64,000 bases of DNA, taken from NCBI GenBank assembly GCA_046581755.1, contig JAYGFR010000103.1, positions 40,526-104,525 on the forward strand, given 5' to 3'. Made by a program: the position numbers and the translations under genes. Below, piece after piece: positions 1 through 64,000 of this stretch. Source of the DNA: Nitrospinota bacterium. GTDB lineage: Bacteria; UBA8248. The first letter of the stretch is position 1, and each line of letters opens with the position of its first letter. The notes beneath the pieces are model-generated. The model made no database searches. It was not told the DNA's origin and worked only from the letters and a program-made list of their open reading frames with translations.

Positions 1-758
1 ATGTCGAGCGTATTGCGCAGCGCCGTCTCGAAGGTCCGGATGCCCCGTTCGCAGAGGATCACGTTGGGATTCCCCTGGCTCATGACGTATTCGGCCGACA
101 TGAGATATTCCTCGATCGTGGTGGAAAGGCCGCGCTTGAGGAAAATCGCTTTTTTCAGCTTCCCCACCTTTTTCAGCAGGGAAAAATTTTGCACGTTCCG
201 CGCCCCGATCTGGAGAATGTCGGCATAGTCCGCGACCAGGTCGATATCCTCGGTGTCCATCACCTCGGTCTGGATGGGCAGGCTGGTCCGGTCGCGCGCC
301 TCGGCCAGGAGCTTGAGCCCCTCCTCGGCCATTCCCTGAAAACTGTAGGGAGAGGTCCGGGGCTTGAAGGCGCCACCCCGGAGCACATGCCCGCCGCCGG
401 CCTTGACCGCATCGGCCGAGGCGAAAATCTGCTCCCGGCTCTCGACCGAACAAGGCCCCGCCACGACGACGAGTTGGGGGCCGCCGAACTTGACGCCGTT
501 CACGTCTACCACAGTGCGCTCGGGGCGCCCCTCGTTGCTCGCCAGTTGATAGGGCTTCAAAACGGGCATGACGTTCTCCACGCCCGCCAGCACCCTCAGC
601 GCCTCCTCCATGTTCTTGCCCCGCTCATCGCCCAGGGCGGCGATCACGGTGCGCTCGACCCCGCGCATGACGTGCTCGGTGCAGCCCAGCTCCTTGACCC
701 GTTTGATGGCCCCCTCGATTTCTTTCTCGGTGGCCCTTTCTTTCATTACGACAATCAT
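1..758 (-). CDS. aroF: 3-deoxy-7-phosphoheptulonate (DAHP) synthase, type I-beta with N-terminal regulatory domain; 3' end runs off the window
   Basis: Not in the ORF track because it is open at the edge. Manual translation from ATG 758: [16 protein letters not shown]...[15 protein letters not shown]...[17 protein letters not shown]...[11 protein letters not shown]...LKRG...[20 protein letters not shown] upstream. Confidence 0.93.
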
Positions 759-1081
759 CGTCTTCTCTCCTTGCGATGAGATTTGAGATCAAAAAAAATC
801 GCCACGGGCCGGGCCCCGTGGCTGATTGAATAATTTGCGTCGCCGGGGCGGATCGGCATGTCCCCCCGCCGCCGCCCGGGGTGGATCAACCGGAGCCGGC
901 GCGCGGGCGGACGGGGGTAAAGCCGAAATAGAATCGCCCCCTCCACCATCCAGCCTGAACCGGCATCTCGCGCATGACCCAAAACCCCTTCAAAAACCGT
1001 CCGAAACGAGGCTGAAACCTACCTCCGCCCGCCCCGCCCGTCAAGCCGGGAAGCGGGCCAGGGACCCGCTCCGGACCCTTA

Positions 1082-2239
1082 TTAAGAGACCCTTCGGAGC
1101 CGCCGCCGATTCTTACCACTGGGGCGGAGCGCCTCTCCGCCGAGGACGACGCATACCGCTTCGAGCATCCGCCCGCCCCGCCGATGGGCACCCTCCGAGT
1201 CGGTGAACCGGAACCTCCCCTCCCTCATCCGCAGCACCGCCACATCCCCCCGCGCGCCGGGCCGGAGGGTTCCGATCTCGCCCTCCATCCCGAGCCAAGC
1301 CGCCGCCGTCTGGGTGCTCAGGCGCACCACCTGGCCGAGCGAAAAGCCCAGCGCCAGGAACTTGCTCATCAGGTTCGGAAAATCATAGACGGGCCCGTCG
1401 ATGCAATGGGTGTGAAGATCCGTGCTCAGGTTGCCGGGCATGAGCCCCTGGGCCATCGCGGCATCGAGCGTATCGAAACTGAAACTCGCCCGCCCGTGGG
1501 CAACGTCGAGGAGGATTCCCCGGTCCCGCGCCTCCCATACCGCCCGGCGGACCCGCCCCCGCCGATCGAGGATGCCCTCGGCCCTTCCGTGAAAGGCGTG
1601 GGTGAGGACATCGCCCGGGCGGAGCTTTTTGAGGATCTTGGGCAGCGAGTCGGGCGTGTCGCCCACATGCACCATGAGAGGCACCCTCAGGGCCCTTGAG
1701 GCATCGAGGGCGGCATCGAGCGGCCTGCCCCCGCTGCGCTCGACCACGTTCCGGCTCAGGCGGACTTTCATGCCGAGGAGAATGTCCCGGTTCCTCCCAT
1801 AACACTCCACCGCGTCCTCCACCCGGAGCGCCCGCATGTCCACGTTCTCCCCCAGCCCGTCGATGAGGAGGCCGCCCGCCGAGATGTTGAGAAACGCGCG
1901 AGTGGTCATCCGCGCCGGATCGAGGAATCCGCTCCTGAAAGTGGAGAACGTCTGGGAGCCCGCGCTGCCGGTGTCCACCGCCGCCGTCACCCCGCGCGCG
2001 AGCATGGACGCCTCGAGGTTCATCCCGTAGTGGCTCACCCCCTCGAAGAAATGACAGTGCAAATCGACGAGACCGGGCGTGACGATCCGCCCCCGCGCGT
2101 TCAGCGTGGGCCTTCCGCGCGGCTCGATGCGGGGCGCGATGCGGCGGACGCAGCCCGCGCGAATCTCCACGTCCATCGTCCCCTCGAGGTCCTGGGAGGG
2201 ATCGACCACATAGCCGCCTCGAATGATCAGATCGGACAC
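1082..2239 (-). CDS. Amidohydrolase/deacetylase family metallohydrolase (dihydroorotase-like)
   Basis: DLIIRGGYVVDP start, PGLVDLHCH (HxH), GMKVRL (Lys), MVHVG, LTHAFH and LSTDLH metal motifs. GTG 2239 start chosen; an upstream start is possible. Confidence 0.85.
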   Translation of the reverse strand: MSDLIIRGGYVVDPSQDLEGTMDVEIRAGCVRRIAPRIEPRGRPTLNARGRIVTPGLVDLHCHFFEGVSHYGMNLEASMLARGVTAAVDTGSAGSQTFSTFRSGFLDPARMTTRAFLNISAGGLLIDGLGENVDMRALRVEDAVECYGRNRDILLGMKVRLSRNVVERSGGRPLDAALDASRALRVPLMVHVGDTPDSLPKILKKLRPGDVLTHAFHGRAEGILDRRGRVRRAVWEARDRGILLDVAHGRASFSFDTLDAAMAQGLMPGNLSTDLHTHCIDGPVYDFPNLMSKFLALGFSLGQVVRLSTQTAAAWLGMEGEIGTLRPGARGDVAVLRMREGRFRFTDSEGAHRRGGRMLEAVCVVLGGEALRPSGKNRRRLRRVS

Positions 2240-2426
2240 GGCACACTCCCCCGGTTCGAATTTCCGGCTCTGGAAATCGCCACTTTGAAACCCGCCGTTT
2301 TTGTAGATCCCCACAAAGCCTACTTCGCCTCCCGGCGCCGGGCAAACCCGTCCGCCCGCATTGACAGTGCGAAGCTCCCCGGAGGAACATGGCTCCCAAT
2401 CCATTTCCTTTTCGACGGAGCGAGAA

Positions 2427-3599
2427 ATGACGCCGCAGACCGAAACCCCCCTGCCCTTCGACCTCACCGAGCCCCAGCAAATGCTCCGCAAGATGGTGCG
2501 CGAACTGACCGAGCGCCACATCGCTCCCCGGGCCGCCGAGATCGACGAGCGGGACGAATACCCCGAGGACATCTACCAGCTCCTCAAGGATCACGGGCTC
2601 CTTGGCATATTCTTTCCCGAGGAATACGGCGGCGGGGGCATGGGGTTTTTCGGCGGCTGCATCGCCGTCGAGGAGATCGCCCGCTTCTGCTCGAACAGCC
2701 TCATCCCCATCGTCCTCAACATGCTCGCGAGCCGCGTCATCGACCTGAGCGGAACCGAGGAGCAGAAAAAACACTACATGACCGGTCTCGCCAAGGGCGA
2801 GCTCCGGGGCTCCTACGCCCTCACCGAGCCCCATGCCGGCTCCGACGCCGGGAACATCCGCACCCGCGCTGACCTCGAGGGGGAGGAATGGGTGATCAAC
2901 GGGCAAAAGGCCTTCTGCACCGGCCCCGACAAGGCGGACTTCATCACCGTGGCCGCCAAGACGGACCCCTCGGCGGGAACGCGGGGGATCACCTACTTCA
3001 TCGTGCCCACCGACACCCCCGGCTTCAGCGTCGGCCGCCACGAGCGGAAGATGGGCATGCGGGGCGTTTCCACCTGCGAGCTGATTTTCGAGAACGTGGC
3101 CATCCCCAAGGAGAACCAGGTCGGCGAGGTGAACCGGGGCTTCAAGACCGCCATGATCGGTTTTAACCAGATGCGCCCGGTCATCGGCGCGCGCGCGGTG
3201 GGCCTGGCCCAGGGCTGCCTCGACTACTCCCTCGGCTACGCCAAGGAGCGCGAGGCCTTCGGGGTACCCATCGCCCAGCACCAGGCCGTCCAGTTCATGC
3301 TCGCCGACATGTTCCTCGACATCGAGGCCGCGCGGCTGCTCGTCTACCGGGCGGCGGCGCTGGTGGACGCGGGGAAGATCGGAAAAGAGAACGCCCGCTA
3401 CTTCTCGGCCGCCAAGACCTTCGCCGCCGACATGGCCATGAAGGTGGCCATCGACAGCATCCAGGTCCTCGGCGGGGCGGGCTACATGAAAGACCACCCG
3501 CTCGAGCGCTTCATGCGCGACGCCAAACAGATTCAAATCGTCGAGGGCACCAGCCAGATTCAGCGCATCATCATCGCCCGCAACCTGCTGGACTTGTGA
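2427..3599 (+). CDS. Acyl-CoA dehydrogenase
   Basis: YALTEPHAGSD, INGQKAF, KMGMRG, QVLGGAGY, ERFMRDAKQIQIVEGTSQIQR. Confidence 0.93.
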   Translation: MTPQTETPLPFDLTEPQQMLRKMVRELTERHIAPRAAEIDERDEYPEDIYQLLKDHGLLGIFFPEEYGGGGMGFFGGCIAVEEIARFCSNSLIPIVLNMLASRVIDLSGTEEQKKHYMTGLAKGELRGSYALTEPHAGSDAGNIRTRADLEGEEWVINGQKAFCTGPDKADFITVAAKTDPSAGTRGITYFIVPTDTPGFSVGRHERKMGMRGVSTCELIFENVAIPKENQVGEVNRGFKTAMIGFNQMRPVIGARAVGLAQGCLDYSLGYAKEREAFGVPIAQHQAVQFMLADMFLDIEAARLLVYRAAALVDAGKIGKENARYFSAAKTFAADMAMKVAIDSIQVLGGAGYMKDHPLERFMRDAKQIQIVEGTSQIQRIIIARNLLDL

Positions 3600-3765
3600 C
3601 CGGTACGGCGTTTTCTCTCTCCGCCTCGTTGCCCCGGGTTTCCCCTCCGTGCTAGATTCCCACTCGGATATCGTTCGGCGGGCGGGCCCTCTCCGGCCCC
3701 TTTCCGATCCGCCGCCGCTGGCCGGCGGCTTTGCTTTCAACGAATCTATACTCGGGGGAATCGGG

Positions 3766-4158
3766 GTGCCCAAAGAGCAAATCGTCCCGGAAACGGTAAA
3801 ACCCGTCGCGGCCTATTCCACCGGATTCAAGGTCTCGGGCGGGAGCCTCATCATGCTCGCGGGCATGGTCTCGGCCGACACCGAGGGCAACACGGTCGGC
3901 GAGGGCGACATCGGCGCCCAGACCCAGAAGGTGTTCGACAATATCCGGGAAACGCTCGAGGCCGCCGGCGCGGGCTTGAAGGACATCATCCGCCTCACGG
4001 TCTACCTGACCGACCGGGCGGACTTTCCGGGCCACATGAAAGTGCGCTCGGGGCTCCTCACCGAGCCCTACCCGGCGAGCACCCTGCTGATCATCAGCGG
4101 CCTCGCCAGGCCCGAGTGGCTTGTCGAGATCGATACCGTCGCCTTCATCGAGGATTAA
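3766..4158 (+). CDS. RidA/YjgF/UK114 family protein
   Basis: AAYSTG, GDIGAQTQKVFDNI, IIRLTVYLTD, PASTLLIISGLARPEWLVEID. Confidence 0.88.
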   Translation: MPKEQIVPETVKPVAAYSTGFKVSGGSLIMLAGMVSADTEGNTVGEGDIGAQTQKVFDNIRETLEAAGAGLKDIIRLTVYLTDRADFPGHMKVRSGLLTEPYPASTLLIISGLARPEWLVEIDTVAFIED

Positions 4159-4167
4159 CCGCAGGCC

Positions 4168-5034
4168 ATGAACGCTCAGAGCCAGGACCGCTCCCCGCGC
4201 GAGGCCCTCGTCATCGTCAAGGGCGCAGGCGATCTCGCCACCGGCATCATTCACCGCCTGTGGCGGAGCGGGTTTCCGGTCATCGCCACCGAGATTGAAA
4301 ACCCCACCATGGTGCGGCGGACGGTCTCTTTCGCCGAGTGTCTCTACGCGGGGCGCCACACCGTCGAAGGCGTGGCGACCGAGCGCGCTGAGGGCGCCAC
4401 GGTGGCCGAGAAACTCGCGTCCGCCAGAAAACTCCTCGATACGGGAACCCTGCCCGTCGTCATCGACCCGGGCGCGGAGATCGTCCCCCTCGCGCGGCCG
4501 GCCGCCCTGGTGGACGCCATCATCGCCAAGCGGAACCTGGGGACCCGGATCGATCAGGCCGAGGCGGTGATCGGAATTGGGCCCGGCTTTACCGCCGGGG
4601 TGGACGCGCACGCCGTCATCGAGACCGCCCGCGGGCACGATATCGGCCGGGTCATCCTCGATGGAGGGGCCGAGCCCAACACGGGCGTTCCGGGCCCGAT
4701 CGGGGGCTACACGGTGGAGCGGCTTTTGCGCGCTCCGGCGGCGGGCGCCTTCGAGCCGCGCACGGCCATCGGCGATGCGGTCCGGGCGGGCGATGTCGTT
4801 GCGGTGGTGGGCGGCGCCGAGGTGAAGGCCGGGATCGACGGGGTTCTCAGGGGGCTTCTCCGCGAGGGAATCGAGGTCACCGAAGGTTTTAAGGTGGGCG
4901 ACGTGGACCCGCGCGCGAAGACCTCGCACTGCCATACGATATCGGATAAATCGCGCGCCATCGGGGGCGGAGCTCTCGAGGCCATCATGATGTTTCTTTT
5001 TGGGGTGGAAACCGCCGCGGAGCAAACGCATTGA
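4168..5034 (+). CDS. yqeB: Selenium-dependent molybdenum hydroxylase system protein, YqeB family
   Basis: IVKGAGDLATG, PTMVRRTVSF, VDAIIAKRNLGT, IGIGPGFTAGVD, ETARGHDIGRVI, PNTGVPG, GVLRGLL, KVGDVDPR, TISDKSRAIGGGALEA. Confidence 0.92.
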   Translation: MNAQSQDRSPREALVIVKGAGDLATGIIHRLWRSGFPVIATEIENPTMVRRTVSFAECLYAGRHTVEGVATERAEGATVAEKLASARKLLDTGTLPVVIDPGAEIVPLARPAALVDAIIAKRNLGTRIDQAEAVIGIGPGFTAGVDAHAVIETARGHDIGRVILDGGAEPNTGVPGPIGGYTVERLLRAPAAGAFEPRTAIGDAVRAGDVVAVVGGAEVKAGIDGVLRGLLREGIEVTEGFKVGDVDPRAKTSHCHTISDKSRAIGGGALEAIMMFLFGVETAAEQTH

Positions 5035-5918
5035 GCATCGAGACCTTTACCGAAGTCGTCGAAAACGGGACCTACCGGATCGGGCGGAGCGTCATTTCGA
5101 TCAACCATGAGAACGAGGACAATCCGTTCGTCCCCGGCCCGCAGTTCTACATTTCCGCCGGGAACTCGCTTGAGCGGATATCCTGGGCGGTCAGCCAGAG
5201 TCTGCCCGTCCTCCTGGTGGGCGAAACCGGGGTGGGCAAAACGCTCTCGATCCGCCATCTGGCCCACATGACCCGGAACGGCTTCCGCCGCGTCAACCTG
5301 AACGGGATGACCACGGTGGACGAGTTCGTCGGCAAGCTCATGATCAACGAAAAGGGCACCTACTGGATCAACGGCATCCTGATCGAGGCGATGGAGGCCG
5401 GCGACTGGCTTCTCATCGACGAGATCAACGCCTGCCTGCCCGAGATCGCCTTTTGTCTCCACAGCCTGCTCGACGACGACCGGATGATCGTCCTCTCGGA
5501 GTACGACGGGCGGATCGTGCGCCCCCACCCGGATTTCCGCCTCTTCGCCAGCATGAACCCGAACGAAAACCGCCGCTACGGCGGAACGAAACCGCTCAAC
5601 GAGGCTCTGCTCGACCGCTTTCCGCTCACCCTGAAGATGGACTACCTCCCCTTCGACGCGGAGGTCGAGGTGACCATGCACCAGAGCGGAAACGAAGACC
5701 GGGCGCTTGTCGAGCGGATGGTCCGGGTGGCGCAGGATGTCCGCGAGGCCATGGAAAACGAGAAAATATTCTCCACCTTCAGCACCCGGAGGCTCATCGA
5801 CTGGGCGCGCATGGCCGCGCAGTTCGATCCGATGGAAGCCGCCACCTCGACCATCTTCAGCAAGGTCAATCCGTTCGATGCGAAGGTGATCGAGGACATC
5901 CTCGACAACCACTTTTAG
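5031..5918 (+). CDS. MoxR-family AAA+ ATPase, CbbQ/NirQ/NorQ/GpvN type
   Basis: Walker A GETGVGKT, Walker B LLIDEIN, HPDFRLFASMNP, YGGTKPLNEALLDRF, C-terminal FSTRRLIDWA. TTG start overlaps the yqeB stop. Confidence 0.9.
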   Translation: MSIETFTEVVENGTYRIGRSVISINHENEDNPFVPGPQFYISAGNSLERISWAVSQSLPVLLVGETGVGKTLSIRHLAHMTRNGFRRVNLNGMTTVDEFVGKLMINEKGTYWINGILIEAMEAGDWLLIDEINACLPEIAFCLHSLLDDDRMIVLSEYDGRIVRPHPDFRLFASMNPNENRRYGGTKPLNEALLDRFPLTLKMDYLPFDAEVEVTMHQSGNEDRALVERMVRVAQDVREAMENEKIFSTFSTRRLIDWARMAAQFDPMEAATSTIFSKVNPFDAKVIEDILDNHF

Positions 5919-5930
5919 GCAGGCCACGGC

Positions 5931-7703
5931 ATGGAACCCCGCCGAAACCGCCTCGAAATCCTGGCCCAGGTCGCCGCGCACGACTACGAACTCGATCTGC
6001 GCTACGGCGACACCGGCCGCCAGGAAAAGAAAACCATCCATATCGAAGACCCGGAGCGCACCCTCGATCGGCTCAGGGGCGAGCTGAGCGATGCGCACGT
6101 CATCCGCTACCAGAAGGGAATGACCCTCATCGAGGTGGCCCACCGCCTGGAGGGGACGCTTCGCTGGGCCCTCCGGGCCGCCCGGGCCAGCCGCGAGCGT
6201 CCGGGCCTGTTTCAAATCTGGCACGCCGTCGAGGATGCACGCTGCGAGAACCGCCTGGCGGCCACGCTTCCGGGGACGCGCAAGAATTTCATCGAGTTCA
6301 TCCGCCCGGCCCTGAAGGAGGCGGAAATTCTCCACGCCCGGGGCGAGCTCTCGCTTTTCTTCCAGGTCCAGTGGGGGCTCTACCTGATCGGGCAGGGAAT
6401 CGAGCCGGGGACGCGCGCGCCGGAGCCCAGCCATTTCGACACCCTCTGGCTGGAGCCCGGTGTCCTCGAATTCTTGGACGAGCTGAGACCCCTCGCCGTG
6501 CGGGCCGGCCAGGCCGATGGCCCGGCCGAGGCGTTCGAGTGCGCCGAGGCGCTCTACGCCGCCATCCGCGAGCGCCTGCCCGAGGAGCTTCTCTCCGAGG
6601 CCCTGCAGGATCTCCCTATCCCCGATATCCCCGAGGAGGTGCTTGAGAGGGCGGAGAATCAAGAAACCGCCGGCGCGGAGGGAGAGATGGAGGAAACCTT
6701 CGCCGCCGACCTGTCGGACACGGACGCCGAAATCGACGAAGAGGCCTTCGAGCTCACCGAGGAGGAGCTTTCCGCGCTCGGCCACTGGGCCAGCCCCTGG
6801 TTCGAGTTCAAGGGCCACTCGAAGGATATCCATCCCTCGGCGGTCCGCTCGGACGAGGGCACGATATTCATCCCGCCCGAGGGGAAATCCGAGGAATACC
6901 AGGCGATCGTCAATAACGCGAGCAGCCAGATCAAGGTGCTCGCCCTGAAACTGATGCAAATCATCCAGGAGCGGCGCTACACCCGCTACAGCGGCTCGTT
7001 CCGCTCCGGAAAACTCAACACCCCCAAGCTGTGGAAGCAGCGCCTCGGGAAATACCACCTCTTCCTCCGCCGCGAGAACCCCGAGCGCCTCGACATCTGC
7101 TTTACCCTGCTGGTGGACGAGAGCGGCAGCATGAACCGCGAGTCGAAATACCTGGCCGCGCGCGAGGCCACCGTCTTCTTCGCCGAGGTGCTCGACCGGG
7201 TGGAGGTCCCCTTCGAGGTCATCGGCTACTCGACCGAAAGCTCCGAGGCGGCGATGGCCGCTTCGCTGGGCCACGTGCCGGCCTTCAAATACCGCCACAT
7301 CCGCCACTCCCCGCTCCAGCACAGAATTTACAAGGGCTTCGACGAGCCGTTTCAAGGCGCCAAGAACCGGCTCGTGAACATCCACCCCCGGTTCAACAAC
7401 TGGGACGAGGAGCACCTTCAGTTCGCATACCGGCGGCTCCTCGGGAGGAGCGAAGCCGAGAAGGTCATCATCATCACCTCGGACGGCCAGCCCAACGGCG
7501 ATGCGAGCCATCTGGTCGAAACGGTCCACCGCCTTGAAAAACTCGGCGTCCGCATCATCGGCGTCGGCGTGGTCGATCCCTTCGTCGAGCAGATTTACCC
7601 CAACTTCATCGTCGTCAAGCATCTCGATCAGCTTGCCGAGGAGCTGGTGGAGATTCTCCGCAGCGAGCTTCTCCGGAGCGGAAGGGGTGGCCGGGCCTCG
7701 TGA
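5931..7703 (+). CDS. VWA-domain protein (CobT/NorD/CbbO-like), partner of the AAA+ ATPase
   Basis: N-terminal EVAH...AVEDARCENRL, acidic linker, RSGKLN, MIDAS LLVDESGSM, FEVIGYST, IITSDGQPN. Confidence 0.88.
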   Translation: MEPRRNRLEILAQVAAHDYELDLRYGDTGRQEKKTIHIEDPERTLDRLRGELSDAHVIRYQKGMTLIEVAHRLEGTLRWALRAARASRERPGLFQIWHAVEDARCENRLAATLPGTRKNFIEFIRPALKEAEILHARGELSLFFQVQWGLYLIGQGIEPGTRAPEPSHFDTLWLEPGVLEFLDELRPLAVRAGQADGPAEAFECAEALYAAIRERLPEELLSEALQDLPIPDIPEEVLERAENQETAGAEGEMEETFAADLSDTDAEIDEEAFELTEEELSALGHWASPWFEFKGHSKDIHPSAVRSDEGTIFIPPEGKSEEYQAIVNNASSQIKVLALKLMQIIQERRYTRYSGSFRSGKLNTPKLWKQRLGKYHLFLRRENPERLDICFTLLVDESGSMNRESKYLAAREATVFFAEVLDRVEVPFEVIGYSTESSEAAMAASLGHVPAFKYRHIRHSPLQHRIYKGFDEPFQGAKNRLVNIHPRFNNWDEEHLQFAYRRLLGRSEAEKVIIITSDGQPNGDASHLVETVHRLEKLGVRIIGVGVVDPFVEQIYPNFIVVKHLDQLAEELVEILRSELLRSGRGGRAS

Positions 7704-8518
7704 GCGCCGGCGCGCTGTCCGGGGCCATCGGGCTCGGGCCCGGCCAGATTCTCGCGGCCGCCGGGGGCGGGGGTAAGACCAGCCTGCTCCGGGCGCTTGG
7801 AGAGGAATGCCACGCCGCCGGGATGCGCCCGGCCATCCTCACCCCCACCACCCACTTTTTCTCCCCCGAGCCGGCCGGGGAGGCCCCCCTTTTCCTGGGA
7901 GAGGTGGAAGCGGTGGACGCCCGCCTCCGCGAATACGGCGGGGAGTGGCCGGGCCCCCTCACGCTGGCCCGGCGGCGGACGGGGGAATCCCCCGTACCGG
8001 GGACGCCGGGCGAGAGGCGGATGAAGATGGGGGGGTATCGCGCCGATGAGATCGAACGCCTCCGCCGGCCGGGCGGTGTCGTCCTCGTGGAGGCGGACGG
8101 CGCGCGCGGGCTTCCGATCAAGGCGCCCGGACCGGACGAGCCGGTGATTCCGCCCGGGGCGGACATCGTCCTCGGGGTGGTGGGTCTGGATGCGCTCGGG
8201 GGGCCGATTGACGAAGCCCATGCCTTCCGCCCGGAAATCCTCTCTTCCCTGACCGGCCTCCCGCTCGGCGCTCCGGTGGATGCCGCGGCCATCGGCTGCC
8301 TCGCCGCCCACCCCGAGGGGCTGTTCCGGGGCGCCCCGAAATCCGCCCGGCGGGTCCTGATATGCAACAAATCCGACCGGATCGGGCGGATGGAAAAACC
8401 GGAGCAAATCGGTTATATTATTGCGGAAATTGCATGTGCCCCGAACGGGCCGGCGGATCTGCTTCTTTTTACAGCATGCCTTCCGTCCGGCCTCCGGGTG
8501 GGGCGGCCGGTTCCATAA
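7700..8518 (+). CDS. yqeC: Selenium cofactor biosynthesis protein, YqeC family
   Basis: AAGGGGKTSLL, ILTPTTH, VLVEADGARGLPIKAPGPDEPVIP, VVGLDALG, HPEGLFRG, ICNKSD. GTG start overlaps the VWA stop. Confidence 0.9.
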   Translation: MSAGALSGAIGLGPGQILAAAGGGGKTSLLRALGEECHAAGMRPAILTPTTHFFSPEPAGEAPLFLGEVEAVDARLREYGGEWPGPLTLARRRTGESPVPGTPGERRMKMGGYRADEIERLRRPGGVVLVEADGARGLPIKAPGPDEPVIPPGADIVLGVVGLDALGGPIDEAHAFRPEILSSLTGLPLGAPVDAAAIGCLAAHPEGLFRGAPKSARRVLICNKSDRIGRMEKPEQIGYIIAEIACAPNGPADLLLFTACLPSGLRVGRPVP

Positions 8519-8586
8519 ACGGTGAAAAATCGACGGACCGATAAATGCGCCGCCGAACGCGGGGGCGAGAAAAGGACCAATCGGAA

Positions 8587-9735
8587 ATGAGCAAAGACGT
8601 TTTTAAGGAAATGTCCGAGTTGAAGGAAAAAGGAACCCGCGGCGCCATCGCCACGGTCGTATCGAGGAAGGGCTCCGCTCCCATGAGCGGGGACGCCAAG
8701 ATGCTCGTCCGCGAGGACGGAAGCACGATGGGAACCGTGGGCGGCGGATGCCTCGAGGCCGAGGTCTGGCAGACGGCGATGAACATCATCGAGGATGGCA
8801 GCCCGGAAAAGGTCTCCTTCGACCTGACCGCCGACGAGGCCGGGGACAGCGGTCACATCTGCGGCGGAACGGTGGAAATCTTCATCGAGCCCTTCGACGC
8901 CTACGATCCCGGCCTCCTCGCCGAGATCCTCGATGTCCGGAACCGTGGCCAAAGCGCCGTTCTGGCCACGGTGGTTCAGGTGGGGAGCGGGAAGGAATCC
9001 TCTCCCGATCAAAGGAAAATGCTAGTGAAGAGGAGCGGGACCATGATTGGCGAAATCCCCGATTTCGCCGCCGAGATATGGCGTGAAAGCGGCCAGATCA
9101 TGCGCCAGGGTCAGCCCTCACTGATGCAGTTTTGGGCCGGGGACGATCGCCCGGGGGCCAAGCGCCGCTCCGCCGGGGATGCGACAGAAATTTTCGTGGA
9201 GCCGATCACGGCCCAGCCGCTGGTCTACCTGTTCGGCGGCGGGCACGTCTCCTACTGCGTGGCGCTGGCCGCCCAGATGGCCGGGTTCCGGATCGCCGTC
9301 GTCGAGGACCGGCCCAGCTTCGCCAACAAGGAACGGTTCCCGATGGCGGAATCGTTCTATGTGGGCGAGCATCCCGCCATTTTCGACGAAATCCCGGTGG
9401 ACGAATCCAACTACCTCACCATCATCACCCGCGGCCATGCAAATGACGAGATCATCCTGGAGTGGGCGCTCAAGACCCCGGCCCGCTACATCGGCATGAT
9501 CGGCTCAAAGAGCAAGGTTCTGCTGACCTACCGCCACCTGCGGGACAAGGGCTTCGACATGGACGAGATCATCCGCCGCGTCCATGCCCCCATCGGTCTC
9601 GACATCGGCGCCGACTCTCCCGGCGAGATAGGAATTTCCATCGCGGCCGAGTTCATCCGCCTCCGGCGCCAGGGGGAGGAAGCCATGCAGGACGCCCTTT
9701 CCAGCAAGAAAATCAACCTTCGGAAAAAATCTTGA
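8587..9735 (+). CDS. xdhC: XdhC/CoxF family molybdenum-cofactor insertion chaperone
   Basis: ATVVSRKGSAP, GTVGGGCLEAEV, ICGGTVEIFIEP, LFGGGHVS, IITRGHAND, YIGMIGSKSK, HAPIGLDIGADSPGEIGISIAAE. Confidence 0.92.
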   Translation: MSKDVFKEMSELKEKGTRGAIATVVSRKGSAPMSGDAKMLVREDGSTMGTVGGGCLEAEVWQTAMNIIEDGSPEKVSFDLTADEAGDSGHICGGTVEIFIEPFDAYDPGLLAEILDVRNRGQSAVLATVVQVGSGKESSPDQRKMLVKRSGTMIGEIPDFAAEIWRESGQIMRQGQPSLMQFWAGDDRPGAKRRSAGDATEIFVEPITAQPLVYLFGGGHVSYCVALAAQMAGFRIAVVEDRPSFANKERFPMAESFYVGEHPAIFDEIPVDESNYLTIITRGHANDEIILEWALKTPARYIGMIGSKSKVLLTYRHLRDKGFDMDEIIRRVHAPIGLDIGADSPGEIGISIAAEFIRLRRQGEEAMQDALSSKKINLRKKS

Positions 9736-9772
9736 CCGGAGCGGGCTTCCCCCGCCCCGCGGCCGTCCCGCC

Positions 9773-10557
9773 ATGCAGCGGTTTCTCAATTTATTGTCCG
9801 GCCTCTCCGATATTATTCTCCCGCGCTCGTGCCCCACATGCGGCGGCGCGCTACCCTTCGGGGGCGGCAGAGCCATATGCGAAACTTGCCTGGAGGCGCT
9901 CGAGCGGACCTTGCCCCCCTGGTGCCCCGTATGCGGAAAACCGTTCCGCTCGGAATTCACCCTCTCCTATTCCCCGGACCACCTTTGCGCCGAGTGCCGC
10001 GAATGGCCGCCGGATTTCGATGGGGCCCGCGCCCTGGGCCCCTACGATGGCGCCCTTCGTAATCTGGTTCATCTGATCAAATACCACGGCTACACCTCCC
10101 TTGCCGCCGAGCTGGGGGTAGAACTCAGCCAGCGGGCCCGGCAGGAATTTCCCGGTGCCGCTGATGCGGGAGACGGATTGATAACGTTCGTTCCCATCGC
10201 CCGGAAACCTGGAAAGAGCGCGGCTTCGATCAGGCCCGGCTTCTCGCCCAGAGCACCGCCGGGCGCCTGGGAGTGGCATTCGCGCCCACTCTCGAGAGGA
10301 GAGCCCCCTCGGCCCCCCAGACACGCCTGACGGCCAAGCGGAGGAGAAAAATCCTGCGCGGCGTTTTCTCCTCTCTCAACCCGCCCGCCTCGGAGGGGAA
10401 ACGGGTCATTTTGATCGACGATGTTCTGACAACCGGCTCGACGGCCTCGGCCTGCGCCCGGGAACTCAAAATAGCGGGTGCATTATCCGTAAGTGTCTTG
10501 ACCATTTGTCTTACTGTGATAAAAGGAATTCAGAATTTAATATTTTATTTATGCTGA
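9773..10557 (+). pseudogene. comF: ComF family protein (double zinc ribbon + phosphoribosyltransferase), frameshifted near 10200
   Basis: First frame has CPTC, CETC, CPVC and CAEC up to FVPI. The second frame continues ERGFDQA...PQTRL...VILIDDVLTTGST. One C is missing in atcgcccggaa. Confidence 0.8.
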
Positions 10558-10646
10558 GAGTTATCTTAACTGCAAGAATTTAAAATGGTTAAGTCATGCA
10601 ATGCAAATAGTTAAAAAAGGTAAATATATTTAAATAAAAAAAATAC

Positions 10647-10675
10647 TTGAAATAATTATGGGTAAAGCGTATTTT
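10647..10675 (+). promoter_or_regulatory. Putative sigma70 promoter in an AT-rich island upstream of the XRE regulator
   Basis: TTGAAA-17 bp-TATTTT, preceded by an A/T tract resembling an UP element. Confidence 0.4.
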
Positions 10676-10813
10676 TGAATTTATAATTTAGGGAGATTTG
10701 AGGATCTCAGGGTTTATTTAACCCCAAACAGTCCGTAATATGGTGAAGCTAGGAAATGGAGCGAGTGGCCATAGGTTCTACTACTGGACTATGCGAAACG
10801 GAAGTGGAGAACG

Positions 10814-11572
10814 ATGAAATTACGCCTCGAAAAACCCAGAAGAGAAGCGATCGGAGCCCGGCTCAGGGAGATTCGGCTCTTCAATAAACTCGAGCAAACC
10901 GAGCTTGCCGATCGTGCGGGCCTTTCTCAGGCCATCATCAGCCAGTACGAAAAAGGTCTCACCGAAATCAGTCTCTCGTTCATCAAGTTCCTGGCCGATA
11001 ACTTCAACATCTCGGGCGATTGGCTCATTTTCGGCACCGGCGAGTCGCCCCACGAGCAATCCCAAAAAGAAATCGAGCTCCGCCTCCCGAAAAGCCTCGG
11101 CGGCGCCTCCGTGAAAGGAAGAAAAAAGTCGGGATTTTTCGGCATCCCCATCGTGGACCCCAAATCAGCCGCCAGGCCCGGCAAGGTCCAGAATGAGCAG
11201 ATCCAGGATTGGGAAATCGTCCGGCTTCAAGAGGCCACGGGCCGCAACAACCTCGTCGCCCTGGAGGTGAGGGGTGACTGGGTGAAAAACATGGACGCCC
11301 CCTTCCGGGCGGGCGGACGCATCGTCATCGATCGCGATGATAAGAAAGTGCGCCACGACGCCTTTTACGCCGTGAACAAGGCCATCAAGAAAAAAGCCCC
11401 GCGCGACGCCAGCATCACCGGAATCCGCCGCCTCAGCATGAGCGGCTCCCGGCTCTGGTTCGTCGAGGATCGCCCCGGCAAGGAATTCGAATTCATGGAC
11501 CTCAAGGCCAGCGACCGGATCGAAAACATCATCATCGGCCGGGTCATCTGGGTCTGGCAAAAGATGATCTAG
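10814..11572 (+). CDS. XRE-family HTH transcriptional regulator with a degenerate S24 (CI/LexA-like) C-terminal domain
   Basis: IGARLREIR...QTELADRAGLSQAIISQYEKG...DWLIFGTG; C-terminal ALEVRGD, IVIDR, IIGRVIWVW. Confidence 0.85.
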   Translation: MKLRLEKPRREAIGARLREIRLFNKLEQTELADRAGLSQAIISQYEKGLTEISLSFIKFLADNFNISGDWLIFGTGESPHEQSQKEIELRLPKSLGGASVKGRKKSGFFGIPIVDPKSAARPGKVQNEQIQDWEIVRLQEATGRNNLVALEVRGDWVKNMDAPFRAGGRIVIDRDDKKVRHDAFYAVNKAIKKKAPRDASITGIRRLSMSGSRLWFVEDRPGKEFEFMDLKASDRIENIIIGRVIWVWQKMI

Positions 11573-11595
11573 CCCCGCTGCCGATCGGATACCGC

Positions 11596-11630
11596 TAGCC
11601 GGCTCCCCCGGGGGGGCCGGCTATTTTTTT
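11596..11630 (+). terminator. Rho-independent terminator
   Basis: TAGCCGGCTCCCCC/GGGGGGGCCGGCTA stem followed by T7, between convergent genes. Confidence 0.8.
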
Positions 11631-11638
11631 CGGGCCCT

Positions 11639-12688
11639 TCATTTCATTACACCGGTCATGCGGCGGCGGGCCATCCGCGCGGCGAAGACCACGGCGTCCA
11701 CCATGCTCGACGCATCGGCCATCCCCCGGCCGGCGATATCGAATCCCGTTCCGTGCTCGACCGAGGTGCGGATGATGGGCAGCCCCAGCGTCACGTTCAC
11801 TCCCCGCACGTTGCCGCCCCCCTTCCCGCCGAACCGGAACGCCATCATCTTCCCGGCAATGTGTCCCTGGTCGTGGTACATGGCCACCACCCCATCGAAC
11901 TGCCCGCCCCTGAGCTTGGCGAAGACCGTATCGGGCGCCTCGGGGCCGAAGGCGGCGATGCCCTCTCGACGCAAATCCTCGACGGCGGGCGCGATCTCGC
12001 AGACCTCCTCGGAGCCGAAAAGGCCGTTTTCCCCCGCATGGGGATTCAGCCCCGCCACGGCGATCCGCGGCGGCCGCCCGTCGAGGGCCTCGAGTGTCTC
12101 CGCCAAAAGCCGTCCCGCATGGACGATGCGCCGGCGCTTCACGAGGCGGAGCGCCTCCCGGAGGGAGCAATGCGTCGAAATGTGGACGATGCGGATTTTC
12201 CCGTGGGCGAGCATCATCACCGGGCGCGCGCGCCCCAGGATATGAGCCAGCATCTCCGTGTGTCCGGGAAAGGGATAGCCCCCCGCCTGGAGCGCCTCCT
12301 TATGAATCGGTCCGGTCGCCATTCCCGCTGCCCGGCCCTCCTGAATCTGGCGGACGGCCTCCTCGATGTAGCCCGCCGCCGCGCGGCCGAGGCTGGCCCG
12401 TATCCTGCCGAACACCCGATCGCGCGCCGCAACGTTCGCCAGATCGAGCACGGCGGTGGCCCCCGCCGATTTTCCGGCAAGATCGTCCAACTCATCGGGC
12501 GAGACCGGAACCAGCCTGCCCGGCAGGCGCATTTTTCGCGCGTGGTGCCTGAGCACCTTCAGATCACCCACGATCAGCGGGAGGCACGCCCTCCGGACGC
12601 GGGGCGACTGGACCGCCTTGAGGCACACCTCGGGCCCGACCCCGGAGGGGTCTCCCATCGTCATCGCCACCACCGGAAACTTTTTCAT
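11639..12688 (-). CDS. pdxA: 4-hydroxythreonine-4-phosphate dehydrogenase family (PdxA/PdxA2)
   Basis: TMGDPSGVGPE, TGPIHK, FPGHTE, GLNPHAGENG, AMYHDQGH, VNVTLGLPIIRTSVEHGT. Confidence 0.93.
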   Translation of the reverse strand: MKKFPVVAMTMGDPSGVGPEVCLKAVQSPRVRRACLPLIVGDLKVLRHHARKMRLPGRLVPVSPDELDDLAGKSAGATAVLDLANVAARDRVFGRIRASLGRAAAGYIEEAVRQIQEGRAAGMATGPIHKEALQAGGYPFPGHTEMLAHILGRARPVMMLAHGKIRIVHISTHCSLREALRLVKRRRIVHAGRLLAETLEALDGRPPRIAVAGLNPHAGENGLFGSEEVCEIAPAVEDLRREGIAAFGPEAPDTVFAKLRGGQFDGVVAMYHDQGHIAGKMMAFRFGGKGGGNVRGVNVTLGLPIIRTSVEHGTGFDIAGRGMADASSMVDAVVFAARMARRRMTGVMK

Positions 12689-12840
12689 CCGCTCCCCTCA
12701 TCGCGCGCCGGGCGCGGCCCCGGGCGCAAAACACATCCGCGCGGCCGATGGCCGCGCTCTCGTTGACATCCTTATACCCCAGGCACCACGATAGTTGGAC
12801 CGGCACGCCCATTCATACATTCGATTTTAAGGAGAACCCC

Positions 12841-13350
12841 TTGTCCAAAAACGGCGCAAGCGCCTCCAAGACGCTGGCCGCGCTCAAATCCCTCGGCTTC
12901 ACTCATGTCCTCGCCATTCCAGACTCCGAGAGCGCACTCCTCTACACGGCCATCGAGAAAGACCCGGACATCGACCTCATCCTCCCCACCCGCGAGGGGG
13001 AATCCATCGCCATCGCGGCCGGCCTCTGGACCGGAGGCCGGAAACCCCTCGTCCTGATCCAGAACACGGGCTTCATGGAGGCCGGAGATGCCCTGCGCGG
13101 CTGCGGCCTGGGCCCCCGGGTGCCGCTTCGCCTCATGGTCGGCTGGCGCGGCTACGGCGGCGCCATGGCCGGGAAAAAGCCCACCGACTCGGCTTACACA
13201 TACACCGAGCCGCTCCTGAAGGCATGGGGGATTCCCACCTGGCATCTCATGTGCGACGACGACCTCCCGGCGATCGAGCAGATGGACCGCACGGCGGAGG
13301 AGACCTCCCTCCCCGCCGCCGTCATCACCGGCTACGCCTTCACCGAATAA
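12841..13350 (+). CDS. TPP-dependent decarboxylase alpha subunit (sulfopyruvate/phosphonopyruvate decarboxylase-like, ComD-like)
   Basis: IPDS, TREGESIAIAAGLW, LIQNTG, LMVGWRG, TEPLL; TTG start after AAGGAG. Confidence 0.8.
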   Translation: MSKNGASASKTLAALKSLGFTHVLAIPDSESALLYTAIEKDPDIDLILPTREGESIAIAAGLWTGGRKPLVLIQNTGFMEAGDALRGCGLGPRVPLRLMVGWRGYGGAMAGKKPTDSAYTYTEPLLKAWGIPTWHLMCDDDLPAIEQMDRTAEETSLPAAVITGYAFTE

Positions 13351-13364
13351 GCGAGAAAAAAACC

Positions 13365-13958
13365 ATGATCGAACGAATGGACCTGTTCCGCGCCGTCCAC
13401 GCCCGGCGGACCGACGAAATCGCCGTCCTCACCATGGCGGCCACGCTCCAATACCCCCTCGTCTCCGACCACGAACTCGACTTCGACTTCCTCGCCTTCG
13501 GCATGGGCCATGCCGGCGACTTCGCGCTGGGCCTCGCCCTGGCCCGGCCCGAGCGCAAGACCATCGTATTCAAGGGGGACGGGGGACAACTGATGAGCCT
13601 GGGATCGCTCGTGACGCTGGGGCGCTACGCGCCGGGGAACCTGCTCGTCCTATTTCTCGAAAACCGGGTCTACGAGCAGACGGGCTCCCAGCCCTTCTCC
13701 GATCGCGTGGACTTCGACACCCTCGCGCGCGGGGCGGGCATCCAGGGCGGCGGCGCCACCGGCAAGGGGAAAATCGAGCGAATCGAAACCATCGAAACCT
13801 TCGAGGAGGCCCTGCATCGCCTGCTCACCGAGGAAGGCCCCCACTTTGTCATCTGCCCGGTCGAGAACTACGAGCACGTCCCGCCGACCAGCCACACCGA
13901 CCACGCGGGACGGATCCGGAACCTGAGAAAGGGCCTCGGACTGCCCGTGCCCAATTGA
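13365..13958 (+). CDS. TPP-dependent decarboxylase beta subunit (ComE-like)
   Basis: GMGHA..FALGLALARP, TPP motif GDGGQLMSLGSL...ENRVYEQTG. Confidence 0.8.
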   Translation: MIERMDLFRAVHARRTDEIAVLTMAATLQYPLVSDHELDFDFLAFGMGHAGDFALGLALARPERKTIVFKGDGGQLMSLGSLVTLGRYAPGNLLVLFLENRVYEQTGSQPFSDRVDFDTLARGAGIQGGGATGKGKIERIETIETFEEALHRLLTEEGPHFVICPVENYEHVPPTSHTDHAGRIRNLRKGLGLPVPN

Positions 13959-13971
13959 CCTTTTTTCCCAA

Positions 13972-14016
13972 CCGCCCCATCCGCCAGAGCCGCCCGAACC
14001 GCCAGAGCCGCCTCAA
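13972..14016. repeat. Intergenic 9-bp degenerate tandem repeat (CCGCCNSAN x5)
   Basis: ccgccccat ccgccagag ccgcccgaa ccgccagag ccgcctcaa. Confidence 0.6.
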
Positions 14017-14138
14017 CTGTTCGAACCGCGGCCCTTCAACCGCAAAGCGCAAAAACCCTCCCCCGGCCATCCACCGGGGAGGACTATCGCTGGATAAATG
14101 AAAACCAAACGGGAATGCGGGAAAATTCGCATTTCCCC

Positions 14139-15113
14139 CTACACGTTCAACACCACCTTCCCCAAAAATTTTCCGCTCAGGACCAGTTCGTGCGAATCGT
14201 TGGCCTCATCGAGCGGAAGCTCGCGGCCGATATGAGGGTGGATGTCCCCCCGCTCGAGGAGGGGCCTCAGATGAAGGAGGGCCTTGGGGATATGCGGGGC
14301 CATGTTGGCCGAGGAGATTCCCATCATCCGCGCGTCCCGGCTCATGGCCGGGCGGAGCGAGATCGTCACCTCCGAGCCCTTCCCCGTGCCCCCGCCGACG
14401 ATGACGATGCGCCCGTTCAGGGCGAGGAGTTCGAGGTCGCCGGCCAGATTGTCGCTGGCGGCGGTTTCGACCACCACGTCCGCCCCCCGCCCGGCGGTCA
14501 CCTCCTTCACCCGCTCGGGAACGTTGCTCTCCCGGTAGTTGATCACCTCCTCGGCGCCCGCCTCCCGGCAAAAATCGGCCTTTTCCTCCGAACTCACCGT
14601 CGCCAGCACGCGGCAGCCCATGTGCCGGGCCAGCTGAATCGCCAGATGGCCGACGCCACCCGCGCCGCCCTGGACGAGCACCGTCTCGCCAAGCCCCGCT
14701 TCGCCCTTGATCACCAGAGCGTTCCAGGCCGTGAGGAGGGGAATCGGCAGGCAGGCTCCCTCTTCGGAGGTCAGGCTGTCCGGAAGGATTCCGGTCGCCG
14801 CCGCCGAGAGGACGCCCTTTTCGGCGTACCCCCCGGTCAGGGAGCGGCCCCACACCCGGTCCCCGGCCTTGATGGCGTCCACGCCCTCGCCCACGGTCTC
14901 CACCTCGCCCGAAACGTCTGTACCGCAAACCATGGGGAGCTGCATCATCTTCGAGCGTGGATGATTGCCCGAGCGAATCGAAATTTCGAGCGGGTTGACC
15001 CCCGCCGCGCGAACGCGCACCACCACCTGCCCCGGCCCCGCCTGGGGGGCAGACAGGTCCTCCACCACCATGGGGGTATCGAGTCCGAGCTTATGAACGC
15101 TGACCGCTTTCAT
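14139..15113 (-). CDS. NADPH:quinone oxidoreductase (zeta-crystallin-like MDR)
   Basis: AAGVNP, GGYAE, VLVQGGAGGVG, GKFLGKVVL. Confidence 0.9.
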   Translation of the reverse strand: MKAVSVHKLGLDTPMVVEDLSAPQAGPGQVVVRVRAAGVNPLEISIRSGNHPRSKMMQLPMVCGTDVSGEVETVGEGVDAIKAGDRVWGRSLTGGYAEKGVLSAAATGILPDSLTSEEGACLPIPLLTAWNALVIKGEAGLGETVLVQGGAGGVGHLAIQLARHMGCRVLATVSSEEKADFCREAGAEEVINYRESNVPERVKEVTAGRGADVVVETAASDNLAGDLELLALNGRIVIVGGGTGKGSEVTISLRPAMSRDARMMGISSANMAPHIPKALLHLRPLLERGDIHPHIGRELPLDEANDSHELVLSGKFLGKVVLNV

Positions 15114-16084
15114 GGCGTGAGCACCACCTTTCCGATAAATTTTCCACTTAACACGACATCGTGCGCCTTGTTGGCCGATTCCATCGGCAGCGCCCGGTCG
15201 ATGTGGATCTTGAGCGTCCCCTCGCGGAGAACCGGCGTGAAGCGCCGGATCAGTTCGCCCATCTTGGGGATGAGGTTCACCACCGCGAGGCCGAGCACCC
15301 GCGCGTCCTTGGTCATCACCGAGGGCACCCGAAAATCCGTCATGGGTCCTATTCCGGTTCCGGTGCCGATGACGATGACGCGCCCATCGATGCAGATGGC
15401 ATCGAGATCCTTGTCGAAATTATCGCAAGCGGCGAGTTCGACGATGACATCCACCCCGCGCCCGCCGGTGAGTTCCATGCACCGCTCGGCGAAATTCTCC
15501 TCGCGGTAGTTGATCGTCTCATCGGCGCCGAGGCTCCGGCAATAATCCGCCTTCTCTCCGGAACTCACCGTCGCGAACACCCGGCAGCCCATCCGCTTGG
15601 CGATCTGAATCGCGGCGCTGCCGACGCCCCCGGCCCCGCCCTGGACGAGAACCGTCTCGCCGGGCCCTGCCTCAGCCTTGATCACCAGGGCGTTCCAGGC
15701 CGTGTAGAAGGGAACCGTGATGCCCGCGCCCTCCTCGTAGCTGTAAGCCTCGGGAAGCTCGGCGGCCCCATCCGCCGGGAGGCGCACCAGTTCCGCGTAG
15801 CCGCCCCCCATCGCCCGCCCGTAGACGCGCTGGCCCACCTCGAAGCCCTCCACACCCTCGCCGATGGCCACCACCTCGCCCGCCGCCTCGGCGCCCGGGA
15901 CGTAGGGGGGCGTCACCATCTTCGCATAGGGGTGCTTGTTCGCCCGGATGGCGATGTCCACCGGGTTGACACCCATCGCTCCCGCCCGGATCAGAAGCTC
16001 TCCCGGCTGGGCTGCGGCGTCCTCGATTTCCTCTTCCTGCATCGGAACGGATAGATCAAACTTGTGTACGCGAACCGCTTTCAT
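15110..16084 (-). CDS. NADPH:quinone oxidoreductase (zeta-crystallin-like MDR)
   Basis: GVNPVD, VPGAEAAG, VLVQGGAGGVG, GKFIGKVVL; tandem paralogue with a 4-bp overlap. Confidence 0.9.
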   Translation of the reverse strand: MKAVRVHKFDLSVPMQEEEIEDAAAQPGELLIRAGAMGVNPVDIAIRANKHPYAKMVTPPYVPGAEAAGEVVAIGEGVEGFEVGQRVYGRAMGGGYAELVRLPADGAAELPEAYSYEEGAGITVPFYTAWNALVIKAEAGPGETVLVQGGAGGVGSAAIQIAKRMGCRVFATVSSGEKADYCRSLGADETINYREENFAERCMELTGGRGVDVIVELAACDNFDKDLDAICIDGRVIVIGTGTGIGPMTDFRVPSVMTKDARVLGLAVVNLIPKMGELIRRFTPVLREGTLKIHIDRALPMESANKAHDVVLSGKFIGKVVLTP

Positions 16085-16144
16085 GGCATCCCTTTCAGGT
16101 TGAATAAATGACGAATTGACGCGAATGAACCCCCCGACCCCGGA

Positions 16145-17200
16145 TTATTTTTTTTTGGGTGAAACCGGGAATCTGTCGACCATATATTCTTCGCTATCGA
16201 TGAGATGCACAAGGTCCGCCGCCGCCTTGCGCACCCGCCGCATCAGGGGCGAGCCCAGGTCCGGCTTGACGGCGACCCGCTCGGCGCCCCGCCGCGCCGC
16301 CTCCTTGTCGCCCAGCCGGTAGTCGCATCGCGCGATGCGCCATTCGGCGTAATTCGCATAAAACCCCTCGACCCTGCCCTCGATGTGCCGGAAGCGCCCG
16401 CGCAGCCTCCGGAACATCGCCCTTGCGCGCTTGTATTTTTTTTGAACGAAATACCCCTCCGCATGGGCGAAGCGGTAGTGGGGCTGATCGGGATAGTCCC
16501 CGATGAGCCCGGCGAGGACGGCGCGGGCATCGGCGAATTTGTTGTCCGCATAAAATGCGTAGACTAGCTCGATCCGCGCCAGGTCCCGGAGCCATCTGCC
16601 GCCCCTGGCAACCCGGCGCATGTAGCGAATCCCGGTATCGCCCGTGTCGCCGAGCAGCGGGGCCAGGTCGCGGAGCCATTTGGCCCGGCTACGCCAGAAA
16701 TAATAGAGGCCCAGCCCGTAGTAGGCGTCCTCGAGCTTTGGGTTCAGGGCGATCGCCCGCTCGAGATAGCGCTTGGTTTTCAGGCTCCTTATGAGCGCCC
16801 GGACGTAGCTCTTCCGCCGGGAAGCCGCCAGCGCCCGCATTCCGGCTGCCAGACCCCCGAGAAGATAGGCCTCGGCATCCTTCGGGGCCGCCTTGATCCG
16901 TTCCTCGGCGAGGGCGGCCGCCCGCGCGGCGTTTTTCTCGAATCCCTCCCGGAAGGGCGGATCCTCAAAATGCCCGGCCAGGATGCTGTAGACCGAGGCG
17001 AGGAAAAAATAGCCCCTGGGATCGCCGGGCGCTTTTTTCACCACGCCCTCGAACTCGCGCAGGGCCTCCTCGTAGCCGCCGGCGGCGGTGGCCCGGAGGC
17101 CCCGCCGGATGCCGGCTTCGAGAGGAGAAGCCGCCCGGGCCGGCGCGGGCGCGGCGATGACCAAAAAAATAGCAGTGGCGAACCCAGCGGCTCGGCGCAA
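16145..17200 (-). CDS. Exported tetratricopeptide-repeat protein
   Basis: Signal-peptide-like N-terminus (APARA); TPR-like segments AIALNPKLEDAYYGLG and APKDAEAYLL. Confidence 0.7.
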   Translation of the reverse strand: MRRAAGFATAIFLVIAAPAPARAASPLEAGIRRGLRATAAGGYEEALREFEGVVKKAPGDPRGYFFLASVYSILAGHFEDPPFREGFEKNAARAAALAEERIKAAPKDAEAYLLGGLAAGMRALAASRRKSYVRALIRSLKTKRYLERAIALNPKLEDAYYGLGLYYFWRSRAKWLRDLAPLLGDTGDTGIRYMRRVARGGRWLRDLARIELVYAFYADNKFADARAVLAGLIGDYPDQPHYRFAHAEGYFVQKKYKRARAMFRRLRGRFRHIEGRVEGFYANYAEWRIARCDYRLGDKEAARRGAERVAVKPDLGSPLMRRVRKAAADLVHLIDSEEYMVDRFPVSPKKK

Positions 17201-17298
17201 TGGATTTTCTCCTTATAAAGACACGCTACCAAAGCCCCGCGCCCGCTATCAACATCGCGTCCCGGCCCCGGCGCCTCCCGGAATGGCCCCAGGAGAAA

Positions 17299-17343
17299 AT
17301 CCACCGGGGGCACATCCAGCGAGGGCACATCCAGCGGGAGCCC
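17299..17343. repeat. Intergenic 15-bp degenerate tandem repeat x3
   Basis: atccaccgggggcac atccagcgagggcac atccagcgggagccc. Confidence 0.6.
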
Positions 17344-17422
17344 CCTCGCTGGATGCCCAAGATTCCGCTATCTTCCCTGGGAGCGGGAGAGCCCTCCCGC
17401 CGGACAGGAGCGAGGCGGTGAC

Positions 17423-18748
17423 ATGCCGGAAACCGGCCCCCCCGAGGGGGCGCTGCACATTATCAACGCGCTGCGCGGGCGCGGCCATCGGGCGCTCCTG
17501 GCGGGCGGTTGCGTCCGCGACCGGGCGATGGGCCGTGCGCCGACGGACTGGGACATCGCCTCCGGGGCGGACCCCGGTGAGGTCGCCCGCCTCTTCGAGC
17601 GCACCGAGGCCGTGGGCGCGAAGTTCGGGGTCGTCCTCGTCATCCTGCCCGACGGGGAGTATGAGGTCGCCCAGTTCCGCACCGAGGAGGCCTACCTCGA
17701 CGGTCGCCACCCGAGCGCCGTTCATCCCGCCGGGGAGGAAGAGGACGCCCGGCGGCGCGATTTTTCGATCAACGGCATGTTCCTCGACCCGGTCGAGGGA
17801 AAGATCATCGACTACGTCGGAGGGCAAGAGGACATCGATAGGCGCTTGATCCGGGCCATCGGCGATCCCGCCCGGCGCTTCGAGGAGGACCACTTGCGCC
17901 TCCTGCGCGCGGTGCGGTTCGCGGCGCGGTTCGACTACGCCATCGAGGAGGAAACCCTCGCTGCCGTCAAAAAGCTCGTCCCCCGCATCCGGCGCACGAG
18001 CGCCGAGCGCGTGCGCGCCGAACTCACGATGATGCTCACCGGCCCCCATCCGGAGCGCGCCTTCGAGCTGCTCCGGGAAACCGGCCTCCTTCGGGAGGTA
18101 TTGCCCGAGGCGGCCGAGATGGAGGGCGTGGAGCAGCCGCCCCAGTTTCACCCCGAGGGCGACGTATGGACCCACGTCATGATGGTTCTCGCCCAGCTTC
18201 GCGATCCGGGCCCCGCCCTCGCCTGGGCCGCGCTCCTGCACGATGTGGGAAAACCCGCGACCTACGCCGTGACCGACCGGATCCGCTTCAACGGCCATGC
18301 GGCGGCGGGCGCGCGGATTTCGGAGGAGATTTGCGAGCGCCTGAAAATACCGGGCGAGACGGCGGAGCGAATCCGCGATATCGTCAGGGACCACATGAAG
18401 TTCATGAACGTCCGGAAAATGCGCGAGTCCACCCTGAAGCGCTTCCTGCGGGAGCCACACTTTTCTGAACTCCTGGAGCTCCACCGGATCGACTGCCTGG
18501 CAAGCCACGGAAATCTCGCCACGCGCGATTTTTGCCTGGAAAAACGGGCCGGGATAACCGAGGAAGACCTCCGCCCCGCACGAATTCTGGACGGCCACGA
18601 TCTGGCCGCGATGGGATTCGAGCCGGGTCCGCCCTTCGGGGAGATATTAAGGGCTGTCGAGGACGAACAACTCGAGGGCCGGGTGCGGACGAGGGAGGCG
18701 GCCGAGGCGTTCGTGAACGAGCGCTTCGGCGCGCTGCGGAGTGGATAG
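17423..18748 (+). CDS. cca: CCA tRNA nucleotidyltransferase / poly(A) polymerase family with HD domain
   Basis: LAGGCVRD, DWDIA, EDARRRDFSIN, RFEEDHLRLLRAVRF, HPEGDVWTH, LLHDVGK. Confidence 0.9.
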   Translation: MPETGPPEGALHIINALRGRGHRALLAGGCVRDRAMGRAPTDWDIASGADPGEVARLFERTEAVGAKFGVVLVILPDGEYEVAQFRTEEAYLDGRHPSAVHPAGEEEDARRRDFSINGMFLDPVEGKIIDYVGGQEDIDRRLIRAIGDPARRFEEDHLRLLRAVRFAARFDYAIEEETLAAVKKLVPRIRRTSAERVRAELTMMLTGPHPERAFELLRETGLLREVLPEAAEMEGVEQPPQFHPEGDVWTHVMMVLAQLRDPGPALAWAALLHDVGKPATYAVTDRIRFNGHAAAGARISEEICERLKIPGETAERIRDIVRDHMKFMNVRKMRESTLKRFLREPHFSELLELHRIDCLASHGNLATRDFCLEKRAGITEEDLRPARILDGHDLAAMGFEPGPPFGEILRAVEDEQLEGRVRTREAAEAFVNERFGALRSG

Positions 18749-18825
18749 GGACCGCACCCGATTTTGCGGGACCTGACTTTTGCAGGCCGTTTTTTTTCAA
18801 GGCCCGTGTTTTTTAGGAGACTCCG

Positions 18826-19377
18826 GTGAACGGCGAGCGGAACGGAGGCACCATTCTCATGAGGGAGCGAGAGCTCGAACTGGCTCTCCGCCGGATGGCC
18901 TCTGAGATCGCCGAAATTTGCGCGGGCGATCCGCATCTGGCCCTCATCGGGGTGCGCACGCGCGGAGAACCCCTCGCCCAGCGGCTGGCCCGCTTGGTCG
19001 AGGAGATGGAGGAGATCGAGCCGCCCGTGGGCACGCTCGACATCGGAATCCACCGGGACGACGTGGACCACCCCGGCGGGGGAAGAATTTTCGGCCCCAC
19101 CGAGATCGGCTTTGACCTCGCCGAGCGGCAGATCGTCCTGGTGGACGATGTATTCTTCACCGGGCGCACGGTCCGCGCCGCCCTCGATGCGCTGGCCGAA
19201 ATCGGGCGGCCGCGCCGGGTATGGCTCGCTGTCCTGATCGACCGGGGGCACCGCGAGCTTCCCTTCCGGCCCGATTTCACCGGAAAAAACGTACCCACCG
19301 CCACCGCCGAGCGAGTCAACGTCCGCCTCCGGGAGGTGGACGGCGAGGACGGCGTATGGCTGGTCAGGCCCGCCTGA
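18826..19377 (+). CDS. pyrR: Bifunctional pyr regulator / uracil phosphoribosyltransferase PyrR
   Basis: LIGVRTRG, GTLDIGIHRDD, VLVDDVFFTGRTVRAAL, LIDRGHRELPFRPDFTGKNVPT. Confidence 0.93.
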   Translation: MNGERNGGTILMRERELELALRRMASEIAEICAGDPHLALIGVRTRGEPLAQRLARLVEEMEEIEPPVGTLDIGIHRDDVDHPGGGRIFGPTEIGFDLAERQIVLVDDVFFTGRTVRAALDALAEIGRPRRVWLAVLIDRGHRELPFRPDFTGKNVPTATAERVNVRLREVDGEDGVWLVRPA

Positions 19378-19421
19378 GGGGCGGCGCATTTCTTTCGGCC
19401 TCATAGCGAACGGAGAAAATC

Positions 19422-19820
19422 ATGTTCAACAAGGTGCACCACATCGGCATCGCGGTGAAGGACATGGACGGGGCCATCGCCCTCTACAAGGGCGCGGGGG
19501 CGAAGCTGCTCGGACGCGAGTCCTCCAAGGACGGCAACGTGGACCTCGCCATGCTCGATCTGGGCGGGGACCTGATCGAACCCCTCTCCCCCATTCGGGG
19601 AGAATCGGAAATCTCGAAATTCATCGAGCGCCACGAGGAGGGCGTCCACCACGTGGCCTATGAGGTGGACGACATCAAGGCCGAGATGGCCCGCCTGAAG
19701 GCGGAAGGGTTCAAGCTGATCGACGAGGTTCCCCGGCCCGGATTCATGGGCCACATCATCGCCTTCATCGAACCCCAAAGCACGATGGGCACCCTCTGGG
19801 AACTGGTCGAGAAGGAATAG
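19422..19820 (+). CDS. mce: Methylmalonyl-CoA epimerase (VOC family)
   Basis: VHHIGIAVKD, ISKFIE..EGVHHVAYEVDDI, IDEVPRPG, IAFIEP, GTLWELVE. Confidence 0.85.
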   Translation: MFNKVHHIGIAVKDMDGAIALYKGAGAKLLGRESSKDGNVDLAMLDLGGDLIEPLSPIRGESEISKFIERHEEGVHHVAYEVDDIKAEMARLKAEGFKLIDEVPRPGFMGHIIAFIEPQSTMGTLWELVEKE

Positions 19821-19849
19821 CCGCCGCGCCCGGGCCGGGATTCCGCCGC

Positions 19850-20674
19850 TCACCTCCGGGGCGGCTTGGAGGGCATCTCAACGATCCGGACTATGTGATC
19901 GCCGGAGACAGGGCGCCCGCCCTGCCTGCGCTGGATCCCCCAGCCCTTGAGGCGAAAGGTCCGGCCCGGAGCCGTTCGGGGCGGAATCTCGACGTGGGCG
20001 GCGCCCCGGACGGTGAAGACGCGCACGGTTCCCCCGGCGATCAGGCGGAACCGGGGGACGCCCACCTCGCTGTGCACGTCGAGGCCGCGCCGCTCCAAGG
20101 CGGGATGGCGCGCCGAGGTCACCGTGAGAACCAGGTCTCCCGGCCTGCCCCCCGCGCTGCCAGGAGCCCCCTCCATGGGAACCCGGACCTTCTCCCCGTC
20201 CTCGAGGCCGGAGGGAAGGAGGGCGTTCACGAGCGCCTCCTCGAATATCTCGCCCGCCCCGCCGCACACCTTGCACGATCCCACCCCGGACGCCTCGGAC
20301 AACCCGGGCGACCCGCCGCAATCCGGGCAGGCGAAGGGCCGCTGTATCCGGACGCCGACCTCACCGCCCGCAGCCGCCTCGAGGAAATCCACCATGATGT
20401 CGAAGTGAAGATCGCGCCCCCGCGCCGACAGGTCGTCCGAGGCGTCCAGGGTGGGGGGTGCATCCTCTCCCGCCCCCGAGATCAGCGCCTGGTAGGCCTC
20501 GCCGATCTCCTTGAAGCGCGCCTCCATTTCCAGCTGGCCGGCGTGGCGATCCGGATGAAATTCGAAGGCCAGCCGCCGGTAGGCGCGGTGAATATCCTCC
20601 TGCGCGGCGGTCCCCGAGAGGCCCAGAATCGCAAGTGCGCTCTTTTTCGAAATCGGAGGCGGTTTGGGAGACAA
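19850..20674 (-). CDS. DnaJ-class co-chaperone (J domain, partial zinc finger, C-terminal domain)
   Basis: ILGL...AYRRLAFEFHPD, CPDCGG, CKVCGGAG, GRPGDL, FRLKGWG; start uncertain. Confidence 0.8.
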   Translation of the reverse strand: MSPKPPPISKKSALAILGLSGTAAQEDIHRAYRRLAFEFHPDRHAGQLEMEARFKEIGEAYQALISGAGEDAPPTLDASDDLSARGRDLHFDIMVDFLEAAAGGEVGVRIQRPFACPDCGGSPGLSEASGVGSCKVCGGAGEIFEEALVNALLPSGLEDGEKVRVPMEGAPGSAGGRPGDLVLTVTSARHPALERRGLDVHSEVGVPRFRLIAGGTVRVFTVRGAAHVEIPPRTAPGRTFRLKGWGIQRRQGGRPVSGDHIVRIVEMPSKPPRR

Positions 20675-20775
20675 GGGGCTCCCTCCTTCGGGCGGAGGCG
20701 CGAAATGCGCCCGCCCCCCTATTTTTTCACCGATTCGCCAGGAGTCAAGGGGGGGGGCGGCGGTCGGGCCGACCC

Positions 20776-21651
20776 TCAGGGCGCGTTCACGGCGATCAGG
20801 ACCACCCCGAGGAACAAGGCGATGGCGCCCACCCACTTCTGCCAGGTCAGGATTTCCTCGTCCCGGAGCCAGATCCGGGTGAAGATGAGGGCGAACAGCG
20901 GCGCGGCGTAGCCGATCGGGACGACGATGGAGACCGCCCCGAACTGGAAGGCCGAAAAGAAGACGAGGAACGAGAGCGAATTGAGGAGCCCGGTGAGAAT
21001 CATCATCTTGTGGCCGCCCGGCTCGATGCGCCACCGCTCCTCGGGGGGAAGGAACGGCAGGAACACGAGCAAGGCGGGCAAGGACGCGAGGCTCGCGATG
21101 ATGATGCCGATTAGAATGTCCGGGAACAGCAAAAGGGAAAACCGGCGCGACGTCGAGGCGAAGGCCATGACGATCGAATGCGCGACCGGAAGGAGGAGAA
21201 AAATCCGCCGCCAGTCCCTGTCGCGCTCGGGTTTGAGGGCGATGAGAAAACACCCCGAAACCACCAGGGCGGTGGCCCCGAAAATGGCCGGGCCCGGCCG
21301 CTCGCGCAGCCAGAGGATCGCCACCATCGTCGAGAGGAACGGGGTCATCGTGATCAGCGGCATCGCCCGGCCCACCCCGACATACTTGATGGCGAGGTAG
21401 ACCAGCGGGCGCGCCAGGCCGGGAGCCAGAAACCCGGTCAGCGAGAACCAAAGGACCGCCTCCCAGGTGAGTTTTCCCCAATCCGAGAAATAGAGAGAAA
21501 GGGCGAACATCACCGGCAGGCCGACCACGACGGAAATCAGCGAGGCCGAAAGGGCGCTGCCCAGGTGCATGGCCTTTCGGGCCATGACGCTGAACGCCCC
21601 GAATGTTATCGCCGCGGAGATGGCCAGCCCGATGGCGATATAGTTGTTCAA
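20776..21651 (-). CDS. DMT/EamA family transporter
   Basis: About 10 hydrophobic segments; two EamA repeats (ILWLRERP, IWLRDEEIL). Confidence 0.85.
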   Translation of the reverse strand: MNNYIAIGLAISAAITFGAFSVMARKAMHLGSALSASLISVVVGLPVMFALSLYFSDWGKLTWEAVLWFSLTGFLAPGLARPLVYLAIKYVGVGRAMPLITMTPFLSTMVAILWLRERPGPAIFGATALVVSGCFLIALKPERDRDWRRIFLLLPVAHSIVMAFASTSRRFSLLLFPDILIGIIIASLASLPALLVFLPFLPPEERWRIEPGGHKMMILTGLLNSLSFLVFFSAFQFGAVSIVVPIGYAAPLFALIFTRIWLRDEEILTWQKWVGAIALFLGVVLIAVNAP

Positions 21652-21811
21652 GGCGAACCCCTGGGTTTCGAAAATGAAACGCGCGCGGGCGAGCCGCGCG
21701 TTCGGGCCGATGGGGGCGAACGGGAATGAGGCGGAAGCCCGGAGCGCCTGGCTCCCACCCCGGCTCCTCTAATGAATGGCTGGCCCGCCAGGTGGAAGAT
21801 GGCCCGCCGGG

Positions 21812-23035
21812 CTAGAAGTAGGTCTGCCCGGGCTCGACGGGGGGCGTCCACTCGCAATCGCCGAAGGGCCCATCGCCGTTTTCCTTCACGTAGGCGATCC
21901 GGTCATCGTTTACCTTGCTCTCGAATAGGGCGCGGTGGAGCCAATCGAGGATGTAATGATGGTTGTCCAGCCCGCCCAGGTTCGTCAGGTTCACCAGCGG
22001 GTGGAACTGGTTCTCGAACACCCACATTTCCTTTTTGCAAGTTAGATCGCTGTAGACCTCGATCGCGTCCTCGAGCGGGCAGAGGGGATCGAACTCGCCC
22101 GTGACGAGCAGGGTGGGACACGCCACCTTGTCCATGTAGCCCTTGACGGTCATCGTCCGGGCCATCTCGTCGAATTCATCCTCGTCCGATATGCCCGCCA
22201 TGTACATGAACACCTGCTTAAAGCGGGGGCTGGACTGGGTGAAGATGGTGTTGTTCGGGTTGAAGCAGGCCACGGCACTCGCCACGGCCGCGATCCGGCG
22301 GTCGTAGCTCGCGAGGCGGAGGGACCAGAAGCTACCCATGCTGATTCCGTAGATGCCGATCTTCGAGGGTTCGACCTCCTCGCGCCCCAGCAGGTATTCG
22401 ATGACGGCGGCGCCGGCGCGCTCGTAATTGTCCCCCACCGCGCGGATCTTCTGGATGTTCGAGTCCCCCTGTCCGGGGCCGTCCATGGTGATGACGTGGA
22501 AACCCCGCTCGGCGGCCACGTTGTGGCGCGCGTGGGGGAACGACTCCTTGGTCTGGTCCATGCCCGGAACGTAGATGATGCAGGGCGCCTTCCGCCGGTC
22601 GGGCAGGAGATGGAGCAGGCAGGAGATCGTCTTCCCGTCGTCGAAGGGAATCTGAACGCGCTCGATGGGATAGGAGGCGACCTCCGAGCGGCGGTCCACC
22701 ATCTCCTTGAGTTTATCGCAGAGATATATTTTCACCGGGTTGTCGTCGTAGAAGATCGGGTGCTGCGCCATCCGGTAGGCCTCGACGGCGTGATCGTAGT
22801 GCTCGGTGGCGGTGTGGTTGAACCCTTCGGCCTGGGCTTTTTTGGCGAGCTTCTCGTGGAACTCGGCCGATTCGCGCCAGACCTTGGGGAGCATCTGATA
22901 GTTGTGCGCCCGCTTTCCGCCGGGGACCTCCAGGTAGTCGCGCTCAAAATTCTGCACGCGCCCGCGCATGTTGAGCGCCAGGTCGAGCATCCACTGTTGG
23001 CTGTCGCGTTCGGTTCTGAGTTTCCGGATTGCCAT
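21812..23035 (-). CDS. Alpha/beta hydrolase (FrsA / 2,6-dihydroxypseudooxynicotine hydrolase-like)
   Basis: PGMDQTKE, MDGPGQG, nucleophile GISMG, GEFDPL, ENQFH. Confidence 0.85.
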   Translation of the reverse strand: MAIRKLRTERDSQQWMLDLALNMRGRVQNFERDYLEVPGGKRAHNYQMLPKVWRESAEFHEKLAKKAQAEGFNHTATEHYDHAVEAYRMAQHPIFYDDNPVKIYLCDKLKEMVDRRSEVASYPIERVQIPFDDGKTISCLLHLLPDRRKAPCIIYVPGMDQTKESFPHARHNVAAERGFHVITMDGPGQGDSNIQKIRAVGDNYERAGAAVIEYLLGREEVEPSKIGIYGISMGSFWSLRLASYDRRIAAVASAVACFNPNNTIFTQSSPRFKQVFMYMAGISDEDEFDEMARTMTVKGYMDKVACPTLLVTGEFDPLCPLEDAIEVYSDLTCKKEMWVFENQFHPLVNLTNLGGLDNHHYILDWLHRALFESKVNDDRIAYVKENGDGPFGDCEWTPPVEPGQTYF

Positions 23036-23211
23036 TGCACATCTCCTGAAAAGAGCCGCACCGGCGAGCCGCGCCGGCAAGCCGCCGGCGGTGGAAGTGT
23101 TCCGAGTCGGTGCCTCGATGGGATAAGAAACCAGCCAAATGGTACGGCCACCCATGGAAGAGATCAACGAAGATAGCCGTTCGGGGGCCGAACTAAATAT
23201 CGGGAGGAAAA

Positions 23212-24381
23212 CTAGTAAACGACGCCCTCATCGCGGAGGGCGTCGATCTCACCGGTCGAATAACCTTCCTCGGCCAGAACCTCGCCGGTGTGCTCGCCGA
23301 GGAGGGGGGGGGCGCCCTTCCGCGTCGAGGCGGCATCGAGGCGGTAGGGCGCCCCTATCATCTGGAGGGTTCCGAGTTCCGGGTGGGTTTCCCGGGTCAA
23401 AAAACCCATGGCGCGCATCTGCTCATCCTCGAGCAGGGCCGAGGACGGCCTTACCCTGGCGCTGGGAACCCCGGCCTCCTGGAAAAGGACGACCCATTCA
23501 TCCGCGGATTTTTCCATGAGAATTTTTTGCACCTCGCCGATGATTGCATCGCGGTCAGCGTGGCGCCCGAGGTGGGTCGCGTAGGCGGGCTCGTTTTTCA
23601 TCGCCTCCAGGCCCAGCACGTCCAGCGCCCGCTCCCAGAAACCGTCCGCGTCCATGTACACGTAGAATCGCCCGTCGGCCGAGTCGTAAATCCGCGCGAT
23701 CCGGTCGCTCAGGGCGTCCCGCACATTATCGAGCGGCTCGCGCTCGGAGGCCCACACGAGCCGGCCCATCTGCATGGCGGCGGCGCTCCCCAGCAGGCAG
23801 GCGTCGATATACTGGCCCCGCCCGGTGCGTTCGCGCTCTAGGAGCGCCATCGTCACGGCGTTTACCGCGAGCGCCCCGGTGAAGTAGTCCACGAAGTGGC
23901 CCTGGACCAGCCGGGGCTCGCCGTTCTCGGTCTGCTGGGAGGGAATTCCGGCGTCGGTCTGAAGAATGGGGTCGAGCCCCCGCCGGGCCCGGAGGGGCCC
24001 CTTCTGTCCGTAGGCCGAGATAGAAGCGTAGACGAGCCGGGGGTTGATTCGGGAGAGCGTCTCGTAGCCGAGCCCGAGATCATCGGCGACGCCGGGGCGG
24101 TTTCCCTCGATGAATACGTCGGCGCCCTCCGCCATGCGGAGGACGATCTCCCGGCCCCGCTTTTTCTTGAGATCGATGGCGAGGCTGCGTTTGCTCCGGT
24201 TGAGGCCGAGGAAGAGGCGGCTGCCTCCCTCGAGGGTGGAGGGAAAGTAGCGGATGGTGTCCCCGCCGGGCGGTTCGATCTTCACCACGTCCGCCCCGCC
24301 GTCGGCCAGCAAGAGCGTACAGAACGGCCCCGCCACGTAGTGGGTCAGGTCGAGAACGCGGACCCCGTCGAGCGCACCCAA
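23212..24381 (-). CDS. CaiB/BaiF family III CoA-transferase
   Basis: LDGVRVLDLT, AGPFCT, GADVVKIEPPGGD, LNRSKRS, HFVDYFTG, PPLLGEHT. Confidence 0.92.
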   Translation of the reverse strand: MGALDGVRVLDLTHYVAGPFCTLLLADGGADVVKIEPPGGDTIRYFPSTLEGGSRLFLGLNRSKRSLAIDLKKKRGREIVLRMAEGADVFIEGNRPGVADDLGLGYETLSRINPRLVYASISAYGQKGPLRARRGLDPILQTDAGIPSQQTENGEPRLVQGHFVDYFTGALAVNAVTMALLERERTGRGQYIDACLLGSAAAMQMGRLVWASEREPLDNVRDALSDRIARIYDSADGRFYVYMDADGFWERALDVLGLEAMKNEPAYATHLGRHADRDAIIGEVQKILMEKSADEWVVLFQEAGVPSARVRPSSALLEDEQMRAMGFLTRETHPELGTLQMIGAPYRLDAASTRKGAPPLLGEHTGEVLAEEGYSTGEIDALRDEGVVY

Positions 24382-24523
24382 CTCAGGCCTCCCGCGCGCG
24401 CCGGACCGGCGGTGGGCCCTCGGAAGCGCCCGCGCACGATTTCGATTTCACCGGCGAGCTTTTCATTGCCGCGCTCCAGAAGGACGAAGAAGTGCTCGCT
24501 CCACCCCCGGCCACTTTTTCCTC

Positions 24524-24577
24524 TTCGCCGAAATTCTCGACCTCGCCAAATTTTTCGACTTCGCCGAATTTTTCCAA
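24524..24577. repeat. Intergenic 18-bp degenerate tandem repeat x3
   Basis: ttcgccgaaattctcgac ctcgccaaatttttcgac ttcgccgaatttttccaa. Confidence 0.7.
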
Positions 24578-24656
24578 CTCAAAGATGCACCCTCTCCCGT
24601 TTCGGCCGAATCGCAACCCCGCCCATATCTCCTCGCGCGGCTGCTTTTGAAACGGG

Positions 24657-25631
24657 TCACACCTTCAAAACGATTTTTCCCGCCACCTTGCCCGTCATCA
24701 GAACCTCGTGGGCGCGCGCCGCCTCGGCGAGGGGGATCTCCTCGCCGACGAGGGCGCGGACCTTTCCCTGCTCGAGGAGGTAGTTCACCTGACGGATCAT
24801 GTCGGGGAACACGGCGTCCGTATTAAAGAGGCTCATCCCGCGCACGTCGATGTCCTTCGAGTAGAAGGGCGGGTAGGTGACCGAACCCACCATGCTCTTT
24901 CCAGTCCCGGCGCCCAGAAGCACCATCGTCCCGCCCTTTTTGAGCGCCCGGCAGCTTTCGTCGAAATTCTCGGCCGAGACCATCTCGATGACCACGTCCA
25001 CCCCCACCCCGCCACTCTCGGCGACGCAGCGGTCGGCGAAATCTTCCTCGCGGTAGTTCACCACCACGTCCGCGCCCAGCGACTCGGCAACGGCGGCCTT
25101 TTCCTTTGAACTGACCGTCGTGATGACGCGGGCGCCGGCCGCCTTGGCGATCTGAATTGCCATCGACCCCACGCCCCCCGCGCCGGCGTGGACGAGTATT
25201 GTCTGGCCGGGCTGAATCCCAGCCTTGACGACAACGGCGTTAAAAGCCGTATAGAGCACCACCGGGAACGAGGCGCACTCCTCGAACGAGAGGTTCGAGG
25301 GAATCCGGGCGGTCCGCAGGCCGTTCAGCGCGGTCTTTTCCGCATAGCTTCCGGTCATGGCCGCCCCGAACACGCGGTCCCCCGCCCCGAACCCCTCAAC
25401 ACCCTCGCCCACCTCGATCACCTCGCCAGCCGCGTCGATTCCGGGCGTCCAGGGAAGTTTGAGGGATTTCGAGAGCGGATGAGCGCCCGAGCGGAAGGTG
25501 GTGTCCACCGGATTCACCCCGGCCGCCCGCACCTGGATAAGCAGCTGACCCGGACCGGCCGAAGGCTCCTCCGCCTCCTCGAATTTCATCACTTCGGGTC
25601 CGCCGAATTCGTGAACCTGAATCGCTTTCAT
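24657..25631 (-). CDS. NADPH:quinone oxidoreductase (zeta-crystallin-like MDR)
   Basis: HEFGGPEVM, AAGVNPVD, TPGIDAAG, VHAGAGGVG, GKIVL. Confidence 0.9.
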   Translation of the reverse strand: MKAIQVHEFGGPEVMKFEEAEEPSAGPGQLLIQVRAAGVNPVDTTFRSGAHPLSKSLKLPWTPGIDAAGEVIEVGEGVEGFGAGDRVFGAAMTGSYAEKTALNGLRTARIPSNLSFEECASFPVVLYTAFNAVVVKAGIQPGQTILVHAGAGGVGSMAIQIAKAAGARVITTVSSKEKAAVAESLGADVVVNYREEDFADRCVAESGGVGVDVVIEMVSAENFDESCRALKKGGTMVLLGAGTGKSMVGSVTYPPFYSKDIDVRGMSLFNTDAVFPDMIRQVNYLLEQGKVRALVGEEIPLAEAARAHEVLMTGKVAGKIVLKV

Positions 25632-25835
25632 GCCGCCTCCTCCCGGAATGGCCCCGTAAACGCGAGGAAGTCCATTCTAAAAACAGAGTGAAATATCCGT
25701 TGAAATGGAAGGCGCTCCAACAGCGGCGCCACGGGCCCGGAGCCCTTTGTTTATTTGCGATCAGCGAGGATCAACCCTTAGCACACTACCGCCGGGCTGC
25801 CCACCCGATCCGGGCCAAACTTCGAACTCTTGATC

Positions 25836-25863
25836 TTGACATTCCGCTCCGGCGGGCGATAAT
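25836..25863 (+). promoter_or_regulatory. Putative sigma70 promoter of the TAXI-TRAP operon
   Basis: TTGACA-16 bp-GATAAT. Confidence 0.55.
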
Positions 25864-26031
25864 GGCTGACATAATGCACACATGAAGGAAACGGTTTGGA
25901 ATAATCCGATTTTCACCGGATCGTCTCTGTTGCGTTTTGGTTCCACCTTCGCCGGTCTGCCGCCCATTGGGAATCCAATCAGCGGACAGAGTTGATCAGC
26001 CGGCAATTCTTTTATCGGGAGGAGTTTCCGC

Positions 26032-27048
26032 ATGAAAAGAACAACGACTCTGCTGATCGCGGCCGCCGTGGCCGCCGCGTTCGCCTCGGCACCGGCCATG
26101 GCGGCGGAGCGCTACCGCTTCGGCGGCGGCCCCTCGGGCGGCGCCTGGCACCCCTCCATCAGCGCCGGCACCCAGCTTCTCAACCGCAAAATTGGCAAAA
26201 AATTCTACTTCCAGTACTCCCCCTCGGCGGGTTCGGTCGCCAACGTGCGCCGGGTGAGCCTGGGCGAGTTCGCCACCGCATGGGGCCACGTGGGCCAAGT
26301 TTACCAGTCATGGACCGGGACCGGCCTCTTCAAGAAGGACGGGGCCAGCAAGGACTTCCGCATCGTCGCCAACGTGCGGAAACAGTCGCAGGTCATCGCC
26401 GTCCTGGCCGACACTCCGGTGAAATCGTTCTCCGACATGGCCGGAAAAGTCGTGAACCTGCTCAAACAGGGCACGGGAAGCCACGTGAACTGCCGGAACA
26501 TTTTCTCCACTCTCGGGCTTTATAACAACGCCAACCCCAAGGCCTCGAAAATCAAGCCGCGCTATCTGGGCTTCTCCGCAGCGGGCCGCGCCCTCGGCGA
26601 CCGCCAGATCGACGTCTTCTGCTCGGCCGGCGCCCCCTTTACGATTCCGGCCGTCACCCGTATTTCCATCCGCAAGGCGGTCCGCTACATCGGCCTGACG
26701 GTAGCGGAGCAGAAGAAAATCACGAGTAAATTCAAGTTCTACTCGCCGGTTACCATTCCCGTGCAGAAGGAAGTGCGGGGAATGAAGTCGCCCGCCCGCT
26801 CCATCGCCTACGACGTGTGGTGGATCGCGCATAAGCAGATGTCCAACGCCGCCGTCTACAATATGCTCAAGGTGATCGCCAGCCCGGCAAACCTCAAGCA
26901 GCTCACCAAGACAGCCCGCTACTGGCGGGATCTGGGCGGAAACTTCAACTCCCTCATACAGCACAAGATCTGGGTCCATCCCGCCGCCGCGCGCTACTGG
27001 AAAGAGCGCGGCGTGAACGTGCCGGCAGAGGTGGTAAAAGGGTTCTAG
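26032..27048 (+). CDS. TAXI-family TRAP transporter solute-binding subunit
   Basis: Signal peptide (PAMA), GGGPSGGAW, SAGSVANV, QGTGSH, WVHPAAARYWKERG. Confidence 0.9.
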   Translation: MKRTTTLLIAAAVAAAFASAPAMAAERYRFGGGPSGGAWHPSISAGTQLLNRKIGKKFYFQYSPSAGSVANVRRVSLGEFATAWGHVGQVYQSWTGTGLFKKDGASKDFRIVANVRKQSQVIAVLADTPVKSFSDMAGKVVNLLKQGTGSHVNCRNIFSTLGLYNNANPKASKIKPRYLGFSAAGRALGDRQIDVFCSAGAPFTIPAVTRISIRKAVRYIGLTVAEQKKITSKFKFYSPVTIPVQKEVRGMKSPARSIAYDVWWIAHKQMSNAAVYNMLKVIASPANLKQLTKTARYWRDLGGNFNSLIQHKIWVHPAAARYWKERGVNVPAEVVKGF

Positions 27049-27099
27049 GGAAATCTCTCCCGGCACTCTATGCGCGCCGGTGAACCGGGGCAGGATTCA

Positions 27100-27134
27100 G
27101 GGAAGGGGGGTGGAGACGATCCGCCTCCCTTCCC
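27100..27134 (+). other. Intercistronic hairpin after the solute-binding gene (mRNA stabiliser or partial terminator)
   Basis: GGGAAGGGGGGTGGA/TCCGCCTCCCTTCCC inverted repeat. Confidence 0.5.
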
Positions 27135-27196
27135 GCCCCTGAAATTCAATCTTTTTTTCATAGCCGCGAAGGCAAATCGCCCTCCAAGGGAATCCC

Positions 27197-29704
27197 ATGC
27201 TTCGAAATTTACTCTCCTTTCTCATCAAAATGGGCATCATCGCCGAGGCCATGGTCAAGCCCCGCGAACTGACCGGGTTCACGCGGGTGCTGGTCGCCGT
27301 CATCGCCGTATCGTTCTCCTATTTCTTCATCCATATCTCATTCTTCGGACCGCCCATTTCCGAGATTTTCAAGGGCACCTACATCCTCGCCACGGCGATC
27401 CTTTGCATCCTAATTTACAGGGGCCGCCAGATGCCCATCCGGGATGGCTTCTCCTACTTGGACGAGATGTTCATCTTTCTCACCCACGTGACCATGTGCG
27501 CCTCCCTCCTGGTGTTGGTCCACTGGGGACTGTTCGATCGGACCTTCCTGTGGGACAACTACAAGGGCCCGGGCGCAGCCGCCGCCGCCATCCTGGGGGC
27601 GATCCTCGGGGCAATCCTCTACTGGAAAGAGGCGACCCGGGATGAAATTTCCGATGCTACTCTCCTCTCGGATTGGCTCTACCTCTTTTCCGCCATAGCG
27701 CCCATCGTTTGGTGGGTGGTCGAAAACGTGAATCTGGTCGAGCGGGTCGGCGGCCCGGTGCCCACCTCGATCGTCGTCTTCGCCGGCCTCCTGGTGGCCG
27801 TAAGCTTTGACATCGCCCGGCGTGTCATCGGACCCGTAATCCCGCTCATCGGCTTTTTCTTTCTGATTTACACTTTCAAGCCCATCGCCCAAATCTCGCC
27901 CGGGCTTTTCTTCCACGACGGCTTCGGGCTGGCCCGCGTGATGGAGTTTCTCATACTCGAGGCGGACGGCATCACCGGCCTCATCGTTGAAGTGTTCGCC
28001 ACCTACATCGTCATCTTCGTCGTCCTGGGAGCGTTCCTCGAAAAAACCGGCCTCGGCGCCATTCTCATCGACACCACCTTCCGCCTCACGGGCCAGCGCA
28101 CCGGGGGGCCGGCGATGACCGCCGTCATCTCGAGCGGCCTGTTCGGCATGATCTCGGGAAGCGGCGTGGCCAACGTCGTGACGACGGGAACCTTCACCAT
28201 CCCGCTCATGAAGCGCGTGGGCTACGATTCCGAGTTCGCCGCCGCCGTCGAGGCGGCCGCCTCGACCGGCGGGGCCTACATGCCCCCGATCATGGCCGGG
28301 GCCGCCTTTCTGATCGCCCAGCTCACCGAGACCAGCTATTTCGAAATCATCAAGATCGCCCTCCTGCCGGCAATCCTCTACTACCTTTCCCTGCTCTACC
28401 TGGTGTATATCCGCGCCGTCCGCAGGGGGCTGCTCGGCGTCTCGGTAGACGAACTTCCCTCGTGGGCAGCCATCCTGCCGCGCATTCATTTCCTGGTGCC
28501 CATCCCTTTCATGGTCTACTACCTCATGATCGGTGATTCGGCCTTTCTCGCGGCCTTCAAGACCATCTGCTTGATCCTCATGATCAAGGCCTCCGATTTA
28601 CTGAACGGAATCCGGACCCCCTGGTCCGGACGGACCTGGCAGCCGTTCCTTGGCCTTTCGATCCTCTTTGGGGTACTCGCCTACTATTTCGGGCTCCGGG
28701 TGGGCGCGCCGTTTTCCTGGTTCGCCGATAACCTGCGGGGGCTCAACATAGGCGATGGCATCATCTGGACCGTGGCGGGATACATTGCCCTCAAGATCGG
28801 GGAAATCCTCCTGGCCGGATTCCGCAGTCCCCCGGCGGCCGGCGCCTCTCCCTCGCCGCAGCCGGTCGGGGAAGGCGAGCCGCAGGCCGAATCGGGCGGC
28901 GCGCTCTTCTCCAGCCTGGGGGATGCTTTCGTCGAACTGGTCAAGGTGACCTGGATCTCTCTCGAGTCGGGGGCGCGGAACACCCTCGTCGTCGGGTGCA
29001 TCGCCTGCGTGCTCGGAATTTTGCTCTCGTGCGCCTCCCAAAGCGATCTCACGGGGCGGATTTCCATCCTGCTCACCGATTTCAGCTTCGGCCTTTTGCC
29101 GCTCACGATCATGTGGGTCATCATCGCGGGCTACGTCGTGGGCATGGGTCTCCCCATCACGGCGAGCTATGTCGTACTTGTCATCTTCGGGGTCATCTCC
29201 CTGACGAACCTGGGCGTCCCCACCCTCACCGCCCATCTCATCTGCTTCTGGGTCGCGGTGGTGAGCGCAGTGACGCCCCCGGTGGCGCTGGCGGCCTACG
29301 CGGCGAGCGCCATCGCCCTCTCGGACCCGGTGAAAACCGGCTTCCAGGCGCTCAAGCTGGCTTCGTGGATTTTCATCATGCCCTTCCTGTTCGTCTATAC
29401 GCCCATCCTTCTCACGGGCACGACGACGCAAGTCACGATAACGTTTATCGCCTGTTTGCTGGGCATACTCGGCTGGGCTGGATGGCTCGAGGGGTTTTTC
29501 CTCAAACCGACGACGGGCACGGAGCGAATGCTTCTCCTCGGATCGGCCCTCTGCCTGCTCATGCCCGTGGGGCAATTCGCTGCTTTCGCCTTCTCGCTCA
29601 AGGGAACCTTCATCTACCCATCCTACGTCATGGGCGCCCTGCTGTTGGTGCTGACCTTTATCATGCAGCGCGGACGCGGAGAGGTGGTTTCCCAGACGGC
29701 CTGA
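27197..29704 (+). CDS. TRAP transporter fused 4TM/12TM permease
   Basis: GGPAMTAVISSGLFGMISGSGVANVVTTGTFTIP, ASTGG, PPIMAG, GMGLPITASY, VTPPVALAAYAA. Confidence 0.92.
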   Translation: MLRNLLSFLIKMGIIAEAMVKPRELTGFTRVLVAVIAVSFSYFFIHISFFGPPISEIFKGTYILATAILCILIYRGRQMPIRDGFSYLDEMFIFLTHVTMCASLLVLVHWGLFDRTFLWDNYKGPGAAAAAILGAILGAILYWKEATRDEISDATLLSDWLYLFSAIAPIVWWVVENVNLVERVGGPVPTSIVVFAGLLVAVSFDIARRVIGPVIPLIGFFFLIYTFKPIAQISPGLFFHDGFGLARVMEFLILEADGITGLIVEVFATYIVIFVVLGAFLEKTGLGAILIDTTFRLTGQRTGGPAMTAVISSGLFGMISGSGVANVVTTGTFTIPLMKRVGYDSEFAAAVEAAASTGGAYMPPIMAGAAFLIAQLTETSYFEIIKIALLPAILYYLSLLYLVYIRAVRRGLLGVSVDELPSWAAILPRIHFLVPIPFMVYYLMIGDSAFLAAFKTICLILMIKASDLLNGIRTPWSGRTWQPFLGLSILFGVLAYYFGLRVGAPFSWFADNLRGLNIGDGIIWTVAGYIALKIGEILLAGFRSPPAAGASPSPQPVGEGEPQAESGGALFSSLGDAFVELVKVTWISLESGARNTLVVGCIACVLGILLSCASQSDLTGRISILLTDFSFGLLPLTIMWVIIAGYVVGMGLPITASYVVLVIFGVISLTNLGVPTLTAHLICFWVAVVSAVTPPVALAAYAASAIALSDPVKTGFQALKLASWIFIMPFLFVYTPILLTGTTTQVTITFIACLLGILGWAGWLEGFFLKPTTGTERMLLLGSALCLLMPVGQFAAFAFSLKGTFIYPSYVMGALLLVLTFIMQRGRGEVVSQTA

Positions 29705-29725
29705 GCGCACATCAGGAGACCGATC

Positions 29726-30391
29726 ATGACCCCCAAGCCACCTCCCCTCCGGCGCGTCCAGCACATCGGCATCAAGGTCCACGATCTGGACGAGGCCGAG
29801 GCCTTCTACCGGGACGTCTTGGGCTAGCGCGTGTCCGACCGCTACGAGCCCGGCGACAATCCGCACAGCCTCTGGGGCATCTGCTTCATGCGGAGCGCGG
29901 AGCTTCATCACGAACTCTCCCTCCTCCACTACGTCCCCGAGTCGGGGCCGTTCGAGAAAATCGATGCCCTGCGCACCCCCGGCGTCGGCCTCCACCACAT
30001 CGCCTTCGATGCCGGGTCCAAGGAAGCCTTCGAGGCCTGGGAGGAATACATCCGCTTCCTCGGAATCGAGATCTTCCACGGTCCCCGGGTCCACAGCCCG
30101 ACCCATCCCGAGGGGGACGGGACCCTGGGCGAGAACCGGGCGTTCTACTTTCACGACCCTTCCGGGAACGGCATCGAAATTTTCACCGATCTGGCCCCGA
30201 TGGACGAGGACACGAACCGCGTCAACGAGGCCTGGTTCCGCGACCGCCTCGAACGGGACGGCTACGAACGCGGCTCCGCCGATCCGCCGCCCGCCGCCCG
30301 CCTGGAAACCCGGCGTATCGAGCATGGCGGGCGCGCACGAAAAATTCGGGAACAAAAAATCCTGGTAAATTTCATGGAGACTTTCGAATGA
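29726..30391 (+). pseudogene. VOC/glyoxalase (extradiol dioxygenase-like) protein with an in-frame TAG at codon 34
   Basis: ATG 29726 after AGGAG: ...VQHIGIKVHDLDEAEAFYRDVLG*RVSDRY...HHELSL...GLHHIAF...FYFHDPSGNGIEIF. TAG at 29825-29827. Confidence 0.8.
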
Positions 30392-31344
30392 CCCACCGCA
30401 TTGTGGCGGTCGATCCGAGGTGGAAAAACCCCGGCCGCCAGAAATTCCTGACCGACCATCTGCCGGATGGATACGAACTGATCATCCCCGAATCCTTCGA
30501 GCCTGAAGACCTCCGCCGGGAGCTGGAATCGACCGCCGCCCTCGTCACCGGCCTTGGCGATATCACCGAGGAGATGATGCGCGCCGCGCCGAACCTCCGC
30601 GTGGTCGGCAAGGCGGGAACCGGGGTGGACTCCATCGATGTCGCCGCGGCGACGGCCATGAAGATTCCGGTGGCGCACACCCCAGGCTGGATGCGCGCGA
30701 CGCCGGTGGCCGAGCACGCCCTCACCCTTATGCTCATGCTCGCTCGGAAACCCTGGCTCTGGCGAGGAAAGGAGCGTCCACCCCTGCACACGCAGCTATC
30801 GGAGTGCTCGGCCGGGATCGTGGGGCTGGGGAACATCGGCCAGCGCATCGCCGCCCGCTGCGCCGGGTTTGACATGGAGGTGCTCGCCTATACGAGGACG
30901 AAAGGAAAGTTCCAGCCCGAGGGATTTTCGGTCGAGGAGACCGGCTCGCTCGAAGAACTCCTGGGCCGGGCAGACTACGTCGTCCTCTCCCTCCCCCTCA
31001 ACGAGGAGACGCGCGGAATCATCGGCGCGGGCGAACTGGGCCTGATGAAGCCCACGGCGTTCCTCATCAACGTCTCGCGGGGTAGCCACATCGTGACGGA
31101 CGCCCTCGTCGCCGCTCTCCAAAACGGAGAGATCGCCGGCGCCGGCCTCGACGTGATCGAGCCCGATCCGCTTCCCGGGGACCATCCCATTCTCGAACTG
31201 GATAACGTTGCCATATCGCCCCATTGCGCCGCCCAGACCCAAAGCACACAGGATCAGAGCTACCGCCTCCTCGCCGAGAGCATCCGCCTCGCGGTCGAGG
31301 GCGAGCGCGTCGAAGCCCTCGTCAACCCGGAAATATACGGCTGA
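30388..31344 (+). CDS. D-isomer-specific 2-hydroxyacid dehydrogenase
   Basis: GTGVDSID, VAEHA, GIVGLGNIG, LINVSRG, AGLDVIEPDP, SPHCA. Confidence 0.9.
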   Translation: MTHRIVAVDPRWKNPGRQKFLTDHLPDGYELIIPESFEPEDLRRELESTAALVTGLGDITEEMMRAAPNLRVVGKAGTGVDSIDVAAATAMKIPVAHTPGWMRATPVAEHALTLMLMLARKPWLWRGKERPPLHTQLSECSAGIVGLGNIGQRIAARCAGFDMEVLAYTRTKGKFQPEGFSVEETGSLEELLGRADYVVLSLPLNEETRGIIGAGELGLMKPTAFLINVSRGSHIVTDALVAALQNGEIAGAGLDVIEPDPLPGDHPILELDNVAISPHCAAQTQSTQDQSYRLLAESIRLAVEGERVEALVNPEIYG

Positions 31345-31432
31345 CCGGCCGCCGCGCGGCGGAGGGCGTCATCTTCCTCGTCAATCCCCGGGCGGGGGGC
31401 GGGCCGCCCGACCGGACGCCCCCATTCGCCCG

Positions 31433-31441
31433 TGCTATAAT
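31433..31441 (+). promoter_or_regulatory. Extended -10 promoter element upstream of citrate synthase
   Basis: TGcTATAAT about 67 bp before the ATG. Confidence 0.5.
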
Positions 31442-31507
31442 TTTCCCACGGGAAAATTTGGCCACCCACCCGTGCCGCCGAGGCACACCCAAGGGAAGGA
31501 TTTCCTG

Positions 31508-32641
31508 ATGCCGGATGATGTGATCCGCGGGCTTGAAGGCATCGTCGCCGTGGAGACCTCGATCTGCGACCTGGACGGCGAGGGCGGGCGCCTGGCCTAC
31601 CGGGGTTACGACGTGCCGGATATGGCCCGGCGGGGCGTGACCTACGAGGAGATCGTCTATCTCCTCCTGAACGGCGAGCTTCCGGACCACGCCGCCCTCA
31701 AGGCCTTCAGCGCCGAGCTCATCGCCGAGCGAAAGCTCCCCGGTGATTTGCTGCGCGTGATCAAGCTTATCCCGCCGGCGGCCCACCGCATGGCCGCCCT
31801 CCGGGGAGCGGTGGGGATGCTGGGCCTCTACGATCCCGAGGCCGAGGACACATCCCCAGAAGCGAACCGCCGCAAGGCTGTCCGCCTCATCGCCCGGATG
31901 CCGGTCGTCGCGGCGGCCATCCACCGGGCCGGCGAGGGAGAGAAACCCCTCTCTCCCCGCAAGGGGCTGGGCCATGCCGCGAACTTTCTCCACATGGTCT
32001 TCGGCGAAAAACCCCATAAAGCGGACGTAAAGGCCCTCGACGCCAGCCTCGTCCTCTACGCCGAACACGAGATCAACGCCTCGACCTTCACGGGGCGGGT
32101 CGTCGCCTCCACCCTCTCGGACATTTACTCGGCGGTCACGGCGGCGATCGGCTCCCTCAAGGGACCCCTCCACGGCGGGGCCGGACTCGCCGTCATGGAA
32201 ACCCTCGAGGAAATTGGCGAGGCCGAAAACGCGGAACCCTTCCTCGAGAAGGCGCTGGCCGAAAAGCGCCTCCTCATGGGCTTTGGCCACCGCGTCTACT
32301 ACCGGAGCGGCGATCCGCGCGCCGCCGTTCTGATGGGCATCGCCGAGGAGACCTGCCGCCGCCGGGGGGCGGACAAATGGTTCGACATCGCGCGCGCCCT
32401 CGACCAGGGCGTGCAGAGCCGCAAGGGGATCATCCCGAACGTCGATTTCTATTCGGCTCCGCTCTGGCGCGGCCTCGGGCTGCCCACCGGCCTGTTTGTG
32501 CCCATCATCGCGATCTCCCGCGTGGCGGGATGGTGCGCCAACATCCTCGAACAACAGGGCGATAACCGCCTCATCCGGCCCCGCGCCCGCTACACGGGCG
32601 CACCGAAGCGGGCCTATAAATCCCTCCGGGGAAGGCGCTAG
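31508..32641 (+). CDS. Citrate synthase / 2-methylcitrate synthase
   Basis: GLEGIVA, LAYRGY, YAEHEINASTF, LKGPLHGGA, MGFGHRVY, PNVDFYS, RLIRPR. Confidence 0.92.
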   Translation: MPDDVIRGLEGIVAVETSICDLDGEGGRLAYRGYDVPDMARRGVTYEEIVYLLLNGELPDHAALKAFSAELIAERKLPGDLLRVIKLIPPAAHRMAALRGAVGMLGLYDPEAEDTSPEANRRKAVRLIARMPVVAAAIHRAGEGEKPLSPRKGLGHAANFLHMVFGEKPHKADVKALDASLVLYAEHEINASTFTGRVVASTLSDIYSAVTAAIGSLKGPLHGGAGLAVMETLEEIGEAENAEPFLEKALAEKRLLMGFGHRVYYRSGDPRAAVLMGIAEETCRRRGADKWFDIARALDQGVQSRKGIIPNVDFYSAPLWRGLGLPTGLFVPIIAISRVAGWCANILEQQGDNRLIRPRARYTGAPKRAYKSLRGRR

Positions 32642-32645
32642 GGCG

Positions 32646-34571
32646 ATGGCCAAAAGTCTCGCGCAACTGCTCATCGACGAGCACCTGGTCTCGGGCGATG
32701 GCGGCCGCGTCGGGGCCGAGATTGAGATTCGCGCGGATCAGGTGCTTTTGCAGGACGCCTCGGGCCCGATGGCCCTGCTCCAGTTCGAGGCGATGGGGAT
32801 GACGCGCGTCGCCCAGAAGACAGCCGTCATGTACGCTGACCACCAGACCCTTCAGATGGACTATCTCCACACCGAGGGGCACCGTTTTCTGCTCGGTTTT
32901 TGCCAGAAATACGGCATCCACTTCTCCAAACCCGGCAACGGAATCTGCCACAACGTTCATCTGGAAACCTATGCCGTCCCGGGCGAGAGCCTGGCCGGCA
33001 CCGACAGCCACACCCCCCAGGCCGGCGCGGCCGGAATGCTCGCCATCGGCGCGGGGGGGATCGACGTGGCCGTCGCCATGGGCGGGGGCACCCTCATTCT
33101 CCCCCGCCCAGAAATCATCGAGGTCCACCTGAGTGGAAAGCTCGGCCCCTGGCGCTCGGCGAAGGACGTCATCCTCGAACTTCTGCGGCGCCTCACGGGC
33201 CAGGGCGGGGTGGGCAAACTCTTCGAGTACACCGGCCCCGGGGTGGAGACGCTGAGCGTGCCCGAGCGCTCGACCATCGCCAACATGGGGACCGAGCTGG
33301 GCCTGACCAGCTCTCTTTTTCCGAGCGACGAGCGGACGTGGGAGTTTTTCGGGCGGATGAACCGGCCCGGCGACTGGCGGGCGCTCTCGGCGGACCGGGA
33401 CGCCGCCTACGACGGCCGGATCGAACTCGACCTCTCCCGCATCGAGCCGCTCATCGCCCTGCCCTCGAACCCGGACAAGGTGGTCCCGGTGAGCGAGGTG
33501 GCCGGAACCCCGATCGAGCAGGTCATCGCCGGAAGCTGCACGAACGGGTCCTACACCGACATCGCCTCCTTCGCCCAAATCATGCGGGGGCGCAAGGTGG
33601 CCCCCGGGGTGGATGCCATCGTTTTTCCGGGAAGCCGCCAGGCGTTCGAGGAGTTGGCCCGCGAGGGGCACATCGCCGACCTGCTCGCCGCCGGGGTCCT
33701 CGTGTCGGAGGCCACCTGCGGCTCCTGCCCCGGCTACGGCCACATCCCCGCGCCGGGGACGAAATCCCTCCGCACCTTCAGCCGGAATTTCAAGGGCCGC
33801 TCCGGCCTCACGGAGGACGCCGTTTATATATGTGGCACCGAGACGGCCGCCCTCTCCGCCATCCATGGGGTCATCACCGCCCCCCCCGGCGACTTGAAAC
33901 CGCCCGAGGTTCTTCTCCCCCACCGGTTCGCCGCGGACGGGGCGGGAATCGTGCCGCCCTCGGCCGAGCCCGAGCGGATCGAACTCCTCCAGAGCCCCAA
34001 CATCGTGCCCATCCCGGCGGGAGAGCCCTTCGGGGATGCCTACGAGGGAGAGATCCTCATCAAGCTGGGCGATTCGGTCTCGACCGACACCATCATCCCC
34101 GCTGGCGTCGAGGCAATCACCTACCGAACGAACGCGCCCGCCCTTTCGGAGTTCCTCTTCCGGAGGATCGACCCGGAGTTCGCCGGCCGCGCGCGCGCGG
34201 CGGGCGGGGGGATCATCCTGGGGGGCGACCTCTACGGCCAGGGCTCGGCCCGGGAGCAGGCCGCGCTTTGCCCCATGTGCCTGGGCGTGCGGGCCGTGGT
34301 GGCGAAGTCCTTCGCCCGGATCCACCGCGCGAACCTGATCAACTGGGGCATCCTCCCGCTCGAACTCGCCGACCCCGGCGAATGGGACCGCCTCGAGCAG
34401 GGCCACCGCCTCCGCCTCTCCGGCATCCCGGAGGGGCTTTCCCAAAACCGCCTGGCGGTGGAGAATCGGACCATCGGATCGCGCTTCGAGGTGACGTGCG
34501 CGCTCACCGCGCGCGAGCGGAGCATCCTTCTCGCAGGAGGGGTCCTCGCCCATACCAAAGCCAGGGCTTGA
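32646..34571 (+). CDS. Aconitase-family hydro-lyase (short single-chain aconitate hydratase type)
   Basis: PGNGICH, DSHT, Fe-S cysteines in GSCTN and CGSCPG, swivel domain GQGSARE, KSFARIHRANLINWG. Confidence 0.9.
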   Translation: MAKSLAQLLIDEHLVSGDGGRVGAEIEIRADQVLLQDASGPMALLQFEAMGMTRVAQKTAVMYADHQTLQMDYLHTEGHRFLLGFCQKYGIHFSKPGNGICHNVHLETYAVPGESLAGTDSHTPQAGAAGMLAIGAGGIDVAVAMGGGTLILPRPEIIEVHLSGKLGPWRSAKDVILELLRRLTGQGGVGKLFEYTGPGVETLSVPERSTIANMGTELGLTSSLFPSDERTWEFFGRMNRPGDWRALSADRDAAYDGRIELDLSRIEPLIALPSNPDKVVPVSEVAGTPIEQVIAGSCTNGSYTDIASFAQIMRGRKVAPGVDAIVFPGSRQAFEELAREGHIADLLAAGVLVSEATCGSCPGYGHIPAPGTKSLRTFSRNFKGRSGLTEDAVYICGTETAALSAIHGVITAPPGDLKPPEVLLPHRFAADGAGIVPPSAEPERIELLQSPNIVPIPAGEPFGDAYEGEILIKLGDSVSTDTIIPAGVEAITYRTNAPALSEFLFRRIDPEFAGRARAAGGGIILGGDLYGQGSAREQAALCPMCLGVRAVVAKSFARIHRANLINWGILPLELADPGEWDRLEQGHRLRLSGIPEGLSQNRLAVENRTIGSRFEVTCALTARERSILLAGGVLAHTKARA

Positions 34572-34578
34572 AACCGAA

Positions 34579-35757
34579 ATGAGCCAGCGAAAAATTTCAG
34601 CCGTTTTCTACCGGGGCGGCACCAGCCGCGCCATCTTTTTCAACGCCAAGGACATCACCGAGGACCCGGAGACGCGGACCGCGATATTCCTCCGCGCCAT
34701 GGGAAGTCCGGACCCCAACGGCCGCCAGCTCGACGGCCTCGGCGGCGGCATCTCCTCCCTCAGCAAGGCCGCCGTCATCGGCCCCTCCACCCGCCCGGAC
34801 GCCGACGTGGATTTCACCTTCGCCCAGGTGAGCGTGGATACCCCCTTCGTGGATTACGGGGGCAACTGCGGAAACATGTCGAGCGCGGTGGGGCTCTTCG
34901 CGGTCGAGGAAGGGCTCGTCCCCCCGCCGCCGGACGGGGAGGCCACCGTCCGCATCCACAACACGAACACCAACAAGATCGTCATCTCCAAATTCCGGGT
35001 CGAGGGCGGCATTCCCGCGGTCGAGGGGGACTACGCGCTTCCGGGCGTGGCCGGAACTGGCTCGCGCATCACGCTCGAATTCACCGATCCCGGAGGCGCC
35101 TCGACGGGAAAGCTTCTCCCCACCGGGAGGCGGGTCGATGAATTCGATATCGAGGGAATCGGAAGGATCGAGGCCAGCCTCGTCGATGCGGCCACCCCCG
35201 CCGTTTTCGTCCGGGCCAAGGACATCGGCCTTTTGGGGACCGAATCCCCCGGGGCCATCGACGCCCAGCGGACGATTATGGTGAATCTGGAGCAGATCCG
35301 GGCCGAGGCCACTGTCCGGATGGGTATATCGCCCGACACCCGGGCGGCTTCGGAGTCCTCCCCCCTGGTTCCGAAAATGGCCATAGTCTCGCCCCCGGCG
35401 GAATACTTCGACCTCACGGGGGCGCCCGTTCCCGCCGACTCGTTCGACATCCTGAGCCGGATGCTCTCGATGGGAAAAACCCACCGCGCCTATCCGCTGA
35501 CGGGGGCGATGTGCCTCGCCGTGGCCGCCCGCATACCGGGCACAATTGCGCACGAGGCCGCGCGTCCCGGCGGAGGGGACCTTCGTCTCGGGCACTCGTC
35601 CGGGGTCCAACCCATCGGGGCCGTCGTGACCCAGGACCCGGAAGGGCCCCGGGCCGAGAAGGTCATCGTCTACCGCACCGCCCGCCGCCTGATGGAAGGC
35701 TCGGTCCTCATTCCCGCCAGCGTATTTGAGGCTGAGGCGCAAACCGCCCCGGCCTAG
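34579..35757 (+). CDS. prpF: PrpF family isomerase
   Basis: YRGGTSRA, GSPDPNGRQLDGLGGGISSLSK, GNCGNMSSAVG, RIHNTNT, SMGKTHRAYPLTG, RTARRLMEG. Confidence 0.92.
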   Translation: MSQRKISAVFYRGGTSRAIFFNAKDITEDPETRTAIFLRAMGSPDPNGRQLDGLGGGISSLSKAAVIGPSTRPDADVDFTFAQVSVDTPFVDYGGNCGNMSSAVGLFAVEEGLVPPPPDGEATVRIHNTNTNKIVISKFRVEGGIPAVEGDYALPGVAGTGSRITLEFTDPGGASTGKLLPTGRRVDEFDIEGIGRIEASLVDAATPAVFVRAKDIGLLGTESPGAIDAQRTIMVNLEQIRAEATVRMGISPDTRAASESSPLVPKMAIVSPPAEYFDLTGAPVPADSFDILSRMLSMGKTHRAYPLTGAMCLAVAARIPGTIAHEAARPGGGDLRLGHSSGVQPIGAVVTQDPEGPRAEKVIVYRTARRLMEGSVLIPASVFEAEAQTAPA

Positions 35758-35827
35758 ATTGGCTTCCAGGCGCGCGCCTCGGGCGGAGCGCCCCGGGCGG
35801 CCTCCGCCGGCGAAAGAGACCCAAAAA

Positions 35828-36676
35828 GTGGGCAACCAGCCCTCGATCCAGGAAATTCAGGGATTCTACGATGTGGTGTCCCCCCTCTACCGGGATCTGT
35901 GGGCCGGCCACATCCACCATGGCTACTACCCCTCCGGCCGCGAAACAAAAGAAGAGGCCACCGAGGGCCTCATCCAATTTCTCGCCGACGCCTCCTCCCT
36001 GAAACCCGGCGCCAAGGTTCTCGACGTCGGATGCGGAATCGGCGGAACGTCGATCTGGCTGAGCCAAAATTTCGGCTGCAAGGTGACCGGAATCACCATC
36101 AGCCCGGCGCAAAGGAAAATGGCGGAAGAGGCGGCCTCCAGCCTCGACCGGAAACCCGAATTTCTGCTCATGGACGCCAACCGCATGACCCTGACCGGAA
36201 CCTTCGACGCGGTTTGGACCGTCGAGGTGCTCGCCCACCTGGGCGATCACCTGAGTTTTTTCCGAAAGTGCCACGCGCTTTTGAACCCCGGCGGAAGGAT
36301 TTGCATCGCCGCCTGGCTCAAGGCGGACAATCTGACAGCGCGGGAGGAGGCGGAGATTATCCGGCCCATCGAGGAGGGAATGTTCTGCGCGCTATCGACC
36401 TCCGAAAAATACCTGAAGCTCCTCGATGAATCCCGTTTCAAGCTGGTGCGCTTCGAGGACATCAGCCCCCGGGTGAAGCAAACATGGGATATCGGCCTGA
36501 AAATTATAAGGGATAAGGCCGTGTGGGCGTTCGCCGCCCGCCACGGGATGGAATTCCTGAGACACCTCCGGGGATTTCGAAGGATGAAGCGGGGTTTCGA
36601 GGAAAAAAAATTCGTCTACGGGATTCTGATCGCCGAAAAAATCCAGCCGCCGCTCGATCTAATTTCCTCTGATTGA
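35828..36676 (+). CDS. Class I SAM-dependent methyltransferase (gamma-tocopherol/sterol methyltransferase-like)
   Basis: FYD...LWAGHIHHGYY, VLDVGCGIGG, GITISPAQ, FDAVW, LNPGG. Confidence 0.85.
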   Translation: MGNQPSIQEIQGFYDVVSPLYRDLWAGHIHHGYYPSGRETKEEATEGLIQFLADASSLKPGAKVLDVGCGIGGTSIWLSQNFGCKVTGITISPAQRKMAEEAASSLDRKPEFLLMDANRMTLTGTFDAVWTVEVLAHLGDHLSFFRKCHALLNPGGRICIAAWLKADNLTAREEAEIIRPIEEGMFCALSTSEKYLKLLDESRFKLVRFEDISPRVKQTWDIGLKIIRDKAVWAFAARHGMEFLRHLRGFRRMKRGFEEKKFVYGILIAEKIQPPLDLISSD

Positions 36677-36806
36677 AAACCCTGTTCATGGCGCCCGGGC
36701 GGCCCGGCGCCCGACCGTCACCAGCCAAACGCCCGCTATCGTCAGCGCCCCTCCCGCGAGGAGGCCCCCGCTAAATGGCGCGCCCTTCGGTGAATGGTTT
36801 TTCCGC

Positions 36807-37218
36807 TCAACTGGGCCCGCCGCCGATACGCACCCGCTCGCACAACTCGATGCGCACGTTGCCCGGCCCGCGGATAAATGCGATCGCCCGGCCCCCGATG
36901 CCGGTCCGCTGGGGGGGCGTCCAGGACCTCCGCCCCGCGCGAGGCCAGCCAGGCCACGGCGGCATCCACGTCCTCGACGGCGAAGCCCACATGGTCCAGC
37001 CCCTCGACGAGCCGGGGGGCGCGCGCATCGGGCGCATCTCCCTCGCGCATCCCCCTGATCCGCAGTGTCCCGCCGCCGAGCCGGAAAATCGCGTAGGCCG
37101 CCCCTTTATGGTCGTCGATGTACTCCACGGCCTCCATCCCGAATACGCACTCGAAATACCCGGTCAGCGCGCGGACGTCGCTAACCAAAAAATGGACGTG
37201 ATCGAAGCCGAACTCCAT
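36807..37218 (-). pseudogene. VOC family protein, frameshifted in a G7 run at 36911-36917
   Basis: FDHVHFLV...GLDHVGFAVEDVD...EVLDAP, then a shift to QRTGIGGRAIAFIRGPGNVRIELCE. Confidence 0.78.
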
Positions 37219-37453
37219 CGCGGTTTCTCCACAAAAATAAACGCGGCACAAAAACGGAAGCGGCGCCATGAATGTATTTTGGACCGGCACCCCCGGCGGC
37301 GGCGTGGACGCCCCGGGCCGGCCCCCGGGCGAAATCTCCAGGACAATTTTCATTTCGGTCCGGCCATAGTACGCTGAAAATCATCATCATCAAAACCAGT
37401 TCGTTTATCGTTGGAAATTCGTCTCTTTTTGACCCGCAATGAAAGGAACCGGC

Positions 37454-38368
37454 ATGGCAAATGCCAAAATCATCGGCACCGAACACTGGACGCATCACGG
37501 AGGCGCCGATCTGTTCATCTGGAGGAAGCGGCGCGCCCATCTGAGAAAACCTGCCGGCTCGGTCATTCTCGTGCACGGCTCTTCGATGGCCTCCACCCCT
37601 TCCTTCGATCTCCAGGTGCCGGGGCGTCCTGGCCACTCCCTGATGGATTATCTCGCCGAGCGCGGTTACGACGTTTGGTGCATGGACCACGAGGGCTATG
37701 GACGCTCCACTAAAAACAGGAAAGTTCACGCCGGGATCAAGCGGGGGGCCGAAGACCTCCTCGCCACGGCGAAATATATCCGAAAAGAAAGCGGCGCCAA
37801 AATATTCCTCATGTACGGAATCTCCTCCGGCGCGCTCCGGGCCGCCCTTTTCGCGCAAAAATATTCTCAATTCGTTCAGCGGGTCGTGCTCGACGCCTTC
37901 GTTTGGACAGGAAAGGGCAGCCCGACCCTGAAGGATCGGGCCAAGCGCTTCGCGAATTCCAAGGGCACCGACCGCCGGCCCATTCACTCAAAATTCATCC
38001 GCACCATCTTCAGCCGCGACAAGCACGCCAAGGCGGCCTCCCCGGACGTGGTCAATGCCTTCGCCGAGGCCTGCTGCGAGCTCGACGACTCGGTCCCGAA
38101 CGGGACCTACATCGACATGACCCGGCGCCTCCCCCAGGTGAATCCCCGCAAGCTCAAGGTGCCCGTCCTCATTACCCGGGGGGAGTGGGACGGCATCGCC
38201 TCCTACGAGGACCTGATGGAGTTCTTTCACCTGCTGCCCAATCCGGACAAGCAGTTCGCCGTCATGCCCGGCATCTCGCACGCCAGCCTTCAGATGAAGA
38301 ATTTCGAGATCGTCTTCCATCTGATCGAGCGCTTTTTCAGCCAGCCCGCCCCGATTTTCAAGGGCTAG
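37454..38368 (+). CDS. Alpha/beta fold hydrolase
   Basis: LVHGSS, DHEGYGRS, GISSG nucleophile elbow, RGEWDG, GISHA. Confidence 0.87.
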   Translation: MANAKIIGTEHWTHHGGADLFIWRKRRAHLRKPAGSVILVHGSSMASTPSFDLQVPGRPGHSLMDYLAERGYDVWCMDHEGYGRSTKNRKVHAGIKRGAEDLLATAKYIRKESGAKIFLMYGISSGALRAALFAQKYSQFVQRVVLDAFVWTGKGSPTLKDRAKRFANSKGTDRRPIHSKFIRTIFSRDKHAKAASPDVVNAFAEACCELDDSVPNGTYIDMTRRLPQVNPRKLKVPVLITRGEWDGIASYEDLMEFFHLLPNPDKQFAVMPGISHASLQMKNFEIVFHLIERFFSQPAPIFKG

Positions 38369-38408
38369 CCAATTTTCAAGGGCTAGCCAATTGGCCAGGG
38401 CTAGCCAA
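38355..38408 (+). repeat. 18-bp tandem repeat x3 duplicating the gene 3' end including its TAG stop
   Basis: ttttcaagggctagccaa ttttcaagggctagccaa ttggccagggctagccaa. Confidence 0.85.
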
Positions 38409-38568
38409 TTGGTTGATTTGGCGACCCCGTGAGGATAGATTAAGGGCAAGCTCATCAGGGCAATATCCGACATGAAATCGCCACTCCCGAGGGGCGGCGG
38501 GCCGGGTCCGGCTCCCCCACCGGGGCCGCGCCCGATTACGGTATTTTTTTATTAGTGAAGGAGACTCC

Positions 38569-39390
38569 ATGGACACCCAGGATTGGTACACCGTCAACGA
38601 GTTCGCGCCCGGAAGCTATCAGATCACCGAGGGGGGACGCTTCAACTTCCTCCTGCTGCTCGGCGAGGAGAAGGCCCTCGCCATCGACGGCGGAATCGGC
38701 ATCGGCGACCTGCGGAAACTCTACGAAAGCATCACCGACCTTCCCATCGACTTTATTCTCACCCATACGCACTGGGACCACGTCGGCTCGGCGCACCAGT
38801 GGGACAAGGTGGGCGTGCATCCGGCCGGGAAGGATTTGCTGGCGCCGGATCTCAGCAAACAGACCCAGGGTTTTGTGAAAATGTGGACGGGAAACGGAAA
38901 CTCGTTCCCGGACTGGTTCGACGCGGAAAATTACACGATCCCGCCCGCCACCTTCGGCTGGACGCTCCAGGAGGGCGACACCTTCGACCTGGGCGGGCGG
39001 AAATTCCGGGTCTTCGACACCCCGGGCCACTCGCCGTGCAGCATTTCGCTCTACGATGAGCGGGAAAAAATCCTGGTCTCGGGCGATCTCATCCGTTGCG
39101 AGGAGTACCTCTTCCTCCAGGTGCCAACGGCGGTGCTCTCCGACTATCCGCCCTCGCTTCGAAAGATGGAAAAGCTCGCCTCCGAGGTCGAGGTCAAATG
39201 GATCACCTCGGGGCACACCCCGCCCTACGGCGACCCCTCCATCATCGGCGAACTCGCCCAGCAGATGGAAGAGTTCGAGGCCGGCAAGCACGACCCGCCC
39301 AAAAAGGTGGACGGCGGGATGTGGGGAGAAGTGGACGAGTACGAATTCCCCCGCGTCAAGGTCTGGATTCAGGATCACGCGCGCAAATAG
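38569..39390 (+). CDS. MBL-fold metallo-hydrolase (paralogue 1)
   Basis: THTHWDH, TPGHSPCS, SGDL, TSGH. Confidence 0.9.
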   Translation: MDTQDWYTVNEFAPGSYQITEGGRFNFLLLLGEEKALAIDGGIGIGDLRKLYESITDLPIDFILTHTHWDHVGSAHQWDKVGVHPAGKDLLAPDLSKQTQGFVKMWTGNGNSFPDWFDAENYTIPPATFGWTLQEGDTFDLGGRKFRVFDTPGHSPCSISLYDEREKILVSGDLIRCEEYLFLQVPTAVLSDYPPSLRKMEKLASEVEVKWITSGHTPPYGDPSIIGELAQQMEEFEAGKHDPPKKVDGGMWGEVDEYEFPRVKVWIQDHARK

Positions 39391-39467
39391 ACGGCTACGG
39401 GCCCATGGGAGGCCGTGCATATTCCTGGCCGCCCGATTTCATGGCCGCCCGCTTTCCTGGAGAAGCG

Positions 39468-40283
39468 ATGGATACCCAAAACTGGTACGACGCTCAAGAA
39501 TTCGCGCCCGGCACCTACCAGGTCACCGAGGCCGGGCGGTGGAACATGTTTCTCTTCGTTGGCGAGAAAAAAGCCCTCGCCCTCGACGGCGGGCTCGGCG
39601 TGGGGAGTTTCCGGAAATTCTGCGAGAGCGTCACCGATCTGCCCATCGATCACGTCCTGACCCACACCCACTGGGACCATGTCGGCGCCGCCCACGAGTG
39701 GGACGCGGTGGGCGTCCATCCGAACGGCAAGGAAAAGCTCGCCAACGACTATTCGGCCGGGTGCAAGGATTTCGTCGAAACCTGGGAGGGCAAACCATTC
39801 CCCGAGGGATTCGATCCCGCTTCGTTCACCATCCCGCCCGCCATCTTCGGTTGGGAGGTCAAAGAGGGCGACACCATCGATCTCGGCGGGCGCACCCTCC
39901 GCGTCTGGGACACCCCCGGCCATTCGCCGTGCAGCATCTCGCTTTACGAAGACCGCGAGGGCGTCCTCATCACCGGCGATCTCGTCAAGCCGGGCCAGCC
40001 CCTTTTCATCCAGGTGCCAACGGCGGTGCTCTCCCAGTACGGCCCCTCGCTTCGGGTGCTCGAAAAAATCGCCGCCGAAAACGAGGTGAAGTGGGTCTGC
40101 TCCGGCCACACCGACCCCTTCGGCGACCCCTCCGTCATCGGCCGGATGGCCGCCTTCGTCGATGATGTCGCCGCCGCTAAACTCGATCCGCCCAAAAAGG
40201 TGGAGGCCGGGAAATGGGGCGTCGTGGACGAATACGAGGCAGGGGACCTCAAAGCCTGGGTCAACGATAACGCGCGGAAATAA
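39468..40283 (+). CDS. MBL-fold metallo-hydrolase (paralogue 2)
   Basis: THTHWDH, TPGHSPCS, TGDL, CSGH. Confidence 0.9.
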   Translation: MDTQNWYDAQEFAPGTYQVTEAGRWNMFLFVGEKKALALDGGLGVGSFRKFCESVTDLPIDHVLTHTHWDHVGAAHEWDAVGVHPNGKEKLANDYSAGCKDFVETWEGKPFPEGFDPASFTIPPAIFGWEVKEGDTIDLGGRTLRVWDTPGHSPCSISLYEDREGVLITGDLVKPGQPLFIQVPTAVLSQYGPSLRVLEKIAAENEVKWVCSGHTDPFGDPSVIGRMAAFVDDVAAAKLDPPKKVEAGKWGVVDEYEAGDLKAWVNDNARK

Positions 40284-40315
40284 CGCGGGCGGCATTCCGC
40301 CGGGGAGGAGAAAGA

Positions 40316-41135
40316 ATGAGTCCCGAGGGCTGGTTCAGGGTCGAAGAATTCGCGCCGGGCACGATTCAACTCACCGAGGGCGGCCGGTGGAAATTGTTCC
40401 TTCTCATCGGCGATGAAAAAGCCCTGCTCCTCGACAGCGGGGTGGGCTTCGGCGACCTCAGGGCCCTTTGCGAGAGCCTCACCGATCTGCCGATCGATCA
40501 TGTCCTCACCCATACGCACTGGGACCACATCGGCTCCTCCCACCGGTGGGACGCGGTCGGCGTGCACCCCAACGGAAAAAGCGAGCTGGCGAACGACCAC
40601 TCCAAAAATGTGCGGCGAGGTCATCCAGGACTGGGGGGACGGGCTGCCCTTCCCGCCCGGGTTCGATCCCGAGGGCTACACGATTCCGCCCGCCACCTTC
40701 GGGCGGGAGGTCAAAGAGGGAGACACCATCGATCTCGGCGGGCGCACCCTCCGCGTCTGGGACACCTCCGGCCACTCGCCGTGCAGCATCTCCCTTCTCG
40801 ACGACAGGGAGGGCGTCCTCATCACCGGAGATCTCGTCAAGCCCCTTCAACCGCTCAACCTGCGGGTTCCCACCGCGGTCCTCTCCGAATACGGCCCCTC
40901 GCTTCGAAAACTCGAAAAGGTGGCCCCCGAAAACGAGGTGAAGTGGGTCTGCTCCGGCCACACGGACGGGTTCCCGGATTCCTCCATCATCGGCGAGATG
41001 GCGCGGTTCATGGAAGAAATCGAGGCGGGCAAGCACGACCCGCCCCGGAAAATGACCCACCCCAACGCCGGGCAGATCGACGTCTACCAGGCCACCCGCT
41101 TTTCGGTCTGGATCACTGACACCGCCAGAAGGTAG
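40316..41135 (+). pseudogene. MBL-fold metallo-hydrolase (paralogue 3), frameshifted in an A5 run at 40604-40608
   Basis: First frame runs to THTHWDH...ANDHSK. The second frame MCGEVIQDW...TSGHSPCS...CSGH aligns with paralogues 1 and 2. Confidence 0.85.
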
Positions 41136-41177
41136 CCCGCACCCTTCGCGGCAGCGGCAATTCGGGAGGATGAACAC

Positions 41178-43124
41178 TTGAACGAAACCGAAGTCATCTG
41201 GCGACCCAGCCGGGATTTCAGGGAAAACAGCCACGTCGCCCGGCTCATGAAAAAGCTCGGCCACTCGGACTACCGCGAGCTTCTCGCCTGGTCGGTCGCG
41301 GACATCCGCCGCTTCTGGGAGGTCATCCTCGATGACATGGGCTTTGTGTGGCAGCGCCCCTACGACGAACTTCTGGACCTGAGCGGGGGCTTCCCCTGGC
41401 CCAAGTGGTTCGTGGGCGGGGAGACGAACATCGTTCTCAACTGCCTCGACCGCCACGCCGGGGGCCCGCGCCGGGACGACGCCGCTCTCATTTGGGAGGG
41501 GGACGGCGGCGAGGTGCGGCGGTTCACCTTCGGCGAGCTCTCCGCCGAGGTCTCCAAGCTCGCCAACGCCATCCGCGCGGCGGGCCTCAAGCCCGGCGAC
41601 ACGGCCGGGGTGTTCCTTCCCCTCGTACCCGAGGCGGTTATTGTCATGTACGCCTGCTTCAAGACGGGGGTCGCGGTTCTCCCCGTCTTCTCGGGCTTTG
41701 GCCCCGAGGGGCTGGCCGAGCGCCTCGCCCACGCCGGGGCGAAAATCCTCTTCACGGTGGACGGCGCCATCCGGCGCGGAAAAACCATCCCCCTCAAGGC
41801 GACCGCCGACACCGCCCTGACCAAGGAGAATTTGGTCGAAAAAGTCGTCGTCGTCCGCCGCTCGGGGGGCGATGTCTCCATGACCCCTGGGCGCGACATC
41901 TGGTGGGACGATTTCACCGCCGATCAATCCACAAGCGCCGAAACCGAGCGCCTGCCCTCGAACGCTGTTTCGATGATCATGTACACCTCGGGCACGACCG
42001 GAAAACCCAAGGGCACCCGCTACTCCCATGCCGGCCTCCTCACCGGCCCCGGCCGCGAGCTTCGCTACTGCTTCGACATGCGCGAGGGCGACACCATGTA
42101 TTGGGTCACCGACTTCGGGTGGGTGATGGCGCCCTACGAGCTGGTCGGCGCCCATTTCAGCGGGAACGCCTGCCTCCTCTACGAGAGCGTGCCCAACCAT
42201 CCGAACCCCGACCGCCTCTGGCAAATCGTCTCGGACCACAAAGTCACCCACCTCGGGCTGTCGCCCACCGCCATCCGCGTCCTCATCGGCGCGGGGGACA
42301 AATGGGTGGAAAACCACGACCTGTCCTCCCTGCGCGTTTTGGGCTCGACAGGCGAGCCCTGGGACCCGGAATCCTACATGTGGTATTTCGAAAAAGTGGG
42401 CGGGAGCCGCTGCCCGATCATGAACATCTCGGGCGGCACTGAGATCGGCGCCTGCCTCCTCCAGCCGCTGCCGGTCATGGACCTCACCATCGGCACGGTG
42501 GGCGCGCCCGCCATGGGCACCGACACCGACGTTTTCGGCGAGGACGGCAAGCCCGTCCGGAACGAGGTCGGGCATCTGGTCCTGAAGCAGCCGATCCCCT
42601 CCCTGACGATGGGTTTTTTGAACGAGCCTGACCGGTACGTCGATACCTACTTCTCGCGCTGGGAGGGGGTCTGGTACCACGGCGACTGGGCCAAGGTGGA
42701 CGAGGCCGGGCTCTGGTACCTCTACGGCCGCTCGGACGACACCCTCAAGATCGCCGGCAAGCGCGTGGGGCCCAGCGAGATCGAATCCGAGATTATCAAG
42801 CATCCCGGAGTCATCGAGGCCGCCGCCATCGGCACCCCCCACCCCATCAAGGGCGAGGGGATCACCTGCTTCGTCGTCATGGGGGACGGCTATCCGCCCA
42901 CCGACGCCCTCCGTGAGGAGATCAAGGACCAGGCCGTCGAGTATCTTGGCAAAAGCCTCCGGCCCGACGAGGTGAAATTCGTCCAGGCCCTGCCCAAAAC
43001 CCGCTCCGCCAAGATCGTCCGCGGCGCCATCAAAAAAGTGTATTTGGGGCAGGATATCGGGCACATGGATTTGAGCTCCCTGGAGAACCCGGATGTCCTG
43101 GATGCGATACGGGAGGCGGTTTAG
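41178..43124 (+). CDS. Acyl-CoA synthetase (acetyl-CoA synthetase-like, AMP-forming)
   Basis: YTSGTTGKPKG, GSTGEPW, NISGGTE, WYHGD, GRSDD, LPKTRSAKIVR. Confidence 0.92.
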   Translation: MNETEVIWRPSRDFRENSHVARLMKKLGHSDYRELLAWSVADIRRFWEVILDDMGFVWQRPYDELLDLSGGFPWPKWFVGGETNIVLNCLDRHAGGPRRDDAALIWEGDGGEVRRFTFGELSAEVSKLANAIRAAGLKPGDTAGVFLPLVPEAVIVMYACFKTGVAVLPVFSGFGPEGLAERLAHAGAKILFTVDGAIRRGKTIPLKATADTALTKENLVEKVVVVRRSGGDVSMTPGRDIWWDDFTADQSTSAETERLPSNAVSMIMYTSGTTGKPKGTRYSHAGLLTGPGRELRYCFDMREGDTMYWVTDFGWVMAPYELVGAHFSGNACLLYESVPNHPNPDRLWQIVSDHKVTHLGLSPTAIRVLIGAGDKWVENHDLSSLRVLGSTGEPWDPESYMWYFEKVGGSRCPIMNISGGTEIGACLLQPLPVMDLTIGTVGAPAMGTDTDVFGEDGKPVRNEVGHLVLKQPIPSLTMGFLNEPDRYVDTYFSRWEGVWYHGDWAKVDEAGLWYLYGRSDDTLKIAGKRVGPSEIESEIIKHPGVIEAAAIGTPHPIKGEGITCFVVMGDGYPPTDALREEIKDQAVEYLGKSLRPDEVKFVQALPKTRSAKIVRGAIKKVYLGQDIGHMDLSSLENPDVLDAIREAV

Positions 43125-43211
43125 GGAGGAGCTAATATAGGGTAAAAGAAAGGTCTATATGCCGCTGGGCAGTGAACCATCAGGCCCTTAATAAATTCAG
43201 GAGATTTATCA

Positions 43212-44090
43212 TTGGCTCGGTTTTCGGAACGGATTGGCATCGTCGAGCCCAAACCGCTCGTCCAGATCGAAGGGATGACCCTGGAGTTGCGGAACTCGCT
43301 TTGGAATTTGATCTACGGACTCTACGAGAACCGACACAAAGATTACTGGAGGCAGGTCGCGCAGTTCATAGCTGAACACTTTCGGAAGGTGCCAGTCGAC
43401 GAATTGCCATACCGAGATTACGAATGTCGCGACTGGGTAAAAGACTACTTCTTTAAACTTGAATGGCACGAGGTGTACGACCTCGTTGAGTTCATCGATA
43501 ACAACCATATTATTATGACCCGCCAGAAACATTCACCCTACGAAGACCGTTACATTTACCATTCAGTAAAACCCGACCAAATCAAAAAAGCGGTTAACAC
43601 GATCCTTCAAGGGGAGCTCACAGGGTTTCGGTTCATCTCTGGTACCCGGGTACCGATTTCGGACGAGGCCGAGGTCATAGAAGTCGAGGAAGCTACACCG
43701 CGCTCGAAAACTGTAGGCCTCTCGGGGACAACGAAACACATTCGCACCGCTCTTGAACTTTTCGGAAAGAAGCCGAACCCCGATTACCGGAATGCTACGA
43801 AAGAAGCCATAAGTGCAGTCGAATCGGCCGTAAAGCAACTTTCTGGGGCGAATTCGTCCGGCTTAGACGGAGCACTCGATGAGTTATCGCGCAAGACCAG
43901 CATCCACGGAGCACTTAAGTCCGCTTTTAAAAAGCTTTACGGGTACACGAGTGACGAAGACGGAATTAGACATGCAATCCTGGAGGAAAATGAAGTCGGG
44001 TTCGATGAGGCAAAATACATGATCGTCGCTTGTTCGGCGTTCGTGAACTTCCTCATTTCCAAGGCTGACGCTGCCAATTTACTCCCCTGA
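43212..44090 (+). CDS. AbiJ-NTD4-like domain protein with an abortive-infection/HEPN-like C-terminus
   Basis: RFSERIG...LRNSLWN, WHEVYDLVEF, PDYRNATKEAISAVES, LYGYTSDEDGIRHA, EAKYMIVACSAFVNFL; clearly lower GC than the flanks. Confidence 0.72.
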   Translation: MARFSERIGIVEPKPLVQIEGMTLELRNSLWNLIYGLYENRHKDYWRQVAQFIAEHFRKVPVDELPYRDYECRDWVKDYFFKLEWHEVYDLVEFIDNNHIIMTRQKHSPYEDRYIYHSVKPDQIKKAVNTILQGELTGFRFISGTRVPISDEAEVIEVEEATPRSKTVGLSGTTKHIRTALELFGKKPNPDYRNATKEAISAVESAVKQLSGANSSGLDGALDELSRKTSIHGALKSAFKKLYGYTSDEDGIRHAILEENEVGFDEAKYMIVACSAFVNFLISKADAANLLP

Positions 44091-44106
44091 CAAGATGTAC
44101 CAATCT

Positions 44107-44189
44107 CCCTCACCCCGCCCCTCTCCCGGAGGGAGAGGGAGGTATGAAGTTCTTTGGAGGTATGGAACCTTTCTTCCAAGAAAGGTTCC
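44107..44189. repeat. Two REP-like palindromes
   Basis: CCCTCTCCC-GGA-GGGAGAGGG (44119-44139, preceded by CCCTCACCCCG) and GGAACCTTTCTT-CC-AAGAAAGGTTCC (44164-44189). Confidence 0.7.
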
Positions 44190-44209
44190 GGGATGTTGAT
44201 TCTTAAAGG

Positions 44210-46165
44210 ATGGACACGATGAAAGCTCCCGAAGTCATCTGGCGTCCCTCGGACGATTTTCTCGAAAACTCCAACATCGCGCGGCTCATGAAAAAACAGG
44301 GATTAGCCGGCTACCGGGAGCTATTGGACTGGTCGGTGGAGGACAGCCCGCGCTTTTGGAGCGCTGTCATGGAAGACATGGGCGTCGAATGGTACCGCCC
44401 CTTCGACCGGGTGCTCGACACGAGCGGCGGATTCCCGTGGGCGAAATGGTTCGTGGGCGGGGAGATCAACATCGTCCACAACTGCATCGACCGGCATCTG
44501 CAAGGCCCCAAAAAGGATCAGACCGCCCTCATCTGGGAGGGCGACGGCGGCGAGGTGCGCCGGTTCACCTATGCCGAGATGTCGGCGGAGGTATCGAAAC
44601 TCGCCGGGGCCATGCGCGCGATGGGCATCAAACCCGGGGACGCGGCGGGCATCTTCATGCCCATGATCCCCGAGACGGTCTTCGCCATGTTCGCCTGCTT
44701 CAAGGTAGGGGCGGTGGCGATCCCGATTTTTTCGGGCTTTGGCCCCGAGGCCGTCGGCGAGCGGCTGGCCCACGCCGAGGCGCGGGTGGTATTCACCACG
44801 GATGGCGGCGAGCGGCGCGGCAAGGAGATTAGGGTCAAGCCCACGCTTGATGAGGCGCTGAACCGCGAGACGGCGGTGGAAAAAGTGGTCGTCTATCCTC
44901 GGACGGGCGCTTCGGTCCTCATGCGGGCGGGGCGGGACGTGACCTGGGCGGAGTTCACCGAAGGGCAATCCACCACCGCCGAGACCGAGCGCCTGCCCGC
45001 CGAAGCGCACGCGCTCATCCTCTACACCTCGGGGACGACCGGGCGGCCCAAGGGGACGATTCACACCCACGGCGGCTCCATCGCGACGATTGCGAAAGAG
45101 GTCGGCTACTGCATGGACTACCGCGAGGGGGACGTTTTCTTCTGGGTGACCGACATCGGCTGGATGATGGGTCCCTGGGAGTTCATCGGGGTGCAGTTTT
45201 ACGGCGGGACGTATTTCATCTTCGACGGCGCGCCGAACTGGCCCGAGCCCGACCGCCTCTGGCGGATGATCGCCGCGCACGGCATCACCTCGTTCGGCGT
45301 CTCGCCCACGGCCATCCGCCTCTTCGCTAGCGCGGGGGAGGGGTGGGTGAAAAAACACGACCTCGCCTCCCTGCGGATTCTCGGATCGACGGGCGAGCCC
45401 TGGGACCCGGAATCCTACATGTGGTACTTCGAAAAAGTGGGCGGCGGGCGCTGCCCGGTCATGAACATCTCGGGCGGGACCGAACTGGCCGGATGCCTGC
45501 TCCAGCCCTATCCAATCGCAGAGCTGACGCCCTGCTCGCTCGGCGGCCCGGCGCTGGGGGTGGACACCGATGTATTCAACGAGGAGGGCAAGCCCGTGAA
45601 GGGCGAGATCGGCCACCTGGTCTGCAAGCAGCCCGTCCCCTCGATGACGAAAGGATTTCTGAACGAGGATGAGCGCTACATCGAGACCTACTTCTCCCGC
45701 TGGCCGGAGGTCTGGTATCACGGCGACTGGGCCCGGGTGGACGAGGACGGCCAGTGGTACCTTTTCGGCCGCTCGGACGACACCATCAACGTCGCCGGAA
45801 AGCGGGTGGGGCCCGCCGAGGTCGAGTCCGCCCTCATCGCGCACCCCGCGGTCGTCGAGGCGGCCACCATCGGCACGCCGCACCCCATCAAGGGGGAGGG
45901 GCTCACCTGCTTCGTCGTGCTGGGCGGGGATTACGAGCCTACCGACGCCCTTCGCGAGGAGCTCAAGGACGAGGCCGTGAAATACCTCGGCAAGAGCCTG
46001 CGGCCCGAGGAGGTGAAATTCGTCGAGGCGCTTCCCAAGACCCGCTCGGCCAAGATCGTGCGCGGCGCCATCAAGCGGATTTATCTGGGAGAGGACCCGG
46101 AGCGCATCGATACGAGTTCCATCGAGGTTCCCGAGATTCTTCTGGCCATCGCCAAGGCCTTGTAG
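44210..46165 (+). CDS. Acyl-CoA synthetase (paralogue of 41178-43124)
   Basis: YTSGTTGRPKG, GSTGEPWDPESY, NISGGTE, LPKTRSAKIVR. Confidence 0.92.
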   Translation: MDTMKAPEVIWRPSDDFLENSNIARLMKKQGLAGYRELLDWSVEDSPRFWSAVMEDMGVEWYRPFDRVLDTSGGFPWAKWFVGGEINIVHNCIDRHLQGPKKDQTALIWEGDGGEVRRFTYAEMSAEVSKLAGAMRAMGIKPGDAAGIFMPMIPETVFAMFACFKVGAVAIPIFSGFGPEAVGERLAHAEARVVFTTDGGERRGKEIRVKPTLDEALNRETAVEKVVVYPRTGASVLMRAGRDVTWAEFTEGQSTTAETERLPAEAHALILYTSGTTGRPKGTIHTHGGSIATIAKEVGYCMDYREGDVFFWVTDIGWMMGPWEFIGVQFYGGTYFIFDGAPNWPEPDRLWRMIAAHGITSFGVSPTAIRLFASAGEGWVKKHDLASLRILGSTGEPWDPESYMWYFEKVGGGRCPVMNISGGTELAGCLLQPYPIAELTPCSLGGPALGVDTDVFNEEGKPVKGEIGHLVCKQPVPSMTKGFLNEDERYIETYFSRWPEVWYHGDWARVDEDGQWYLFGRSDDTINVAGKRVGPAEVESALIAHPAVVEAATIGTPHPIKGEGLTCFVVLGGDYEPTDALREELKDEAVKYLGKSLRPEEVKFVEALPKTRSAKIVRGAIKRIYLGEDPERIDTSSIEVPEILLAIAKAL

Positions 46166-46429
46166 CTCTCCGCTATGCGCCGCGCGCCGCCGCGCCGCCG
46201 CCGCGCGCGTGAATTTACCCGGGCGGGTCGTCTCCGCGCGCATGGTTTCGCCGGAGAAGCGGAGTCCTCCCACGGCATCCATCCCGGGCAACCACCCACG
46301 GCACTCTTTCCGGGCAATCGCCGCCCATCGCGCGCCGCATGCCGGTACCATTATTTTACTTGTCCGAAATGATACCAGGCGGGATTTGTTGGTATGCTCA
46401 TGGGGATCAAATCCCCGAGGGAAAAACCA

Positions 46430-47260
46430 ATGAGAGCCGCCGACCTTCACATGACGCAGGAAATTCTCGGATACTCGCGCTTTCACTTCATCACCCTGCC
46501 CCAGGGCGCGGACGATCCGGCCCTCTCCGAGGCGCTGGATGCGCTGGGCAGGCGGATGGAGAACATGCACATCGTCGAAGGAGGCCCGGCCACTGAGGCT
46601 TTCCGCGGGGGGCGCTACCAATACCTCCGGGCGGAGAGGGGATTTTCTTCCGAGCGCGATATCGCCCACCCCGAAATGGCGCGCGCCGATGTTCTTATCC
46701 GCACCGAATGCGCCGATGCCGATCCGCTGGACCGCTACGAGGAGGGCCTTCGCCATGAAATCGAGAAACGGGAAGGCTCGCTGGAAACGCTGAGCGGAAT
46801 CCAGAAGCCGCGCAGCTACACGAGCTACGCGATGACCCAGTTCGCCTACACCCCCGCCCTTCCGCCCGCCTCGGGCGCGGTCCTTCCGATCGGGGTGGTG
46901 ACCCCCCAGAACAAGACCCGGAAATGGTGGAAAATGGATTGGATGCGCCGGGAGAGCTTTTTTCTGCCCCGCTATGACGATGAGGGCCGAATTACCGCGA
47001 GGGGCCACGCCCTGGCCTCCAAAGAGGGGGTTCCCGGCATCCACCGCCGCCTCGCCCACCATCCCGAAGGTTATGGCCTGAAGGAGGGCTACGACTTCGT
47101 GGGCTATTTCGAGTTCGCGGAAAACGATGCCGAAACCTTCCGCGCCGTCATGGCCGCCCTCCGGGACGAGGCGGACAATCCCGAGTGGGCCTACGTCCAA
47201 GAGGGGCCCGAATGGTGGGGCCGCCGGGTGGGCCTTGCCCGGGATCTTTGGAGAAAATAA
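46430..47260 (+). CDS. Hypothetical protein with a chlorite dismutase/HemQ-like C-terminal region
   Basis: KTRKWWKM...GH...IHRRLAH...YDFVGYFEF...F..VMAALR...EWAYVQEG. Confidence 0.55.
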   Translation: MRAADLHMTQEILGYSRFHFITLPQGADDPALSEALDALGRRMENMHIVEGGPATEAFRGGRYQYLRAERGFSSERDIAHPEMARADVLIRTECADADPLDRYEEGLRHEIEKREGSLETLSGIQKPRSYTSYAMTQFAYTPALPPASGAVLPIGVVTPQNKTRKWWKMDWMRRESFFLPRYDDEGRITARGHALASKEGVPGIHRRLAHHPEGYGLKEGYDFVGYFEFAENDAETFRAVMAALRDEADNPEWAYVQEGPEWWGRRVGLARDLWRK

Positions 47261-47362
47261 AATCGGATCTATGCTATGTAATGCTAGGCTGGGAGTCTGG
47301 GACGGCAAGGAAAAACACAATTAATTCAGATGGTTGAACCTCATTTTTAATAGGAACCACAG

Positions 47363-47911
47363 ATGCCTTTTCGGTACAAGACTTACGTCACCTATCACCA
47401 CGACTTGGCCCAAGAAATCAAATCCGACGATGTCCGATACGTCCGGCAATTATTGGACTGGGAAATCCGGGACGAGGACCACATCGCCTTTGTCAACGCC
47501 ATCGAAAAATTCGCGCTATTGAACGATGAGGCCAAGCAGCTTGAGTTGGTGCACGGAATCAAGGAGCGATTGGCGAATTCGACCAACCTTTTGCTGATCA
47601 TGGAAACCACTGTCAAGGAGGAGACGCCCTGGGTGAAGTTTGAGGTCGAATGGGCGGTGGATCATTGCAAAATTCCGATCATCGCGGCCTACAAGGGCTA
47701 TGACAACATTCTGGCGCCCGGCAACCTCGAGCATCACTGGCCCAATGTGCTGGACCTGAGAATCCGGAATGCCTCCGCTCAAGTGGTGCACGTTCCATTT
47801 CTAAAATATCCGCTCCTGCGGGCGGTGGGTCAATTCGACCACAACAACCCGCCCAAGGGCAGCCTTCACTCATACTCCAAATGGGCCTACGAGCACTGGA
47901 AGCTGGTATAG
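47363..47911 (+). CDS. TIR-like domain protein (ThsB/MTH538-like)
   Basis: KTYVTY, IKERLANSTNLLLI, PWVKFEVEWAVD..KIPIIAAY, HWP, VVHVPF. Confidence 0.72.
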   Translation: MPFRYKTYVTYHHDLAQEIKSDDVRYVRQLLDWEIRDEDHIAFVNAIEKFALLNDEAKQLELVHGIKERLANSTNLLLIMETTVKEETPWVKFEVEWAVDHCKIPIIAAYKGYDNILAPGNLEHHWPNVLDLRIRNASAQVVHVPFLKYPLLRAVGQFDHNNPPKGSLHSYSKWAYEHWKLV

Positions 47912-48016
47912 CCCGCCCTCTCGCCGGGCTCCGGGCCGGCCGCCATTTCCCGCTCCCCCGGACCGGCCAACACGGCCCACACCGCCAGCGGCACTCTTAT
48001 TGGCCTCTTCCTCCCG

Positions 48017-50248
48017 TCACCGCCTCTCGATGCCCCAACGAAAACGGCTGACAAGGATGGTGGCCGGAAGAAAGAGCAAATCGCAAAGAACGGCGAGCAG
48101 TATCGTCACGCCGGTAAAAAAGGAAAAATGCACGACCGGTATAAAATTACCGATGACGCCGACCCAAAATCCCCCCGCAAGGACGAGCGCCGCGGCCGCG
48201 ATTGGCTTCCCGGCGATACGGATCGTCCGGCGAACGGCCTCCTCCTTCGTTTGCCCCTCTTCCCGGAGAAAGTGGAACGTATAGAGAAAGTGGATGGTGC
48301 CGTCCACCACCAGCCCCATCGAAACGCTCGAGATCATCGCGGCCGGAACGTTCAGCGGGATGCCCAGCCAGCCCATCAGCCCGAACACCGAGGCGATGGG
48401 GATCAAGTTGGGGATCACCGAGAGCGCCATCACCCGAATCGATCGGAACAAAACGCCGATTGTCGAGAGGACAAAAACCGCCGCCAATAGAAGCCCGGAC
48501 ACCTGCCTGGAGACCAAAACGGCGGACATATTGGCAAGGAGCAGGGTGTTCCCGGTCATTCGCAGCCACAGGCCGTCCCCCATCCGATCCCTGGCGAATT
48601 CCCGGATTCTATTGTGGAACGCCCGAAGCTCCGCCGTCCCGATGGATTTCATCCGGACAGCCACGCGGAGGCGCGTAAAATCATCGTTGATCCAGTGGCG
48701 GAGGCGGCGCCCCTTTGCCGATGAGGCCGCCGTGACCGCCGCGTAAAGAAGCTTTCCCTCCGCTCCGGGCGGGATGGGCGACCGCCCTCCCCCCGCGGGC
48801 CTGCCCGAAGCGTGAATGAGCCCGTCCACCACCGAAAAGGTTTTCGTCACCGCTGGATGGGACTCCAGAAAATCCTGAAGCGCACCCACTTTTTCGAGCG
48901 ATGCCCGATCGCCCACCTTCCCGCCGCCCGCCGCGCCGATCATGATCTCGAGGGAGTTCACCCCTCCCATGTGATCATCGATGAACCGGGTCGCCCGGTA
49001 GAGGGGAGCGTCCGGGCGGAGGGTCCGGATGATGTCGGTGTCCACCACCAGGCGCGGCAGGCCGGACACCGCCACCGCCGACAAAAGCACCGCCGCGATC
49101 ATCACGGCCGCCGGGCGGCCGCTCACAACCTCCATCGACCAATCGAGCGCCCGATCCAGAACGCCGCGCCCGGCCGGACTCCGGAAGCCGCCGCCCCGGC
49201 CGGCGATGAAAACGACGATGAGGGGAAAAACGCTTATCGAGAGCAGAAACGAAATCATCACCCCGGCCGCGGCAAACCAGGCGAAATCCTGAACGGCGGG
49301 AACGCCCAGCGCCGCCGTGGCCAGAAGACCCCCCGCCGTCGTCAGGGCCGACAAAAAACAGGGAGTCAGCACATTTCGGAGCGCGCTCCGGAGCGCCAGC
49401 CCGGGAGGCCGCCCATCGGCGGCGATCCGGGCGTAGTGGCTCAGGAAATGGATGATTCCGCCCAGGGAAACGATGATGACCACCGGCGAGATGAGGCTCG
49501 TCACCGTGTTGATCTCTTTTCCAAAGAGGGCGAACAGGCCCAGCGTCCACAAGAGAGCGCATCCGACAAGAAGCGTCGCGAGAAGGGCGGTGGGGGCGCT
49601 TCGAAACAGGGCGAAGATGAGAATGGCGATCAGGACGAACATGAGGGGAACGATTCGGCTCTGGTCCTCGCGGACATAGGCCGAGATATCGTTTTTCTCG
49701 ACCGGGATTCCCGCGATGAAGACCTGCGCGCCGGGTGAGGCGGGGCCAGAAGAGAGGCCGCGAAGCGCCTTCACGATCCGCCCCCGGTAGGCGCGATCCC
49801 CATCGATGTGCTCGATCCAGACGATAATCGCAAACGAGCGGAAATCGGAGGATGCGAGAACGTCCGAATAGGCGGGGTCCTCAAGAAGGGTGCGCCGGGC
49901 CTCCTCCTCGTCGATCTTTTCCTCCGCCCCGCCCGAGGGCCGCAGCGGGCTCTGCACCATCCGGACGTTCGGAATTCGGCGGGCTTTTTCCGCGAAGGTT
50001 TCGATCCTCTCGAGTGCGGCTGAATCGGCGGGCGCCCTCAGGCGAAGGGCCCCGACGATAAATTCGTCACTCCCGAAAATTTCGCGGAACTCCTCCAGAT
50101 ACCGGAAGGCCGGATCGTCCCGGGGGAGCATTTTCTCGTTCGAGGAATCCACCCGCAGACCGAATACCTGCCACCCGAAGAAAACGGTCAAAAGCACGAA
50201 GGCCGCCAGCACCCAGCCGAATCTTCGTAGTAGAAAGGTTCCGAACAT
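48017..50248 (-). CDS. MMPL/RND family transporter
   Basis: FREIFGSDE, two 1+5 TM halves, LTTAGG, GLVVDGTIHFL, DLLFLPA. Confidence 0.88.
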   Translation of the reverse strand: MFGTFLLRRFGWVLAAFVLLTVFFGWQVFGLRVDSSNEKMLPRDDPAFRYLEEFREIFGSDEFIVGALRLRAPADSAALERIETFAEKARRIPNVRMVQSPLRPSGGAEEKIDEEEARRTLLEDPAYSDVLASSDFRSFAIIVWIEHIDGDRAYRGRIVKALRGLSSGPASPGAQVFIAGIPVEKNDISAYVREDQSRIVPLMFVLIAILIFALFRSAPTALLATLLVGCALLWTLGLFALFGKEINTVTSLISPVVIIVSLGGIIHFLSHYARIAADGRPPGLALRSALRNVLTPCFLSALTTAGGLLATAALGVPAVQDFAWFAAAGVMISFLLSISVFPLIVVFIAGRGGGFRSPAGRGVLDRALDWSMEVVSGRPAAVMIAAVLLSAVAVSGLPRLVVDTDIIRTLRPDAPLYRATRFIDDHMGGVNSLEIMIGAAGGGKVGDRASLEKVGALQDFLESHPAVTKTFSVVDGLIHASGRPAGGGRSPIPPGAEGKLLYAAVTAASSAKGRRLRHWINDDFTRLRVAVRMKSIGTAELRAFHNRIREFARDRMGDGLWLRMTGNTLLLANMSAVLVSRQVSGLLLAAVFVLSTIGVLFRSIRVMALSVIPNLIPIASVFGLMGWLGIPLNVPAAMISSVSMGLVVDGTIHFLYTFHFLREEGQTKEEAVRRTIRIAGKPIAAAALVLAGGFWVGVIGNFIPVVHFSFFTGVTILLAVLCDLLFLPATILVSRFRWGIERR

Positions 50249-50490
50249 ACAGGCCGACCTTTATTCCGGGCCCAGCGAATCTGGGGATGAAAAGATGGAC
50301 GGAATTTCCTTGGCCGGGCTCGTTTGTAAATTCCGGCGTCATCCCTCCGGGCCGGAGGGGCGCCCCAGTCAATTCCTCGGGGACAGGAGAAAAGCGGAAA
50401 CCAAAATATCGGGCCCGTCAACAGTTTCGAGAAAACCGGGCGGGGGGCGGAGGGGGGGCCGTCAAGGCCCGGGGCGGGATGGCGTTTCCC

Positions 50491-51546
50491 TCAATCCGGC
50501 CAGCAAATCAGGAGCTGCTCGATGCTGAAGCCGGGACCCATCGCCAGCAAAAGGCCGGTGTCCCCGCCCCGCGCCTGGCCGGATTGGAGAATTTCATCGA
50601 GAATCATGAGAATCGTCGATGAAGACACGTTTCCGCACTCGCTGAGGACTTTCCGGGAAAAGTACAGAGCCTCGTTCGTCACCCCGAGTTCGTCCCGGTA
50701 GACTTCGAGTATCCGCTTGCCGCCCGGATGAAGGAGCAGATGGTCGATCCCCTCGAGGGAAAGCTCGTTTTCCGCCAGAAACTCTTCCACGGTGGGCCGC
50801 ACCCGCTCCTTCACGGCCTGGGGGATATTCTTCGAAAGAATGATCTGAAACCCCTTTTCGCCGAGCCTGAATCCCATCAACCCGGTCGAATCCGGCAAGG
50901 TGGTCGTCCGCGAGTCTACGATCTCGGGCCGGCCGTTTTCGGGCCGCCCGCTCAAGACCGCGGCGGCGGCGCCATCGCCGAAGATCGCCAACGAAACGAT
51001 ATTGTCCAACGAAAGATCGTCGAACTGAAAGGTCAGGGTGGGAAGTTCGACCGACACCAGAAGAACCCGGTGATCGGGAAATCCGAGAAGGTACTCCCGC
51101 GCCCTGGAGAGCCCAGCCGCGCCCGCCGCGCAGCCCAACTCGGTGATCGGAAGCCGCTTCGTCGCGGCGCCCATTCCGAGCTCGTCGATGAGATAGGCGT
51201 CCACCGAGGGGATCATGAAGCCCGTGCAGGAAACCGAGATGATCATGTCGATATCGCCGGGCGCCAGGCCCGCCGCCTCGATCGCCATCCGGCTCACCTT
51301 TGCGCCCAGGCGGATTATGTTCTCCTCGTATAGGCGGTTGCTTTCGGTCAGGGATTTGGGGCGGAATACTTCTTCGATGGGGAGAACCGACGAGCGCAGG
51401 TCCACCTCGGCGTTGCGGCACATCCGGACGGCGGTCTCCGGATTTCTTCCCGTCCCCGAGAGCCAGTCCGAAATCCAGGGTTCGGCGGCCGACTGGGGAT
51501 ACTTGTATTCGGCCAGCGTTTTTGCGGTGGAGAGCACAACGGCCAT
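50491..51546 (-). CDS. Type III polyketide synthase (chalcone synthase-like, BpsA type)
   Basis: SCTGF.IPSVD; Cys-His-Asn triad in ELGCAAG, LHPGGKRIL and GNVSS; AMGPGF. Confidence 0.92.
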   Translation of the reverse strand: MAVVLSTAKTLAEYKYPQSAAEPWISDWLSGTGRNPETAVRMCRNAEVDLRSSVLPIEEVFRPKSLTESNRLYEENIIRLGAKVSRMAIEAAGLAPGDIDMIISVSCTGFMIPSVDAYLIDELGMGAATKRLPITELGCAAGAAGLSRAREYLLGFPDHRVLLVSVELPTLTFQFDDLSLDNIVSLAIFGDGAAAAVLSGRPENGRPEIVDSRTTTLPDSTGLMGFRLGEKGFQIILSKNIPQAVKERVRPTVEEFLAENELSLEGIDHLLLHPGGKRILEVYRDELGVTNEALYFSRKVLSECGNVSSSTILMILDEILQSGQARGGDTGLLLAMGPGFSIEQLLICWPD

Positions 51547-51789
51547 GCATCGATTCCTTTCAATGAATTTTTAAGCCAGGAAAATTCCGGCGAAACCGGC
51601 GCCCCGGCCACTATCCTCTAACTGCGCGCTGTTTCATACTCCCGCGATAATAACGATATACGGCACGGGGACTTGTCGCGGGCTTCCGCGCCCCTTATCC
51701 TTCTGGCATCCCCGGTCCGGGCCTCGGCGCGCGTTCCCGGCCGGGGCCATCCGTAGCGACTTTCGCAAGCCGATTTTCAGGACTCTTTC

Positions 51790-52530
51790 GTGAATCTTAC
51801 CACCTTCGAACTAGCGGCCATCGCCCTGGGGGCGTTCGGGACCGGATTCTTCAAGTCCACCTTCAGCATGGCGATCGGCCTGGTCCTCGTGCCGGTCATG
51901 CTCCTCTTCTGGCCCACGCGGTTCATCATCGGAACCATCGCGATCCACATGCTGATTTCGGACTATGCCGTTATCCACCGGTTTTGGAAGCAGTGGGAAT
52001 GGAACCTAGCCAAATTGGTGATTCCCGGCTTCTATGCCGGCATCGTCGCCGGAACGAGCATCCTCGTGAATCTTCCCGACTTCTGGATTCGAAAATCCAT
52101 CGGCGCCTCCTGCCTGGTTTTCATCCTCACCCGGACCTGGTCGGAGATCAAAGGCGCCCTTCCCGCCCTTCGGATCGGCCGCCGCGCCGGATTCGCCATC
52201 GGCCTCGGGGGCGGCATCGTGAGCGCCATTACCCATACGGGGGGCACGGTGCTGACCCTCTACCTGCTCAGCCAGGGGGTGCAAAAAGTTCAGCTCGTCT
52301 CGACCATCATCGTCACCTGGATTCTCGTGAACCCGCTCAAGGTCGCCTCCTACTATGCCGGCGGGCTCCTCACCCCGGCCCTTCTTTTCGCCGGAGCGGC
52401 GTCCATCCCCTTCGCATTCGCGGGGGGATGGCTCGGGAGAAGGGTGCTAGACATGATGTCCCAGCGGGTTTTCAACTTCTCCCTCCTCGGGCTGGCGGCG
52501 GCCACCGCCCTCCGTCTTCTTTGGGAATAG
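51790..52530 (+). CDS. TauE/SafE family sulfite exporter
   Basis: About 245 aa, hydrophobic; GFFKS, GIVAGT, GGIVSAITHTGG, GWLGRR..SQRVF. Confidence 0.8.
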   Translation: MNLTTFELAAIALGAFGTGFFKSTFSMAIGLVLVPVMLLFWPTRFIIGTIAIHMLISDYAVIHRFWKQWEWNLAKLVIPGFYAGIVAGTSILVNLPDFWIRKSIGASCLVFILTRTWSEIKGALPALRIGRRAGFAIGLGGGIVSAITHTGGTVLTLYLLSQGVQKVQLVSTIIVTWILVNPLKVASYYAGGLLTPALLFAGAASIPFAFAGGWLGRRVLDMMSQRVFNFSLLGLAAATALRLLWE

Positions 52531-52532
52531 AA

Positions 52533-53282
52533 TTGTTCGACTTCTCTCCGCTCCAGTGGGCGCTGATCTGCATCGCCGCCTTCGGCAACGGATTCCTCAT
52601 GCGCACCTTCGGCGGCGGGGTCGGCATCACCCTGATGCCTGTGCTCGCCATCGGGTTTCCCGCCAAATTCGCCCTGGTGTACCTGGCGATTTGCACCTCC
52701 TGGGTGAGCCTGGGCATCGCCCGCCAGATGTGGCGCCACTGGGACCGCCGAATGGCCTATATCTTCTTTCCCGGCATGGCGGCGGGCGTCATCCTCGGCG
52801 GATGGGTGCTGACCTGGATCCCCGAATATCATCTCCGCTTTTTCATCGGCGCCATTTGCCTGATCATCGCCGCCTACCAGGTTTTCGTGGAACTGCGGGG
52901 AAGGCCGCCCAATATCGCTCCGATGCCGGTCTGGGCCGGAATCGGGATCGGCTCGATCAGCGGATTGAACTCCACCCTGGCGAACGCCGGGGCCACCCTT
53001 CTGGTCCCCATTATGATCGGACAAAACCTCGCGCCGAGAATGATCGTGGGAACCATCTGGGCGATTTTTTTCCTCCTGAATCCCCTGCGGCTCGTAGCCT
53101 ACTGGAACGCGGAGATACTCACCGTGCCCGTCGTATCGGCCACCGCCATCGCCATCCCCCTGCTTTGGGCGGGGGTGCGGAGCGGCGCTTGGCTCCAGCC
53201 CCGGCTCCCCCGGAGAGCGTTCAACTTGCTCGTCCTCTCCATCGCCCTGGCCGGCTCGATCCGGATCCTTTTGACCGGCTAA
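52533..53282 (+). CDS. TauE/SafE family sulfite exporter (second copy)
   Basis: GFLMRTFGGGVG, GVILGG, SGLNSTLANAG, GAWLQPRLPRRAF; TTG start uncertain. Confidence 0.78.
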   Translation: MFDFSPLQWALICIAAFGNGFLMRTFGGGVGITLMPVLAIGFPAKFALVYLAICTSWVSLGIARQMWRHWDRRMAYIFFPGMAAGVILGGWVLTWIPEYHLRFFIGAICLIIAAYQVFVELRGRPPNIAPMPVWAGIGIGSISGLNSTLANAGATLLVPIMIGQNLAPRMIVGTIWAIFFLLNPLRLVAYWNAEILTVPVVSATAIAIPLLWAGVRSGAWLQPRLPRRAFNLLVLSIALAGSIRILLTG

Positions 53283-53393
53283 CCTCTCCCCATTGCTGGA
53301 CACGCTTTCCCGCCAGGCCCTATAAGGGGCTCTCCGCCAAACGGCGGCGCCCCGGGCCGCCCGGGACGCCTCCCCACTTCAGGAGATCGAATC

Positions 53394-54344
53394 GTGCGAA
53401 CCGTCGTCCCCGACGATTATCCCCCCGTCATGACCGGAAGCCGCGGGGAGGAGCGCCTGGCCCAGCTGGGCGAGGTGGAGATCCATCCCATCGACTGCAA
53501 GGGGGGAAAGGAACTTCTTCGCCTCGCCGAGGGCGCCGGCGCCATCGTGAACATCCGTGCCCGGTGCCGTTTCGACCGGGATTTTTTCGAGAAAGCCTCC
53601 GCCCTGCGGGTCCTCTCCATCTGGGGAACGGGAACGGATCATGTCGATCTCCCCGCCGCGAAGGAGGCGGGCGTCGTGGTCTCGAACACCCCCGGCGTCG
53701 CCGCCCACTCGGTCGCCGAGCACACCCTGGCCCTCATGTTGGCCGCCGCGCGGCAGATCCCCGCGAACGACGCCGCCCTCAGGCGGGACGAATGGCCGCG
53801 CGGGCAGATGACCCAACTGACGGGAAAAACGCTTGGCCTCATCGGCCTGGGGGCCATCGGCCGCCAGACGGCCCGCATCGCCCGCGGCATCGGGATGCGC
53901 CTGATCGCCTGGACGTTTCATCCCGACGACGCCTTCGCGAAAGAGTTGGAGATCGAGTGGGTCGAACTCGATGCGCTCTACGAGCGGGCCGATGTCGTGT
54001 CGATCCACGTGCGCCAAACGCCCGACACCGAGGGAATGGTCGGAGAAGAAGCCTTCGCGCGGATGAAGCCGGGCGCCATTCTGGTGAACACGGCGCGCGG
54101 GCCCATCGTGGACGAGGAGGCGCTTGTCCGGGCGCTGACCGAGGGCCCCCTCGCGGCGGCGGGCCTGGATGTGTTCGGAAAAGAACCGCTTCCCTCCGGC
54201 CATCCGATCGCCCGGCTGCCCAACGCCGTTCTCTCCCCGCACAACGCCGGCGTCACCCCGGAGGTGACCGAGGCAGGCCTGCTCATGGCCGCCGAGAATG
54301 TGGCCGCTTTTTTCGAGGGAAAACCGCAGAACGTCGTGACCTGA
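53394..54344 (+). CDS. D-2-hydroxyacid / phosphoglycerate dehydrogenase family
   Basis: GTGTDHVD, SVAEHT, GLIGLGAIG, VNTARGPIVDE, GLDVF, SPHNAG. Confidence 0.9.
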   Translation: MRTVVPDDYPPVMTGSRGEERLAQLGEVEIHPIDCKGGKELLRLAEGAGAIVNIRARCRFDRDFFEKASALRVLSIWGTGTDHVDLPAAKEAGVVVSNTPGVAAHSVAEHTLALMLAAARQIPANDAALRRDEWPRGQMTQLTGKTLGLIGLGAIGRQTARIARGIGMRLIAWTFHPDDAFAKELEIEWVELDALYERADVVSIHVRQTPDTEGMVGEEAFARMKPGAILVNTARGPIVDEEALVRALTEGPLAAAGLDVFGKEPLPSGHPIARLPNAVLSPHNAGVTPEVTEAGLLMAAENVAAFFEGKPQNVVT

Positions 54345-54365
54345 TCGGAGACCGGAAACCCCCGC

Positions 54366-56147
54366 CTACCACCCGCCCGCGCTGGAGGCGCGGCGGGCGT
54401 CCGCCCCGCCGAGGAGGATGCCCGATTTCGGGTCCCGGACGATGCAGCAAACGCTCCCCAGAGATCGGGAGTAGTCCGGCACCTCTTCGAGCCGGTAGCC
54501 CCGCCCGCGCATGGCATCGCCCGATTCGCGGCAGATGCGCGCCTCCGCGAACGTGCGGCCGGGGTCGTAGCGGTGGGGCCAGAACGAGTTGGGAAAGTTC
54601 ATGCTCGCCGCCCGGGGCGCCTCGACCGCTATCTGGGGAAGTATCCCGAAATCGACGATGTTCAAAAACACCTGGAGCATCGCCTGGGGCTGGACATCTC
54701 CGCCGGGGGTTCCGAAGGTCATGAATATTTCGCCCTCCCGGAGGGCGAGGGCCGGGTTCGGGCTCAGGCGGGGGCGCTTCCCCGGGGCCGCCGCGCTCGG
54801 ATGCCCCTCCTCGAGCCAGCTCTGCGAGCCTCGCCCGGAGACGGTGCAGCCGACGCCCGGAATGATCGGGGTGTCGGCCGAGGGGTCCGAGGGGGTGGCC
54901 GAGAAGGCATTGCCCTCGGCGTCGATCACCGTGCAGTAGGAGGTGTCCTCGGACGTCCCGGCCGGGCCCGCCGCCGCGCGCGGCGGAGCGGGAGCCCCGC
55001 CCGGGTGGCCGTTTCGCGCGGTAGAGGCGGCCTCCTGGTATGTCCAGGGATCGCCCGCAGGCGCCATTTCGCCGAACGCCTCCGCACCCTCGAGCAGCTT
55101 CGCCCGCTCGGCCGCGTAGGCTTTCGAGAGAATCCCCTCGATGGGTACATCCACGAATTCCGGATCCCCGTAGTAGCGGTGCCGGTCGGCGAAGGACAGA
55201 TCGAGCGCCGAAAGTATCCTGTGAAGATAATCGGGCGAGTTGTGGCCCAGGGCGGGGAGATCCGAGGATTCGAGCAGGTTGAGCGTCGCCGGAACAACGG
55301 GGCCCTGGCACCAGGGACCGCAGCCATACACCTCGTATCCCCGGTACACGATTCGAATGGGCTCCTCTTCCTGGACATGGCAATCGGCCAAATCCTCCAT
55401 CGTGAGGACCCCGCCGTTCGCCTGGACGAAATCGGTGACCCTTCTCGCCGTCTCTCCCCGGAAGATTTCATCCCGGGCCGCCCGGATGCCGGCGCTCCTT
55501 CCGCCCGGCGCCTTTTCCTCGGCGCGGACCATGCGCTTCATCGTCTCGGCGAGTTCCGCCAGAACCACCATTCCGCCCACGGGAATCGGCTCTCCGTTCC
55601 GGAAAAAAATCTTCCGGGTCTCCTCGAACTGGTAGTAGGCGTCGCGGAGTTCAACGATGTGATCGTAGAGGACGGGGAACATCGGGTAGCCGCCCCCGGC
55701 CAGGGCGATGGCGTCCCCGGCGGCTTCGGCGAAGCTTTTCGTGCCGTAGCGATCCAGGGCCATGAGCCAGGAATCGGCCGCGGCCGGCGTCACCGTCCGC
55801 TTGACCCCGACGGGAATCTCGCCGCCGCAGCTATTCCGGAACCATTCGGGGGTGGCCGCCTTCGGCCACCGGCCCACGCCGTCGATCGAAACGACGCGGT
55901 TTTCTTTTTTGAGGTAGACGATGATGGGCGCGACGCCCAAAAAAGAGGTGAAATCGGACAAAAGCACATTGAGGCAGATACCGGCGGCGACCCCGGCGTC
56001 GATAGCGTTGCCGCCGTTTTCCAGGATGCGGAGCGCCGCCCGGGTCGCCAGCGGGTGGCCCGAAGAGGCCATGACGTGCCGGCCCATCGCCTGCGCGCGG
56101 TGGGCGACATATTCTTTTCCGTCCCGGGTGGTGTGTCGGAAAGACAT
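54366..56147 (-). CDS. Gamma-glutamyltransferase family protein
   Basis: GGNAIDAG, nucleophile Thr in EDTSYC, PGKRP, FGTPGGDVQPQ, GGADAR. Confidence 0.9.
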   Translation of the reverse strand: MSFRHTTRDGKEYVAHRAQAMGRHVMASSGHPLATRAALRILENGGNAIDAGVAAGICLNVLLSDFTSFLGVAPIIVYLKKENRVVSIDGVGRWPKAATPEWFRNSCGGEIPVGVKRTVTPAAADSWLMALDRYGTKSFAEAAGDAIALAGGGYPMFPVLYDHIVELRDAYYQFEETRKIFFRNGEPIPVGGMVVLAELAETMKRMVRAEEKAPGGRSAGIRAARDEIFRGETARRVTDFVQANGGVLTMEDLADCHVQEEEPIRIVYRGYEVYGCGPWCQGPVVPATLNLLESSDLPALGHNSPDYLHRILSALDLSFADRHRYYGDPEFVDVPIEGILSKAYAAERAKLLEGAEAFGEMAPAGDPWTYQEAASTARNGHPGGAPAPPRAAAGPAGTSEDTSYCTVIDAEGNAFSATPSDPSADTPIIPGVGCTVSGRGSQSWLEEGHPSAAAPGKRPRLSPNPALALREGEIFMTFGTPGGDVQPQAMLQVFLNIVDFGILPQIAVEAPRAASMNFPNSFWPHRYDPGRTFAEARICRESGDAMRGRGYRLEEVPDYSRSLGSVCCIVRDPKSGILLGGADARRASSAGGW

Positions 56148-56191
56148 ATGAGCACCTCACGATGAACCGGTTTATGATGACGGGGATTCTA

Positions 56192-57058
56192 TCAGGAACC
56201 CCGGTGCTTGTCCGTATTGACCAGAAAAATCCCGGCCGCGACCAGGGCCGCGCCCCCCAGCATATAGGCCGTCAGCGGCTCGGCGAGGATCAGCCCGCTC
56301 AGGAACACCCCGAACACCGGGCACAAGAACATGAAAGCGCTCACCCGGCTGGGCGGGTAATTGGCGAGCAGTCGCACCCAGAGAACCATGACGATCCCGG
56401 TCCCCACCAGGCCGTTGTAGGCCACATTCACACTCACGAGGGGATTTGTGAAATCCGGGATGTGGATGCCCTGGATCGAGGCGAGGATGAGGAACATCAG
56501 AATGCCGACGAGCTGGGTCCAGGCGGTGATTCGGAACGGGTCGATCCCCTGAAGGTTGATCCTGAGGTAGATGGACTGCACCCCCCAGCAAAAAGCCCCG
56601 ATCAAGACGAGCCCGTCCCCGAGGAAGCTGTAGTTTCCGCCGCCCGTCAACTTCTCGCCGAAGAGTACGACGATTCCGCCGAAGGCGGCGGCGAAGCCCA
56701 GTATCGAGCGCGGGCCGAGGCGCTCCACCGGGATAAAATAGGCCGCCAGCGCCGTGTAGATCAGCGGCTGGGTATAGACGAAAACCGAGGTCCGCCCCGA
56801 AGTCGTCAGGGCGGCGCCGGGATAGACGAAGACGAACAAGAGGTTGTGCAGAATCGTGTTCACCCAGAAGGCGGGCCGGCCCCTGGGCGGCTTCCAGGGG
56901 GTACCCCGGTAGGCGATGATGGAGAAAATCAACGCGGCCGAGATCAGACTGCGGATCCAGATGAACGTGAACGGTTCGATGAGGCCCAGGCCCACCTTGA
57001 TCGACGGGAAGCTGAGCCCCCAAAGAAATGTGACCGCTCCGATGAGTACGTAAAACAT
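56192..57058 (-). CDS. DMT/EamA family transporter
   Basis: FLWGLSF, YTQP, ERLG, FLCPVFG, LAEPL. Confidence 0.87.
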   Translation of the reverse strand: MFYVLIGAVTFLWGLSFPSIKVGLGLIEPFTFIWIRSLISAALIFSIIAYRGTPWKPPRGRPAFWVNTILHNLLFVFVYPGAALTTSGRTSVFVYTQPLIYTALAAYFIPVERLGPRSILGFAAAFGGIVVLFGEKLTGGGNYSFLGDGLVLIGAFCWGVQSIYLRINLQGIDPFRITAWTQLVGILMFLILASIQGIHIPDFTNPLVSVNVAYNGLVGTGIVMVLWVRLLANYPPSRVSAFMFLCPVFGVFLSGLILAEPLTAYMLGGAALVAAGIFLVNTDKHRGS

Positions 57059-57109
57059 GAAGCCGAACCGCGCCCTTTCCGGAACCGTCTCGGACCGGCC
57101 CCGATCATT

Positions 57110-57820
57110 TTATGGATTGGTGGATGAGGGTCCCAGTTTATTTGCTGGAAGTTCGCTCGCCCGAAGAAGGCCGGCCAGCCGCAGGCTTTTCTCCAGGGAG
57201 CTATTTATGCCCACCCGCACCTTCTGTTCGAGCTTGTTGTGGCAGGCATCGCAACGCGGCTGCGCCGTTTTGGGGACGATGAACCGCTTCACCTTCTTCC
57301 CTCCGGCGCGGTGCCCGCTGTGGCACTGCACGCACGCAGAGGGGAGCGTAGCGTGATCGAGGATGGCGTGAAAGTCATCTCCCGAAAGTTTCAACAGGCG
57401 CTCCACCCCATGGCATTTGACGCAATCCTTGTCTTCGATGGGGTGAAACACGCGGGAGGGCTGCTTGTAGTCGCCGATGGCGAATTTCACCAGATCCTTC
57501 GTTGCCATGAACGTCGTCCGCGCCATGCCAACGATTCCCTCCTCGCCGTGGCAGGAAATGCACCCGGCTTTTCCGCTGGCCAGATGCCACCCGCCCAGCG
57601 TGCGGATCGCCTTTTTCGCGTGGGCGCCATCGTCCAGATAATCCTGATGGTCCTGGAGGTGGCATGAGGTGCAAAACGGGTTATAGGACTCGAGCTCCCG
57701 GATTCCGTACAATCCGCCGGTCCCCAGAGTGGAGGCCGCGATGGCGGCCAGGGGAACCGCAACCGCCCAATGAAGCCCGAAAAACCGCATTAAAATCTCC
57801 ATATCCTCGTGAAAAGCCAT
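57110..57820 (-). CDS. Membrane-anchored multiheme (5 CxxCH) cytochrome c, NapC/NirT-like
   Basis: N-terminal hydrophobic helix, then CTSCH, CISCH, CVKCH, CVQCH, CDACH; start between 57790 and 57820. Confidence 0.8.
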   Translation of the reverse strand: MAFHEDMEILMRFFGLHWAVAVPLAAIAASTLGTGGLYGIRELESYNPFCTSCHLQDHQDYLDDGAHAKKAIRTLGGWHLASGKAGCISCHGEEGIVGMARTTFMATKDLVKFAIGDYKQPSRVFHPIEDKDCVKCHGVERLLKLSGDDFHAILDHATLPSACVQCHSGHRAGGKKVKRFIVPKTAQPRCDACHNKLEQKVRVGINSSLEKSLRLAGLLRASELPANKLGPSSTNP

Positions 57821-57934
57821 GCTAGCACCCGTCCGGAGAGAGGGGAACCGATCCGGCGGGCGGAGCCCCTCGGCTTTCCCCGCCCGCGGGCCATTTGCTA
57901 GGATGAGGCCGCCTTGGATGAGGAGGAGAAAATC

Positions 57935-58297
57935 ATGGCCCGCACCCGCTTCGGCCCGCGCCGAAGGCCCGGAATCCGGCCCAAGCCCAAGAAGGCCGGC
58001 GAAAGCTCGGGTGAGAGCGCGAAAGAAATCGCCAATCGCCTGAAAAGTTCCGCGACCGTGGGCAATAACGCGGCCCCTTACCGCCGCCAATCCCTCGATA
58101 TTCACGGCTGGCTCTGCGCCAAATGCGGGATGGATTTTAATGAGAACAACCTCCATCTCTTGACCGTGCACCACAGGGACGGAAACCACCGAAACAATCC
58201 CCCCGACGGGAGCAACTGGGAAAACCTGTGCGTCCATTGCCACGACGACGAACACTCGCGCGACATGCTCGGCCGCTACCTCAGCGATGAAAGATAA
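57935..58297 (+). CDS. YajD-family HNH nuclease
   Basis: CAKC, LTVHHRDGNHRNNPPDGSNWENLCVHCHDDEH. Confidence 0.85.
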   Translation: MARTRFGPRRRPGIRPKPKKAGESSGESAKEIANRLKSSATVGNNAAPYRRQSLDIHGWLCAKCGMDFNENNLHLLTVHHRDGNHRNNPPDGSNWENLCVHCHDDEHSRDMLGRYLSDER

Positions 58298-58324
58298 CCG
58301 GGCGGAATCCCGGCGGGCTTTTCC

Positions 58325-59596
58325 ATGATCCTCCGCGTGCAGCCATCCTCCGCAAGGGGCCGGATCGGCGTCCCCGGCTCGAAGTCCCACGCCATCCGGG
58401 CGGTCGCGCTCGGCGCGCTCGCCTCGGGCGAAAGCCTCATCCGCAATCCCCTGGATTCGGACGACGGGCGCTCCGCCGCCGCCGTCTATACGGCGATGGG
58501 GGCGGAAATATCCAAAACCGAAGGCCTCTGGCGGGTGCGGGGCTTCGGCGGAAAACCCTCGCCGCCGGAGCGGGACATCGACGTGGGAAACTCGGGGACA
58601 TCCTGCCGGTTCGGGCTCGGCACCGCCGCCCTCCTGGCAAGGGGCGAGGCCCGCTTCGACGGCGACGCCCAGACCCGGCGGCGCCCGATGGGGCCCTTGC
58701 TCGGCGCGCTCGCGGGCCTGGGAGCGAAGGCCGTCTCGGAGAACGGCGACGGTCGCCTTCCCGCAAGGGTCTCGGGACTCTGGAGGGGGGGAACCGTCCG
58801 GGTGGACGGATCGACCAGCCAGTACACCTCCAGCCTCCTCCTCAACGCCCCCTTCGGGGAGGGAGAGACCGTCATCGAGCCAATCGATCTCAACGAGCGC
58901 CCCTATGTGGACATGACCCTTTGGTGGCTCGATAAACTGGAGCTCGCTTACGAGCGTGTGGGCTACGAGCGCTTTCGGATTCCGGGCGGCCAGTCGCTGG
59001 CCGGATTCGACATCGAGGTTCCGGCCGATTTCAGCTCGGCCGCGTTTCTGGTGGCCGCCGGGGCGCTTCCGGGCGGGGACGTTCTCCTCGAGGGGCTCGA
59101 CATGGACGATCCCCAGGGAGACAAGGCCATCCTCGCCATGGCGGCCGAGATGGGTGCGGAAGTTTCGGAAGAAAGGGAGGGCATCCGCGTCCGGAGCAAG
59201 GCCCTGCGGGGAAGCGAGTTCGACCTGAACCCGACACCGGACCTGCTTCCCGTGATGGCCGTCCTCGGGGCGTTCGCCGAGGGCGAAACCCGGCTCGTCA
59301 ACGTCCCCCAGGCGCGCATCAAGGAAACCGACCGCATCGCTGCCATGCGCGAGACGCTGGAGGCGCTGGGCGGCTCGGCCCGCGAGCTTCCGGACGGGCT
59401 CATCGTCCGGGGAGGAGGCCTGCGGGGCGGAAAGGTGCACGGCTGGGGCGATCACCGCATCGTCATGGCCGCCGCCGTCGCCGGGCTTGCCGCCCCGGAG
59501 GGTGTGGAGGTCGACACCGCCGAGGCAATGGCGGTAACCTTCCCGGACTTTTGCGTGCGCATGCGCTCGCTCGGCGCACGGATGGAGACAGAATAG
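58325..59596 (+). CDS. aroA: 3-phosphoshikimate 1-carboxyvinyltransferase
   Basis: VPGSKS, DVGNSGT, RRPM, SQYTSS, DFSSA, RIKETDRI, GDHRIVM, TFPDF. Confidence 0.95.
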   Translation: MILRVQPSSARGRIGVPGSKSHAIRAVALGALASGESLIRNPLDSDDGRSAAAVYTAMGAEISKTEGLWRVRGFGGKPSPPERDIDVGNSGTSCRFGLGTAALLARGEARFDGDAQTRRRPMGPLLGALAGLGAKAVSENGDGRLPARVSGLWRGGTVRVDGSTSQYTSSLLLNAPFGEGETVIEPIDLNERPYVDMTLWWLDKLELAYERVGYERFRIPGGQSLAGFDIEVPADFSSAAFLVAAGALPGGDVLLEGLDMDDPQGDKAILAMAAEMGAEVSEEREGIRVRSKALRGSEFDLNPTPDLLPVMAVLGAFAEGETRLVNVPQARIKETDRIAAMRETLEALGGSARELPDGLIVRGGGLRGGKVHGWGDHRIVMAAAVAGLAAPEGVEVDTAEAMAVTFPDFCVRMRSLGARMETE

Positions 59597-59929
59597 ATGC
59601 CGATTTACGAGTACGAGTGCAATGCCTGCGGATTCATCTCGGGTCATCTGGTGATGAAGCCCTCCGACCGCCGGAAGCTCGCCTGCCGAAGTTGCGGGGG
59701 AAAGAAACTGCGCAAGGTGATGTCGCGCTTCGCATCCCACAAGACCGAAGCCCAGCGCCTCGATGAGTTCAAACCCTCCGACGCGCGGAGCGATTCCTTC
59801 TACAAGGACGACCGCAACATCGGCCTCTGGGCCCAAAAGCGCGCCTCGCAATTGGGCCTCGACCTGGGCGAATCCTTCCAGGAGACGCTGGAAAAAGGCC
59901 GCTCGAAAAAAATCCTGGACAACCTCTAG
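59597..59929 (+). CDS. FmdB-family zinc ribbon protein
   Basis: MPIYEYECNAC...CRSCG...RKVMSRF. Confidence 0.85.
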   Translation: MPIYEYECNACGFISGHLVMKPSDRRKLACRSCGGKKLRKVMSRFASHKTEAQRLDEFKPSDARSDSFYKDDRNIGLWAQKRASQLGLDLGESFQETLEKGRSKKILDNL

Positions 59930-59935
59930 GCATCG

Positions 59936-60616
59936 ATGGACGGGTCCCCCTCGTTCAGCGAAAGTCTCCGCGATCTGGCGGAGCCCCTGTGGAAAACCAT
60001 CCACGCCCACCCTTTCGTCACCGGAATCGGGGACGGCTCCCTGCCCGAGGATCGCTTCCGCTTCTACATGCGGCAGGATTACCTGTTTCTCATCGAATAC
60101 AGCCGCGTCACCGCGCTGGCCGTGGCCAAGGCCCCGCACCTGGAAGACATGGGCCGGTTCGCAGACCTGCTCAACGCTACCCTGAACACCGAGATGGATC
60201 TCCACCGCGGCTTCGCGGCCAAGTTCGGAATTTCGGCCGAAGAGTTCGAAACCACCCGCCATGCCCCCGCCTGCCGCGCCTACACGGACTATCTTTTAAC
60301 CGTCGCCCACGCGGGCACCTTCGCCGAGGTGGCGGCGGCGATGCTCCCCTGCCAGTGGGACTACGCCCTGATCGGCGAGGAACTCAGCGCGCGTGGCGCG
60401 CCGGCAAACGCCCCGCTCTACGCCGAATGGATCGAAATGTACGCCTCGGTGGATTTCGCCCGGCTCGCCGCCTGGCTCCGGGGCATTCTCGACCGCGCGG
60501 CCGGGGAGACCGGACCGGCCGAGCGGGACCGGATGCGGGCACATTTCATGACCTGCACCCGTTACGAATACATGTTCTGGGAGATGTGCTGGCGGATGGA
60601 AGAGTGGCCCCTGTGA
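59936..60616 (+). CDS. tenA: Thiaminase II
   Basis: HPFV, YMRQDYLFL, catalytic LPCQWDY, YAEWIEMYAS, YEYMFW. Confidence 0.92.
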   Translation: MDGSPSFSESLRDLAEPLWKTIHAHPFVTGIGDGSLPEDRFRFYMRQDYLFLIEYSRVTALAVAKAPHLEDMGRFADLLNATLNTEMDLHRGFAAKFGISAEEFETTRHAPACRAYTDYLLTVAHAGTFAEVAAAMLPCQWDYALIGEELSARGAPANAPLYAEWIEMYASVDFARLAAWLRGILDRAAGETGPAERDRMRAHFMTCTRYEYMFWEMCWRMEEWPL

Positions 60617-60658
60617 TGCCCCGCCCCGGCAACACGCTTTCCCATCGGGCGGAATATC

Positions 60659-61210
60659 ATGACCCCTAAGTCCAAACCCGTCCCGGCCGCCCTCCCCCGC
60701 TGCGCATGGGCGGAGGGCGATCCGATCATGGAGCGTTACCACGACGAGGAATGGGGGGTTCCGGCCGTCAGCGACGCCGCGCACTTCGAGCGCCTCTCGC
60801 TCGAGGTGTTTCAGGCCGGCCTCTCCTGGCGGACCATCCTTCATAAGCGCGCGGCCTTCCGGAAGGGGTTCGCCCGCTTCTCCCCCCGGCGGGTGGCCGC
60901 CTTCACGGAGCGGGACATCCGCCGCCTTCTGGGCGATGCCGGAATCGTCCGCCACCGGGGGAAGATCGAGGCGACGATCGAAAACGCACGGCGACTCCTG
61001 GCCATATCCAAGGCCCACGGCGGGTTCGCCCGCTATCTCGGCTCGCTCCCCGGCGATTTGGAGGAGCTGAGGGGCATATTCCGGAAGGAATTTCGCTTCA
61101 TGGGCCCCAAAATCGCCGAGAGCTACTTCGAGAGCGTGGGAAAAATCCCGACCGTCCATGACCGGCGGTGCTGGAAAGCGAAACCGCCCGCCACGAAAAA
61201 GAGGACTTGA
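60659..61210 (+). CDS. tag: DNA-3-methyladenine glycosylase I
   Basis: RCAWA, YHDEEWG, LEVFQAGLSW.TILHKR, GIVRHRGKIEA, FRFMGP, HDRRC. Confidence 0.9.
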   Translation: MTPKSKPVPAALPRCAWAEGDPIMERYHDEEWGVPAVSDAAHFERLSLEVFQAGLSWRTILHKRAAFRKGFARFSPRRVAAFTERDIRRLLGDAGIVRHRGKIEATIENARRLLAISKAHGGFARYLGSLPGDLEELRGIFRKEFRFMGPKIAESYFESVGKIPTVHDRRCWKAKPPATKKRT

Positions 61211-61320
61211 GAGCTGGGCCCTCAAGCGATACCTTGTGGCTGCGGGTGTCCCTCCGCCCCTCTATCCTCCGCCGGGAGTTTTCGCGGCGGGCCACGGGCC
61301 GGCGAATGGGGGAAGGTTTT

Positions 61321-61596
61321 ATGTTTTTGTTGACTGAGTTTCGGGAATTCATGGGAGCGGCGGTTCCCGTCCTGGTGCAATTGGGCATCGTCTACCTGGT
61401 TCTGCGCTTCACCTTCGCCGTCTCGAATGTCCTCATCCGCCTCGCGGTGCTCAACATTCCGCCCAAGCCGGCCGAAGTGCCCGCCCCGGTTGCCGACAAA
61501 ATTAGCGATGCGGAATTCGCCGAGTTCGAGGAGGAAAGGGTGAATGGAGAGAATAAGGAACCGGCCGCGCTTCCGGAATCCACCGGGGGAAACTAG
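61321..61596 (+). CDS. Hypothetical single-pass membrane protein with an acidic tail
   Basis: Hydrophobic VPVLVQLGIVYLVLRFTF segment; fills the gap between genes. Confidence 0.5.
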   Translation: MFLLTEFREFMGAAVPVLVQLGIVYLVLRFTFAVSNVLIRLAVLNIPPKPAEVPAPVADKISDAEFAEFEEERVNGENKEPAALPESTGGN

Positions 61597-62171
61597 GGCG
61601 TTTTCGGGGCTCCGGGAAGAGCTTCCCTCGACCGGCGCAGGGCGGACTCGATTGCGTTCTTGACCAGTTCCGCCTGACCGTTCAAATCCAACGCATAGGC
61701 GCGCTGAACAAAATTTCCGGCCCGGCTGATGTAGGGCAGGGCCCGGTTGCCCTCGCGCTCCTCGGGAATCCAATTGGGGGCGAAACTCGAAACCGCGGCA
61801 TAGATCACGGCCAGGACGAACACGCCTTTCCCTACTCCGATGACCCCCCCGGCGAACCGGTTGAAAAGCCCTATCGATGATTTTCCGAGGAGGTGAAGCA
61901 GAAGCCTTCCCGCCAGGCTCACCCCCACCCAAACGAGTACAAAAACCACCGTCCGGGAGCCCGCCTTGGCCATCCACTCGCTGCCGAGCCAGACACCCAA
62001 GGCATTCTCCACCGTGGGCGCCAGGCGCGAGGTCGAAAGATAGGCCGAGAGGACGGCCACCAGGGAAATCACCTCTTTCAGGGCGCCCCGGAAAAAACTC
62101 CGGAGAAAATACGCCCCCAAAACGATCAGGACGACGCCATCGGCAACGGGAATATTTTTCATGGGGCTCAT
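61593..62171 (-). CDS. cvpA: CvpA family (colicin V production) membrane protein
   Basis: RSFFRGALKEVISL, FNRFAGGVIGVGKG. Confidence 0.85.
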   Translation of the reverse strand: MSPMKNIPVADGVVLIVLGAYFLRSFFRGALKEVISLVAVLSAYLSTSRLAPTVENALGVWLGSEWMAKAGSRTVVFVLVWVGVSLAGRLLLHLLGKSSIGLFNRFAGGVIGVGKGVFVLAVIYAAVSSFAPNWIPEEREGNRALPYISRAGNFVQRAYALDLNGQAELVKNAIESALRRSREALPGAPKTP

Positions 62172-62270
62172 GGTAAGAAATTCGCGGACAAAATGTCCAG
62201 CAACGATTCGGGCGGAGTGGATTCGGGCCACCCGGCCGGCCGCTCCGGGGAGGCCGGAAGCTCCTTTCCC

Positions 62271-62813
62271 CTAGAGGGAAGCCATCCACATCACCATGGC
62301 GTCCTCGCCGTTGTCCGGATAATACCCCTCCCGCATCGCCACCGAGGTGAATCCAAAGTTCTCGTAGAGGGCAATCGCCGCCGCGTTGCTCACGCGGACC
62401 TCAAGCGTCGCCTCCGTGGCGCCCCGCCGCCGGGCGTCATCGAGGATTCCCCATAGCAGGAAGCGTCCCACCCCCTTGCGCCGCGCCTCGGGGGCGACGG
62501 TGACGTTGGTGATGTGGCACTCCCCCTTCACCATCCACCAGCATCCGTAACCGAGGATGGCCGCCCTTCCGGCATCCTTTTTCTCCGCCGCCGACTCCAC
62601 GGCCAAAAGGCGCGAGAAGGGGATATCGTCCAACTCCCGCTCGAAGGCGGCCTCCGTCCAGGGCAGCGAGTACGAGAGCACCTCTATCGGCATCACAAAA
62701 GGAATGTCCTCTTTCCGCATGAGGCGCAGCCTGTAGGCTGCAGGGGCGCCCGCGCTCCCCTGTGGAGCGCCTTCGGGCATACTCCGCTCCCGCTCTTCCC
62801 TCCTCGCGCTCAC
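62271..62813 (-). CDS. rimI: Ribosomal protein S18-alanine N-acetyltransferase
   Basis: LPWT, HITNVTV.PEARRKGVG, TLEVRVSN.AAIALYE.FGF, REGYY..NGEDA. Confidence 0.9.
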   Translation of the reverse strand: MSARREERERSMPEGAPQGSAGAPAAYRLRLMRKEDIPFVMPIEVLSYSLPWTEAAFERELDDIPFSRLLAVESAAEKKDAGRAAILGYGCWWMVKGECHITNVTVAPEARRKGVGRFLLWGILDDARRRGATEATLEVRVSNAAAIALYENFGFTSVAMREGYYPDNGEDAMVMWMASL

Positions 62814-63012
62814 GGCTCCTCCCTCCCAGGTGGCCCGGTGGCCCGGCCCCGCCTTTTACTTCGGCCAAAGGGTGACTATAATCCCATTCTCATTCAGATT
62901 CACGCTTATGGACGCCGGCCGGGAAACGCTTTCCGGCCACAGGAGTGGGAGCGGCTTCGCGCGGGGCGGCTCTCGATTTTTTGAATTTTTCATCGAATCG
63001 CGGAGGACAATC

Positions 63013-63720
63013 ATGGGAGCCACGCTCACCCTTCTGGGACACTCGAGTTTCCTCGTAAAAACCGGCGGCGGAAAAACCATCTACATCGACCCATGGCTGG
63101 ATGGCCCGACATGTCCCGAGAGGTTCAAAACCCCGGAAAAGGCCAACCTCATTTGCGTCACGCACGGCCACTTCGACCACATCGCAAGCATTTTGCCCAT
63201 CTACGAGAACAGCCCATGCCCGGTGGCGGGGCCCTACGAACTCGTCAATCTGCTGGCCGATGATGGCAACCTTCCCGACGAGCACAAGGGCCTCATGGGC
63301 AAGGGGGGCACCGTCGCCTTCGGGGACGTAACCGTCACCCTCACCCACGCCATGCACAGCTCCAGCTACGTCGACTCCGGCACCTATGCCGGAGAGCCCG
63401 CTGGCCTAATTCTGACCCTCGAGGACGGAAAGCGCATCTACCACGCCGGGGACACAAACGTCTTCGGCGACATGGCGCTCATCGCCGAGCTCTACGCGCC
63501 CGACATCTGCCTGCTGCCCATCGGTAGCCGCTTCACCATGGACCCGATCGAGGCCGCCAAGGCCTGCGAGATTCTCCAGGCCAAGCACGTCGTGCCCATC
63601 CATCACTCCACCTTCCCGCCCCTGACGGGAACCCCCGCCCAGTTCCAGGAAGAGGTGAAAAAGCGGGGCCTTTCGACTCAAATCACCGTTCCCGAACCCG
63701 GCCAGGAGGTCGAGGTCTAG
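63013..63720 (+). CDS. Metal-dependent hydrolase, UPF0173 / MBL fold
   Basis: LGHSSF, IDPW, THGHFDH, AMHSS, YHAGDT, LPIG..FTM, PIHHSTFP. Confidence 0.9.
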   Translation: MGATLTLLGHSSFLVKTGGGKTIYIDPWLDGPTCPERFKTPEKANLICVTHGHFDHIASILPIYENSPCPVAGPYELVNLLADDGNLPDEHKGLMGKGGTVAFGDVTVTLTHAMHSSSYVDSGTYAGEPAGLILTLEDGKRIYHAGDTNVFGDMALIAELYAPDICLLPIGSRFTMDPIEAAKACEILQAKHVVPIHHSTFPPLTGTPAQFQEEVKKRGLSTQITVPEPGQEVEV

Positions 63721-64000
63721 GCGAGAGTTTTAGGCAGGTCTTCCCGCCGGTCCATTCCTGGCGGCTGGGGAAAGTTACGGCCGCATGGCCGGGGAGGAAA
63801 GCGAGGCCGGGGCGCAAAAGGCGGGCCGCCTCCGGATCGAAGGAGACATCGGGCTGGCTGACACCCTGCTCGGCGTTCTTTGCCGGCCTTTTTAAGCCGG
63901 ACCCGAAATGGGGGCATGTCCAGATTGGCGCCGGACTCTCGGCAGTTGCCGAACGGCCGTCCTCTCTTAAACGATTGCGCCTTGGCAGCGTCTCGGGCAC

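Follow-up and report, generated by a model that had tools for sequence, protein, structure and literature searches.

A MoxR-class ATPase and a CobT-like VWA adaptor encoded with molybdenum hydroxylase or maturation genes in two phyla: a candidate enzyme chaperone

The genome of a Nitrospinota bacterium (G000, 96.5% complete) encodes a MoxR-class AAA+ ATPase and a CobT-like VWA adaptor within an operon for the maturation of molybdenum (Mo) hydroxylases, and the gene context suggests that the pair probably acts as a chaperone for Mo enzymes of the xanthine-oxidase family. By sequence comparison, the two proteins constitute a MoxR subfamily of their own, and the same pair is common to two phyla, lying next to a gene for a xanthine-oxidase-family enzyme in Chloroflexota. 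The preliminary description of the locus had supposed the arrangement to be undescribed; a literature search likewise returned no paper on this ATPase/VWA arrangement and no experimentally tested member of the subfamily. If the chaperone reading holds, the pair would be a second, independently recruited motor and adaptor for this enzyme family.

The operon and its products

In the window, that is, the whole stretch of 64,000 nt that was analyzed, ORF calling placed five co-directional ORFs on the + strand at 4168-9735, preceded by ridA:

3766..4158, + strand: ridA, Rid-family (L-PSP) protein (PF01042, 83 bits); start uncertain, ORF open from 3649
4168..5034, + strand: yqeB, 288 aa (TIGR03309, 349 bits; cut-off 220)
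5031..5918, + strand: MoxR-class AAA+ ATPase, 295 aa, TTG start (AAA_5, 93 bits; CbbQ_C lid, 38 bits)
5931..7703, + strand: CobT-like VWA adaptor, 590 aa (CobT_C, 70.5 bits; VWA, 28.6 bits)
7700..8518, + strand: yqeC, 272 aa, GTG start (TIGR03172, 143.5 bits; cut-off 73)
8587..9735, + strand: xdhC, 382 aa, with a longer ORF from 8545 (XdhC_CoxI PF02625 and XdhC_C PF13478, both over cut-off)

The yqeB stop and the ATPase start overlap in TTGA (5031-5034), 12 bp separate the ATPase TAG (5916-5918) from the VWA ATG (5931), and the VWA stop and the yqeC start overlap in GTGA (7700-7703). These junctions, and the gene identities obtained by HMM search (YqeB, AAA_5/CbbQ_C, VWA/CobT_C, YqeC and XdhC), agree with the preliminary description. 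The ridA stop lies 9 bp before yqeB, and ridA is found in 27/43 related loci; the operon probably starts one gene earlier, at ridA. A promoter scan returned 4 sites in the region against 1.1 expected, including a weak site at 8391-8419, before xdhC; no conclusion was drawn from them. Contig pieces of 151-602 nt from three metatranscriptomes were jointly near-identical to all five genes; as DNA carry-over is possible and the comparison has no silent-stretch control, they are no sign of expression or co-transcription.

The yqeB gene, whose product has no PDB relative by sequence, is a marker of the selenium-cofactor trait and is single-copy in G000 (one match). A second marker of this trait is yqeC, of which G000 carries another paralogue (G000:C43:4240-5025). 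We rejected the idea that the second yqeC forms an operon with a hydroxylase gene ~8 kb away in genus g8, because unrelated genes on the opposite strand lie between them and the arrangement is not found in G010. By its Pfam assignment, xdhC encodes a Moco carrier and insertion chaperone for xanthine-oxidase-family enzymes; it is single-copy in G000, and G007 and G032 likewise show a single match. Neither a hydroxylase gene nor selD lies within the operon. Both are present in the genome, as the proposal in the preliminary description presupposed: selD (335 bits) has an in-frame TGA at the active site, and 15 MoCoBD_1 matches, some of them fragments, exceed the cut-off.

Genomic contexts in two phyla and the proposed function

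Within the class to which G000 belongs, yqeB lies at most 150 nt upstream of the ATPase gene in 43/43 genome loci, and the VWA gene and yqeC follow the ATPase gene in 31 of the 36 loci whose downstream sequence extends for 2.9 kb or more; all 43 loci come from relatives at 69-88% identity and hence are not independent. In 13 of 13 Chloroflexota-type contigs, the pair sits behind the gene for a Mo-hydroxylase medium subunit, and the whole FAD/FeS/large/medium set is visible in 4 of them. The best PDB matches of this split enzyme are chains A and B of nicotinate dehydrogenase (3hrd; 228 and 233 bits), the runners-up scoring 181 and 164 bits. Locus tags in one named Chloroflexi genome, A2Y93_14780 (large subunit) and A2Y93_14790 (ATPase), agree with the contig order, and xdhC follows in both contigs long enough to show it (L090 and L102). 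The earlier concern that the pair might have entered the operon by chance, its homologues usually lying elsewhere, is thus not borne out by the survey, in which they adjoin yqeB or a Mo hydroxylase gene.

Since two different neighborhoods, one with yqeB and the other with a Mo hydroxylase, point to a single enzyme class, we favor a role for the pair as chaperone of xanthine-oxidase-family Mo enzymes, the client class being read from gene context. The co-loss described below, the exclusion of the known clients of related motors in G000 and the CoxD precedent also favor this role. The ATPase would be a ring-shaped motor and the VWA protein its adaptor; together they would grip newly made enzymes of this family and open them with ATP, allowing insertion of the XdhC-carried cofactor or of the sulfur or selenium that is its terminal ligand. 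CobST and NorQD suggest, by analogy, that the pore of the hexamer would take the adaptor shaft and the MIDAS would bind an acidic residue of the client. In the source class, the operon, which holds the only xdhC and the only yqeB of G000, may be the central site at which about a dozen Mo hydroxylases encoded across the genome are finished, and some of these hydroxylases may take selenium via SelD, YqeB and YqeC. The client in Chloroflexota would be the split enzyme whose genes directly precede the pair; these loci offer enzyme and motor together as a compact, expressible cassette.

The proposed job is that of CoxD/CoxE for CO dehydrogenase, carried out by recruits from a different MoxR branch. 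CO dehydrogenase needs CoxD for the ATP-dependent sulfuration of its Mo site; the action of CoxD is debated, and Pelzmann et al. doubt that it acts as a chaperone on the apo-enzyme (PMC4240915). For R. capsulatus XDH, XdhC and a cysteine desulfurase are described as needed (PMC10609526). Several observations count against the chaperone reading: most organisms mature such enzymes without the pair, the two lineages share no client, and CoxD/E-like pairs can have other clients, as G027 shows (below). The class lacks an orthologue of the Chloroflexota split enzyme (best identity 46%; 28-44% in G000), and the Chloroflexota-contig proteins found matches of only 41-46% in a sample of 400 genomes. Four hydroxylase orthologue groups (G000 C335, C13, C174/C398 and C300/C61) are kept in 4/4 small g4 genomes, and none of them stands out as the client. 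The adaptor occurs in 47/51 genomes of the class and in 0/350 genomes outside it, and this narrow range would limit the generality of any answer.

The preliminary description suggested that the pair may use ATP to open an apo-hydroxylase for insertion of a Se ligand or Se-Moco. In its boldest form, this reading makes the pair an ATP-driven selenium insertase: a CobS/CobT-branch recruit independent of CoxD/CoxE and present in two phyla, it would open apo-Mo hydroxylases while YqeB and YqeC put selenophosphate-derived selenium on the Mo. We regard this as a tentative and somewhat doubtful extension. Its link to Mo hydroxylases is upheld by the genomic contexts and by the co-loss described below, but the selenium-specific step was not established: no yqeB or yqeC was found in the 2-20 kb around the pair on the 13 Chloroflexota-type contigs, 29 of the 350 outside genomes have yqeB without the adaptor, and of the 13 G000 hydroxylases scanned, none reaches the cut-off of a named NCBIfam model (closest, Se_dep_XDH, with 445 of 830 bits), a comparison in which sequence cannot show selenium content. 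Because those 29 genomes manage without the adaptor, the selenium trait does not in general require the pair. G000 resembles described carriers of the SelD, YqeB and YqeC trait in having all three markers, with xdhC beside yqeC, and differs in the AAA+/VWA pair, which goes unmentioned in the accessible parts of the papers on those clusters (PMC2276186, PMC2432076, PMC11448449). The route by which labile selenium reaches the Mo of these enzymes was stated in 2024 to be unknown (PMC11448449). If selenium loading were true, this long-standing question would be opened and a first energy-coupled step proposed for the labile-selenium cofactor; if only the sulfurated cofactor is involved, the pair would represent a tidy convergence with CoxD/CoxE.

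Alternatively, the pair could act on the maturation proteins themselves, remodeling or recycling YqeB or the XdhC-cofactor complex and thereby freeing the finished cofactor. This possibility, which we consider unlikely, would suit an operon with no hydroxylase gene and a yqeB-ATPase-VWA unit that is never broken within the class and stands alone in family f4, where yqeC-xdhC of G032 lies ~370 kb away. By contrast, the Chloroflexota-type contigs have the enzyme, and neither yqeB nor yqeC, as neighbor of the pair, and yqeB works without the pair in the outside genomes mentioned above.

It is rather improbable that the client is unrelated and the pair an inherited passenger of its neighborhood. 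The gene order is common to kin, the class also keeps unrelated neighbors such as comF and an acyl-CoA dehydrogenase gene, and more distant CobS/CobT-like pairs (35-44% identity) occur in unrelated settings, on Burkholderiaceae plasmids and a phage-like contig. Against this stand the overlapping stop and start codons on both sides of the pair, the position of these orthologues behind a Mo hydroxylase in a second phylum, and the loss of the pair along with all Mo-hydroxylase genes: the ATPase, VWA, yqeB, yqeC and xdhC genes and any MoCoBD_1 match are missing from G027 and G028 (95% complete), a co-loss that counts as one event, in a genus that is reduced. Both genomes retain selD and a CoxE-type pair. 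In G027, this CoxD/E-like pair has outlasted the adjacent FAD and FeS subunit genes, indicating that such pairs can have other clients.

Placement of the pair among MoxR systems

The pair has the sequence hallmarks of MoxR AAA+/VWA systems, with intact Walker A/B, sensor 1, Arg finger and sensor 2 and an adjacent VWA gene with a MIDAS. As judged by profiles and trees, it is a MoxR subfamily with a CobT-like adaptor, and its ATPase is about equidistant from CobS, CbbQ and NorQ. The earlier assignment as CbbQ/NorQ-type with a CobT/NorD-like VWA therefore stands for the adaptor; for the ATPase, which has its own clade, it was too narrow. AU tests were borderline against CoxD (0.050; P = 0.0498), NorQ (0.053) and CobS (0.029), so that, of the placements in the tree, the family's own clade alone (98/98) is firm. 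In the trees, the pair falls outside CoxD, NorQ and CobS proper, and does not join ordinary CoxD/CoxE or CobS/CobT, the outcome that the preliminary description had set against its proposal. The free tree, with two NorQ rows and no CbbQ row, keeps the ATPase apart from NorQ.

That the pair is the CobS/CobT motor of a cobaltochelatase, serving CobN in vitamin B12 synthesis, is very improbable and largely refuted by distribution. CobS (97 bits) and CobT are the best single-domain PDB matches of the ATPase and the adaptor, the MIDAS is of CobT type, G000 has cobN, and some database records name the relatives CobS. However, the ATPase reaches only 85 bits with the CobS model TIGR01650 (cut-off 559; 651 bits for the S. 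meliloti CobS positive control) and the adaptor 53 bits with the CobT model TIGR01651 (cut-off 759), the identities to S. meliloti CobS and CobT are 32% and 25%, and cobN occurs in 6/51 genomes of the class, against 47/51 for the adaptor (selD, 47/51). Moreover, the G000 cobN adjoins its own 621-aa ChlI/ChlD-type motor in a cob cluster. The database label is likely a mis-annotation, which the present placement would correct.

Membership of an ordinary CoxD/CoxE/CoxF cluster, suggested by AAA+, VWA and XdhC genes lying together in the manner of a cox operon, is refuted by sequence and has hardly any chance of being right, while the functional likeness stays: the ATPase scores 31 BLAST bits to CoxD; the adaptor does not match VWA_CoxE (PF05762), which the G000 C356 and C229 proteins and cox-operon CoxE do, and aligns better with CobT than with CoxE (hhalign E 6e-23 vs 4e-5); and two true CoxD/E-like pairs lie elsewhere in G000, CoxD/E forming separate clades in both trees (100/100 for CoxD). 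The cox operon of Pseudosulfitobacter served as CoxD/CoxE reference in place of the O. carboxidovorans cox plasmid. The preliminary description was thus right to set the pair apart from CoxD/CoxE. Like the window genes, the CoxD/CoxE/CoxF genes of Oligotropha carboxidovorans (PMC4240915, PMC3471820) encode a MoxR AAA+, a VWA and an XdhC-family protein together and are tied to a xanthine-oxidase-family Mo enzyme, whose Mo site is completed in an ATP-dependent manner. They differ in MoxR subfamily and in adaptor length (~400 aa for CoxE vs 590 aa); in addition, yqeB and yqeC flank the window pair, and form I CO dehydrogenase was not found in G000 (best 676 vs 991 bits).

NorQ/NorD (PMC9976466) and CbbQ/CbbO, which insert a cofactor or remodel an enzyme through the MIDAS, share the CbbQ_C lid and a similar ATPase size with the pair, but identity is ~30% and the window adaptor is nearer CobT by profile. 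Their clients were rejected for G000, which has no norCB or RuBisCO gene in the operon or genome (NorB/NorC, no tblastn match at E 1e-5; RuBisCO, none found at 96.5% completeness).

In the ATPase, Walker A (G64-T71), Walker B (D130-E131), sensor 1 (N176), Arg finger (R196) and sensor 2 (R253) were assigned by analogy with CobS motifs (bioRxiv 10.64898/2026.07.21.739949), and the Walker A, Walker B, DRF and STRR motifs are kept in 30/30 aligned relatives. Peptidase activity of the adaptor was considered and rejected, as the HExxH of its N-domain is intact in only 6/29 rows and absent from the window protein. The closest characterized adaptor is CobT of CobNST (PDB 9ujv, 9uka; bioRxiv 10.64898/2026.07.21.739949), which has the same succession of N-domain, disordered linker, long helix, shaft and VWA domain with a D-S-S-N-D MIDAS; unlike CobS/CobT, the pair scores far under both family cut-offs, forms a separate clade and does not track cobN, and its ATPase is without the extra length of CobS. 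In the window adaptor, a helical N-domain (1-226) is followed by an acidic low-confidence linker (229-291), a long helix (320-351), a low-confidence "shaft" (353-382) and the VWA domain. In a Foldseek search, the adaptor model came closest to the VWA domains of NorD and to the MIDAS of midasin. The adaptor MIDAS (D396/S398/S400/N490/D518), invariant in 29/29 and 32/32 rows, has the same residue types at near-equal spacing as that of CobT (D422/S424/S426/N518/D546).

Organization and conservation of the operon

Analysis of the window sequence confirmed the arrangement proposed in the preliminary description, namely five open reading frames on a common strand, in which yqeB overlaps the gene of an AAA+ ATPase (TTGA), 12 bp separate the latter from the gene of a 590-aa VWA protein (the adaptor), and this gene in turn overlaps yqeC (GTGA), followed by xdhC. 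The proposed gene identities also held, YqeB and YqeC scoring above the cut-offs of their curated models and XdhC carrying both Pfam domains. Profile searches assigned AAA_5 and CbbQ_C domains to the ATPase and CobT_C and VWA domains to the adaptor. The stop codon of ridA lies 9 bp upstream of yqeB. The end of yqeC is AT-rich, and a weak σ70-like site at window positions 8391–8419 is, from its sequence, a possible internal promoter for xdhC. A comF-like gene at window 9773–10557 is broken across two frames:

Window 9773–10330: comF-like zinc ribbon, first frame piece
Window 10273–10557: comF-like phosphoribosyltransferase end, second frame piece

The break may stem from faulty assembly or represent a strain variant, as a contig of run X1 carries one additional base near 10208.

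Relatives with a 69–88% identical ATPase were found in Nitrospinota, Nitrospinaceae and Tectomicrobia MAGs, whose class we take to be UBA8248. In this class, yqeB lay immediately 5′ of the ATPase gene at all 43 loci, and the VWA gene and yqeC came next at 31 of the 36 loci with room downstream. The five exceptions belong to family f4, where yqeB-ATPase-VWA stands alone; in G032, a genome of this family, yqeC-xdhC-comF occupies another site. Among the 51 genomes of the class, the adaptor was present in 47, yqeB in 49 (47 above cut-off), yqeC in 49, selD in 47, Mo hydroxylases in 49, a CoxE-type protein in 50 and cobN in 6. The adaptor was missing from G022 (67% complete), from G052 (79% complete), where the ATPase is nevertheless present, and from G027 and G028. 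The last two genomes (95% complete, 2–6 contigs) have no pair, yqeB, yqeC, xdhC or hydroxylases and retain selD and a CoxD/CoxE-like pair; this co-loss is one event.

A second yqeC above the family cut-off lies in a conserved operon of the window's own genome, G000 (G000:C43:4240-5025), flanked by genes that read as iron-alcohol-dehydrogenase-like and M20-peptidase-like, one on each side; most family f1 genomes have two yqeC copies.

Among the papers listed from openly available full-text literature, none links yqeB to an AAA+/VWA pair. The literature covered included PMC11448449, PMC3471820, PMC10609526, PMC7159879, bioRxiv 2025.04.24.650524, PMC2276186, PMC4240915 and PMC9976466; the main texts of PMC2432076, PMC5322559 and PMC9312934 contain neither MoxR nor von Willebrand, and passages of PMC13653126 are without YqeB, CoxD or AAA. 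Gene-neighbour tables of selenium genomics could mention such a pair. The operon is a genuine and conserved arrangement, apparently not yet described in print.

Relationships and anatomy of the pair

An adaptor profile run against 1.84 billion representatives recovered nine near-full-length clusters at 474–857 bits, among them a fragment of 320 aa, the next scoring about 310. Named family members belong to Nitrospinota/Tectomicrobia, Chloroflexota and, in one record, Actinomycetota; the nearest ESM Atlas cluster has 148 members, mostly Chloroflexota among those of known origin. The five family ATPases formed a single clade (98/98) in a 17-row tree (a second ATPase set had 33 rows), loosely among CobS-like rows, and the adaptors did so too (8 rows, 97). 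The neighbour of the ATPase clade, and nearest outgroup ATPase (44%), is a phage-like protein from a phage-like contig (L101:991-2229). BLAST of the window ATPase gave 164 and 156 bits with Burkholderiaceae CobS-like proteins, 118 and 98 with NorQ, 102 with S. meliloti CobS and 31 with CoxD, and PDB scores were 97 for CobS, 89 for CbbQ and 72 for NorQ. The low CoxD score and the distance of the clade from CoxD in the tree agree with the earlier view that the pair is rather not CoxD/CoxE. AU tests of ATPase union, with few reference rows and no CbbQ row, were all borderline (CoxD, p 0.050; NorQ, 0.053; CobS, 0.029). Adaptor profile comparison favored CobT (E 6e-23) over NorD (3e-7) and CoxE (4e-5), and Foldseek ranked the NorD VWA and the midasin MIDAS at the top for the adaptor model.

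All catalytic motifs of the ATPase are intact. For the adaptor, AlphaFold (mean pLDDT 78, pTM 0.50, 29 input sequences) modelled, in order, an N-domain made of helices, a low-confidence linker rich in acidic residues (22 D/E versus 1 K/R in residues 226–290), a long helix, a low-confidence stretch (353–382) and the VWA domain. This is the layout of CobT in the CobNST preprint, which places the CobT shaft in the ring and the client on the MIDAS side (bioRxiv 10.64898/2026.07.21.739949). By analogy with CobST and NorQD, the pair would likewise assemble as a ring and bind through the MIDAS. The adaptor MIDAS residues (D396, S398, S400, N490, D518) are invariant in both alignments; NorD-type sites differ in having Thr in place of the Asn. 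Residue 459, part of a strongly conserved insertion close to the MIDAS, is Cys in Chloroflexota-type proteins and His in the own class. H71, H98, D102 and R104 of the N-domain, a remnant zinc-peptidase-like site, are invariant.

A second lineage beside a split Mo hydroxylase

A metagenome scan returned 56 loci, reduced to 17 by removal of 39 distant AAA proteins (e.g. midasin) and to 13 by leaving out L098 and L099 (own class), L101 (outgroup) and L096, which looks chimeric, its ATPase beginning mid-gene in in-frame fusion with an unrelated secreted-protein-like frame. We call the 13 contigs Chloroflexota-type because their ATPases are 64–89% identical to one named Chloroflexi protein, and the locus tag next to that protein belongs to the large subunit. 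A Mo-hydroxylase medium subunit lay upstream of the pair in all 13 (directly in 12, with an intervening gene in one), four carried FAD, FeS, large and medium subunits consecutively, and xdhC came next in the two with the longest downstream stretches. Neither yqeB nor yqeC occurred in any of them, within 2–20 kb of sequence each. The subunits best matched nicotinate dehydrogenase 3hrd, presumably the E. barkeri nicotinic acid hydroxylase. That hydroxylase is listed as selenium-dependent in PMC2276186. No named NCBIfam model passed for the contig subunits, and a split subunit is no proof of selenium. Seven pairs of protein records (motor or adaptor with a large subunit) agree in the length of their longest contig, which hints at more such loci. 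In L102:247-19956 the split enzyme sits inside a cluster of catabolic genes of the sugar-acid/inositol type (IolB-like, DapA-like aldolase, UlaG-like lactonase, aldehyde dehydrogenase and transketolase-like genes), so its predicted substrate may be other than nicotinate.

Candidate clients and the selenium question

Neither RuBisCO nor a NorB/NorC match was found in G000; its cobN lies within a cob cluster, adjoining a ChlI/ChlD-type protein, and one of its two CoxD/CoxE-like pairs stands behind FAD and FeS subunit genes. Gene context makes it fairly probable that the pair is a motor/adaptor chaperone for xanthine-oxidase-family enzymes. About half of the weight of this reading goes to a selenium-tied step, action through YqeB included, which by itself is a tentative proposal; for the remainder, the pair would act in cofactor or sulfur loading in general. 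Outside the class, the adaptor was found in 0 of 350 genomes (E 1e-20) and yqeB in 29, the split enzyme has no orthologue in the class, and among 13 scanned hydroxylase proteins from G000 none reached a selenium-dependent model; these results count against a general or selenium-specific role. As xdhC is single-copy in each of three positive genomes tested, even in G032, which like the other genomes of family f4 (G029–G033) has 42 or more Mo-hydroxylase matches, it is likely that the operon serves all enzymes of the hydroxylase family rather than one selenoenzyme.

At G000:C356:11625-15457 and L215:4935-7128, a CoxD/CoxE-like pair comes directly after genes for FAD and 2Fe-2S subunits, without a large subunit; G027 kept the CoxD/CoxE-like pair and lost its two subunit genes along with all hydroxylases. 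Many Mo-hydroxylase large subunits of G000 are solitary, without FAD/FeS genes (contigs C13, C42, C61, C167, C212 and C300). Against roughly a dozen large subunits, this genome gave just five matches each for the FAD and FeS subunits, an imbalance suggesting that the large subunits share small subunits.
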